A stretch of DNA of 60,100 bases, the filler included, from Hausera hauseri (Eukaryota), in the NCBI GenBank assembly GCA_046269625.1. It is 10 parts of 10 records of this genome, joined end to end, with 100 filler letters (N's around TTAATTAATTAA, not from the genome) between each part and the next. Parts side by side here need not be neighbours in the genome. Positions count along the whole stretch, not along the records: positions 22,094 to 26,677 come from JBJURY010517793.1; 9 more parts are not named here. One strand, written 5' to 3'. How positions within the stretch are numbered: the stretch's first letter is position 1; the number at the start of each line of letters is the position of its first letter. Both the position numbers and the translations under genes were made by a program. Positions 1-60,100 of this stretch are shown here, piece after piece. Below the pieces are notes generated by a model. It had not been told where the DNA came from. It was given only the letters and a program-made list of their open reading frames with translations, and made no database searches.

Positions 1-2189
1 GAATAATTTTCAGATTTCAGAGACATTCTAGCATTGTAATCGTCTACTACTACCGCATTGTATTGCGCCACACATTTTCAATGATGTTTCATGTCGCGTT
101 AGTGAACACCACCATACACCCATTCCCCTAGTGCGCTAATATACGGATCTCACACGATGCGATTTTTAACGCACAACGCGTTTCGTGTTATTTTTCACCA
201 TCTCACAATGATGTGATCGTGAGGCGCTATTAAAATGAAACGCGTGCCACATGACGGGCTGTCTGACAGATTTCCATCACCGACGGACATGGACAAGGAG
301 GAATTTTTTGAGCATCAAATTTGCCCCTACGTTTTCCCCATGATCCTATGTTCGGACAAATTTGTAAGTGTGCATTCGATTCCTCGATATCGATTTCACC
401 CTTGTTCAGAGTATTAGTGTGCTAGCAGCCTGTGTCGCGTTACGCGTGGTACATTTCCCGTTTTGCTTTTTTGTTCTCTAGCTCCTCTCCTTTACATTTG
501 TGAGCTTACAGGCGATAGTAATTATTGCTTTACTTGTCACGCAATATATATTTCGCTTGCTGCAAATTACGTCTTGGCTTTGACGAATACAAACTTATTA
601 CCAATTGAAAATAAAACGGGTTCTTATAAATTACTTACAAATAGTAAGTAGCATATTCCAAACTTTTATTTCAAAAGTGAGATGACACTTCTACCTACTA
701 CGGCATGTCAATTGATCATGTGTGACCTGTGACTAGCTATTAAATTCCATAATTTGCTCGATGGCCAAAAGCGTTGGACATCCCTGATGTATGGTGTCCA
801 CCTAACCCTAAACGTAGTCCTAAATCATACTACGAAAGCATCAGTCCAAAACGTTGATTCAAGAAAAGTTTTCTCGATTTTTCTGTGCTGCAAAACTGAT
901 TTTTTGTGGATTAGATTTACGGTTAGGTTTAGTAATATGTTTGGAGTTGGATGGACATCATTGTGTTTTATGTTATAGGAGAATTATGTACAAGTGTATC
1001 ATGGTCAAATTTTACAATTTGTAGTTCATTTAAATAATAAATTTAAACAATGGAAATTACAAAAATGTTTAGAAATTGATCAAAGAAATATTAGATAATA
1101 ACAAAAAGGATCAGTGAAGAAAATCTTTATTGATATCACTGGGAGACGAAACGATATCAGTAAACCTGATACTGAACAAAAACTCCATTTTGACGGATGT
1201 CATAATACATACAAACAACACACATTGTAGTAAATCATTATATAAAAGAATGGATAAAATCGGAACAGAATATGTTGACAATAACCAATAACTGATCTTT
1301 CAATAGTAAAACATGATCACTCCAACAGATTTTAGTAAAAGTAATAAAAATTAATAAATGTTAAACAATCTATACAACTGGGAAAGTTATTCATTGATAA
1401 ATTAGGAACAAAATAGCATCGAATAAAAAATAAGAATGGCACATTATCATGAAGTAACAAGTCAGGCACTACTGCAAACTGACTGGATCGCAGCTTAACT
1501 TCTTACCAGCGAGAATACTTGATAGACTGTCCGGGAGACCTTTCAACTGTTCCTGTCAAATACTGCAATATGAATTATTGCATTAGTAAGATACATGCAC
1601 AAAATGCACAATTATATGAGGTCATGTTCAATTCACCCCATGATGTACCGAATAGTGAGAATAGTAGAATTTTCGCTACATTACAGAGTCATGATGACGT
1701 TTAGATAAACAAGATAAGTTCACTGTCAAAGTTTTACAAGCCTAAAAGTTTTGACTCTCACTGAGAAAAATATGAAGCATAAACGAAACGTTTCCAAGGA
1801 CAGAAGTCTCTTATCGGCACTTCTGGCATAAGTAATTCCAATATATCATGGTAAACTACTTGTCCAGGAATTTCATGCTGATTAATAATATGAAAACTAA
1901 GATTATGTAATATAGGCCTCTAAATGTTACGACATTTGCACTTCTTCAATTTTCTCCCAAACATGCAGAGGAATTTTCAAATTTCGCAAAATTTTCCTTT
2001 TACAATAAGGTCACAAATAAAATAAAATAATTTTCAATAAACTCAAAAATCGAATTACCCATTACAAAATATTCAGTACGCAGTACAAACGAAACAACAA
2101 TTTTAATTTGCCAACAAGATAGAATAAATAACAAAAATTATTAAACTCGATATAATAAACTAATATAAGATATTGCTGATTAATAATAA

Positions 2190-2459
2190 AATTTACAACT
2201 ACAATTTGCAGTGCTAGAAATGTTGGGCATATTTTAAAATAGAATCCGAATGCTGAATGCTAAAACGTCAAGTAAAACCAAAGCTGACACTCCATTTCAA
2301 AGAAGCACGTATAAAATTTGCTAGAAACTCCATGTCTTACGATGATAAGTACAAATATGGTAATAAGTGGAACACCAACGGTTCAGACAGATTCCAGTAT
2401 TACTGGCACCATTTGCATAACTATGCCGAATTAATAATCAGTCGAAATTTGGTGGTGGT
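2190..2459 (+). pseudogene. Tc1/mariner (Tc3-like) transposase fossil, 5' part
   Basis: Reads SARNVGHILK..KRQVKPKLTLHFKEARIKFARNSM..KWNTNGSDRFQYYWHHL..SRN(F)GGG. This resembles the Tc3-type pattern KPxLTxxHKxxRLxFA..KFNLDGPDG.xYWxDLR..RRNFGGG. Frameshifted and degraded. Confidence 0.8.
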
Positions 2460-5400
2460 TGTGGTTGTGGTTGTGATTGTGGTGGTGGTGGTTGTGATTG
2501 TGGTTGTGGTGGTGGTGATTGTGCCTGTGCTTGTGCTTGTGGTGGTTGTGGTTGTGTTTGTGGTGGTTGTGGTTGTGGTGGTGGTGATTATGGTTGTGGT
2601 TGTGGTTGTGGTGGTGGTGGCGGTGATTATCGTTGTGGTTCTGGTTGTGGTTGTGGTTGCGGTTGGGATTGCGTTTGTGGTACTCGTGGTGGTTGTGGTT
2701 GTGGTAATGGCGGTGATTATGGTTGTCGTTGTGGTTGTGCTGGAGGTGGCGGTGATCATGGATGTGGTTGTGGTTGCGGTTGTGGTGGTGGTTGCGGTGG
2801 CGGTTACGGTGGTTGTGGTGGTTGTAGTTGTGGTGGCGGTGACTGTGGTTATGGTTGTGGTTGCGGTGGTGGTGGTTGTGGTTCAGTTGGTGGATGTGGT
2901 TGTGGTGGTGATGGTTGTGGTTCTTGTGGTGGTTGTGGATGTGGTGGTTGTGGTTGTGGTTCTGGTGGTGATGGCGGTGATTATGGTTGTGGTTGTGTTT
3001 GTGGTGGTTGTGCTTGTGCTTGTGGTGGTGGCGGTGATTATGGTTGTGGTTCTGGTTCTGTTGGTGATGGCGGTGATTATGATTGTGGTTGTGATTGTGG
3101 TGGTGGTGGTTGTGATTGTGGTTGTGGTGGTTGTGGTTGTGTTTGTGGTGGTAGTGCTTGTGCTTGTGCTTGTGGTGGTTGTGCTTGTACTTGTGGTGGT
3201 TGTGCCTGTGCTTGTCGTGGTGGCGGTGGCGGTGATCTTGGTTGTGGTTGTGTTTGTGCTTGTGGTGGTGGTTGTGCTTGTGCTTGTGGTGGTGGTTGTG
3301 CTTGTGTTGTGGTGGTGGTGGTTGTGCTTGTGGTGGTAGTGGTTCTGGTGGCGGTTACGGTGGTTGTGGTTGTGGTGGTTGTAGTTGTGGTGGCGGTGAC
3401 TGTAGTTATGGTTGTGGCTGTGGAGGTGGCGGTTGTGGTTGAGGTGTTGGATGTGCTTGTGGTGGTGATGGTTGTGGTTGTTGTGATGGTTTTGGTTGTG
3501 ATGGTTCTGGTTGTAATTGTGGTGTTGGTTGTAGTTGTGGTGGTTGTGGTTCTGGTTGTGGTTCTGGTGGTGGTGGCGGTGATTATGGTTGTGATTGTGG
3601 TAGTGCTTGTGCTTGTGCTTGTGGTGGTTGTGCTTGTGTTTCTGGTGGTGGCGGTGATAATGGTTCTGGTTCTGATTGTGCTTGTGGTTGTGGCGGTGGT
3701 TGTGGTTGTGGTGGTGGTGCTTGTAGTTGTGGTTGTGGTGGTTGTGGTTGTGGTTGTGGTGGTGCTTGTTGTTGTGGTGGTGCTTGTGGTTGTTGTTGTG
3801 GTGGCGGTTACGGTCGTTGTGGTTATGGCTGTGGTGGTGGTTGTTGTGGATGTGGTGGTAGATGTGGTTGCCGCGGTGATAGTTGTCGTTGTGGTGGAGG
3901 TTGTGGTTGTGGTTGTGGTGGCGGTTACTGTGGTTGTGGTTGTGGTGGCGGTTACGATGGTTGTGGTTGTGGTTGTGCTGGTTGTGGTTGTTGTGGCGGC
4001 GATGTTGGTTGTGGTTGTGGTGGTTGTAGTGGATGTGGTTGTGGTTGTGGTGGTTGTGGTTTTTGTGGTGGTGATTCTGGTTTTTGTAGTGGTGGTTCTG
4101 GTTGTGGTGGTGCTTGTTATTGTCGTGGTGCTTGTGCTTGTGGTTGTGGTGGCGGTTACGGTGGTTGTGGTTGTGCTTGTGGTGGTAGATGTGCTTGCGG
4201 TGGTTGTGCTTGTGCTTGTGGTGGTGGCGGTGATTATGGTTGTGGTTGTGGTTATGGTTGTGGTGGTGGTGGTGGTGGTGGTTGTGGTTGTGGTTGTGGT
4301 TGTGGTTGTGGTGGTGGTGGTTGTGCATGTTCTTGTGCTTCTGGTGGTTGTGTTTGTGCTTGAGGTCGTTGTGGTTGTGCTTGTGGTGGTGGCGGTAATT
4401 ATGGTTGTTGTCGTGGTTGTGGTTGTGGTTGTGGAGGTAATGGTTCTGGTTGTTGTGGTGGTTCTGGTTGTTGTGGTTGTTCTGGTTGTTGTGGTGGTTC
4501 TGGTTGTGGTGGTTAGGGTTGTGATTGTGGTGTTGGTTGTGGTTCTGGTGGTTGTGGTTGTGGTAGTGGTTGTGGTGGCGGTTACGGTGGTTGTGGTTGT
4601 GATTGTGCTGGTTGTGGTTGTTGTGGCGGCGATGTTGGTTGTAGTTCTGATGGTGGTGGCGCAGATTATGGTTGTGCTTGTGCTTGTGCTTCTGCTTGTT
4701 GTGGTTGTGGTCGCGTTGGTGGATGTGATTGTGGTGGTTGTGGTCGTGATTGTTGTGGTGGTTGTGATTGTGGTGGTGCTGGTAGATGTAGCTGTGATGG
4801 TGGAGGTTCTGGAGGTGGTAGTGGTTGTCGTTGTGGTTTCGTTGACAGTAGTTTTGGTTGTGGTGCTAGTTGTGGTTGTGGCTGTGGTGGCGGAAACGGT
4901 GGTTGTGGTTGTGGTTGTGGTGGTGGTGGTTGTGGTTGTAGTTGTGGCTGTGGTGGCGATTACGGTGGTTGTGGTTGTGGTTGTGCTGGTTGTGGTTGTT
5001 GTGGCGGCGATGTTGGTGGTGGTTGCGGTGGTGGTGGTGGTTGTGGTTGTGGTGGTGCTTGTTGTTGTGGTTGAGCTTGTGGTTCTGGCTGTGGATGTGT
5101 TGTGGTCGTGGTAGTTGTGCTTGTGGTTGTAAATGTGGTGGCGGTTACGGTCGTTGTGGTTGCGGCTGTGGTGGTGGTGGTGGTTGTGGATGTGGTGGTG
5201 GATGTGGTTGCCGCGGTGATGGTTGTGGTTGTGGTTGTGCATGCGGCTGTGGTGGTGATGGTTGGGATTGTGGTTGTGGTAGTGGTGATTGTGCTTGTGC
5301 TTGTGCTTGTGGTGGTTGTGGCTGTGTTTATGGTGGTTGTGCTTGTGCTTGTGGTGGTGGCGATGATTGTCGTTTTGGATGTGGTTGTGGTTGTAGTGGT

Positions 5401-8400
5401 AGTGGTTGTGCTCGTGGTGGTTGTGCCTGTGCTTGTGCTTGCGGTGGTTGTGCTTGTGCTTGTGGTGATTATGCCTGTGCTTCTGGTGGTGGCGGTGATG
5501 GTGATCATGGGTGTGGTTGTGGTTGTGCTTGCGGTGGTGGTAGTGCTTGTGCTTGTGCTTGTGGTGGTTGTGCTTGTGCTTGTAGTGGTTGTGCCTGTGC
5601 TTGTCGTGGTGGCGGTGGCGGTGATCTTGGTTTTGGTTGTGTTTGACCTTGTGGTGGTGGTTGTGCTTGTGCTTGTGGTGGTGGTTGTGGTTGTGTTGTG
5701 GTGGTGGTGGTTGTGCTTGTGGTGGTAGTGGTTCTGGTGGCGGTTACGGTGGTTGTGGTTGTGGTTGTGGTGGTTGTAGTTGTGGTGGCGGTGACTGTAG
5801 TTATGGTTGTGGCTGTAGAGGTGGTGGTTGTGGTTGAGGTGTTGGATGTGCTTGTAATGGTGCTGGTTGTGGTTGTTGTGATGGTTGTGGTTGTAATTGT
5901 GGTGTTGGTTGTGGTTGTGGTGGTGGTGGTTCTGGTTGTGGTTCTGGTGGTGGTGGCGGTGATTATGGTTGTGATTGTGGTAGTGCTTGTGCTTGTGCAT
6001 GTGGTGGTTGTGCTTGTGCCTCTGGTGGTGGCGGTGGCGGTGATCATGGTTCTGGTTCTGATTGTGCTTGTTGTTGTGGTGGTGCTTGTGGTTGTTGTTG
6101 TGGTGGCGGTTACGGTCGTTGTGGTTGTGGCTGTGATGGTGGTGGTTGTGGATGTGGTGGTGGATGTGGTTGCCGCGGTGATGGTTGTCGTTGTGGTGGA
6201 GGTTGTGGTTGTGGTTGTGGTGGCGGTTACTGTGGTTGTGGTTGTGGTCGTGGTTGTGGTGACGGTTACGGTGGTTGTGGTTGTGGTTGTGCTGGTTCCG
6301 GTTGTTGTGGCGGCGATGTTGGTTGTGGTTGTGGTGGTGGTGGTGAATATGGTTGTGGTTGTGGTGATTGTGGTTTTTGTGGTGGTGGTTCTGGTTGTGA
6401 TGGTGCTTGTTATTGTCGTGGTGCTTGTACTTGTGGTTGTGGTGGCGGTTACGGTGGTTGTGCTTGTGCTTGTGGTGGTAAATGTGCTTGCGGTGGTTGT
6501 GCTTGTGCTTGTGGTGGTGGCGGTGATTATGGTTGTGGTTGTGGTTATGGTTGTGGTGGTGGTGGTGGTGGTGGTTGTGGTTGTGGTTGTGGTTGTGGTT
6601 GTGGTGGTGGTGGTTGTGCATGTTCTTGTGCTTCTGGTGGTTGTGTTTGTGCTTGAGGTCGTTGTGGTTGTGCTTGTGGTGGTGGCGGTAATTATGGTTG
6701 TTGTCGTGGTTGTGGTTGTGGTTGTGGAGGTAATGGTTCTGGTTGTTGTGGTGGTTCTGGTTGTTGTGGTTGTTCTGGTTGTTGTGGTGGTTCTGGTTGT
6801 GGTGGTTAGGGTTGTGATTGTGGTGTTGGTTGTGGTTCTGGTGGTTGTGGTTGTGGTAGTGGTTGTGGTGGCGGTTACGGTGGTTGTGGTTGTGATTGTG
6901 CTGGTTGTGGTTGTTGTGGCGGCGATGTTGGTTGTAGTTCTGATGGTGGTGGCGCAGATTATGGTTGTGCTTGTGCTTGTGCTTCTGCTTGTTGTGGTTG
7001 TGGTCGCGTTGGTGGATGTGATTGTGGTGGTTGTGGTCGTGATTGTTGTGGTGGTTGTGATTGTGGTGGTGCTGGTAGATGTAGCTGTGATGGTGGAGGT
7101 TCTGGAGGTGGTAGTGGTTGTCGTTGTGGTTTCGTTGACAGTAGTTTTGGTTGTGGTGCTAGTTGTGGTTGTGGCTGTGGTGGCGGTTACGGTAGTTGCG
7201 GTTGTGGATATGGTGGTGGTGGTTGTGGTTGTAGTTGTGGCTGTGGTGGCGGTTACGGTGGTTATGGTTGTGGTTGTGCTGGTTGTGGTTGTTGTGGCGG
7301 CGATGTTGGTGGTGGTTGCGGTGGTGGTGGTTGTGGTTGTGGTGGTGGTTGCGGTTGCGGTGGTGGTTGTGGTTGTGGTGATGGTGGTTGTGGTTGCGGT
7401 GGTGGTGGTGATGGTTGTGCTTGTGCTTGTGCTTGTCGTGGTTGTGGTTGTGGTTCTGGTGGCGTTGATGGATGCGATTGTGGTGGTTGTGGTAGTCGTT
7501 GTGGTGGTGGTTGTGATTATGGTGCTGGTGGTGCATGTGGTTATGGTAGTGGTTGTGGTGGTGCAGGTTCTGGTTGTGGTAGTGGTTGTGGTTGTGCAAA
7601 TTCTGCTTGTGGTAGTGGTTGTGGTTGTGGTCGTGGTGGTTGTTGTCGTCGTTGCGGTGACAGTTGTTCTGGTTGTAGTCGTCGAGGTGGTTGTGGCTGT
7701 GCTGGGGGTTACGTTGGTTGTGGTTGTGGTTGTGGTGGTGGTGGTTGTGGTAGCTGTTGTGGTGGAAATGGTTGTGCTTGTGGTAGTGGTTGCGCTTGTG
7801 ATTGTGTTGGTGGTGGTTGTTCTTCTGGTTCTGGTAGTGGTGGCCGTGATTATGGTTGTGGTTGTCTTCGTGGATATGTTCTGGTCGTAATGGTTGTGGT
7901 GTGGTGGTGGTGGATGTGGTTGTGGTGGTGCATGTGGTTGTGGTTGTGGTGGCGGTTACGGTAGTTGTGGTTGTGGTTGTTGTTGTGGTTGTTGCATTTC
8001 TGGTTGTGGTGGTGGTGCTGGTTGTGGTTCTGGTGGTTGTGGTCGTAGTTGTGGTGGTGGTTGTGATTGTGGTGGTGGTGGTGGTGGTGGAGGTGGATGT
8101 GGCTGTGGTGGTGTTTGTGGTGGTGGAGGTTGTGGATGCGGTTGCGGTTAGACTGGTTTTGGTTGTGGTGGTAAATGTGGATGTGCTTTTGGTGGTGGTG
8201 GTGGTGGTGCTTCTTTTTGTGGCGGTGCTTGTGGTTGTGGTTGTGGTGGCGGTTACGGTGGTTGTGGTTGTGCTTGTGGTGGTTGTAGTTGTGGTTGTAG
8301 CGGTGGTGATTGATGTGGTTCTGGTGGTTGTGGTCGTGGTTGTGGTGGTGGTGGTTGTGATTGTGCTGATAGTGGTGGTGGTGGATGTGGTGGTAGTCGT

Positions 8401-10990
8401 TGTGGTTGTGGTTGCGGTGACAATAGTTTTGGTCGCGGTGGGGTTTGTGGTTGTGGCGGTGGTGATTGTGGTTGAGGTGGTGATGGTTGGGGTTGTTGTG
8501 GTGGTTGTGTTTGTGATTGTGGTGTTGGTTGTGGTGTTGGTTGTGGCTGTGGTTGTGGTGGTTGTGGTTTTGGTTGTAGTGGTTGTCGTTGTGGTGGAGG
8601 TGACGGTGGTTGTGGTTGTGATTCTGGTGGTGGTGGCAGTGATTATGGTTGTGGTTGTGGTTGTGTTGTAATGGTGGTTGTTGTGCTTGTGGTGGTAGTG
8701 ATTCTGGTGGCGATTACGGTGCTTGTGCTTGCGGTTGTGTTGGTTGTAGTTGTAATGGCGGTGACTGTGGCTATGGTTGTGGTTGTGGAGGTGGTGGTTG
8801 TGGTTGAGGTGTTGGATGTGCTTGTGGTGGTGATGGTTGTTGTTGTTGTGGTGATTTTGGTTGTGATGGTTCCAGTTGTAATTATGGTGTTGGTTGTGGT
8901 TGTGCTGGTGGTGGTTCTGGTAGTGGTTGTGGTGGTGGTGGTGGTTGTGCTTGTGGAAGGTGTTGTGCTTGTGGTTGTGGTGGTGGTGGTTCTGGTTGTG
9001 GTTCTGGTGGTGGTGGCGGTTATTATGGTTGTGATTGTGGTAGTGCTTGTGCTTGTGGTGGTTGTGCTTGTGCCTCTGGTGGAGGCGGTGGCGGTGATCA
9101 TGGTTCTGGTTGTGACTGTGCTTGTGGTGGTAGTTGTGGTTGTGGTTGTGGTGGTGGTGATGGTTGTGGTTGTGGTTGTGTTGTGGTGTTGGTGGTTGTT
9201 CTTGTGGTGGTGCTTGTCGTTGTGGTTGTGGTGGCGGCTACGGTCGTTGTGGTTGTGGTTGTGGTTCTGGTGGTGGTGGTTGTGGTGGTGGATGTGGCTG
9301 TGGCGGTGATGGTTGCAGTTGTGGTGGTGGTTGTGGTTGTGGTTGTGGATGCGGTTGTGGTGGTGATTGATGTGATTGTGGTGGTTGTGTTCGTCGTTGT
9401 GGTGGTGGTTGTGATTGTGGTGGTGGTGAATGTGGTTGTGGTAGTGGTTGTGGTGGTGCAGGTTCTGGTGGTGGTAGTAATTGTGGTTGTCGTAGTTGTG
9501 ATTGTGGTGGTGGTGCTGATGGTGGATGTGGCTGTGGTGGTGGTCGTGGTGGTGAAGGTTGTGGTAGTGGTGGTGGTGTATGTGGTTGTGGTTGTGGTGG
9601 CGGTTACGGTGGTTCTGGTTCTGGTTCTGGTGGTTGTAGTTGTGGTTGTGGCGGTGGTGATTGATGTGGCTGTGGTGGTTGTGGTCGTGGTTGTGGTGAC
9701 AGTTATTTTGGTTGTGGTCGTGGTCGTGGTTGTGGCTGTGGTGGCGGTTACGCTGGTTGTGGTTGTGGTTGTGCTGGTTGTGGTTGTTGTGGCTGCGACG
9801 GTGTTTGTGGTTGTGGTTGTTGTAGTGGATGTGGTTGTGATGGTTGTGATTGTGGTTGCGGTGACAGTTGTTTTGGTTGTGGTCGTGGTCGTGGTTGTGG
9901 CTGTGGTGGCGGTTACGGTGGTTGTGGTTGTTGTGGCGGTTACGGTGGTTGTGCTTGTGCTTGTGGTAGTGGTTGTGCTTCTGATTGTATTGGTGGTGGT
10001 TGTGGTTGTAGTTCTGGTGGTGGTGGCAGAGATTATGGTTGTGTTTGTGCTTGTAGTTGTGATTGTGGCGGTGGTGGATGTGATTGTGGTAGTGGTTGTG
10101 GTGGTGGTGTGGTGGTTGTGCTTCTGCTTCTGCTTCTACTTGTTGTGGTTGTGGTTGTGGTTGTGGTGGCGTTGGTGGATGTGATTGTGGTGGTTGTGGT
10201 CATGATTGTTGTGGTGGTTCTGATTATGTTGGTGGTGGTGGATGTGGCTATGATGGTGCAGGTTTTGGTGGTGGTAGTGGTTGTCGTTGTGGTTTCGTTG
10301 ACAGTAGTTTTGGTTATGGTGGCAGTTGTGGTTGTGGCTGTGGTGGCGGTGACGGTGGTTGTGGTTGTGGTTGTGGTGGTGATGGTTGTGGTGGTGGTGG
10401 TGGTGGTTGTGGTTGTGGTGGTGTGGTTTTGGTTGTGGTGGTGGATGTGGTTGTGGTTGTGGTGGTTGTGGTTGTGGTGGTGGTGGTTGTAGTTGTGGTG
10501 GTGATAGTTGTGGTTGTTGTGGTGCTTGTGATTGTGTTGGTGGTGGTTGTGCTTCTGGTTCTGGTAGTGGTGGCAGTGATTATGGTTGTGGTTGTGGTTG
10601 TGGTTATGTTGTGGTCGTAATGGTTGTGGTTGTGCTGAAGGTGGTTCTGGTTCTGGTTCTGGTGGTTGTGCTTGTGCTTGTGGTAGTGGTTGTGCTTGTG
10701 ATTGTGTTGGTGGTGGTTGTGCTTCTGGTTCTGGTAGTGGTGGCAGTGATTATGGTTGTGTTTGTCGTCGTGGTTATGTTCTGGTCGTAATGGTTGTGGT
10801 GTGGTGGTGGTGGATGTGGTTGTGGTGGTGCTTGTGGTTGTGGTTGTGGTGGCAGTTACGGTGGTTGTGGTTGTGGTTGTGGTGGCGATGACGGTGGTTG
10901 TGGCTATGGTTGTGGTGGTTGTGGTTGTGGTGGTAGATGTGGTTGTGGTGGTGATGATTGTGCTTGTGGTGGTGGTTGTGCTTGTGGTGT
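2451..10990. repeat. ~8.5-kb degenerate trinucleotide (GTG/GTT) satellite with higher-order internal duplications
   Basis: The + strand is almost entirely G/T with period 3. Rare marker words recur: gcggttacgg many times, and tttcgttgacagtagttttgg at 4837, 7130 and 10293. Block 4321-4890 repeats at a constant offset of 2293. Confidence 0.97.
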
Positions 10991-11145
10991 TCGACTGATT
11001 TGAACTGCATAGAAAATTTATTGGGTATCATGGCTCGTCGAGTATACAACGATTTTAAGCAGTATAAAGGAGGAATTTAAAATACAAGGCAAGATTGAAT
11101 TAAAATTTTGTAAATTGGATGCAAGATAGAATTTTGCTGTTATTT
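10985..11145 (+). pseudogene. Tc3-like transposase fossil, 3' part
   Basis: W-CSTDLNCIENLLGIMARRVYNDFKQY from 10985 matches the WPxxSPDLNPIENxWG..RRVY motif. It is followed by NFVNWMQDRI(F)AVI, similar to LVxSMPxRIxxVI. Confidence 0.85.
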
Positions 11146-12844
11146 ATTTTTCTACATTTGTTTTCGTGTATTTTCTTTAAATAAATTGATATGCCTTTAA
11201 CCTTTCTTCATCCTCCCCTAAATTACTAATTTTACGTATATTTCTGGAAATATCTGGGTAGATAATCTGGTTTTTACAGACATTTATTACTTATTGATAT
11301 TTAATCATTATTTAATAAGTACACTTTATTAGAAATAAAAGTTACGAAGAATATTATAAAAACGTCCTTTCTTTTACTTCCCACCACCATTGTATGTATA
11401 AGTTGTCGTTCCACATGCCTTTAAGTCAAAGAATTAGAAGTCAAAACGTTCCTTGTGGCAACATTAAAACTTGGTATATTCAATAAGAGAGTCCAATGAA
11501 CTTTCGAAATTTATTAAATGGCTTAACAAATAAGATACGAAAGGCGAACTTTCCTACACCAAATTTAATAAAATTTTATCGGAATATTATTAACGATTAC
11601 AATAATTCAATTTTAATTGAAACAAAGAGAACACATTGTATACGTGTTCAATATTCCATACCATGTTACATTCAAAGTTACAAAAATTATCTGAATGTAA
11701 CACATATTAATGGATACACNNNNNNNNNNCAATGGTCAAATTGAACAATAGCTATATAAAAACCAAGACAATAAATATCTAGTAAATTATATACCTTATA
11801 ACGTATAATAATATTTACACACAACTGAATTGAACATTGATAATTGGTAACTATGCAACTATTACAATTCAGATTTGCTCATATGCAATGTGTCTTTTAA
11901 CATGTGTCACATTCAATGAAATTTGATAGTTTTGAATGTAAGACTTGTTACGAGATACTGCGCATTAAATTGATAAACTAAACCAACAATTATTTCATAA
12001 TTTTTTGGCAAAATTTTTTTCAAAGCTTTAATAATTTTCAGAAAAAGAATATTCTTAAATTTAATGTGCAGCAGGTCAACTTAGAACTCAACAACAAATG
12101 CCTTTCAAGGCCATCGAAGGTCACTCTTTTTCAAAATGTTGCAAAATAATTCAATAAAAATTATTTTCATCCGATTTTCAAAGTAATCGACAATATCATC
12201 AATGTACCTGAAGCGCCAGAAGATTATCTTCGATTTTCGACATTCTCTGCTCTAAACAAGAATGTTTCAATCGCGTTTCGGCATCTGTTTTGTAAATATT
12301 TGTGTCTTGTCTGAGTCGACCAGTATATTTGAGTTCGCTTTGAACAATCTTTAATCACTTATTTTTTATTTTTTTTAGTCAAAGTATTGTGTCTATCGTA
12401 TGTTCTACTACTAGGCTCGTGTGTTCACTGAATATACCGGCAGTCACAGTTGGAAAAGGGAATTTGCTCAACCTGTTTGATTCGTTAACATGGCTATTTT
12501 GTCAACTATAAATCGAGCGAGAGGGCGAAGAATCTATGTTTATCGATACTGAATGAGGATACAATGGCGGAAATATTACGAATCGATTTTTCTATTGTTA
12601 TGAAGGATGTCACTTAATGTGAACTGAAATAAGAGATGGAGTGAACCGATTGATGCTGTAACGGATATTATGATGTATGACAGAAGAAATACGTAATGAT
12701 TGACGCAACTGATGGTTTCTTTGTTGTATATTGACTTGTCATACAGAATGGGCGATAAACTGTAATTGATGGGCCATATATTGAGAAATTGACAGGGAGT
12801 GATGTGGACGAGAAGGTGAGGTAGAGAATTGGTATCTGACTGAA

Positions 12845-12944
12845 NNNNNNNNNNNNNNNNNNNNNNNNNNNNNNNNNNNNNNNNNNNNTTAATTAATTAA
12901 NNNNNNNNNNNNNNNNNNNNNNNNNNNNNNNNNNNNNNNNNNNN
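12845..12944. other. Artificial scaffold-joining spacer N44-TTAATTAATTAA-N44. Also at 16889, 21994, 26678, 31933, 38625, 42923, 47662 and 51802. N10 gaps at 11720, 23297 and 53192.
   Basis: Identical 100-nt pattern occurs nine times. TTAATTAATTAA places a stop in all six frames. Confidence 0.98.
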
Positions 12945-13879
12945 AAAATTGCGCAATTCGCGTTATTTTTTAACGCATGCTTCTATCGAACGTCAGTAAA
13001 ACTCGTTTAATGGCTTGGTTCTTTTTAAAGGATTCGAGATATTCGCAATAGAGAAAAAAATGCGCAAAGGAATTGAGTTTTTTAAATCTCGAATTCTTTT
13101 CAAGATTCGAGAGATTCGAGGATTCGAATGTCCCATCTCTGGTGTGATGCTGAAAAAAAAAAGTTACGCAAGTCTTACTGGGATAAGAGAAACAACGATA
13201 CCATAGTACAAACAGGAACTCTTCTCGTGTATGTGAACATAAAAGTCAAAATTTGAATGAAATTCGTACAATTTTTAGCAAAAGCAGTAACATGTCACCT
13301 GTTGTGGGTGTCTGTGCGCAAAGGAGACCTAGTGTCAGTAACGTTTAATGCATTTTCAGCATCATCCAAAGCCATATAATCTTACAGTAGAGTTCTGCTA
13401 CATCTAAAATGTATATAGTTAATGTATTAGTACGATCCATACCATCGGATTGTAACCGGGGAGTGGTTTTTCATCCTTAACCATTTCGATTTGCAATCGT
13501 GTTTTTTATAACCTCATCTCGACAGTAAGGTTTACAGGCTTTCGAACTCGCGCCATTATTGTCATAGTTGGAAGACGAACACTTAACCACCGTGTCAGAA
13601 ATTCTCCCCACCAGTACACAACAAAAACAAAAAAAAAATAAATAAAAAAGGAAACGAGAAAGAAGAAGAAAAGCTAGTGATAAAAGCAGTGTGAATCCAT
13701 ACAGCCAGGTCATTTATTAATCGCGTCCACGCCGTCATCTTGTCTGTTAACCATACTGTGAAAACTAAAAACATCTGATTTGACTAATAAGCTGATAAAT
13801 TGCGTAATGTTGAGGAGTAGATGCTGTTAATTTTTCTTGTTCGTAGTTTTCAAATCTAACTGAGGAAATAAAAATAGCA

Positions 13880-15851
13880 AACGCATTGTCGATGCTATTT
13901 TCATTCTCGAGGAGGAGCCACTACACTCTGACATCTCGAAACAACTCGATTTTCTAATCGACAGGGGTGCAGCTTTATCGCTCATACATAGCGCATACAC
14001 TAGACCTACGCTGGTCTCGCATGCACCGCTCAAAGCTGCCAATGGCACGCGAATAGCAACCACAGGTACACTATCCTAAACAAGATGCACCGTCCATCTT
14101 AACAGCAGATGCATCTACAATCGCTCCAGGCACCATGCTTGCCCAGTCAATCGATGACAAAAATGCTCCCATTGAATTATTTTCCCACAAATTCAATTCG
14201 GCTGAGCAACGCTATTCAACTTTCGACCGAAAATTGCTAGCTATAATTCTTAGTGTCAAACACTTCAGACATTTCCTCGAAGGAAATGTGTTCAGAATCT
14301 GCACAGATCACAAACCACTAATTCACATGATGAGTAAGAAAAACCCATCGCCTCATCAAGAGCGACACGTCTCATTTCTATCAAAATTCTCATTCCAGAC
14401 AGCGCATATAACTGGAAAAGACAACACAGGTTCTGACTTCATTTCCAGAACTGAAATATCGACGATATCCTTCGACCCAATTTTCACGGAAGAGATTCTC
14501 CGATCGAACCCTCCACATGAAGACTATGTTACGTTTTTCAAAACAGTCGACACAAAAGATGGAATACACTACAACACCATCCTCAATGGTTGTCCACGCT
14601 CAATTCTGGCAGCAAACCTACGGAAACAGGCGTTTGACACCATTCACAACATCTATCACCCTGGATCAAAAGCCACAGAACGCCTATTAAGCAGTAGAGT
14701 CTGTTGGCCTCTCATGCTAATCAACATAAAGCGGTGGAAAAAAGAATGTTTGCTTTGCCAACAGTATAAAGTCAACAATACTATACAACCACCATTCCTA
14801 CACTATCCTACTGGCTCACGGTTTGAAGCCATCCACATGGATATAATCGGACCAATTCCCGAATGTAACGGATATCAGTACATCCTAACCATTCTCGACC
14901 GGGAAATAAGATGGCACGAAGCCATTCCCATCAGCCAGATAACAACGCAAAGCGTTGTAGCTGTATTGCTAAATACATGGATTTCTGGGTTCGGAGTACC
15001 TAAAAGCATTATAACAGATCAGGGTACCCAATTCGAGTCAGCCACGTTTAACCAATTAACCAAATCGCTGGGTTTCAAGATATACACACATCACCCTATC
15101 ACCCGCAAGCGAATGGCTTGATTGAACGATTTCACAGTACACTCAATAATCCCTACGTATCCTATGCCATGATAACAAGAACTGGCTGGATGCATTACTT
15201 ATTGTGTTCCTAGGGTGCAGAAACACTCCCAACACTAGCACTGATGCCTCTCCGGCACAACTATTTGGTGCCCACCTCACTTTCCCACAAGATCTGGTGA
15301 GCACTGAGGAAGTAACTTCCATTCCTCCTCTCAACCAAGCTCGGCAGCATTTCTTGTCAATAGACACGAACCCTGCATTCCACAACAATCACAAAAAACC
15401 AATCATGCCAAAGAATCTACAGGATGAGTCCTTTGTCTGGCTCAAAAGCCAACAAAGACACGGTTTTGAACCATACTACACGGGCCCCTACAAGCTCATA
15501 GAAATCACTGAGCACAACGCCAAAATAATAGGCGACAATGACGAACATATAGTCCACTTGTCGAATGTAAAACCCGCGTTTGGCTATTATGATTCCAATA
15601 CGGAAGATGCTATCCAACAAGACGTACCCAGCATGTCAGAAGTAGACCAGCTTCTCGAAAACTACAAAATTGATCCATTCAATATGGACACTCCCGTAGC
15701 ATATGACCCGACCTCGGTCCAAAATGAAACACGCATTACCCCAACACCCTTACTTCCGGAAACGAAACGTACGACAATACGTAATCAAATCCCTGCTGCA
15801 CCGGTATCGAATAGCACCAGGAGTGCATCTAAGATACCCAGACTTCATTGA
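13880..15851 (+). mobile_element. Ty3/Gypsy pol remnant: protease, RNase H, integrase, GPY tail; RT missing
   Basis: Protease FLIDRGAALSL..LKAANG (13951). RNase H LTADAS..AEQRYSTFDRKLLAI..TDHKPL. Integrase HxxYHPG..CLLC, HMDIIGP, ITDQGTQF. YTGPYKL. Frameshifts present. Confidence 0.93.
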
Positions 15852-17367
15852 AACCCCACAGTAATCAAGAGCTAAATGCGTGGTTGCATGCGGTGTAAAC
15901 GCCGCACCAAAACAGGTGGGGATCAAACCCACAGTGCCAAAACTGACACTCCCTCATGCCATTTTTAATATGGCAAGGAGTACGCCACATGCAACTAGGC
16001 GATGCCCAAGACAACAAAATCGCGTAACAAACTGACAAAAGTTAGCTTACTTAATGGACCTAGCTTACCCAACCCGTCTAATCATGTTACTTTACTGCCG
16101 GGTTAATCAAGTTCCGCTAAATTCCCCGACCACTATTTTCCATCGATATTCATGTGGACTTCATGCCTTCTGTACTGTCAAATTAAAATGAGCTATCTAC
16201 TATTTGACAGTTCTAATGATGTGCGATAAGGTCAATATTTAGACTAGAGACCAGAATAAAGGTGTAATCGATTATTAAAATGTTTTAATTCAAAAAAAGA
16301 AATACATTGGAAATGGAATAGCAGTTGAAAATTAATAAAAACTTACTGAAATCTGTAGAAAACTCCAGTTACACCGATTGGGGAAATGTGAACAAGTTCC
16401 GGTATCCTGCTCTTTGAACAAATATGCGGTGCTTTAAGTAGCAGGAAATTCTCTGCATGTCAGTAAATCGCTATTTTGAAAGAAAAATCGTAAAGAGCAA
16501 CAAAATGTGTTTTTGTGTCAGATGCAGCAGTTATCTAATAAATAAACCGAACCCCCCCAGATTATCAAACAATGCGGTATACGGCAAACTTTTCTCCCTC
16601 AAATAACAAAATAACAACATACAAAATTCCCACTTGCCATTCAGAACGACAGCAAAACCCATTAGAAGAAAATGTTTGAATCAACACTATCGAAACTGTG
16701 TCTGACGATTACTGTTGACCATTACCCAACACGTTTCTTTTGTACGTAAGTAGTCAACGAAATCGTATAATAAGCATGAAGATGAAAATATTAACCAAAA
16801 ACTACTCGCAGCAATGTCTTACATAGACCAGCTACTTGCTTAAATATTTCAAAGGAATTTCGTAGGAAAGTAACGTTCATTAGTGCCANNNNNNNNNNNN
16901 NNNNNNNNNNNNNNNNNNNNNNNNNNNNNNNNTTAATTAATTAANNNNNNNNNNNNNNNNNNNNNNNNNNNNNNNNNNNNNNNNNNNNATTTCAATGGAA
17001 CAATGCTAACATGTAACGATCATATATTCTGCATTAATTGCCTCAAAATTAGGATGAAATACAACAGTTTCTGTCCAATGTATAGGACAGAATGTTATCA
17101 TGTCGTTGTTTAAGATGACAATGGGCAGGTGATATACATCGTATTGGTGTTGCCAGCGATAATTCATTCGGACGATGATGAAGACAGTGATGATGATACT
17201 GTAATTAAAGATATTATACAAGTGTTGTGTTTGTTATGTTAATACACAGTTATTTTGAAAAATCGTGTTTTGTTCTTCCTAAAATAATGTGGAATAAGTA
17301 AGGGTTAGTATTACCGATAATCAATACGCCCATCAATACACTATGTATACCTTGGCCCTATTTAATT

Positions 17368-17485
17368 AACTCTATGCACCTATATATTTAAGCCTATATA
17401 CCTATGTAGCTAACCCTATATGCCTATATCGTTAATCCTATACACCTACGTAGTTCACTCTATGCACTTATATAGCTAACCCTAT
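17368..17485. repeat. Degenerate 22-bp minisatellite, ~5.5 copies
   Basis: aactctatgcacctatatattt / aagcctatatacctatgtagct / aaccctatatgcctatatcgtt / aatcctatacacctacgtagtt / cactctatgcacttatatagct. Confidence 0.8.
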
Positions 17486-17629
17486 TTGACTCTCCAAACA
17501 TATACCATAGAGTGTATATATTATGATAGCAATTTCCAAAAATAAATAGATTTGGAATGATAATATAAAGAATATTCCAACGCGTAAAGTGGATAAATTG
17601 ATATCATGCAATTATAAAACAATAGTTTT

Positions 17630-17790
17630 GTAAAGACCTTCTAACGGCGTAATCGTATTGTGCCGTTATAGGTTGGAAATCGGGGCCTGCCTATGTGTCC
17701 GACGCACCTGCAGCAGACGCCCGGCCGTGCCCAACCGAATGGGCCAGAGGCAGCAGGCCGCTCTGTGCACCACATTGCCCCCCCCCGTGG
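17630..17790 (-). mobile_element. Polypurine tract and start of 3' LTR of Gypsy family A (GC-rich LTR)
   Basis: Minus strand reads ccac-G9-caa-TGTGGTGCACAGAGCGGCC... with TG at 17774. Homologous to 23672, 54910 and 59000. The distal LTR end is uncertain. Confidence 0.8.
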
Positions 17791-20700
17791 CAACGTTAAA
17801 CTATGAAGCGTAAAAAAATAGAGCGAAAAAATCGCAAAACGAAAAATGTTTGTGTCAGTTGAGCTTAGTGTGAGTAAGGCGTTAGGTACCTTCGACTGAT
17901 TTTTCCCTGCTATACTTGCTGAATGTGACTCTGCGTGTTGTGTCTTTATGCGATGTGTTTGTGTCCAGAGATTGAGGTTGGGGGAAAAATTCGTTAGATT
18001 TTGGTTTTGGTGTTGTACCATGCGAAGATGAGTCGGAATAAAGAGAAGAAGAGGATGAAGAAAGAAGAGGGATTGTTGAAGATGGATGGTTAAAGGCATT
18101 GAAAAGAGTGTTAGAAGACGAAGGAGTGATGAAAGATGTAGTGGCGGATAAAGGAAGATAGGAAAAAGTTGGAGTAGAGATTGGAATTGTGCTGAGTGAA
18201 AGAGTGGAAGAGGAAAATGATACAGAGGGAGTGGTAGAAATAGAAGTAGAATGTGTAGAAAATGCTGTGGCAGGACTAAGAGCAGAAGAGGAAGGTGGAA
18301 ATGATGTAGTAATAGATATAGGGATAGCAGGGAGTGGAGAAGTGAGAAAAGAGGTTGACGTGTCAATTTGTAAGGTGTAGTCGACAAAGAAAGCGGGTTT
18401 TAAGTTGGTAATGTGTATTCTAAGGTCTTTGCCGTCTTTAGAGATAATGACGTTATGTGAGTGCAGCTGTATCGGTTTATAGGGCCCCAGGTACCGTGAC
18501 TGAAAACCTGAAGGCGCTTGATTCTTTAGCCACACGAATTTTGCTAAATACAAATCTTCGGGTATGTTTTGTCTTTGTGAAGTACACTGCAGAACGAATC
18601 TTTGCTGACCTTGACGAAGTGATTTTGTACCGCTCGTATCGTCTCATCTGTGGGAGTGTCGTTTAGGGCGGTTAGTTCGAACAATGATCGTACAGGAGCT
18701 CCGAATAAGGCTTCAGTAGGTGAGCATCCTGTAGAAATTGGCAGTGTTCCGCCAGCCGAGCAGAACAAACGGAAGAAGATTCACCCAACTAGTGTTGGAC
18801 TCTGTGAGAATTCGTAGTGATGTTTTAAATGTTCGGTGGAAATGTTCTAGAAGGCCAATTGATTGGGGGTGATAAGGCGTAGTATGTATGTGATAAATCC
18901 CCAATCGGTTAACAAGGGATTTGAACAGGTTGGACTCGAACTGTGGACCCTGGTCCATGATGATGAAGAGAGGTGATCCAAACCTGCTAATCCATGTGCG
19001 AATGAAAACGTCAGCTATAGTGCCGGTATTTATGCTCCGCAGAGAAATGGCTTCTGGCCATCTCGAGGAATGGTCCATCATGGTGAGGATGAATTGATGA
19101 CCGTTGTCTGGAGGAAGAGGGCCAACGATGTCGATATGCACGGATTCGAAACGCGATGTGCAGGGAAAGTGGAATAGTGGTGGCTTTAAAGGCTTAGCTT
19201 TTTGCATTTTTGGCAAGCCACACTCACTAACCCATGACTGCACATCAAAACGCATTGACGGCCATATTACTTGTCGAAGGAGTAGACGAAAAGTGGCTTT
19301 AGCACCAGGGTGGTGTAGCGAATGTACGCTGTTGAATACTTGCCTTTGCAAGGTGGTGCAAGTATTATTGCGGAATGACCTGGTTTGGAAGTGTCAACGA
19401 TTGTGCAATACTTAAAAGAATTAAGCATGTCCTGATGTGACTAGTTCTGATGAAGTTTATCTTACGTAAAGATCGGTGAAAAATTAATCGAACTAACCGA
19501 CCTCGATAAAAAGTCAGCAACTAATTTGTTAACCCCGTTAATATGTTTAATATCGAAGTAAAATGTCGATAAGTATGATATTTGTCGTTCTTGGCGTGTG
19601 GAAGGGTGTTTCAAAGCCATGATGTTAAGTAAAGGTTTGTGATCGGTTTGTATAGTGAAATGACGAGCGACAAGTAGGTGTTAAAAATGCTTTAGAGCGA
19701 AAACGATGTCCAATAGTTCTCGATCGAACGTGGAATATCTGGTTTCAGGTGCTGTTAGCTTGCGAGCAAAAAATTCTAGAGGTTGATTTTCTCCCTTGTA
19801 GATCTGGTGGAGTACAGCGCCTACTGAAGTGGTTGACACGTCTGGAGTAAGGATGGGTTCTGCATCAGGCTTGGGGAAAACGAGAATATCGGCGGTCTTA
19901 ATTCCTTCACGTAGTTTATCAAATTTGTCAACCAATTCATGTGCCCACTGGATTGGCTGATGTTTTTTGCCGCCTTTTAGATGTGCGAATGGTGCTGTCA
20001 TTTCGGAGCAATATAGTACATATTTATGTACAAAGTGTAGTGTGCCAAGGAAGCTACGCATTTCGGTGGTCGTACGTAACAACTGGATATTTTTAAGAGC
20101 TTCGACTCGGTCTGATTTGGGGGAATGACCGTCTGGTGAAATAACGTGGCCTAAAAAGTTAATGCGTTTTTTGAAGAAATGGCATTTGTCGAAATTGACT
20201 TGGAGATTATGGTGGTTAAGACTTTGGAATGTTGCAATAAGGTGTTCCTCGTAATGTTTGGCCGAAGACGAAACGACTAGAATATCATAGATATAAGGGT
20301 GTCAAACGGGAAATCTGAGAGAATTGAATCAATGTGCCGCTGAAAAGTTTGTGCGGCATTCCGCAAACCGAATGGCATAAACAGGTATTCGTAGAGACCA
20401 AAAGGAGTAGTGGCAGCAGTTTTTTCTATGTCTTCGAGTGCTACCGGTATTTGATGGTATGCTTTAGCTAAATCAATGGTCGAATAGATGGTGGTTGAAT
20501 TAAGACTATGCAAGATATCCTTGATAAGTAGTAAATGGTACGCATCCATTATAGTCAAGGTGTTTAGCTGTCGGTAGTCACCGCATGGTCTAAAAGTACC
20601 GTCCTTTTTTGTACAACGCGTAAAGGTAATGACCAAGGAGATTTGGAACGGCGTACTATTCCGGAACGTTCTAGTTCAAGAAATTCGGTTTCTACGGCCT

Positions 20701-21993
20701 GTCTACGACGATGTGACAGAGGTCGTACCTTTTGGCGTATTGGACGTTGATGTTGTGTAACTATGTGGTGTAAAGTATTATTTGCGGGAATAAACGTACG
20801 GTCTTTTTTAAGTACGCGTGGACATAATGGGTTGACGAATTACTGTAAAGTTGTAGGTAACTTTGAGAGATTCGGTAAAAGTGGTGAAACAACTTGAGTA
20901 ATAGCGGATGAATTTGTGAGTTGTTTGGTGATGTGCAATCAAGTGGTATTTGGTGTCAGATGGTCGAATTGAAAATGGTGTTGGATGAAGTGGCTTCGAT
21001 AAATGAACCAACGTTGTCAGCAGTACCACAATTATCGACATCAAACCTCAATCAAATATCAGTATTATTATTTAAAAATTTACGAATTGAGTTATTATTA
21101 TGGAAATTCAAATTATTCATTGATTTTTTTAAGGTTGACCTTCATATCCAGGTCGACTGCGCGGTAGTCGAAATGCTATTGACATATCCAGAAATGTCGC
21201 CAGTGGTGCCGTTCCTTAAACATCGCTGACTGCAGTCAACCAGTAAATTATAGTGTGAGAGAAAGTCGGATCCTAGAATTGCCGTCTGAATGTTAGCGAC
21301 TGTGAACGTCCAGTGGAAAGGTGAAGGAAAATTTGGTAAAGTGAAAGATAATTTAGCCATGCCAGAAATGTGCAGCGGTTGGCCTGAAGCGGTGTATAAG
21401 GGCTTAATTCTGAATGGTGAATTTTGTACAGAAAAGGTTTGCGGTAATAAAGAAATTGCTGCACCTGTATCGATGAGGAAATCAACAGATTGTGTTGAAG
21501 GAGCAGTGATTGCAGCCTTTAGAGTAAAGACAGCAAAAGAGACGTGTTGGCGTTCAGAAAGTGAAGTAGTGCCTTTGCCAGAGTTTGCCGTGACTTCTGG
21601 CGGCGAACTAAGTTTTTTTGAAAGGGTGAATTAGGACGACTAATAGAAGGAAAGGTAGTACGTCCGTCGTTTGTAGTTGATTTGAATGTGCAGCCTAGAG
21701 TACGTTTACGAGCTTGGTTTTTGAATCTTGCATGGTAGGTGCAAACAACGGTGCCCGAGGAAAAACTTTTGTTATAGAATTTTCACCCTAGGCAGCACTT
21801 CTGAGCATTAGTGTTAAATCTGCTGTGGAAATAGCAAATCGACGAATGCACAGGCAACGGTAAGCGGTTTCTAGACGCAGAACGAACGCGGTCAGCGACA
21901 AAATCCCTCCGGCGGAACAGGGTGAGTTCGCTTAGTTTATTATTAATATTGTTGATTGTTGCGTGTAGTGCAATATTTTCAGCACGTAGCTGA
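17791..21993 (-). mobile_element. Ty3/Gypsy family A, decayed internal region: gag 3' end, PR, RT, RH, IN, S/T/P-rich tail
   Basis: Twin CxxH knuckles near 21.7-21.85 kb. FLIDTGAAISL. RPCGDYRQLN..IDLAKAYHQIP..MPFGLRNAAQTFQR. YIDD mutated to YIYD. RYSTFDRELL. HIDIVGP..DQGPQF. YLGPYK. Many stops and frameshifts; cut by a spacer. Confidence 0.95.
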
Positions 21994-22507
21994 NNNNNNN
22001 NNNNNNNNNNNNNNNNNNNNNNNNNNNNNNNNNNNNNTTAATTAATTAANNNNNNNNNNNNNNNNNNNNNNNNNNNNNNNNNNNNNNNNNNNNTTTTAAA
22101 GTGTTTATTTATCCATTATTTAAACAAATTAAAATAAATAATAATTTGCTTATTATTTATTTTTGCTGCTTCATTACTAACCTAATTGTCAAAATTATTC
22201 ATTAAAGTTGTAAAATTCAATATTCCTGTTTAGTGTGTTTGAGGGAATAGCATTGTAATTTATGTGGTTTGTATTCATGTTAATTTCACGTTTTGTTTTT
22301 AAATCGTTCAAAGTTGTAAGAATCAGTCGCATGCCCAAAGGGGAATCTGACTTCAAGAATTTTTTTCATAGGATTTATGGCCCAATTTATTTTATTTATT
22401 TATGTAATAATAACTTTTTAAATTTTTGTAATTGATGAATAAATTTGAAATTTACAAAAATGTCACAAAAAGTGCCGAATAACGGAATGCACAGAAAAAA
22501 GGGAATC

Positions 22508-22655
22508 AAATTGAGAAAAAGTAAAATTAAAGCGAGGAAAAGTAAATTCAAACTGAAAAATAGTAAATTCCAAATAAGAAATAATAATTTGAAAACTAGA
22601 AATAGTGAAATTACACTAAATTACTGAAATTTCAAAGTGAGCACAATAAATAAAA
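22508..22655. repeat. Degenerate A-rich 21-bp minisatellite, ~7 copies
   Basis: aaattgagaaaaagtaaaatt / aaagcgaggaaaagtaaattc / aaactgaaaaatagtaaattc / caaataagaaataataatttg / aaaactagaaatagtgaaatt ... Confidence 0.7.
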
Positions 22656-23607
22656 TCTGAAAATTTATTAATTACATCAACACAGTTTATACTAAGAACT
22701 CGAAACACGAATACTAATTGAGAAGTTAAATTTAAATAAGTAACAAAGAAGTTTAAAGACATGAACGAATGGAAAATGTCACTGAATCACATAGAATAGT
22801 ACGCAGTTTTAAAGACAATTAACACAATCAAATCTTCAGAAAATTTATTAATGATTTTAATTTTATTTTATGAGAAAGTAAAAAAGATCAGTTAATAACG
22901 AAATGTTCAATAAAGAAGTATTTGAAGTAAAGAAGTTTTTGAAGCCAAGAAACAAGAAAAGTTATGCTAAGTATGAGTGAATCACACGTGACATTTTGCC
23001 GGTGTTATTCTATTAATTGCATCATTTGTAACTTCCAAAAACATTTGAACGGTGCTTAGCCATAGATGAACCGTTTCGATTAGTCAACTGATTGTTATAT
23101 ATTTGTTGAGCAATATTCGGATAAGCTAGACTAAATAAAATTAAAAAGTGTATTGAAATAAAGTAGATAAAAATAAGCTGACTTTAGATGTTTATGTAAT
23201 CTACTATACCTCAAAAAGTCGTGAACACTTAACAAATTTAATATAATTTCAAATAGGAAGCTGTATAAATGAATTTGCTGCAACATTCATATGAAANNNN
23301 NNNNNNTGGTACAATTAATATTAATTGTATTCAACAATAAAAACAATAATTGCACAAATGTAATGTATGATTGTCACATTCAGTCTTACCATATTGTTTG
23401 GTCCGAAAAATTCTTAGCAATTTGCCGATTGATTAATGTATATTAATCTTTCTAATCGCACAGAAAATTCAGTTATTTTAATATCAGTGTACTGGCGATT
23501 GAAATACACGTCCAAAGTTTGGAATATATTTTGTCATTTTCTCAGAAATTTGTTTCCTATAAAATTATTTATTAGGACACGATTCTAAAAACAAAGTTTA
23601 GTTATTG

Positions 23608-24731
23608 TGTAACGTCCAAGAGTCATAAATGAGAATATCGCCCCTATTAAGGACTTTGGACGGTTCGTACGTGTGGTGCCCACAGCGGCCGGTGCCCTTT
23701 TACCCATTTAGTTGGGCACGGCCGGGCGTCCGTTGCCGCCGCGTCGGGTACATAGTTGGGTCCCATTCTCCGCCTCGAACATTCTACAAGAACTTCAATA
23801 AATGCATTAAGTACATCTACTCTTTCTCCTTCCTCACAATTCTCTACTTCAAACTCAATAACCTCATCGTCAATATCAGTAAGTACTACAACCAAAAGTA
23901 TGTTGTGAATTAGGAGTAAAAGTGCAACCGAATGTCGATCGAAACCGAAATGTAAATATACCGATTGAAAATCGGATTTCGATCGAAAAACATTATCCAA
24001 ATAAACAATATTGTAAATTAACAGACGGCACAAACTGTAAATATACAAATCTAAACGAATTAAAGTTGAATCACAGTGTAAATATTGTTTAAAAATTGAA
24101 ATAATAATCGCGAAACTCGGGAGAAAAGGAGATAAACAACGGTTGGTTACTATATAAGCTGACGATTAGAACGATATAGATAGACTGTCGTGAAGTCGCG
24201 AAAGTTACGAAATTTCAAAATTATTCAGACGTGAGAATTCAGAAGGATTTCGAAATTCGAATTAGTCAGTATTAGAACTGTATTATTCACTTTATTCGTG
24301 AACTGATTTTCTTGTCTTGTTGGACAATTCTGATTATTGAACTGTGCTTAATGGTGTGGTATATTTTGTTTGTATTTAATATATCTTGTATTCTAAAATT
24401 CTTTTATAGTTTTTCGTCGCTCTTTAAGAGGGACTAGAACAACCCTAAGGAATAAATTATTTTATAAACTCAATAGTTAAGACTAGAATTTTGTAACTAT
24501 ACATTCATTGCACGCAGTACCTGCAAGATAAAATAAGTGCAAACATTCTAACGAAAACGTTAGAACTTATCTGCTTACAAATAACTATCTAAATTTTGAA
24601 ATTATTCATTGTTATAGTTGGGTGCTGGATAGGGCCCACCTTCAACTACTAACACATGCATACATCAATCCTAGAAAGAGGATTGCAAATACCAATGAAC
24701 ATCATCACGGACTTTCGCTAAAGGTGTTATA
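23608..24731 (+). mobile_element. LTR of family B (long LTR), interrupted by a family A LTR
   Basis: Starts TGTAACG. TATA (ctatataag) at 24150. Collinear similarity to the minus-strand LTR at 25389-26244 (TCAGTATT, TTTATTCGTG, TATAGTTTTTC plus hairpin, CAGTACCyGCA, TAACGArAACGTTA). The 3' end (TGTTATA) is tentative. Confidence 0.6.
23672..23890 (+). mobile_element. Solo LTR of Gypsy family A (~219 bp)
   Basis: Termini TGTGGTGC...GTACTACA form an imperfect inverted pair. Internal AATAAA near 23797. The first ~110 bp match the LTR starts at 17774 and 59000. No TSD found. Confidence 0.72.
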
Positions 24732-24732
24732 A

Positions 24733-25388
24733 GAACCGGAAGATGAAAAAATAGTACGTCACGAATTAGCTAAATATCTGTACGGATATACAATAATAAA
24801 TGCCAATACAAGTACAATCCTTAAAATATTACGTATCCCAATGGAAATAATTTATGGCATACCTGATTTATTGGCAGTATCAAATACCAAAATTAGATTT
24901 GCTGAAATGGTGCTGAAAATTAATCTAACGCAAGTCACAAAAATTTATGGAATTCACCAAGATTTTCCAAAAGCAGTAGAATCAATAATGAAAATGATAA
25001 TCAAGATTCAAACCGGAATTATAAATTCATGTTCCAACGAGAAATGGGAATTCGAATGGACACCTCCAACTAACAACGTAATAGACAATGGCTCATTTAA
25101 GAAGATTAAAGGTACCTATCATGAAAATTATAAAGAGGAACAATTTCAATTAATAGTTCTTGATGAAAATAAAAACCAAGCAGCTATAAACAATTTAAAG
25201 ATTCAAACGGATAAAATATTAGGTAAAGTGAAAAATCCTCAAAAAATTCTTAAAATGGAATTATCCATAATAATATTCGGAGACGTTAACCAGATCTTAA
25301 ACCTCGAATATCTTCCTGAACCAACGGTGACGGTAAATGAAAATAACCAAATAACACCAAATCTCATTCGGAAACATAGTCGGTATAG
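24733..25388 (+). other. Intronless open frame of unknown function (~218 codons) lying between two family B LTRs
   Basis: Stop-free from 24733 to the boundary of the minus-strand LTR, with A-rich coding bias. No recognisable motif. Confidence 0.45.
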
Positions 25389-26259
25389 TGTATAAAAACA
25401 CAGTCCACAACACCTTACATTTAGCAGGGATCGGTACACATGCAGACACAGTACGAAAAAGGCATGATAAACCTATATTGACAAAGCAACTGTTATATAT
25501 TGGGGTGGCCCTTAACGATCTCTCACTATATAACAGTAATTTACTCTTGAATTCGATCAACTTATGCAGATTCGATTTAACGTTCTCGTTAAATGAATGT
25601 GCCAATATGTGATGATTTTAATAATGCGGGTACTGTTTGCCGTATCCTGTGCACGGTTTAATTAATAGTCTTGTACCTATGTAAGTTAGAGTACGATTTT
25701 ATCCTTATTGTTGTCAAACCGGCCTTAAGGGCCGGTGAAAAACTATAGGGAATTTTAAAACCAGAAGAATTTACTACTTACAGTATAATTGACCGATACA
25801 CGTAATAAGTAACACGAATAAATAAACGTCAGATAAATTCGAATACTGAATTGCAAATAGATTTCAAAGCTCAACGATCTTTTACTTCGTCACACTAATA
25901 GCTTCACCAACAGGAATTTTCTACTTTTTACTTTTACAACCGACTCCTAAGTCGATACAAAAAATGTTCTCCTTTGCTATCAGAAACACCGGTTTATATA
26001 ATGCCCGTTCCATGTAGGCGTCATTTTAATTTACATTTTCTACCGACTAAATCTACTGCCACACATTATTTCAGGTTAATGGCATTTATTGGCATTTATT
26101 TGCTAATCAATTTCTAATATGAATACACAGAATAATCTACCGTATGGCATTTACAGAAACCTAAACTATTTATTTACATTTATCAGCTGCTTCTTCCTCA
26201 TGGGCTTGGCTACAGTCGATATCGATCGACTGGCTTTTTCTACAACATTTCTCCTCCCT
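25389..26259 (-). mobile_element. PPT plus complete 3' LTR of family B (25389-26244, 856 bp)
   Basis: Minus strand: PPT AGGGAGGAGAAA (26259-26248), then TGTAGAAAAA...TTTTTATACA (9/10 inverted termini). TATATAAA near 26000. Confidence 0.75.
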
Positions 26260-26677
26260 GAGCGACATCCTCGGATGTGCCCATTGCGTCAGGAGAGGTG
26301 GCGCCGCGTGATCTAGGGTCTCTTAGCCGGTCCATCCTTTCTTGTAGGTCTGATGGGGAGTCTGATCTATCTCGGCTCGTTGAGGGACTGGTTTCAAAAC
26401 AATAACTATAATGAGGTTTTATTCTAACCACTCGAGTATAACTTCCATTTGAATAATATTTTAACTCGGTGGCTTCTGCGCGGCACACTGGGCACGTGGT
26501 TTTCCCGTTATCTAGGGTCCATTTTTCTAAGCAATCCCTGCAATACTTGTGGCGGCAATTCTTATTATCTAATATCACGTACCCTTGTTGCAGGTTTGCT
26601 TCGCATACGGGGCATTCATTTTCTTCCTTACCCCAATCATCTCGATCTAAGTCAACTTGGATTACCACTTCGATTGG
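26240..26677 (-). CDS. C3HC4 RING-finger ORF, 5'-truncated by a spacer; retroelement-borne
   Basis: CPVC-x15-CRHKYCRDC-x12-CPVC. Intronless. The last codons run through the PPT into the LTR. Confidence 0.8.
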   Translation of the reverse strand, partial: PIEVVIQVDLDRDDWGKEENECPVCEANLQQGYVILDNKNCRHKYCRDCLEKWTLDNGKTTCPVCRAEATELKYYSNGSYTRVVRIKPHYSYCFETSPSTSRDRSDSPSDLQERMDRLRDPRSRGATSPDAMGTSEDVAQGGEML

Positions 26678-26777
26678 NNNNNNNNNNNNNNNNNNNNNNN
26701 NNNNNNNNNNNNNNNNNNNNNTTAATTAATTAANNNNNNNNNNNNNNNNNNNNNNNNNNNNNNNNNNNNNNNNNNNN

Positions 26778-27065
26778 ATGTTTGCACATATGCAATCTAT
26801 CATGCGCAACGTGGGTTTGTTGAACAAGAATGTCAACAATGGCATGTCGATGGATTTATTCAAGTCCACCTATCCATTCTTCACCTTTGTCCTGACTCCG
26901 GATTATGACGTTGAACAGACTTAACTACCTCAGAAGGCAAACATAAAAATGGGAGTTCACTTTGCTAAAGCAGTGGAGCAATCTACCGTGATGTATATTT
27001 ACGGTGTATTTAATGCCGCAGTGGAAATAACGAAAAACGGAACCGTCATTGTACAAATAAATAAA
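26778..27065 (+). mobile_element. Polinton/Maverick (adintovirus-like) major capsid protein, C-terminal fragment
   Basis: NNGMSMDLFKSTYPFFTFVLTPD..*LPQKANIKMGVHFAKAVEQSTVMYIYGVFNAAVEITKNGTVI resembles the Maverick MCP end (F.FDLTPD..G.LR.E.HF..AL..T...VYAEF...EI). One in-frame TAA. Confidence 0.75.
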
Positions 27066-27129
27066 ATCCACTGTGTCGTCTCGTTATCTTTTTCGTATTA
27101 CTATGAAGTAATTTATATTGATTACTGTT

Positions 27130-27500
27130 ATGCTTAAATCACATTTTACGTTTAGCTCCACTGAGCCCAATCACTACGGAAAACTGCTCTTGGGTGTGAA
27201 ATTCCGCGGTGTATTTCCACTGAACCGTGTGCCGCGTGACTTACGAAAAAATGGTGGCGGATGTCTCATCGTCAATACACAAAGTTCATCGTTGCCGGGC
27301 GAACTTCGGATTGCTGTGTATGTCCATCCGACCGTCGTCAGAGTATTCGATCCGCTCGGATTTTACTATCCGTCATCGTTAGTTTCTCAAATTGAAACGG
27401 CAATCATTATCATCATACCGTGTTGAATATAATCTATTTCATTATCAACATCCAATGACTATACTGTGTGGATATTACTGCTTATTGTGGCTTACATTAC
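27130..27500 (+). pseudogene. Polinton/Maverick adenain-like cysteine protease, degraded
   Basis: FRGVFPLNRVP..LIVNTQSSSLPGELRIA (GEHW mutated to GELR)..FDPLG..Q..LCGYYCLLW. Lies directly after the capsid fragment. Confidence 0.8.
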
Positions 27501-28267
27501 AATTACTTTTGTGAAAAAACTTTTTCTGTTTTGTGAAATATATTATCTTGCTGTTGATACTTTTGGTTTGTGTAGCAAAATTCCGTTTCGATAACCGATT
27601 AACGGTTTTTGTTGCTTTTGTAAGAAAAAACATAAAACTTTACTTTTTACAGTAATAATAACGATGACTTTCAACAACGATTCTCACCAGATTACAATCG
27701 TCTGATCGTGAAGCACTTATAATATGAAATGCTCAACTAATGATGGGCTACGTGCTCAACTCATTTCCACCACCGTCTGATTTGTGCAAAGGGAAAATTT
27801 TCCCATTTAAAAATTTCCCGTCGGTTTTCCCCATTTCCCCGTGGTCAGACAACGCTGCAACCGTGTCCATTGGTTTCTCCAACATCGATTTACTCCTTGT
27901 ACGCATTTTCTGAGTGCTAGCAACCTGCTTCATGTTATGTGTTGCACATTTTCTCTTTTGCTTCTTTCTCTTCTAGCACCTCTCCCTTGCATTTCTGACA
28001 ACCGCACCTATAATAACTTTTGCTCACATCACCACACGCTATCAATATCACTTGGTCCAAAATCCATTGCTGGACCGCCTTTTCGGCCAAGGAGGGGGGT
28101 CGTGAGAAATTTTTAGTGAAATGATCGTTATAGCCAATCAGGTGGAAAAAAGTGGTTTTTGGACCAATCAGAGAAGTACTGTAGAGAGGACATTTCTACC
28201 TATTTGTAAAACATAAAGAAAATATCAGAAAAATGGACTTGTTATAAATATGAATTAATTATGCTTA

Positions 28268-30276
28268 CAAGTAAAGCTTTAAGGATGTCTCAGATTTTGA
28301 CCAAATTTTGTACAAGGGTGCTAAAATATGCTAAACATGATAGTGACTGTCTTCACTTTCTAAACTCTTGAGATAGTAGTTTTAAAGCTAAAAGTTAAAA
28401 ATGATTTAAAATAATTCAAAGGTAGTCGAAAATTAGAAAAATTCTTTTGTTGAGGATTATTGTTTGAAATACACACACAAGAGACAATCACTTCTCAGTC
28501 AGTTTGGTTCATGAAGGTGACAAAACCTTTCGACAGCAAAATGTTCGAAATAAAGATGTTTATGACAACTGGAACATTGGATGAAGCTAATATTGTCACA
28601 ATTAACTTCCTGCAATGCTCTTCTCGTGCATTAAAGCATACTTCATTTGAGTTTTGTAATATTGGTGGATTGAATTTTTTATATTAATATCATAACCTCC
28701 TTTGTACCATGCATATAAAAGCATTTTCTGAAACAATGGTGACTAAAATTAATTGTAAACTACAGCCTGCATTTTAATTATGAAGTAGTGATTGCTGGGC
28801 TTAACAGACGATTCTTTTGCCAAATATTTTCTTCTTAAAGATTAGAAAATTCTTTTTACCACAATTTTATATTGTCGGAAAAAGTAGATGTCTAGTGGTT
28901 GTGACCATTTCGTGGAGGATTTTAGAAGGAGTTTGGTCACTAGGTTTTCTTGTGCTGATGAAGTTTCCGTTTCATCACTACTAGATTCTATTTCCATTTA
29001 AATATCTACTTCATAACCTAGTACTACATGTTTATGGCCACCCCATGCATCCAGTAAAATAAGTGTTTTCATGTTTGCATTAGTACCGGGTCTGAAACAC
29101 TTTTCCGCCCAAGAATCTACGTGGCATTTTGTTAGCTTTCCTGATGTAGACGCTTCTGCTACCACGAGATTTTTCACTTCTGTGAAAGCCTTTTTGTTCT
29201 GACCCAAATTTTCCATTACGTTCATTGAAGTAAACATACTGGTACTTGCCTAACTTTCCAGACTTTGCCAGAATTACTTGAATAAAATAAGAATGTGAAA
29301 TTGAATTCTCTGGTACCTATTCGCTCATTTGTACGATCGCAAACCATCTCGAACTCAAATTTACTCAAAATCATACTCAACCCTTTCATTAGTACAGTAT
29401 TCATTGATTTCAATTGCCCAATTTTTCTCATCGTCGAGATGGTTTGTGTAACTGAGCAGCCTGATCTCCCCAAATCTCAAAGATGTGACGGGTTTGCCTT
29501 CTATTCTTGCTACGAGAAAATGTTGAAGTACACCATTGCGGATTCGTTGATATTTTTCATGATCACTTGTGGATCCTCTCTGAACATGTCTTTTAATCAC
29601 TTTTACATCGTCTGAAGATAATTTTAGCTGCCTGGCAATGCATGTGGGCGTTTGGTTTGCTTCCAAATCTTCGCGAACTACTTGAATCTGTTTTTCCGTG
29701 TAATGATCAGATACAAAAGCATAGGAAAGCTTTACTTCTTCTTTTCTTCCATAATCTGGATCTGTTGATCTCTTCGTGTCCATTTTGGCAACATTTTCAG
29801 ACATCATTTTACATAAAAATTTGCTAGAACGTACTTCATCCTTTTTCTAGTTCTTCAAACTGACAATCAATACCACCATAAATATATTCCGATAATATCT
29901 GTTTTAAAGCTGAGAAACATGCCTGTTCAGGTGAATAATTAAACGAATCATTCAATGCATATAGAATATTGTTAACGTTGTTTGTCATGTTTGCAAATTA
30001 TTAATGGTTATTAATAAATCATTGAATGGTATTCTCGTGATAAATGCACGTCATAAAGACGCAGAGTGCAATTCCTTTCCCATAATTTATGCTATTATTA
30101 ATTTTTGTTTCGAACATTTTACTGGTGAAAAGTTTTGCCACCTTCATGAAGCAAATTGATTGAGAATTGACTGTCAGTTGTGTGTATTTCTCGAAAGTGG
30201 AGACAGTAACGATCGTTTAGCACCCGTAAACAAAATTTGGTCAAAATCTGAGAGGACATCCTTAAAGCTGTCCTTG
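28268..30276 (-). mobile_element. Tc4/Tc5-type (pogo-related DDE) DNA transposon with ~90-bp TIRs and a decayed transposase at 28700-29810
   Basis: Left TIR caagtaaagctttaaggatgtctcagattttgaccaaattttg matches the reverse complement of 30192-30276. Flanks tta / tga fit TNA. Motifs ASTSGKLTK, LLDAWGGH, SQPLDIYFFRQYK, SLLHN, YAWYKGG. Confidence 0.85.
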
Positions 30277-30464
30277 TGAAACCGGACAATACTTACGATG
30301 CATATCATACATTTCATTAAAGCCGACAGGTTATTTAGTCAATATTTGTAATCAATGTTATCAATTGTTAGTAACAAACTTTATTGTATTTGATGGTATT
30401 AAATACATTGCAAGTATTATGAAAGAGATTAGTGAACAGCAAAATATTAGACGGTTAATTACAG

Positions 30465-31608
30465 AATTTCAAACAACACTATTTTGGTCCAATGCGTTAC
30501 CGGTAATCGGCCATGTACAGTGATAATGATGGATGAATGTGAAACGACTGACGACATCAAAAAAATCTTATCCAACACAATTAATGAAGGAGACATCATT
30601 CTCATCAAAAATCACAGATTGATAACTAAAAGTGAAAAGATTAACGAATCTACGGATGTATTTGACTATGCAGTTGTCCATGATAAATTATCTGATGTAA
30701 ATATGGATAATATAGAATTGGGTAAAGGGTCTTATTCGACTGTTCGTCAATGCCAAATCAAAATTAATGACGAATTAAAAATAATGGCCATGAAAATAAT
30801 TCAAAATGATCCCGAGTTACGAACAATTCTCAACAACGAGATTATGGCAGCATCAAGAATAGGAAAACATAAACATATTGTCGAATATCACAATTTCTAC
30901 AAGGTTGACGACTTTTCCTACATTCTTATGGACAAAATGGTGAAAATAATTATGTGACTTTGTCGATGAATTTCATGTTGTCATTAGGAACCATTGACAA
31001 ATCGATTTAACCAACTAAAGCAAGATGAAATAATTCATTTGTCCAAAGAAGTTCTAATTGGTCTCATGTACCTCCATAATCATTCAGTATTTCATGGAAA
31101 TCTCAAAGGTAAATTGAATTGCCGACTTGTCGAATGCGAATTGATCTTTAGCATCGAATATTTTACTGGCCAATGAAACAGTCAAATTGTCGGATTTTGG
31201 CAGTTCCAAATATGGAATTGTGCAGAATTTTAGACGAGGTAAAATAAAGGAACTTCCTTCTGGTATCGTCAATTGGATGGCTCCAGAATTGATTGACAAA
31301 TCGTCGATTTCTGATAAATATAAATCTGATATTTGGTCGTTTGGGGCTACTTTAATCGAGATTGTGACCGGTGAATAGTTATAAATGGCTGAATGTATTT
31401 ATCGTACTGTTCTGTAGGTGTTCCACCATATCCTGATCTCGAACCATTTGTGATTATTGACAAACTATGTCAGACAAAGAAAATTGAATATGACATTTCA
31501 GTAACATTGAACAAGAACTTGACAGACCTTATCAATTTATGTTTGACTGGAGATAACGACAAACGACCGACAGCACAAAATTTATTGGACAAAGACATTT
31601 ATAAATGA
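30465..31608 (+). CDS. STE-group-like protein kinase domain (probable pseudokinase), spliced; 5' end uncertain
   Basis: GT-AG introns 30940-30987, 31109-31151 and 31371-31417 join LGKGSYSTV, AMK, NE, HGNLKASNILL, KLSDFG, NWMAPE, SDIWSFG, GVPPY and RPTAQNLL into one frame ending at TGA 31606-31608. Confidence 0.88.
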
Positions 31609-32394
31609 ACCATTTCAGTAATCGAGAGAACACATTTTATGAGGCCTTTCATCATAAATAGTTTTAATTTTTAAATATTTTTATACTTTTTCATATATAG
31701 TTATTGATTATTCATTATTAAGGGACATTTTTAGTGAGGCCAAAAACTGGATGCGTTAAAGAATTTTACCTAAAGGAAATCGTATTGGATAAACGTAGCC
31801 AACAAATAATGAAAAACTTATTTTATATGACTAGGTAGATGTGACGACACCGCGTCAAGACCTTCGCGGGCAAGGAAAATTGATGTGGTTCGTGGATGAG
31901 TCATGGGGTAGAAAAAATGATACACACACACGNNNNNNNNNNNNNNNNNNNNNNNNNNNNNNNNNNNNNNNNNNNNTTAATTAATTAANNNNNNNNNNNN
32001 NNNNNNNNNNNNNNNNNNNNNNNNNNNNNNNNGAATATATGATCATTACATGTTGCTAATCTTGCATTGAAATCTTTTCTCACATCTAGACAAATTGCAC
32101 ACGTACTGTACATTTGTGAAATAAAAGACAGAGTAATACAAGTATTGATGTATAATATTGTTTTTATTTATAAGTGTATTTTGAGTTTGACAAACGTCAG
32201 TGAGCATTGAATGATAACTAAAACTCCAAAGTTGCCCCTGGAAATTTATGACACATACGGGCCTCAAAATATTTTATAGCAAATTATTAGTCACACGAAG
32301 TTACGTTCCGTTATTAGAAATGAAGTTGCAGTAGAATTTTGATATATGTATATTTCATATCTATGTATAATATGTATGTATTCCGTAACATTAC

Positions 32395-35071
32395 TTGCAC
32401 AAGCACGATTAACAGCTTCCATCAATGGATACTTCGTTTTATCGACTCTTTCAATGTGCACTTTAATACATGTGCCATCGAATTCCTTTTGAATATATTC
32501 AGCTATTTTCGGAGCAGCCATTCGTTCGGGATCAGAACCACCAATATCTCTGGCAATTCGTCTACCTTCTTCAAATGCCGTTGCAATGGTGACGATTTTT
32601 CACTAATACCAAATACCGATAGACTATCGAGTTTTGTGCTGCGATTTGGCAGATCTTCTCGAATTTCTATCGGCTATTGGGGATATGAATTAATTTTCGT
32701 TAATTAAATTCAAGCACAGAAAAACAGTTGCGATATGAAATTTTAATCAACATGAAAACCTAATAATTATTGGCTGACAACAACCCTTTTTTGGCCGCGA
32801 CCCCATTTGGCTGCCAATTATTTTCCGAAGACCCCTACGCATAACAGTCCACCAAATACACAGAGACAATGTTCTAAGTGCAATGGTGGTGTATTATTAC
32901 AGACCAGACTATACATATATGTGAATGGTTTGTATAGTTGGCAGCAAAGCAGCTTCAAAATAAGCTTTGTCGTAAGTGTTGTCATATGTTTTCCATGTTG
33001 AATTTTTGAATAGTACATATCGTTATGAATTTCGGAAAGAGGAACATTCAAAATGATGTTGTGAGTGATCGAATGTGTCAGTAATGGTCCGAAAAGTTTG
33101 GAAGTGGCGATACAGACGTTCACGAGAATAAACGAGCTGCAACGATAGAAATGTACGTAAGTCATAAAAACGGGGAAAAGTGGCAAAGTTAGGAAAGTGG
33201 GTACCGAATGAGTAATGGAGCAGCAAAATTATTATTTATTTTTAATTTTATTTTAATATTGGATAAATAATAAATACATTTAAAACTTCTTCTGCATCCC
33301 TACTCATCCCTCCCCCCGATTCAAAGAGGATATAGAAATGTAGAAAAAACTATTACAATTATGGAAATCCCATAGTTACAATGCGTCAGTTTCCATAGTT
33401 ACAATGCGCCAGTTTCCATAGTTACAATGCGCCAGTTTCCATAGTTACATTGTGTTGAAAACATTTCTAACTCATCTTTTGTATCAAATTATAGAGTTAA
33501 GACTGTCATTCTCTTCCTCGTCTTCCATACGGTCTAAAATGTTTTAAATTGAGGTTAATGTTTATTCGGATTAAAGCTCGATGATTAATAACGGCAATAT
33601 CCTTAGAACTTCCCAGATTTTATCAAAATTTAATGATCGAACGCATTAAAATTCAAACAAATTCCGACAATGACAAAGTAGCATTCACACACACACACGC
33701 ACACACACACATGCACACACACACGTTCGCTAATACTTTAGATTGAATAAGATTGCAACGTCTTGTCTTCTTAACAAAACTTTATTAAAATAAACTGTTG
33801 CGGCCGTTCGACACTGGCTTTGAAACATATTTTCCGTTTATCATTTGTTTAGTTATGACTAGCCGTCACGGTGCAAAACATTTTATGTCAGTTGGAAAAC
33901 AATTATTGGCAATTTAATGGATTAGAAGACTTTTCCGAATAAAGAAGATGGAATTGGTAGGAAAACGTCAAGTGTAGTTACGATAAACTAAACACTCAAG
34001 GCCGACGAACAGTTGAGTCCTGGAAGTTGAAAGTAGGCGAATTTGTTGACATTTAGAAGGAATTATGAATGGGGTCGGTGAGACTTGGTTACATTGAGCT
34101 TTAGTAATGGGATTTCTTTGTGTTATCCGAATGTGAATATCAGGCGGCCGCAATGTTGGGACTTTTTGCGCCAGGGTGTAAAATGAACTTGATGTTTATT
34201 ATGGAACACAGATCGAAATACAAGAAGGAATAAAATATTTTCTTGTAGAATTGTTAGATATAGTATTGGAAAGTATGCAGGAAATAAAAGTAGTTTTCAA
34301 AATGGATAAAAACTGCACTTTTTCATTATATGCCTTCCTAAGTACCCAGATACAAAGCCATAATAAAAGCCACGACAATGCCCATATTCATACAATACTG
34401 ATGATAATAAAATATAAACACCAAAAACCCACCACGTATGCTCCAAGTATTATATTCAGATGGACATACAAGTCAGTAGACCAACTGTATTGCTTTGGAA
34501 GACTACTCAACTGTCCAAACACCAGAACTGGACGGCGCAATCCGAGTTCCACGACTATATTAATTAACAAATATAATTATTTTGTAGAAACTACCAAAAA
34601 ACATTAAAAAAACCACCAAACATATCAATAAAGGGAATAGTGAAGAAATACCATGGGGGGGGGGTATTGCGCAAGTATTGTTGGCAAAACAATCCAACAA
34701 ACGTAACATTACCCGTCAATTACGTAAAATTCATTTACTTCTTTATTCCGTCATTTGCTGCCTCGTAAATTCGTCGGCTGTCATCTGTATCCTCCGTCAA
34801 CGACTCAGTCGGACTGTAAATCTAGGCAAAGGAGTACTTATCAATATCTGTCAGCATATTACCAAAATTTTCGATGGGTGCTCATCAAATGGCACGACAG
34901 TCAGAGTTGACTGTAATTTTGGATGGTACTAAACGACAAATAGTATGAAATATCGACTGTACAATGAACAGCAAACCTTCTTAAATCGCAACAAACTGCT
35001 TTCGATTTTTGATAATTCGTTTAGGAATCCATTCAAACTGTCATTAATGGCTACGACGCAATCAAATGAAT
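32395..35071 (-). CDS. M17 leucyl aminopeptidase family (W07G4.4-like), N-terminal exons; catalytic 3' exons not seen
   Basis: Exons ~35071-34977, 34928-34863, 34821-34739 (IYSPTESLTEDTDDSRRIYEAANDGIK), ~34556-34425 (approximate) and 32673-32395 (PIEIRED..EGRRIARDIGGSDPERMAAP..YPLMEAVNRAC). One -1 frameshift in the T5 run at ~32596-32600. Confidence 0.8.
33370..33454. repeat. 23-bp tandem repeat x3.5 (intronic)
   Basis: ccatagttacaatgcgYcagttt starts at 33370, 33393, 33416 and 33439. Confidence 0.95.
33686..33724. repeat. (CA)n microsatellite
   Basis: Interrupted CA run. Confidence 0.9.
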
Positions 35072-37381
35072 CTGTATAAATGTCATTAACGACGTTAACA
35101 ATCATCATTTAAAAATTATGGGTATGAAAACTCAGTTAGTGACTTGCCTCATTGAATTTGTGTAAACTTAATTTACTATATAGCATTATCTACTCTCTAA
35201 TGAAAATAAGGGTAGTTTATTCCATTATTTCAATACACAGCGGTTCCAAAATCAAATCGGTAAAATATAAGGTGATCAGCAGAAAACTAAACCCCTATCC
35301 GAAAGTATAAAGGATGAAAATCTGAAGAATGATGAGAAAGTAAATATGTTACGAATTTTGTGTCAGACTACTGAAAAGTAATACAAATTTCGCTTTCTTT
35401 TGGATATACATGGTGTATGAGAAGTAATACCCTTTTGTTCAACCCTCAGATCACTTAATAAAATAATCAACTAAAATAATGAAATAAAAATAATCAAACT
35501 AAAATTATTAGAAATAAATTTTTGAATGTTAGCACAAAAATATCTATATAGTTAGTATAAAATGTCTGAGACACACAGTTTTGCCAACTACATGACAAAA
35601 ATAAATTTGTAATGAAGTTGTATTACCTTTGACCGATTGAGAATTTAACAAAAAAATTTCCTCACAAACCAGCTGTGATATTTCATCTGTTATTCAGAAT
35701 TGCAGCAATTCATATTTATTTTTCAGTGTCAGTTTTATATTCAGCTTCGTTATCATTATTCTTTGTTCATTTGACTTTTGGATTGTGAAAAATATTTCCG
35801 GCACAGTGAGCTTACGTTGGTTGAATTATGTCAATGAAGAGGGCAAAAGTTAATGGATTTCGCATAAAAAATCTACAAATTCAAAGTTCAACTCGTTCAA
35901 TCAATCCGGCTCGGAATTGAATGTTTTGGATTTCTTTGGTAATTTGTCAGTGCATTTGGAGTTTGCTTTTCATTGGTATGATTTTCACGTTAAGTTTACG
36001 GTGGCTGATTGTTGTTGCCAGTTTGATGAATGCATCAAATCTTTATGGTTATATTCGATGAAAATTCGGTAGTAATTCTAATATTCAGAAAGCAGGTAGT
36101 AGTTTGTTTGTGGATAGTTTCGTGTCTCGGATGTTCAATCGTGAAGATGAGCCAAATCCACAGTAAATGTGAAATGGGTTATTTTCTGTTATCAGATTTG
36201 ACGGTTATTCCTTGTTATTTGCTTTATACATTAATAAAATTACATTGCTTTTTGTTGGTGTTTAGTTTTTATGGGCCTACTGATTTTCTCTTTCAACATC
36301 CAGATTTTTAATTTTATTAGTAAAGGGACTTTACGGCAACGTATGACTGTTTGTTTTACGAAGAATAATATACACATGCAGCATTTCATTTTCCAAAGTC
36401 AATATGAAATTTTGTCTACTGAAATATCGCAATTGTATCTTTCGAAAGTGAACTCTTTTGACACTTGTTTAATTTCCACACTTTCTAATGCGCTTGAATG
36501 TTGTGAAATATTCCCTTATTTTTCTATAAATATTTTAATTCTAAGGTGTCTTTGTGTTTCGTCGACATAATACATATCCATCTAATATTTACATTTCATC
36601 ATTCATGTGTAAAACTAATATTTATATAGAAGAAAGAAATATTACTTATGTAATTAGACGAATACATTGTACTTTGACATAACATGAACTACAAACTGGA
36701 AATTCGACCTTAATAAAATATTGATGGAAAAGAGAAACCAAAATTTTATGAAATTCCTTTGCATGTTAGGGAGAAAATTGAACAAGTGCGAATACTGAAA
36801 ATTCAACCATTTTTGTAAGCGATTTTTTTTCATATTTCTGAACATGCTAACTTGGGTGGCAAAACGGAATCCGATAGCTCAGATCTTCCTCTATAATCCA
36901 TAAAAAATTTTGGGTCCAGAATTTTATGGATAAGTCACAAAACCGATTCGAATGTAGGTCTAAAAATTTGTGCAAATTGAAAAATTTTATTATTCACTGT
37001 AGTAGCGGCTGTAACTGTGAAGAAACATGTGATCATTTACTGTAATGATGCTACAATCATGTGTCTAAAACCTCTCGCTACGTAACCTAGGCATCAGTGG
37101 CGTATTTTTGGCTACCTAGACTGCTTAATAATGACTTTCACCATAGGAGCCCCCGCCCATAAATTCACACACTATTAAAGCTCATAGGCCAATGTCGTGC
37201 GAAACTTGATTTCCGAGTTGGTTTCTGAAAATTATGAAATTGACTTTGCTGGTTTCATTATAACGCGTTTCTCAAGGAGATGTCTAGACTACAGTGATCT
37301 CTTTCGCATGTCTTCAAAACTACGGCTGCACATTTTCACTTTGTTCGCGTTTTATTTGTTATATACTCACATTTATTAAAA

Positions 37382-37618
37382 CCTAAATATTCTTGCCACG
37401 TTAAAAGTCATGATGGCGTAGAGAAAATAGTACTGGTAGGTATTGTTCATGGCGCAAGAGGCAAGGGAAGACCAAGACGACGTTGGGTACAAGACATCAA
37501 GGAAATACTGAATATGAACTTGAGGGCGGCGGGTGAGCTGACAAGAGGCAGAGAATCTTTCAGACGGGCTGTGATGAGGGCGACGTTCTGCAGAGGGCAT
37601 GCCACATGATGATGATGA
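37382..37618 (+). mobile_element. RTE-clade LINE 3' end, 5'-truncated
   Basis: KYSCHVKSHDGVEKIVLVGIVHGARGKGRPRRRWVQDIK..RESFRRAV resembles the RTE C-terminus (YFGHV..G...G.R.RGRPR.RW.D.I). The stop runs into a (TGA)4 tail. Confidence 0.85.
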
Positions 37619-40421
37619 GACTCGCGGTGTTTCAAACATACGCAATGCAGCAACGTTCATTAGTGAACACGTTTTTGAGAGTTAATTCGCAGTCCTCGCT
37701 AGCCACCTGTAGAAAACATTAAGGCGTCACATCGCGCAATATGCTGGCTTATTCTTGACACGGAAAGCAAAGATAGATATTAACTGTAAGTCTAGAGAAA
37801 ACAAACGGGAAATTAATACATTGTTTACCTAGACATTGCTTAGACTTATTCCCCTAACCGCACGCCACTGCTTGGGTTATTCAAATCTATTTTTGTCCAT
37901 TCTGTTTAAGGTGCGTGGGCGCACGTTTTATAGACTTCATGTCAGTCTTCGTATGGAACCACTGAATAAAATGCTGACAGTTATTAAAGACTGTTACGTG
38001 ATAATTCGTATCCTGCCGCAACTGTGATGCCTGTTATTATCTGTTCTTCTATTGCTTGCTCTTTGCTAGGTTTTCTTTCCCGTCCACTCTTTCTCTTCTT
38101 CTCTAGTATCCAACGTAGTACAATTTTGGTGTCTACCCCCCCCCCCCTAGTCTTTTGTAACAAACGGCTATACAGTAAAACACATGTTTTATTACTATGA
38201 AAATATTCTTTCACAAACCCAGCAGTGTGATGTTCACCAAATATTAATAATATTCACAAACTGTTTGATGGGTGTCCGCTTGTCTATAGTCACGTGCCAC
38301 TGTTCGATATTTCCAATTTAATAAAGTCATGGTTTATTGCCCTGGGTTAAGTCCCGCCAGATGTTAGTTACGGTGTGTACATCTGCATATGTTTCCTTAC
38401 TGTTACACATGACTGAGAATTCATAAGTCCATCTGCATTTTAATCATGCACCCAAATTTCTGCAACAATTATGCTTTACTAAAGGACATAGTGGCATTAT
38501 GAATGTGCTGACATGGCTAACCAACACTCCAAGTTTGCCAGAAATGTTGCCTGAAGTGGGTTTACTCTGGAAAAGTAAAGAAGTGAGAAAGAAAAATAAT
38601 TGTAGAGAGGATTGGATGAATAAGNNNNNNNNNNNNNNNNNNNNNNNNNNNNNNNNNNNNNNNNNNNNTTAATTAATTAANNNNNNNNNNNNNNNNNNNN
38701 NNNNNNNNNNNNNNNNNNNNNNNNTTTTCCACTACTGTTTCATTGTGTGTGTTTTTTTTTTTATTGTACGTTATTGTAATCTGTAGCAAGTCGATGCTTG
38801 AGCCCACTGCGCCTAAGAGGCTATAGTCTCACAAACAACTTAACGCATGTCAATCAGATTTTTCTCTATCTTGCATGTAACATTTCGCCATAAAATTGTC
38901 CATCTATGTGCAAATATAACTCCAATTTGTTCAACTTTCCTCACGATCATAAGCGTAAAAACGTTTATGAATAATTCCTTCTGGAGTCAACCGATGTTCC
39001 ACTGAGCTTCTGTCGGTATTTATAAAACAAAGCATTCGCGACATCTCTGAGTTGTGGAAATGTATAAACAATTTGATAACTGTCTCAGAAATGGTATGCC
39101 CCGAGGAAGACTAAAATGTCAGTTTGCATGAAACGTTAAATAACAAATAGAAGAAATGTCATACGTGTAAAGTCATTTATTTAAGTATGTTAAATCTCAA
39201 ATTGATATATTCTCTTGTTTCATGTTTCGGAGCTTAAATTCAACCATAATAGAGCTGAAATTTTTGATATATTCATAGTATAATGTTATGGTATTTCTTT
39301 ATGGAATGTTATGCCGTTGATGTTTAAGAACGCTGTGGCCCAGCATAGGACAATTGCATCACGCTTATTTTCGTCTTTCATTTCCGATTTTAGAAAATTT
39401 ATCTCTAGAACATGTGTGGGCAGCAGTGATTTCGAAGTTCGCATATGGCCTTTGAAAAATTAGCGGCTTTCGTGACAGTAAAATAGTATTTTCGATGTCG
39501 ACGAAGGTTTTCACGTCGACTTCAGTCAATTACATTTATATATTTTCAGTATAAAAACATTTTTACTATCATTGCACAATTCAAAAATATATAATGACCA
39601 ACACCATCGTTTTAATTTGATTTTGATTATGCTTTTGTCTACCTATACATGAGACGTATTCATTTATGAATTTTGTATTAGTTTATCTAATTTTTGAAAA
39701 ATTGAGATAAATAATTTGTGGCCTTTGTCTTTCGTTTTTTTATTGAATGGTCTCCAAAGCAAAAAGGTTGCCAACCCCTGCTCTAAAACTTTCTTCAAGT
39801 ACATGTTACTTAATTCCCTTGAATTGTCGATGGGTACTTTCTTCGACATTTCGAGGTCGTTTTTCATAAAATAAAAATGTGATCAATAAGACAGGAAAAC
39901 CAGTGAACTCTTGCAGTGAATTCCATGTATGCTATATACGAGTAAATATAGTTTTCGGGCATGAAACAAAAGGTATTCTGCAAATTATGTAAATGAATAT
40001 TAAAATTTGCTCATAAATTTCGTTTATATGAATCTATTGCACAATTTTGTCTTGTTAGTAGAGTTGGCCCTTCCCAGTTGGAGCCAGGAACAAAGGATTA
40101 TTTAAGATGTGATGTTGAAAATTATTTAAACTCGATAATTATAAACATGGCGGAATCGGTTTTGGAAATATTTGGACATAATATGGACATAATACTGATT
40201 GCGCTGAATTAATTTATATCATCGAAATTGTGAGAAAGGAATTCCACGACACGGTTCTTGATATCCTCTGAATGTTGTTTGCAGTTTGATCACCAGCCTG
40301 AGGTCTAGACAATACATGAACCTCTTCTCTCAATTTATTATTGTGCGAATTGGCGGTGACGCTTTCTTACAATCTTCTTGAAATATTTATTTACCTTCTA
40401 TATCTGTGAGTCTGAATTTTT

Positions 40422-40700
40422 TTGACGTCGGGGAACATTAAACTTGCAAATATTAATGAACAATTTGCAGACATCCCTACGGACGACAGGATAAATGAAG
40501 TCCAAGTGAGAGATATTCTGTCAAGAATGATGGGAAGTGGAATATCTCGAAGTAAAATTGTAACAGCTATGTGCTGCCTCCTGTATAAAATAATGGTAAT
40601 GGACGATGTTAATCCAAACCAAGATGAGATAGAGAGAAACATAGAAATCGCAACGAGAGCACTTAAGGCTAATGCAGAGGTGTATGGATCAATCGTCTAA
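40422..40700 (+). other. Unknown intronless ORF fragment upstream of the glycoprotein
   Basis: 92 open codons on the same strand, with the same A-rich bias as the glycoprotein. No diagnostic motif. Confidence 0.35.
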
Positions 40701-40804
40701 TTCAGACTACAATACCCGAATCAGTACCAGTCACAGTGAGACAAATGGGAAATCCCCCACTCATCCAACAAGACAGCGAAACCAACAAACATACCTTGAT
40801 CTGT

Positions 40805-42921
40805 CTTGGTTGGTTAAAATTATACCCGTACTCCTACTATTCAGCATGATGCCAAAAACACTCATCAATTACTGCTTACGATTGCAGTCAGGCCAAAAAG
40901 GGTCCAATATATTCTCTATTAGATCTAGAAAAATGTCCGTATGCCAATCTGACATCGTTAACTACGATATCTAATAAAGAATATTATGTGTAACAAGAAT
41001 CTAAGTTCGTAAAAACCAAAGTGAAGGAATGTTTTTTGCGGAAAAACCACTTCCACTTCATTTGCGGTTACTGGTACAGAAACTCAGCCATAGTAAAACC
41101 AACTACAGATGTGCATGGAAGCATTTGTTACAAAACAAATTAACATTGGAGGTATTCGGCAAAGGCTCAAAAAGAAAAAATCATTAATAAAAGAATTTTT
41201 GTAGTTGGCTCAATCGATAAAACAGGATACTGCAAGGGAGAGTCATTTAACATAAACGGTGAAATAGTGGACAACGTGGTAGCTATTGAGGACTACCAAG
41301 TTGAGTTAAGGGAATACGATGCATTCTTCGAATTATCATCCGGAAAATGATGACCTTCCCCGAATGCGACTGCTATAATAAGGAATGTGACATGGGTGAT
41401 TCAATCATGTCATATGAAGTCGACAGAGATCAATGTCATTTGGTATTATTAAGGATCGGAAAGTTTAACGAAACCAAAGGACGGACATATAAAAAAGAAA
41501 TATCCAAAAGTCGAATAGATCGGGTATCAGATACAGTTGAGACACCGTCTATAGTGTACGCAGCAGATCCGATCGATGGAATACGATTTAAATTAGAAGG
41601 CGATACTAAGAGATGCGATAAAACGGTATATTGAACAAATTATAAAGGGATATTCCTTTCGACAACAAAAACTGAAGAAGCTAAAAGGCACGGTGATAAA
41701 TCGGAAGTAAAACTACATCTGTACTTCGATAATAAAATAGATTTCATCTATCACTTCCAATAAGAAAATATGTACACAATGTATCGAGAAATAATCTTGA
41801 ACGATTGTAAATTGAATCGCGAAATAATCAGAAACAGAATATATCTGTCGTCTATAACAGACGGAATAATAAAAGAGCCAGCCGAATCACCCGATGCAGA
41901 AGGGAAATTAGTGCGGACAATGAGTGAAACTCTTGTAACGTTCGAATGTACCAGAGTAGCTGTCAAACTCAGACCAACTACTGAATGTGCGATGAAGTTA
42001 CCCGTTTGGTACAAAGAAAAGTCACGTTTCCTGCAACCAGTTACACGGTTACTATTGAATCCGGCAGAAAAACCCTATGTACATCAAAATTGTACATATA
42101 CTATGTCGCCAGCATTTTGACTAAGCAACAACTTGTGGATAAGGATGCCAAAAACGAGCAGATTACTCCACCTCGGACAACTAGATTGATTAATTTGAAA
42201 ACTGAACAAACGCATAAGCCATTAACAGATCTAGTAAAGATGGGTGTGTAACCGGAGCAATATATGGAAAATGATAGAAAGATGATGATGTTTCCTCAAC
42301 AGAGACAGAAAGTCTTAACGGAAATGGCTATGGTATTATCCAAACATACTGGTAGAGCTAATTGGAAAAACTTGATGGGACCTGATTACGCTAAGAAAAT
42401 TGCTCAAGATATAAATGCAACTGCATGGGGATGGTACATGTGGTTTGGTCAGGTAAATTCAGGATGGCTAGGATTTGATTATCTTTGCGTTTATAAAAGC
42501 AATCCTGACAATGATAACAAAAGGTTATGGAATGAAACAAGCTGCTGAATGTATCTGGAAAATCATATACGCCTTAATTCCGTCAATAGATAACTGTTTC
42601 CTGATAAATAAGGATGCAGACTGGAAGCAGAATAGAAATAAAAATGGAACTAATGATGATGATGAGCCTCCGATAAAGAAAATAAAAGAAATAAAACCTC
42701 AGTCGCTTGATCTCACTAAGAAAACGTGGAGTTTAATCACTGTTCGAAGTAAGAAACGGAGAACCTTACTCTCAGATATTCCTCAAATGAAAGGACGGAG
42801 CGAATACCTAATGGAACAACATTTTATGGATATTCATTATTCCAGTGACACGCATAACTATGACCCAAAACATGAAATTGACGTTTTATCCGTCGACTCC
42901 AAAAGAAAATGTAGTAGCTAA
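40805..42921 (+). pseudogene. Chuvirus-like (class III, gB-like) envelope glycoprotein fossil
   Basis: Signal IIPVLLLFSMM, then ITAYDC..YSLLDLEKC..KEC..FICG..GYCKG..VKLHLYFDNKIDFIY..MYREIILNDCKLNREII..ETLVTFECTRV..ECAMKLPVWY..FLQPVTRLL..C..WGWYMWFG plus a TM helix. The Cys/motif order matches chuviral G. Several stops and frameshifts. Confidence 0.82.
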
Positions 42922-43022
42922 TNNNNNNNNNNNNNNNNNNNNNNNNNNNNNNNNNNNNNNNNNNNNTTAATTAATTAANNNNNNNNNNNNNNNNNNNNNN
43001 NNNNNNNNNNNNNNNNNNNNNN

Positions 43023-46000
43023 TGGACTCCATCTATGAACTTCTCCCTGCTGTAAGTGCTAAACGTCACATGACGTGATCTGTTAGATGTTGCTAGTGCT
43101 TGTGGAGTTGTTTGGGGGAGATATACTGTTGATTTTGTGGTACTAGAGGATGCTTCATGAAGAGGTGAAAGTGGAGAGGAAGCTGAAAACGGAAAAGGAT
43201 TACGCTAAGAAGACGATACTCGAGATTGCAGCGAATCGTGCGATGAAGGTGAAATGAATATTGGATGTGCAGGCAATGACGGATAAACAAATGGTAAAGG
43301 AGCATCGATGATAACGAAAGTAAAGAGAACTGATCGTGACGCGATAGTGATGGCTGCGAAGAATTAAAATCATTAAGGAAATTAGATGATGGCTCGAGGG
43401 TAGAGAAGTTAGAGTCAGGATTTGAAACAATGCTGTAAACCTGGTAATCATCAATGAAGAAGGCTGGCTTAAGATTAGAAATGTGTACATTATTGGGTTG
43501 ATTCTTGCGTAAAATAGTGGCAGTGTGCGAAGAAAGGCTGAGTAATTTGTAAGGTCCAACGTATTGAGGCCGATAACTAGAAGATGACGGATCCTTCAGA
43601 CATACAAACTTGGCTGAGTATATGTCCTCTGGAATATAAGATTTGTCTTTATTTATAAGACGGCAAAAGGTGTTTGAGTTTACCTCTACAAAGTGGGACT
43701 GTGCTGCACAAATGACTTAATCTGGTGGACTTTCATCCAGATTGAAGAGCTCAAATAGTGCACGAATTGGTGTCCCAAATTGAGCTTCAGCCGGGCACAA
43801 CAGGTGGTAGTGGATGGCGTGTTGCGCCAACCAAGTAGAACAAGAGGAAGAATCGAGGTCCAATTACGATTGTTGTTTGCCAAGATTTTTAAAGAAATAT
43901 TCATGTTGCGGTGAAATCTTTTAAGAAGACCATATGCTTGGGGATGATACGGCGTCGTATGGAAGTGGGATATCCCCAAGTGCTTTACTAAAGATTCAAA
44001 AATATCAGCTTCAAATTGCGGATTCTGGTCCGGTATGATGTGATGTGGTGAACCAAAACGGCTGACCCATATCTTGATGAATGCATCTACTACTGCGTCA
44101 GTGTTGGTTGATCGAAGCGAAACGGCTTCAGGCCAGCGGGAAGCACGATCCATCATGGATAAGATGTACTGATAGCCGTTGTCGGATGGCAAAGGATTGA
44201 CAAGATCTAAATACACAGTGTCAAAACGGGACATATAAGGGAAGTGGTAAAGTGGTGGTTTTAGGTGTTTGTGGATCTTGTATTGCTGGCATTCTGCACA
44301 TCCCTTGACCCAGATCTGTACATCTGCAAGCGTAGTTGGCCATACAACGTGGCGTTGCAGTAGGCGAAATGTGGCTTTTGAACCCGGATGATGAAGAGAG
44401 TGAAGGTGGTTGAAAGCTGTCTTTTGCAGTGATGGTGCAAAAATGATTTTCTTGTTGATCGAGTTGGAAGTGTCATAAGCAATGCCATCGATGATTTCAA
44501 CAGATTTAAAAGCTTGGAGAATGTTAGATGATGGCTGATTACTTCTCAGGACCTCATTGGAAAAAAGTGGCTGAACTGTAATTGAGTTAACCGACCGCGA
44601 AAGGAAATTCGCTACTAAATTTTCGGTGCCTGAAATATATTTCATGGAAAAACTAAACGTCGACAGGTATGATATCTGTCATTCTTATCTGGGCGATGGC
44701 TGTTTCAAAGTCATTATATGAAGTAGAGTCTTGTGGTCGGTTTGGATGGTAAATTGATGTGAAAGAAACAAGTACTTGTAATGCTTCACCGCTAGAACTA
44801 CAGCCAAAAGTTCACGGTCGAATGTTCAATATCGGCTTTCCGATAGCGTGAGCTTTCGAGAATAGAACTCTAATGGTTCATCGACGCCATTGCATATTTG
44901 GTATAATATCGCACCAGTTTCTGTGGTTGAGGCATCGGTAGTTAATATTAGTTCAGCGATTGGTTTTGGAAAAGCCAAGATTTCCACAGTTTTCAAACCT
45001 TCACGAAGGCGATCAAATTGGTTTACCTGATCGAGATTAATTTTCTTTTCTTCCCAGATGAGAGGTGTGCGAACGGTGCCGTTAGTTCGGAGCAGTGTGG
45101 CACGTATTTGTGTACGAAATGCAATGTCCCTAGAAAACTCCTCATATCGGTAGTAGTAGTTGGCAACGTCACACTTTTTAATTGTTGTAAGCGATCAGGC
45201 TGGGGCGAATGCCCTTCGGGAGTAATTATGTGGTCTAAGAAGTTTACGCGTTTCTGGAAGAAATTGCATTTGACAAAATTAATTTGCATGTTGCTTTGAT
45301 GCAATCTGTGGAAGATAATTCTAAGGTGCTCATGATGTTGTTTGATGGAGCTGGAAGCAAGTAATATGCCATCTATGTATGGGTGAGCAAAATCAAGACC
45401 AGAAAGAACGGCATCAATGTGGCGCTGAAAGGTCTGAGATGCGCTACGAAGGCCGAAAGGCATGAAGATGTACTCATAAAGACCAAATGGTGTGATGACA
45501 GCAGTTTTTGGAATGTTATCAGGGGCAACAGGAATTTAATGGTAGACTTTGTGTAGATCAATAGTAGAATAGGTATTGGTGTTGTTGAGGCTATGAAGAA
45601 TGTCTTTAATGAGTGGTAGTGGATAGGCATCTGTAATAGTTAGATTTTTTAACTGTCGATAGTCGCTACATAGCTTATAGGTACCATCTTTCTTTACCAC
45701 TACATGAAGAGGAGAATCCCACGGTGAATTCGATCTGCGAATGATACCAGACCTTTCCAGTTCATTAAATTCCTGTTCCGCAGCTTTACGTCTATGTGGC
45801 GACAAAGGTTTGACCTTTTGTTTGATCGGTCTCTGATGCTCTGTTGCTATGTAATGATAAGTTGTGGATGGACGCTTGAAGTTGACGTCCCTTTTAACTA
45901 TGCGAAAGCAAGACGTTGTGACATATGATTTAAGATTGGAGTCTAGAGACAAGAATGAATGAGGTATATCATTAGAGAGAACAGCTCCAGTGATTGACGA

Positions 46001-47661
46001 CAAGCAACTGGTATCGCTACTATTGACACCTAATTTGGATTTTTGTTTTAGAATAGATTTATGATTGTCGTTCATAATTGAAATTTTACCGACTTTATCG
46101 AAAGTTTTTTTATAGATGACGAAGCGTTCAACATGTTCACAGATGAGTGCAACAAATTGCTCCCTAAGGTGTCTACGAGACACATGTTTGGAGTTGCAAT
46201 CGAGTTCCCGCTTAAAAGACAGCTGTATTTGCAATCGACCATTAGATCATGTGCGGCAAGAAAATCTGAGCCTATTATGGGAGATTTAATGTTGGCCACG
46301 TGGAACTTACAGACAAACTTATCTGGCAAGTTGGCGAAAGTGAAAGTCAGTTCCGTGGTTCCTGCAACGTGCAACTTTTGACCACTGGCAGTGAAAAGCG
46401 GTGGACAGGAAATCATAGTCGATGTAGGAACGAAGGACAAGGGAAGAATCAAAAAGGCAGCTCTTGAATTTATAAAAAAGTTGATATGTGAAGTATCTCT
46501 GCATAACAGTACAGCCTTCAACAGAAAGAGTGCAGAGGTGGTGTTGAAACGGCCAGAAGATTGAGCGATATTGCCTGCGCCAGAATGTGCCGTCAAATTT
46601 GGCGGCATTATTAGTTTTTTGAAGGTTTTGGAGAAAATGAAGAAGAGGAAGAAAATCGAGGAGATTTATTGTTGTAATGTTTACAACCAGCCACGCATGA
46701 TCTAGCCTGTGACTGGAACTTATTGTGGTAGACACAAATAGGGTTGCCCACAGCGTACCGTTCACTGTAAAACCGACAACCCAAAAAACACTTCCTAGCA
46801 TCCCTTAGAAATCGCGTGTGACAGAAACAAATCATGCGTCCTCCAGGTGAAATGGATCGAGCAGAGTGTCTGGAAATGCTTCTCTCCCTTGAAGGTCTGG
46901 TTTCACGTTGTCGAGGCCCATTGAGATTATTTAGTTTGGTAGTAATGGCCTAAATCGACTGCTGTAACTTTTTAAACTGCTGCTGCATCATTTACAATTG
47001 TTCAGTCAAAATTTTGTGTTTGTAGTTGGAGCACAAGTGGTTGCGGCCTCAATAGGGAGAGACCTGTTGGTATGAAGAATCTCAAAGGATTTGTCAGCCA
47101 TTATTGCCACTTTTTTGATAGCAGTGGACTTATCGACAACAATGAATAAAGCTCTGATTGGGGTGGGCAAAGACGATAAGAAATAACGGCGAATTAAACC
47201 CGCGTTATTCGTAGGTGTCACTCCTAACGCTCTGAGCTGCAGAATGGCCGTTTGGAGAAAGTCGGATGGCTTTTGGCTTCCTATCGCGTGGTCATTAAAG
47301 TACTTTTGTATTATATTGTCAAGCGCAGGATCCGTGACATGCAGTACAGCTTCGCAGTGTCGCGTAAAGTGTCGAGAATTGTAGCAGCTCGGAGATATTA
47401 TTAATCTGCTGCTTGACGTTGTCAGGCAGAAGGTTTAAGAGGCTATTAGCTCGCATAAAAGAATCAGTGATGTTGTTCGATTTTAGCCACTGTTAATGGA
47501 GCACCAGGTGGATGATTGGACGTTCGTGGCATGTGAAAAGCAAAAGGGAGTCGGAAGGATGTATTATAAGCCCTTGATATGTGAAATAGAAATCAGAAGT
47601 GCTATATGATGAGGACAAAGCGTTATATAAGAACTGCACTGTCTCGTAGAGTGGAGCTTTT
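43023..47661 (-). mobile_element. Ty3/Gypsy family A, near-complete decayed internal region (gag, PR, RT, RH, IN, tail)
   Basis: gag KPSDF..LIRRYFLSSLP plus twin knuckles. SPWDSPLHVVVKKDG..DYRQL..MPFGL..PYIDG. TTDAS. IN YLDLVNP..DQNPQF..TTPYHPQ. Terminal RHVTFSTYSREK. Confidence 0.95.
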
Positions 47662-47761
47662 NNNNNNNNNNNNNNNNNNNNNNNNNNNNNNNNNNNNNNN
47701 NNNNNTTAATTAATTAANNNNNNNNNNNNNNNNNNNNNNNNNNNNNNNNNNNNNNNNNNNN

Positions 47762-50700
47762 GATTGTCGTTTATCCGGGGTTCTATTAATTTCCCATAAG
47801 AGTATGCGCATCCAGGTTTGCCTATGAATTAATTCAACATCTAATTCTGTTGTTATTTCTCTAGTTGATTCTATTTCGATGCTTTATGTTTTCTGGTTTT
47901 TTAAATGTTGTTGACGGAGGGAATGTATGATTTTATTTAGATTCTGTTGTGGGTATTGTTGTTTCAACTTAGTAATTTCGCATTCCACATTCAGGTCTTG
48001 TATTCGTGGTTTATTGAGCATTCGTAGTAAGTGTGTCATTTTATGCACTTCGATTGACCGGTCGACGTCATTCTTACAGAATTTGAATCTTTTTATTATT
48101 GCTGTTATATTTCTGTAGGATGAACTGTCCCAAGTGTTTCCTTTCGCTATCTCATTATTTTTTATTAAATCGCATGATTTTAGTAATAAGAATTTATATT
48201 CCGTTGACATTTCCTCATAGGTTTTCCCAAATTCTAATAAAATAGTATCGGTGATTTATTTAAACGTATTATTCTCAAAGACGATATGTTGGTCTGTTGC
48301 TATTCTATTAAGTTCCATTTGGACTTCTTCATCTTCCATCCAGGATATATCATCTAATTCCACACTTGGCCACTTAAGGCTCCTAACAATTCCTCTTGTT
48401 GAAACGGGCGACTATTCCTTTAGTAACCGTTGTATACGTGGATCTTTTTCCAATGGGTTCTCAGTTATTTCTACCTTTGGTCGTATCTTACTGCTCGACA
48501 AATTTTATAAAATGCTACTACTATTAATGCGACTACTTTGCTACTGACTAAACCAATTAGAAACATTAGTAATAAAAGTGATTTGTAATCCACAACTGGT
48601 AGTGTAGGGATAACTGCGTATTCATATTGACTTGCTTCAGTTGAGGTTACATTAAACGCTGACAAGGCAACAGGTATTGCTATTCGCTTATAAATACGTG
48701 GTGACTTACCTGAGACATCGTCATATTTTGCAGGTGGTTTTTCGTTTGCTGTTTCCACATGCAGCATTAATTGCTCTCTTCTTCTTATTTCTGTCCGTAT
48801 TTTATAAAACTTCTTCATTAAAACGGCGATATGACTAATTAATGCAAGGACGAATGATATTAGTAATATTAGTAATGTTATATCCATCGTTTGATTGCAT
48901 GCGTATGCCTCTTTGTTACATATTTTGGCTTTAACTACGGGTATTAAGCTGCTTCCAATCATAAATCCACTGGTTGTTGGTAATATATCTCGTCCAGTGG
49001 AATTGAATTACTTATACTGATTGACTTTCTTGTTAAAGAATATTATTGCTCCTATTATGAGACTAAAATTGTCAATATTACTGCAGAAATAATGTATTAT
49101 AGTATAAATACTGAAGAGAATATTGGTTTGTTTTCTGGTAGTGTAATATTGGTAGTCGTTTCTGCGTTAGTTTTCTAATTAGAAATGATGGTATAAGTAT
49201 TGTTGCGACTAGAGTAAAGGGTTTAGTAACAAACTATATCTAATTGTTGATTCTATCTCGACCGATTGACTTACTTTGCGCTATTATTCTTTCTCTTTCC
49301 AATTTAAAGTTTTCAGCTTGTTCATATGGTATGGGTAGTAAACAAAATATTAAGCGGTATCGGATAGCATTTATTCGGCCAGATAGTCCTTCTGCGTTTT
49401 CATTGCAAAATGAGTATATGTTTTGATAATCCTGTTTGTTAAGTTTATGATTTGAGTTCCGTTTCAAATATTTATTCCGTAGGATTTTAATTTCCTTTTA
49501 TTCAGTCGTCTGTAACGCTTCTTCATCGAGCTTATCCTTCAATGCCATTATTTAGTAGGCTATGATACATGGTATATATATGTCACCTTTACATTTTTGT
49601 TCCAATTCTACTCCAAACCATTCATACAAAGTTAGATGGTAATTAATTACACTATACATTTTGTGGTCATTAACATAATCTTTTATGCCAGGTAATTCGC
49701 TTTCAATTTCTCTTTTGATGTGACTGACTGACGAAGGAGCTCTATCACCTCAAATAAATTTTGTTAAAAAATTTTGTTCAGCTTTTCTACCTATAAATAA
49801 GGGCTCATAGTCTATGCTGGATCCGATTACTAGTGTTTCATTCGCATTGAAATCATGTCTTGCATTTACTAAGTAAACTGATCGTATTTTCTCCAACAAT
49901 TGTGGTATAGTTGATAGTTGTAACTCATGCATAATTATTAATTGGTGTTTTCAATACTGCAAGTAAATAGATTTTATTCCACATCTATAGTTCCAAGCTT
50001 TGGCTAATTTGTGCATAGGGTTATTCCATGAAAGCTTTAAACCGGATACGTTCATAATTTCACTGAATATTCTCAATCAGGAGTTGTACTTAGTTCGTTC
50101 GTTTTCGTAACGTTCTCTAAATGATCTATCCTCATGCAATACCTCCTTAGAAAATTGGCTTTGGAAGCTGGTGAATAATAATAAGTTATCTCTCACGGGG
50201 TGAGTGACATGATCATACCTTGATTCTTTCTGGTATTGTTCGAAATATTTCTTGTACATATCAAGATAGAAGGTCACAAGTTCTCTTCTAATGTGACTGG
50301 GTGTCTCCCATAAACGGTTTGCGTATTGGATATTTTGATAAACCGTTATGTTATTTCTTCGATAGAGTTGTATTCCATTCTGGTACATTAATGGTGCAAC
50401 TTTTCTAATTAAATCAGATTGTTTGATTTCCTTTTTCCATTCCAAGTGAGTTACATAGGCTTGTCTAAGATTGTTAATCATTGTCCGCTTGTCTATGGTT
50501 TGTTCGAGTATTGCTACGGGTTTTCTGTTGTCTAATGGTAGCTGGGCCAAACGATTGGCTACTATATATAGTTCATATTCTTCGGTTGGTAATTCATGGC
50601 GATCTTTGGAAACCTTTTTTATATCAAGGAGTATTGGAATTGTTTTGCTAGTTATTAAATAGGGGGTTCTGCTATTGAGCTTACTCCATGAGCTATCAAA

Positions 50701-51801
50701 GTTATGATTATCTGCGTTTCTTCTGAAAGTATGTCAAACGGAGAATAAATTTCTTCCTTTATATAACCAATAATATACTCATTTCGTGTTATCAACTGCA
50801 GATAATAGGAATTAAACCCTGGATCTTTGGCATACATTTCTAGATTTAATTGTACTGAATTGTTCAATCTCAGCCATTTTGCTGTTTGTTCAAATCCTTT
50901 AACAAATATTTGTCCTTCTCTTTTATCTTCTTGTAACCTTTTACATTCATAATTCGCTATTTGCTGAGATAACGATAGATGTGAATTTAATGCAAGACTT
51001 TGGGGTTTGTTTGCTTTTGCCCGTTTATCACAATGATCATCTACATGGTTGGTGTCTTTCCATTCATCTTCGAGTGGTAATTGTTTATCAATCGTTATTT
51101 CCCTTAATCGCGTCAAGGTTGGGGTTTTATTAATTTGGGTTTGATGGTTGAGACTTCTTCTGTTATAGTGTGTCCCTCAGTTGGAGTAATGCCTTTTTCA
51201 CTATTTAATTGTTCAGTTGCTTTCATATGAAACATTAGATTAACGACAATTAATAGTATCAGCCAAGTCAAGGAACTTTCTTGTATAATATTCGGTATCA
51301 TTGGAGCGGCTTCCGCTGTTCCAAATAATATAAATGGAGTAATAAGTAATATTAATGTTGGGCAAGTAAATCCATTACAAATTGTGCTGAACTGCTTTCC
51401 GTTGACTGGTGTCTGTTCATTTATTTTTCTTTCTTCATTAGTATTTGAAGTACCTACATCAGTAGGTTCAAATTCACTCGTATTGACGTTACTACTATCT
51501 ATTATCTGATCGTTAAAATGATTACTCCCAAATACTGATAATAGATCGTCGCTTTCTTTCCTGTAATGTGCATCTGTGTATTCCTCCATTTTGGATAATT
51601 TTCTATTATAATGTATACATAAGATTCGCTCATCAAAGGCATTTGGTCGTCGGAGGCTCCTTGTTATAACTACTGCTGTTCCTTCATCATTATCTAGCTT
51701 TTGTCTGCGGATGTTTATTATCCTTTTTCTTTCTTCTTTAAACGGTTTAGCTATTTCTTCGTTATCATTTAATTCACAAAATATTAAATGATACCGTATT
51801 T
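47762..51801 (-). pseudogene. ~4-kb intronless, decayed multi-transmembrane polyprotein of unknown origin
   Basis: Successive minus-strand ORFs (51801-51113, 51116-50655, 50550-50077, 49932-49750, 49467-49240, 48962-48471, 48210-47884) tile the scaffold, separated by stops and frameshifts. Several hydrophobic helices are present. Confidence 0.55.
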
Positions 51802-51901
51802 NNNNNNNNNNNNNNNNNNNNNNNNNNNNNNNNNNNNNNNNNNNNTTAATTAATTAANNNNNNNNNNNNNNNNNNNNNNNNNNNNNNNNNNNNNNNNNNN
51901 N

Positions 51902-52996
51902 AAGCAACCAATCCAAATTCTTATGAATGCATCGGCTATTGAATTTATATTGATGCAGCGCAATGGAACAGCTTCAGGCCAACGAGATGCGCGGTCCATG
52001 AATGTTAAAACGAATTGGTGACCGTTATTAGAAGGTAATGGGCCTGCGATCTCTAAGTAAACTGATTTAAAACTGGACGTGCAAGGAAAATGAAATAATT
52101 GTGGTTTAAGACGCCTGGCTCCCTTAAATTTTTGGCAAGATATGCATTGGTTAACTCAGTCCTGTACGTCAGACCTCATTGATGGCAATGTAACGTGACG
52201 TTTGAGGAGGCGAAATGTAGCCTTCGTACCTGGGTGATGTAACGAACGGATATGGTTAAATGTATTTATTGTAGAGAAGGTGCCATGATTGCCAAATTTT
52301 GCCCAGGTGTCGACGTGTCTATGGCTACTCTATCGATGATTTGGACGGATTTGTACTGTTTAAGAATTTCAGCTGAAGGGGAATTTCGGATTAATTGTTC
52401 CTTAGCGAATACTGGTGTGACACTAATAGCACCAACTGACCGTGATAAGAAATCAGCTAATACATTGTCTGTGCCAGAAATATGGCAAATTTTAAAGTTG
52501 AATGTAGACAGATTTGAGATATGGCGTTCTTGTCGAAGTGATGGTCGTTTCATGTTCATTACGTGATCGAGAGGTTTGTGGTCCGTTTGAATGGTGAAGG
52601 AACGAGCAATAAGTAAATATGAAAAATGTTTCAGAGCTAAAACAATGACCAGGAATTCTCTATCGAAGGTGGAATAACGGCGTTCTTATGGCTGGAGTTT
52701 ACGTGAAAAAATTCTAACGGCTCATTTATCCCTTGAGATATTTGATAAAGAACCGTTCCTACTGCTGTAGTTCACGCGTCGATTGTTAAAATGAGGTCAG
52801 CATTAGGTTTTGGGTAAGCTAAAATTTCGACTGTTTTAAACTTGTTGCAGAGTTCACCGATCTGGTTAACAAGTTCTGGTGCCCAATATATGAGCTTTTT
52901 CTTCGGCCCTGCTCCTATTTGAACAATAGAAGCAATTAACTGGCCATAGTGTGGGACGTATTTATGGACAAAATGTAAAGTCCAAAGGAAACTACG
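51902..52996 (-). mobile_element. Gypsy family A: RT thumb, RNase H and integrase N-terminal half (downstream half of the split element)
   Basis: RSFL-TLHFVHKYVP..RYSTFDREFL..TDHKPL..DNVLADFLSR..HHPG..RWPEAVPL. Confidence 0.93.
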
Positions 52997-54910
52997 TATT
53001 ATTTAACACGCGTTCAAAACATAGATCCTGCGAGAACCACTGCAAACAAAATTTCTGAATACATTTAGTGAACCCATGATGGAACCGCCCGACCATAAAA
53101 CTTGTAATCATAACTACTACTGCAACTTCTTTTCATTTCTAGTTAAATTCCGACGAGATCAAAACGATGATTTGTGTATGTAAATACCACTNNNNNNNNN
53201 NTCAAAACTGCAGATAAAAATTCCTTGAATCGAAATTAGAGAATAAATTCGTTATAACTCAAAATGAAATCCAAATTAAAATGTATTATTAGAATGGCAC
53301 AAAAAATTCTTTAAAATTAATATCGAGAAATTACTTTCAAAATATAGCAAAATTCAATTCAAACAAAATATATGCACATATTTGCCAGTATCATTCTAAA
53401 CGATTTCTGAATAATGATTCGTTTCCACTATGTGAATAGTTAATTCCGGAAGAGTTCTGTACGACTGTTGGCATCTCATACACCTCAGGATTTCGGTTTC
53501 ACTGTTTATCCACATATCTTGCTCTCTTACCAATTTCGGAATAGTTTTTTCAATTTTGACGAATTTGGTGTATGTTGAGATGTTTTTAGATAAATGGTAA
53601 AAGGATAGAGATTTTTGAATTCTTCACCACAAAAACAATTGAAAACTGTTTCATTGTACTTTTCCTAATGCAGATTAGCTGAGAGATTATTTGGAGTCAT
53701 GTTGTAAGACAATGAGCTGCTTGTGTGTTAAGACGAATTGTTATCTACAACTGTGGATTTACTATTATTTTCAGCAGAATTACAAATTTGAGAAATTTTA
53801 CGTTGAAAGATGAAGTATTCGATTTCTATAATCTAGCATTGTTATTATTGTTGAATAATGACAATTGCGCGGACGATTTTTTACTGGGAATCTCGGAATT
53901 ATATTATAATCTTTTCTCATCACTATTTAGACTAACTGAGTTAGAATACTTTGAATTCGCATTCATCTTCAATGTGAGAGGAGCACGGCAGTTCGGTGAA
54001 ATAAAACTGTTATTGAATATATTGTTTGGTCTTTGTTGGTAATTTATACTATACTTTTGATTGCCACGCAGTGACACCCCATAAGATTCCGGACTATCAA
54101 GGATTTTAATTTTGGTCAAACCGTAATTTCTATTTAATGCAAAGGAATTATACACCAATTTAGAATCTCACAGGAATTGTAATGGATGGGACTTTTTTGA
54201 TTTGAAATTTATATCTTGACTGACACTTTCTGACAATAAATGATACTTCAGATCACTTTCTTCTGATTGTTGAGACGTAAATGAGACGGAATTTTACATT
54301 AGAGAATGAAACATATTCCCGAACAAATAGAAATGTGGATTATGCTGAAAAATGTTGAATGGGAAGGAGGGATGTTGGAATATTTCTAGAATGCACTGGC
54401 GGAGGAGGAATTGCAGGAGGCACAAATGGTGACAAGGACGAATTCATTGAACATAAAGACAGAAGATAATGATGCCAATAGGACCAAGCTTCTATGTGTG
54501 GAAATGACTGTTTATTTTGGTACAACATTGGGATATATTTTGATTCTTCTGTCTTCTGTTGTTGGGAATCATGGCAATTAATAATACTTTCAGATCCGAC
54601 TAATGAAAATAGTGCTTTCATTGTTTCTCGATAATCAAAGTTTTGAACACTTTTCTGATAGTAGAAATGAATCTGTTGAATCCTTCGATGAATCTTTACA
54701 TGATGATCTTTCCTTTTCATTATTTTTCTCTTGCGGTAAAAGCAATTCCATTGTTTTACTGAGACGGTCGTGTAGCAATTTTAGACTCAACAATTCTTCA
54801 CTACTTACCGATGAATGATCAACTAATAAAAATTCAAAGTCAACCCGAGATTCATTAGACATTAGCCCGATCAAATGGGCCAAAGGGCACCGGCCGCGAT
54901 AGGCACCACA
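52997..54910 (-). mobile_element. TSD-flanked insertion that begins with a family A LTR start and carries ~1.8 kb of non-Gypsy sequence
   Basis: Direct repeats ctacg at 52992-52996 and 54911-54915. Minus strand starts TGTGGTGCCTATCGCGGCCGGTGCCCTTTGGCCCATTTGATCGGGC. Contains an N10 gap. Confidence 0.65.
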
Positions 54911-56745
54911 CTACGCATGTCAGTAGTAGTTTTGGGTAACTCGATGTTTCGTAATTTTTAAATTCTATCAGGCTGTGGACTGTGACCGTCAGGTGTGATG
55001 ACGTGGCCAAGGAAATTGACTTTTTTCTGGAAGAAGGAACACTTAGAAAAGTTCACTTCCAAATTGTAGTTGTGTAAGCGTCGGAAAACTAGTCTGAGAT
55101 GTTCTTCGTGTTGTTTGGGCGATACGGGTGCGACTAGTACGTCATCGATGTACGGATATACAAATGGTAAGCCTGAAAGGACTGAATCAATGTGCCGTTG
55201 AAAAGTTTGTGCTGCGTTATTTAAACGAACTACATGAATGCATTTTCTAAAAGACCAAAAGGTGTTATTATGGCCATATTTGGATGTCATCGGGTTCTGC
55301 CGGTATTAGGTGGTAAGCTTTTTCAAGATCTGTAGTGGAATAAATTGTGGTTTTGTGTAAAGACTGCAATATATCCTTAATCAAAGGTACAGGATAAGCA
55401 TCTATGGTTGTGACGTTATAAAATTGGCGATAATCGCCGCATGGATGGAATGTGCCATCTTTTTTGGGACGACGTGGAGTGGTGATGCCCATGGTGATTT
55501 TGACCGTTTTATTATGCCAGCTTGCTCAAGTGCAGAGAATTCCGCTTGGACTGCCTGTCGACGGAGTGGTGAAAGTGGGCGGAGTTTCTGCTTAACGGGT
55601 CTAGGATTTTCTGTGATAATATAATAAAGCGACATGTTAGCCGGCCGAAATGCTGTGCCTTTTTTATTGTATGAAAACAAGACTTGGTTAAATATTGTTG
55701 CAATTCTTAACTAAGAGTAGTGAAGGCTGTTGTTGTCACGGCAGTGTACTGATTGAACTTAGTGTAAGAAACGGTAGAAATCGGGTCGCCTATATTGGGC
55801 TTCAAAAGATACGTAAGATTATTTATATTGGTATTTATAAGGTTTTTATTCACATATGTTGATGGTATCTGTAATATTGATTTTATAGTCGAGGTAGGCT
55901 GCATGATCGGTTGGTTATTTGTAGAGGTCGGCTTTGTTGAACTGCTTTTAATGATCCGACGTTGTCTACAATCTAGAAGATTGTAGAAAGATAAAAAAAA
56001 TTAGATCCAAATATTGGAGATTGTGTGTCGGCAACGATGAAAGTCCAATTGAAAATGTCGGAGAATGGTTGTAAGGTGAATGAAACCTTGGACGTGCCGA
56101 AAATGCGTAATGCTTGGCGGTTAGCTGTGTACAATTTGATGTTAGATGGTGTTTTGATGGATGGTGGTAACAAAGGAACAGCAGCCCCTGAGTTAATAAG
56201 GAAGTTGAGATTGATTGGATTTGGACGTTAGAGGCTTTTAATGTGAAAGCGGCAAAAATACGGCTATTAGGATGAAAATTTTTGCCTTTGCCAGCATGTG
56301 CCGAAACAGCTGGTGGCTTTATAAGTTTTTCTGAGACCCAGGATTTATGTTATTGGAAAGGGTAGGTCGTGATGGATTAGATCGGTTAACGAAAGTGCAA
56401 CCTGTAATGCAGTTCTGTGCTTTAGAATTTAATTTATTATGGTAAGTGCAGATAATATTGGATCGTTTGAAATGGGGAGCATAAAATCTGCAAACTAAGC
56501 AACATTTAGCAGAGTTATTTTTGAATTTGGTGTGGTAATAACACACCATTGATCGTGTAGGTGACCTCGCATGCCTTGAATTTTGAGACGAAGTGCGACT
56601 ATGGTTCGCATCGAAAAGATTTCGTCTAGGCATGGTCAAAGCTTTGATTTTTGAAGTGACTGCAGAAATTGCTTTTTGAAGTCTTGTGTTTATGGTACAC
56701 GCCGATGCAGGTGAGCCAACTCTGCTCGGATCCTCCGCGAGCACC
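54911..56745 (-). mobile_element. Gypsy family A: gag 3' part, PR and RT (upstream half of the split element)
   Basis: Twin knuckles, FLINSGAAV, SPWASPLHVVPKK, CGDYRQ, PYIDDVLV, NFLGHVI. Ends at TTTDMRS. Confidence 0.93.
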
Positions 56746-57859
56746 ACTCGGTTTCCGGTAACATCATTCGCCTCATGATCACAAATAAGCTGAATACTGA
56801 TACTGGCCCATGTAGTGACAATAGCGTAATCAAGTATATTCTGCTTGTTTTCCAAAATGGTTGAATCACAATTTTTTACAAATTCAATGAAAATCTTCTT
56901 GAACGAGTTTGTGAAATCACATAAGTTGATATGAAATGTAATGAGTAATTTTGTGACAAGAGCAGGAGCAATGTTGCGTTTTGAGAATGTCCCGTTGCTA
57001 AATACGATGAACTTATTGATACCATCATTTCCAATTATCAGAGAATTCTCATAATAAACATGCCTGTCACTACAATCATTCAGTAGATACAAATCAATTT
57101 CCCGTTGTAATATCCTAGCTCGATCAGGATCCGATTCCTTCCTAATGAGCGATATTAGTCTTTGGTGCGTTAGTTCGGAATTATCGACTAGATTTGTAAT
57201 AAATCTGTGAAGTTTTTAGAAATGCATGGAACCAAAAAACATTTTGAATTGCGACAAAACAAAACTAGAATTCTTGTCACAGTAATACTCGTCATGGTAT
57301 GGAACAAAATCTTTAACATTTTCTTTCGTATACTTGCATCGCTGACGCATTTGAAGCTTGCTAAAATAGAGCAAACTTCTGATAAATTTTTCTTGCTGTA
57401 CTGTAGAAATTATCAATGATATCCCTCGTTTTATTTTTCCACGACCAAGAAACATTGAACCCCTTGAGACTTACGGTAGGACATTTGTTAGAAAACTATC
57501 GCATATAAAATCCTTTTCACAGATTGTTTACACCACTGAACAAAACTCGTGCATGTATGGTGATTCCACCGATCTAGTATTGATTTGAATTCCTTCAGTG
57601 TAAACTGGACACTCTGAAAATATTGATTCTTTGGACTTTGTTCTTCGTTTCATTATTTGCAAATCGTCTAAAAGTTTCAGTAAGACTATGTAAACGCAAA
57701 TTAAAAAATAAATTTATCAATATGGCCAAAAAATTTTACTTGAACTCAAAAAAAACGTTGTTCATTTTATTTCTATTTTTTTAAACAAACTTGCAAAACA
57801 TTGTACAAAGTGCATTTTTGTATCTATGTACATGTATAGAAAACCCAGAAAAGCTTGCG

Positions 57860-57975
57860 CCGATCAATGATTCATCAATTCCCCAGATAATCGGTTTCCT
57901 TCTCACGAATGGTCCACAAATACTTGATGGAAGATGAAGTTCGCCCGTTCGATAATAATCCAAAACGAAATCTGA
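57860..57975 (-). CDS. Kv-channel T1 (BTB_2) domain exon fragment, Shaw/Kv3-like
   Basis: FVLDYYRTGELHLPSSICGPFVRRKPIIWGIDESLI resembles VLNYYRTGKLHCP.DVCGP....EL.FWGIDE. A tttcag acceptor lies upstream. The expected PCCW and the other exons were not found, so it may be a pseudogene. Confidence 0.6.
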
Positions 57976-58889
57976 CTGAAATAATTTATGAATTTTCACC
58001 GATTCTTTGATAAAGAGCACGAAAATAAAAAATACTAATTACAACACTCAGCTAGTCATTCGTTTGCTTTCGCCAAAACTTGCGTGAAATTAATTGAATT
58101 TCGAAAGTTAATCCGTTTGAGCATAAACTAATTTCCATCGCATTAATGATCGCTGCATCACGTAAAGTAGGCAATCATTGAGTTTTGTTTTCCATGAAGC
58201 TTTTTTTGACTAGGTAGAAACCACGTTATTGCAGTTTTCAAAACTAATGATATTAACTACATTTCCGAAATATTTGGTAAAAAAGAAAATATGCCGGATT
58301 TAAATGTACAGTCACCTTTGAAATAGACAAACGTTATACTTGATCCATACGGTTGGCTCTGGGAACATTGATCGATCATGACCATCATCAAAAGTTCATT
58401 TGACAAGTAAACGTGTTTGCTAAGCAAAGGAACCAATCTGACTTTTCGTTTCTGCACTTAAATCGATTAACAACACCCACAGAATTCATTGAAAACAAAA
58501 TAAAATTGCACTTTCACAAATGTCAAAACATTAATTTACAACTATTATTTCACGATAATACAATTTTAGATCATAACATCCGCAAATTTAAAATGACGAA
58601 CCGTGCATTCTATACCCTGCATTTATTAATGTTTTGTGGAGAAAACAATAATTGCATAGGTACCGATTTCGACTGCGGGACGGCTATGAAAGACAATGAG
58701 AAATTCTTTTCAGACACTGGATCAAGGGCACTTGGCGGTAGACTGGTTGTACGTTAAGGTTGAACAAGCAATTACTCACTGTTTGCTACGATAATATTCG
58801 ATTAGTAAACACAAAATGTGCTACTAAGCCTGCAGATAAAATCCTAACATGAATGTCGGGTCAATGTTGTCGAAAAATTTTTTTTGAAT

Positions 58890-60100
58890 TCTTTCGAGAC
58901 GGAAGATCGGGGTCCCGCCTATGGGCCCGACGCGGCGGCAACGGACGCCCGGCCGTGCCCGACCAAATGGGCCAAAGGGGACCGGCCGCCGCGGGCACTA
59001 CGTCAGCCCCGTGGCAAAGTGAAAACTATAAAGATTAAAACAGACGGAAAAAATAAAATAAGCGCTAAACAGAAGTGTCTGTGTCAGTCGGTCTTAGTGT
59101 GGACAAGACGTTGGGTGCCTTCTAGTGATTTTTCCCTGCTATACTTGCTAAATGTGACTCTGCGTGTTTTGTCTTTATGCGGTGTGTTTGCTTGCAGAGG
59201 TTGGAATTGGGGAAAAAAATATCGGATTTTGTTGTGAGTGTTATGTCGTGCAAGGACAAATCAGAATGAAGAGAAGAAGGTAAAGGAGGAAGAGAGATTG
59301 CCGAAGACGGATGGTTAAATGTATTCTAGAGTGTTAGAAGACGTAGGAACGGTAAAAGGTATAGTGGCGGATAAAGGAAGAGAAAGAGAAGTTGGAGTAG
59401 AGGTTGGAATTGAAGTGTGAGAGAGTGGAAGTGAAAGATGGAACAGAAGTAGTGGTTGAGAGAGGAAAGGGCGAAGATATACTAAATGGAAGAAAACAAG
59501 ATGGAGAAGGGGAATAAGAGTAGTTGGAAAGTGGTGTGCAAGAGGTTGAAATCATGAAAGGGATGGATAAAAAGATTGGTGAAATCGAAGTGGTGTTTGA
59601 GGGAGAAAGTATTGTAAGAGGAGAAGGTAGGTTGTTATGAAGGGATAAAAGAGGTGTAAAAAGGCTTCAAGGTGCAGAATCGCATGGGGAGAAAGAGGCT
59701 GAATTGTGAAAAGACACTGAAGTGGAAGTTTTGGGAAAAACGTAGAGGAAAGTGGTTAAGACATTGAGCAGAGATGGAAGATGGATTGTTAGATTACTGC
59801 GCGTCACATAAAGATGTTGGTGGAGAAGTGACTTCGATGGGAGACGACCTTTGCCGTCTTTGAAAATGATGGTGTTGTGGGAGTATAAGCTAATCACTTT
59901 GTAAGGGCCGACATACTGAGGTTGAAACCAACACGGCGTCTGATTCTTTAACCAAACGAACTTTGCAGCACATAAATAGTCGGGTATTTAGGGTTTATTT
60001 CTGTGTAACAGTCTGCAAAATGAGTCTTTGCTGATCTCAACAAAGTGTCTTTGTGCCGCTTGTATGCTTTCGTCTGTAGGAGTGTTATCTAGCTCAGTCA
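58890..60100 (-). mobile_element. Gypsy family A 3' end: IN C-terminus, S/P-rich tail, short PPT and 3' LTR start
   Basis: KFVWLKNQTP..FQPQYVGPYKV. RRVTFSKYSREK. ccacggggctga followed by CGTAGTGCCCGCGGCGGCC... (LTR start near 59001). 59000-59400 is closely similar to 17780-18200. Confidence 0.92.

Follow-up and report, generated by a model that had tools for sequence, protein, structure and literature searches.

A degenerate GGT/TGT array in place of the core of a Tc1-like transposase copy in Hausera hauseri, with a probable origin in three glycine codons

Tandem repeats in mobile elements and the present locus

L1 and Alu elements contain proto-microsatellites which, according to PMC3812793, yield microsatellites after insertion. 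A sub-threshold tandem is present in every element copy and expands post-insertion in some of them; the tracts described there are short and mostly A-rich (PMC3812793). Microsatellites at a common site of L1 ORF2 (Duffy et al. 1996) are listed in a review (PMC9659126) and represent recurrent microsatellite birth at one coding-region site, in that case of a retrotransposon. Tandem DNA has also been tied to Tc1/mariner elements. The same review names the miDNA4 MITE of Xenopus tropicalis, Mboumar of Messor and the Bari1 clusters, which are internal MITE repeats, an element inserted into a satellite, or whole-element arrays (PMC9659126).

The locus described here shares some features with each of these systems. 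It differs from the L1 and Alu cases in having a DNA transposon as host, a conserved run coding for Gly-Gly-Gly as presumed seed, and an 8.5-kb degenerate array with higher-order duplications as product. In contrast to miDNA4, Mboumar and Bari1, a 3-nt unit would have expanded within a single copy, which is immobile and has no 5´ terminal inverted repeat (TIR).

The window, i.e. the whole stretch of DNA analysed, is 60,100 nucleotides long. Our analysis concerns contig C11122, which occupies positions 1-12844 and comes from a very fragmented assembly (869 Mb in 909,086 contigs); the rest of the window consists of unrelated stretches. Decayed pol fragments of LTR retrotransposons (RT_RNaseH, Integrase_H2C2, rve) were observed there at 14057-15118, 18716-19393 and 43689-44678, and three of the six ORFs in a Pfam scan of the other stretches had no match.

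The host copy and the array in place of its core

The locus is composed of the following features (window positions, strand in brackets):

1864-2169 (no strand): two unrelated repeat fragments in place of the 5´ part of the element
2206-2459 (+): left transposase fragment, decayed, from the second HTH region to SRN-GGG; consensus 235-505, 78%, E 4e-60
2451-2459 (+): seed GGT GGT GGT, the three Gly codons of the family and the first three triplets of the array; consensus 497-505
2451-10987 (+): degenerate GGT/TGT triplet array, non-coding; 8,537 bp, 2,837 triplets, 12 phase shifts
10988-11144 (+): right transposase fragment, starting at C-S-x-D-L-N-x-I-E and including the codon of the catalytic Glu; consensus 736-924, 70% with gaps, E 8e-24
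11129-11394 (+): 3´ end of the element with its TIR; CATTG ends at 11392 and is followed by TA

When the genome was searched with either flank and with an intact copy's core, 45 loci of the family were obtained. The working consensus made from them is short by about 7 bases at two places, which is visible as a 6-nt insertion shared by copies near column 580. Family copies are star-like and dead, 7-15% distant from the consensus. The left fragment is interrupted by stops and frameshifts, has lost 15 bp over the first-Asp motif, and mismatches the consensus at 37 of 236 bases (15.7%); the first 80 bases of the right fragment differ from it at 10 (12.5%). Contigs L003, L006 and L008 each match both flanks in order, and the similarity of L003 to the left flank starts at position 2190. 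The first-pass annotation had placed the two flanks on the same strand in collinear order, while allowing for their descent from different Tc1 families. They are indeed collinear on one strand, in the order of the consensus intervals listed above, and both belong to one family, as defined by the consensus of assembly copies.

By its sequence matches we assign the host to the Tc1-type (DD34E) transposons. Pfam DDE_3 matches L008 (640-825) above the cut-off with E 6.4e-9, L115 matches Sleeping Beauty (PDB 5cr4, E 4.6e-5), and the second Asp and the Glu are 34 residues apart in L008, the sole readable copy of the eight examined. No DDE match was obtained for two of the four family fragments or for the right fragment of the window. 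HTH_Tnp_Tc3_2 is found in L004 with E 3.2e-4 and 21.3 bits, below the cut-off of 31.5, and in the left fragment of the window with E 0.085. The match to Tc3 itself (PDB 1u78) is weak (E 0.28), and the likeness of the element to Tc3 in particular is presumed from its motifs. Copies of the family end in CCACTG-TA at the point matching the 3´ end of the window copy, and an inverted copy of this end is present at the 5´ end of L004. The family thus resembles Tc1, Tc3 and Sleeping Beauty in its DDE_3 domain, its D-34-E spacing and its ends followed by TA, whereas the window copy lacks its 5´ end and both Asp regions, the first of them deleted within the left flank. No 5´ TIR was found in window 1-2210. 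Adjoining the truncated 5´ end are a high-copy 100-bp repeat (1864-2001) and a segment that matches L002 (1990-2169), a locus we take to be decayed and mariner-like.

At the left junction the family reads CGA AAT TTT GGT GGT GGT ACA. The window copy has one T fewer, in the F codon, and continues with GGT GGT GGT TGT GGT in unchanged triplet phase. The array therefore starts on consensus 497-505 with phase kept, which agrees with the earlier description of a left flank merging into the repeat at GGT GGT GGT. On the right, the W formerly read as part of a transposase motif W..CSxDLN belongs to the array; the family has W-P-A-C-S-P-D-L-N, and homology resumes at 10988. In 16 copies, the piece missing between the two junctions measures 203-257 bp (233-241 in most of them), which gives about 237 bp or ~79 codons. 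These 16 copies bear out that the replaced core includes the second catalytic Asp. No remnant of the core was found in the array or elsewhere on contig C11122. An 8.5-kb GT-rich array in place of a transposase core, the central claim of the first-pass annotation, is hence confirmed, at 2451-10987 between collinear halves of one copy.

Under a triplet phase model, the array consists of 1,135 GGT (40%), 763 TGT (27%) and 33% variants, chiefly GCT (139), GAT (122), GGC (111), AGT (83) and TCT (82), followed by rarer ones. Purity is flat from end to end (0.62-0.73) and no pure run exceeds 7 GGT or 5 GGTTGT. The 12 phase shifts are all alike, each falling short by one base as though GG had lost a G. 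Several share their contexts (3306/5695; 7878/10608/10778; 7901/10801), which reduces them to at most 8 events. G-to-C variants amount to 8.8%, compared with a neutral rate of 1.3% in the family (~7x). Founder effects are the sole account that we can offer for this excess and for the one-way phase shifts, founder amplification being assumed. Impurity, ~13% per base, was considered as a measure of age and fits the age of the transposon, but an unrelated array on scaffold C7 has nearly the same value (~12%), so that impurity does not discriminate.

Two copies of a long internal duplication are recognizable:

3127-5057 (+): 1.9-kb internal duplication, copy 1; offset 2.3-2.4 kb; contains the 705-bp exact core (4189-4893)
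5513-7347 (+): 1.9-kb internal duplication, copy 2; 91-95% identical to copy 1 overall, exact core at 6482-7186

The exact core, lying within a duplication otherwise 5-9% diverged, may reflect either recent gene conversion or collapse by the assembler. Self-comparison of the array reveals a further duplicate (7772-7980 and 10672-10880, 96% identity) and several pairs of 0.3-0.4 kb at 77-87%, so that identities range from 100% to about 80% overall. Of 188 segments of the array, 60% had a paralogue that exceeded the 99th percentile of a null based on a second-order Markov model. Some words are regional, such as a 21-mer present at 12 places, all within 2526-6518; others are array-wide, such as a 15-mer whose 12 occurrences stretch from 2799 to 9935, and both ends of the array have private words in common. 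Because the identities of duplicates are so widely spread, we infer that the array was probably long already during much of its past and continued to duplicate.

The presence of other copies of the array, a check proposed in the first-pass annotation, was examined in the assembly. Three diagnostic words are confined to contig C11122 (3/3, 1/1 and 12/12 matches) and occur on no other contig. A generic 21-mer of the array has 29-31 of its 35 matches on C11122, the others being on C7, C4231, C377102 and C411589. A classical satellite has a homogenised monomer and occupies several loci or reaches very high copy number. Within this assembly our array answers to neither description: TRF reports periods of 6, 21 and 39 with matches of just 64-66%, and the diagnostic words lie on one contig. 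The label "satellite" was therefore overstated, and for this assembly we speak of an unhomogenised array at a single locus.

Could the array be, or have been, a gene? On the plus strand it might encode a repeat protein rich in Gly and Cys, on the minus strand one rich in Thr, and such a gene would have been captured by the transposon or recruited from it. Triplet phase is strong, in-phase words like GGYGGCGCG occur, open frames reach 897 codons and the Thr frame has one in-phase stop only. However, Thr-frame stops require two changes from ACC/ACA, the Gly/Cys frame contains 14 in-phase stops, and the 12 phase shifts interrupt the array, some of them inherited by duplicates. The same third-position T pattern characterizes unrelated GGT/AGT arrays (C7 and C411589). 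Further, the synonymous share of 72 differences between duplicates is at the neutral expectation in each of the six frames (P 0.42-0.82); this test covered 1,654 aligned bases in six duplicate blocks, which are not fully independent, and used the substitution spectrum of the family itself. Coding in any frame is rejected on the stops, the phase shifts and the neutral synonymous share in six frames. We regard a past or present gene as very improbable, and the array is most likely without function.

A different concern is that the assembly joined two family copies through the repeat, or distorted the length or order of the array. The assembly is fragmented enough to invite such errors, scaffold C7 links unrelated simple repeats over 100-N gaps, and the 705-bp exact duplicate within a duplication of 91-95% identity may be a collapsed consensus. 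Of 834 words sampled from 2190-11145, read run X1 holds just 0.69, mostly array words, and X1 is probably the source sample, hence not independent. The other 23 of the 24 read runs hold 0.06-0.10 of the words, and X2, X3 and X5 gave no left-flank match; they provide no evidence either way. Against an artefact stand the lack of any N in 1-11719, flanks that are collinear and similarly decayed halves of one family, the private words common to the two array ends, and phase shifts inherited between duplicates, unlike random errors. In addition, a 629-nt X1 contig matches 2190-2444 without a single difference and continues arrayward for at least 109 nt, its repeat letters being masked from 2445. 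We consider an artefact improbable as a whole. That two collinear halves and one private array were falsely joined by chance seems unlikely; of the two faults, an error in array length is the likelier, and the true length is uncertain.

Growth from the seed and a templated alternative

The first-pass annotation offered two origins: GGT codons that seeded a runaway expansion, or replacement of the core through microhomology at both junctions. Sister copies of the element are informative in this respect. Within consensus 140-947, the three GGT codons are the sole tandem of three or more copies. The seed is spanned by 25 copies, 20 of which came from similarity searches and 5 from pattern searches that required an intact seed. 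Two of the 25, both from the similarity searches, are expanded at the seed. L065 (contig C319042, 1-809) carries seven GGT there; this locus also holds a second, inverted piece of the element in head-to-head arrangement. L050 reads GGT AGT TGT TGT GGT GGT at the seed; TGT units thus arise in such tracts. Only 3 insertions of at least 3 nt occur in the other 18,662 aligned bases, which predicts 0.044 at the seed (P 0.0009). This background leaves out one N-containing insertion and columns 576-584, where the consensus is short, and with them a 26-nt insertion in L008; if that insertion is included, P is about 0.002. The seeding branch thereby gains direct support from L065 and L050, expanded at the same site as the window copy.

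Since L065 and the left flank of the window have one derived base in common and differ by 22.7%, the expansion in L065 is best read as an event independent of the window copy. The same 22.7% difference rules out L065 as an allele or direct precursor of that copy. Loss of a T before the seed, common to the window and L065, was considered as a trigger and discarded: L115 lost the T unexpanded and L050 expanded without the loss. Two exact-pattern searches returned no further expanded copies, although their patterns would have missed L050 and L065 as well. Copies of intermediate length, with tens to thousands of units, were not found.

We propose, with a probability of roughly 0.6, that the array grew from the seed by slippage and then, still in place, by segmental duplication, and that the deletion was a separate event. 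Firstly, replication slippage would have lengthened the GGT GGT GGT seed, and an early G-to-T change would have produced the GGT/TGT mix. Secondly, slippage and duplications of 0.2-2.4 kb, the latter likely through unequal exchange, would have spread variant words over much of the life of the copy. The loss of about 237 bp on the right would represent an event of its own, a deletion whose ends were joined at a TG overlap of 2 nt. Growth in place is likely because the array starts on the seed and two sister copies expanded at the same spot, and the similar decay of the flanks, given above, may be counted in its favour. What counts against it is that expansion alone leaves the 237-bp loss unexplained, so a second event is needed. 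A deletion induced by G-quadruplexes is not favoured for this event; a three-tetrad motif is absent from the array, and it is 3´ of the G-rich strand that the bases were lost. Deletions in dog-1 span 50-300 bp, a range that includes 237 bp, according to PMC9097270, and a title cited there puts deletions upstream of DNA rich in guanine, the opposite side to the loss here.

Alternatively, deletion and insertion may have occurred in one step. The element would have been broken, a 3´ end ending GGTGGTGGT would have primed on a GGT/TGT array elsewhere, and the copied strand would have been rejoined 237 bp downstream; the insert would then have grown by duplication. This explains both changes together, and interrupted gap repair with capture of filler by DNA transposons is on record in PMC3014272. 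Potential templates of a general kind are also available, as the genome contains other multi-kb NGT arrays (9.8 kb on C7, 4.9 kb on C411589) and GGT tracts cut at contig ends (C377102, C4231). On the other hand, no donor is present in the assembly, the diagnostic words being confined to C11122. The C7 array is excluded as donor, as it is of the GGT/AGT type and has exact runs of at most 23 nt in common with ours. The seed site, moreover, expands unaided in sister copies. As for microhomology at both junctions, that on the right is at chance level (2 nt; TG makes up 27% of array dinucleotides), whereas the 9-nt seed on the left could prime a templated insertion. The absence of a donor is itself a weak point of the case for growth in place, as the assembly consists of 909,086 contigs and GGT tracts elsewhere in it stop at contig ends. 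We judge templated insertion to be rather unlikely, yet it is the more serious of the competitors.

The other repeats deserve a brief description. C411589 (L098, 1-4862) is a 4.9-kb degenerate GGT/AGT array. Scaffold C7 (L099-L102, 1-25233; 26 kb) is made of unrelated degenerate repeats (AACG/AAGG, GAA, AGAGAC and GGT/AGT) with eight 100-N gaps; its GGT/AGT (9.8 kb), AGAGAC-type (6.5 kb) and GAA-type (2.4 kb) arrays are joined over such gaps, and it is likely a false scaffolding. The GGT/AGT arrays of C411589 and C7 (15420-25233) both have GGT/CGT sub-domains, with exact runs of up to 77 nt in common, and contain 0 and 7 phase shifts, respectively; they are probably one family or alleles. Another repeat is present in 83% identical copies on C377102 (L097, 1252-2105) and C4231 (L068, 1-973). 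Both copies run into GGT-rich sequence at one and the same point, where they break off, and an integrase-like fragment, presumably Polinton-like, lies nearby. This may be a second seed site. Multi-kb degenerate microsatellites are a feature of this genome; the type of array is ordinary, and what is unusual is its identifiable birthplace.

Codon runs as a possible source of giant repeats

Microsatellite birth in TEs is an established process, and with no evident function of the array, our finding is surprising to a limited extent only. A microsatellite born in a TE is expected to have its seed in the consensus at the array edge and to be accompanied by independent expansions in sister copies; both hold here. 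The small independent expansions at the seed of sister copies are what is new. In the open-access literature searched, we found no case of a transposase codon run grown to kilobases; as to direct precedents, the searches yielded nothing beyond reviews of a general nature.

For large simple-repeat arrays the starting sequence is rarely known. Here the ancestral state is fixed by ~25 sister copies, and one genome offers stages of 3, 6, 7 and ~2,800 triplets. The path from a proto-microsatellite to kilobases, and the shares of slippage and segmental duplication in it, thereby become testable.

We tentatively suggest, at well below even odds, that the Gly-Gly-Gly coded by GGT-GGT-GGT in Tc1-type transposases is a nursery of giant repeats, and that other multi-kb arrays likewise come from codon runs of mobile elements. 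If this is true, then dead copies would plant seeds across the genome, a few per cent of them would lengthen and rare ones would reach many kilobases. The present locus would be a fully bracketed record of such growth, from 9 bases to 8.5 kb.

Follow-up and report, generated by a model that had tools for sequence, protein, structure and literature searches.

A predicted RING-type ubiquitin ligase with a dead exonuclease domain in a Burro-like Ty3/Gypsy element of Hausera hauseri

The genome of Hausera hauseri (assembly GCA_046269625.1) contains a high-copy Ty3/Gypsy LTR retrotransposon (Metaviridae) of Burro-like type, whose last open reading frame (ORF) ends in a C3HC4 RING finger. We propose that this RING is the C-terminal domain of an E3 ubiquitin ligase of ≈800 aa whose dead exonuclease domain would direct it to targets bound to RNA or DNA, and we give this reading a probability of about 0.55. 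The window analysed here is a stretch of 60,100 nucleotides made of 10 parts of 10 records joined end to end; the RING frame lies directly before an LTR on one of these parts.

The RING frame and its junction with the LTR

The features of this contig, in window positions, are the following:

22094–26677: whole contig JBJURY010517793.1, 4584 bp
26240–26677, minus strand: 3′ end of the accessory ORF of ≈800 aa, 145 codons and the stop
26483–26614, minus strand: C3HC4 RING core with eight zinc ligands, the loop-1 Val, the helix Trp, the loop-2 Pro and the Arg after the last Cys
26248–26259, minus strand: polypurine tract (PPT), in frame with the ORF and forming its final codons
25491–26247, minus strand: 3′ LTR, 757 bp, TG...CA
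22094–25490, no strand assigned: flanking DNA beyond the insertion, outside the element

The first-pass annotation had described an uninterrupted C3HC4 RING frame that runs through the PPT into the LTR and ends GGEML*, and this is what we find, with 145 open codons on the minus strand (26677–26240) and the spacing C-x2-C-x15-C-x-H-x2-C-x2-C-x12-C-x2-C. The frame has no start codon because the contig terminates inside the ORF at 26677. It matches the Pfam families zf-RING_2 (E 4.3e-10) and zf-C3HC4 (E 3.6e-8), both above the cut-offs. The Val, Trp, Pro and Arg listed above stand at what we take to be the E2-contact and linchpin positions of the RING. A stand-alone RING ORF, as had been supposed, is not what the sibling copies contain, since in these the RING takes up no more than the final ≈145 aa of an ORF of ≈800 aa.

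On the far side of the LTR, the likeness to other copies ends at ≈25490, and the bases beyond it vary from copy to copy. Within the LTR itself, ≈300 bp at the 3′ end are conserved while the 5′ two-thirds are variable. The 5′ part (window 26247–25800) diverges strongly even among copies with a flanking ORF that is >90% identical. The flank on the LTR side also holds a 220-codon open frame (24733–25395, plus strand) without a significant Pfam match. Elsewhere in the window we noted a long degenerate GT-rich triplet repeat with a periodicity of 9–15 bases (≈2400–10900), a broken Gypsy-type PR-RT-RH fragment (19681–21782) on a contig separate from that of the RING, and intron-split frames (30451–31608, plus strand) that by eye resemble a protein kinase gene.

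The RING is repeated many times in the genome. Its DNA gave 1246 candidate matches, 40 of which were scored and had 74–100% identity, and its protein gave 3494, of which 150 were scored. A purine tract followed by TGT was found at the same place in all 30 loci fetched, and the RING frame stops one or two codons into the LTR in 43/43 distinct junctions. The PPT-LTR junction with the RING is common to hundreds to thousands of copies. Most copies of the family are decayed. The view that the RING belongs to the element holds: it is a multi-copy sequence, and each copy checked has it directly ahead of this LTR.

We also surveyed 47 distinct LTR ends. Twenty-two of these have a PPT upstream and unique flanking sequence, nine are followed by a primer-binding site (PBS), 13 have no detected PPT or PBS and are solo-LTR candidates, and three were unclassifiable. 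Four of the nine with a PBS have a PPT as well and represent tandem copies. Such tandem copies with one common LTR, in the order ORF end-PPT-LTR-PBS, were seen at L021, L042, L049, L098, and L102. Target-site duplications of 4 bp were present, as a raw count, at 3/13 solo-LTR candidates. Exact matches to the PBS motif number 468, against none for a control motif, and a primer tRNA for it was not found in 8/10 loci scanned. In this fragmented assembly no single contig showed two LTRs on one full-length copy; the 5′ and 3′ junctions were observed on different contigs and in the tandem copies that share an LTR.

An alternative is that the RING is an exon of a host gene next to a solo LTR, or a passenger in neutral drift. 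The window shows a single LTR, and host genes often encode RING domains. This reading is at odds with the hundreds to thousands of copies that have the same PPT-LTR junction, with the PPT, rather than a copy of the 3′ flank, that precedes the LTR in the window, with the true solo LTRs with 4-bp duplications that occur elsewhere (3/13 candidates), and with dN/dS values far under 1 (see below). We consider its probability negligible. The PPT-TGT junctions and the survey of LTR ends led us to reject a solo LTR next to a host exon; neither this nor a single-copy RING without linkage to this LTR elsewhere, the two outcomes that the first-pass annotation had named against its own proposal, was found.

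Architecture and class of the carrier

No gag or pol of this family could be made out in the window itself, as had been noted; both were found on other contigs and are of Ty3/Gypsy type. At L129 an LTR end and the PBS are followed by a 2268-aa frame with gag, a CCHC motif, a ubiquitin-like domain and a Monjiviricetes fusion glycoprotein (PF24664, E 2.9e-66). The ubiquitin-like domain between gag and env matches PF00240 with E-values of 4e-4 to 6e-4, which is below the curated cut-off. Contig C16676 carries the ubiquitin-like domain, env, RT, RH, IN, the last ORF, the RING and the PPT in one run, and contig C52218 likewise carries the element through to the RING. The env is upstream of RT on single contigs and lies in frame between gag and pol. 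Pol has the order RT-RH-IN according to Pfam, and its best match in the PDB is Ty3 Gag-Pol (E 1.5e-106). A protease could be recognised upstream of RT by eye in the RING-bearing family and by Pfam in a sister family. Summing the distances from two copies (L129 and C16676) gives an element of ≈16–17 kb with LTRs of ≈0.75 kb.

Past the integrase come a predicted membrane protein, a single TGA and the ≈800-aa ORF. The predicted membrane protein (P0002, residues ≈817–1293) is of type I and continues the polyprotein, with a signal-like segment, an ectodomain of ≈400 aa without a Pfam match and a transmembrane helix. A similar layout after the integrase is seen in the metagenomic relatives L162 and L164 and in the sister families. 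The polyprotein holds two predicted membrane proteins. The first-pass annotation had placed the RING in the env position. A true mononegavirus-type env is present before pol, and the RING ORF is therefore no env replacement. We also found no hydrophobic segment in the accessory protein (P0003), and only RING families matched it in Pfam.

In a quick RT-IN tree of 40 rows, which contains no named Burro sequence and from which rows aligned over <560 residues had been dropped, the family sits on a long branch and clusters with six unnamed rows (SH-aLRT 85), of which five are env-before-pol and one is truncated. Giant Gypsy-like elements with ubiquitin-related cargo have already been described as Burro (PMC6431247). 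According to that review, Burro (GYPSM1 of planarians) has a gag CCHC knuckle, a long helical region and a ubiquitin/SUMO-like domain, a fusion glycoprotein of mononegavirus type that is encoded in frame between gag and pol, accessory ORFs, cargo related to ubiquitin and a very high copy number (PMC6431247), all of which are shared with the present element. Burro is >30 kb (PMC6431247), whereas the present element is ≈16–17 kb. Among the accessory ORFs given in the review there is neither an exonuclease nor a true C3HC4 protein (PMC6431247). Burro-2 to -4 may still carry a RING. MATH, BIR, BCL2, ankyrin and dUTPase, the cargo of Burro1, had no Pfam match in the frames scanned, which include part of the env-to-protease stretch. 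The 'RING Zn-finger' motif of Burro AIR1 presumably reflects gag knuckles. We call the carrier Burro-like rather than Burro because the size and cargo features of Burro are not matched.

The accessory protein, its relatives and its expression signals

The ≈800-aa protein has a double-stranded β-helix, an ISG20-like DEDDh fold without catalytic residues, an unassigned domain and the RING, in this order. The structure model is confident for residues 41–400. Within these, residues 227–398 match ISG20 (Foldseek E 3e-8; VIA Z 17.2, rmsd 2.8, 157 aligned), and residues 44–194 match AlkB/cupin-type β-helix folds more weakly (Z 8.7, rmsd 3.5, 139 aligned). Pfam did not detect the nuclease domain in the RING-bearing family, and it was recognised through relatives and folding. 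The ExoI Asp and Glu and the ExoIII His and Asp are missing in 45/45 copies, which leaves the ExoII position as the sole acidic catalytic position (36/45 copies), while the ExoI Asp is kept in 10/13 outside relatives. Judged by these residues, the domain appears to be catalytically dead and is referred to as a pseudonuclease.

A variable linker of ≈100 aa separates the pseudonuclease from the RING side of the protein. The domain directly before the RING folds poorly (mean pLDDT 54) and its fold lists are filled by RINGs; such a weak model is, in our view, no evidence for a new fold. The RING model matches E3 RINGs with Z about 6, and the equine herpesvirus RING 1chc is a weak match. The ORF has no transmembrane segment but a conserved basic KRRK-like patch, which may be a nuclear signal.

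Among 1.84 billion representatives searched, there was one full-length homologue (P0005) and 12 that match the N-terminal half only. P0005 has 41% identity, contains the RING, shows the same domain order and also ends GGEML, which is known from the protein alone. No shorter homologues of residues 540–800 were present at E ≤ 1e-6 among 314 candidates, and no relatives of P0005 were found in viral contigs.

Pairwise dN/dS across 47 copies, a check that the first-pass annotation had proposed for the RING, gave 0.05–0.08 for the RING core, 0.06–0.13 for the pre-RING domain, 0.11–0.23 for the pseudonuclease and 0.28–0.49 for the linker, values that are indicative because the copies were gathered by RING similarity, which biases dN downward, and because the pairs are non-independent. 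For the RING core pN is 0.07 against a pS of 0.78, with 707/1081 pairs saturated at synonymous sites. All eight ligands and an absence of stops are found in 35/47 distinct copies, and 45–46 of the 47 retain the loop Val, the helix Trp, the Pro and the Arg that follows the last Cys. These figures are indicative of purifying selection on the RING.

The N-terminal module has relatives without a RING. In the metagenomic L162 and L164 the order is env-PR-RT-RH-IN, and the module lies behind it in an ORF of its own, where the DEDDh domain is intact and a RING is missing. The RING-less metagenomic frames with intact DEDDh are:

L162: 9917–11302
L164: 9959–11446
L163: 151–1653

Other families in the H. 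hauseri genome carry the β-helix/exonuclease module with 23–37% identity to a RING-less metagenomic relative. None of the 33 sister-family frames examined has a RING motif, and in five long frames of these 33 the module is in frame with pol. The catalytic residues are missing in all nine aligned RING-less sister frames of the same genome. Several divergent families (L185, L186, L187, L188, L189 and others) have the β-helix and a dead exonuclease in one frame with pol; L185 has the order env-PR-RT-RH-IN-membrane protein-module. Most complete frames of the divergent RING-less families likewise end at the purine tract-LTR junction.

The RING lineage and P0005 grouped with a support of 100 in an unrooted quick tree. 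Judged from these sequences, the RING appears confined to one lineage, P0005 included, because the relatives carry the same module without it. The death of the nuclease is not tied to the gain of the RING, because 9/9 RING-less sister frames are dead as well. Pseudonuclease and RING may act independently of each other across the variable linker.

Signals for two modes of expression are found around the start of the ORF. At the pol junction, TGA is present in 21/23 copies and is directly followed in 17/23 by CARYYA, a known motif that promotes read-through (PMC4132726). The frame from the stop to the ORF is kept in 20/23 copies, 15 of them without an indel and five with a 3-base deletion, and is shifted in three. 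Synonymous diversity is 0.09–0.16 in codons 1–40 and about 0.3–0.6 elsewhere. A stem-loop is predicted from 12 nt after the stop; its z averages −2.6 over the first 15 of the 24 copies, compared with 0.0 and 0.4 for the controls, and it shows little covariation. Just before the ATG position of the accessory ORF there is an acceptor-like pyrimidine tract with AG, which is seen at the same place in 20/20 sister frames examined and in L162 and L164. The conserved acceptor together with the TGA-CARYYA/stem-loop cassette suggests two expression routes.

In seven copies, the 520 bases that follow the PBS contained no clear splice donor. Contigs of two sequencing runs contained the element and no splice-like joint, and are uninformative on expression. 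A donor-like GTAAGT is found 4 nt after the acceptor in 23/23 copies (L101, P0003 codons 33–37). A micro-exon holding the start codon is one possibility, and the motif could also yield other products. A second island of synonymous-site conservation lies in the pseudonuclease region (L101, P0003 codons ≈316–331), with only a weak predicted hairpin; it may be a cis element. A splice acceptor at this island was considered and found to be without support.

Proposed function, alternatives and known systems

In the proposed mechanism, a spliced subgenomic RNA made via the acceptor before the ATG would give the main, soluble protein, and read-through of the TGA of pol would give a minor, membrane-anchored form. 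The dead exonuclease domain would bind nucleic acid and carry the RING to RNA- or DNA-bound targets, and the RING would recruit an E2 and place ubiquitin onto target proteins. The parts of this mechanism differ in strength. The RING quite probably binds an E2 and works as an E3. Nucleic-acid binding and targeting by the dead nuclease fall slightly short of an even chance. We tentatively name a host silencing or restriction factor, and not the element's own proteins, as the candidate target, at clearly less than an even chance. The poorly modelled pre-RING domain could be the real substrate adaptor.

Instead of host factors, an active ligase might modify the element's own products (Gag, Env, the post-integrase membrane protein or itself) and so affect budding, sorting or copy number. 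Ubiquitin is used in retroviral budding, the polyprotein carries its own ubiquitin-like domain besides two predicted membrane proteins, and a fixed partner would fit the strong purifying selection, since nothing in the RING region points to rapid change. However, sister families and metagenomic relatives of the same layout spread without a RING (0/33 frames), and the RING is therefore not needed for the core cycle, which makes this alternative unlikely in our estimate. A different emphasis would make the read-through form the main product, as a type I membrane ligase with cytoplasmic pseudonuclease and RING that removes a surface receptor or sensor. The signal-like and transmembrane segments before the TGA speak for it, as do the kept frame, the stem-loop and the TGA-CARYYA, CARYYA being a promoter of read-through (PMC4132726), and the sister families in which the module is in frame with pol. 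Yet an acceptor-like site stands ahead of the module in every lineage examined, L162 and L164 with their separate ORF among them, while the accessory ORF has no transmembrane segment and its KRRK-like patch may be a nuclear signal; we rate a mainly membrane-bound ligase as quite improbable.

Most doubtful among the functional alternatives is a RING that serves as a non-catalytic scaffold or E2 decoy and oligomerises or titrates host ubiquitin enzymes. Both domains of the N-terminal half have the folds of enzymes, and catalytic residues are gone from the nuclease, so the protein may act by binding alone, but every canonical ligand and E2-contact position of the RING is kept. The ligase carried to nucleic-acid-bound targets is our preferred reading.

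PML also has a RING. Its isoform 1 contains a nucleic-acid-binding pseudo-exonuclease and limits LINE-1 by proteasomal loss of ORF1p (PMC13659232, PMC10123124). Compared with the accessory protein, PML has the opposite domain order and a TREX-like nuclease and is host-encoded and anti-transposon. We draw an analogy and claim no homology. As an analogue, PML can model how the pairing of a pseudo-exonuclease with a RING might work. One could go further and predict that a captured ISG20-like nuclease lost catalysis and gained a RING, becoming an anti-silencing weapon with soluble and membrane forms and a mirror of PML. Such a protein would seek out Piwi or restriction complexes of the host on the RNA of the element and destroy them. 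We regard this extension as speculative and on balance improbable. Herpesvirus ICP0 and K3/K5 are viral RING E3 ligases used against host restriction. They belong to DNA viruses and their ligase activity has been shown, whereas the activity of the present protein is predicted.

Among retroelements, Juno and Vesta of bdelloid rotifers are Gypsy-type and likewise have an ORF of the 3′-5′ exonuclease family downstream of pol (PMC5408684). Their ORF3 is a DEDDy exonuclease with intact catalytic residues, whereas the present domain is of DEDDh type, dead, and set between a β-helix and a RING; the main text of that paper has no occurrence of RING (PMC5408684). The env-like ORF of SIRE1 also follows pol past one in-frame stop and involves stop-codon suppression, as proposed here, but SIRE1 is a plant Copia element for which the source describes no RING or nuclease cargo (PMC3414828). 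Our literature search, which had Grohme et al. 2018 and Repbase outside its scope, found no retrotransposon RING ligase and no pseudonuclease-RING ORF in an LTR element. The env-before-pol type of carrier and exonuclease cargo are known already; for the pseudonuclease-RING ORF in an LTR element we found no published case.

Little is settled about the ways in which LTR elements of animals oppose silencing by the host, and the role of the ubiquitin-related cargo of Burro is described as a hypothesis awaiting test (PMC6431247). The present family provides a compact system for experiments, with a canonical RING under strong selection across many copy lineages and a natural series around it, in which the nuclease is active without a RING, dead without a RING, or dead with a RING. 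Should the protein prove to be a true E3 that acts on a host protein, it would be the transposon-encoded counterpart of the viral counter-defence ligases.
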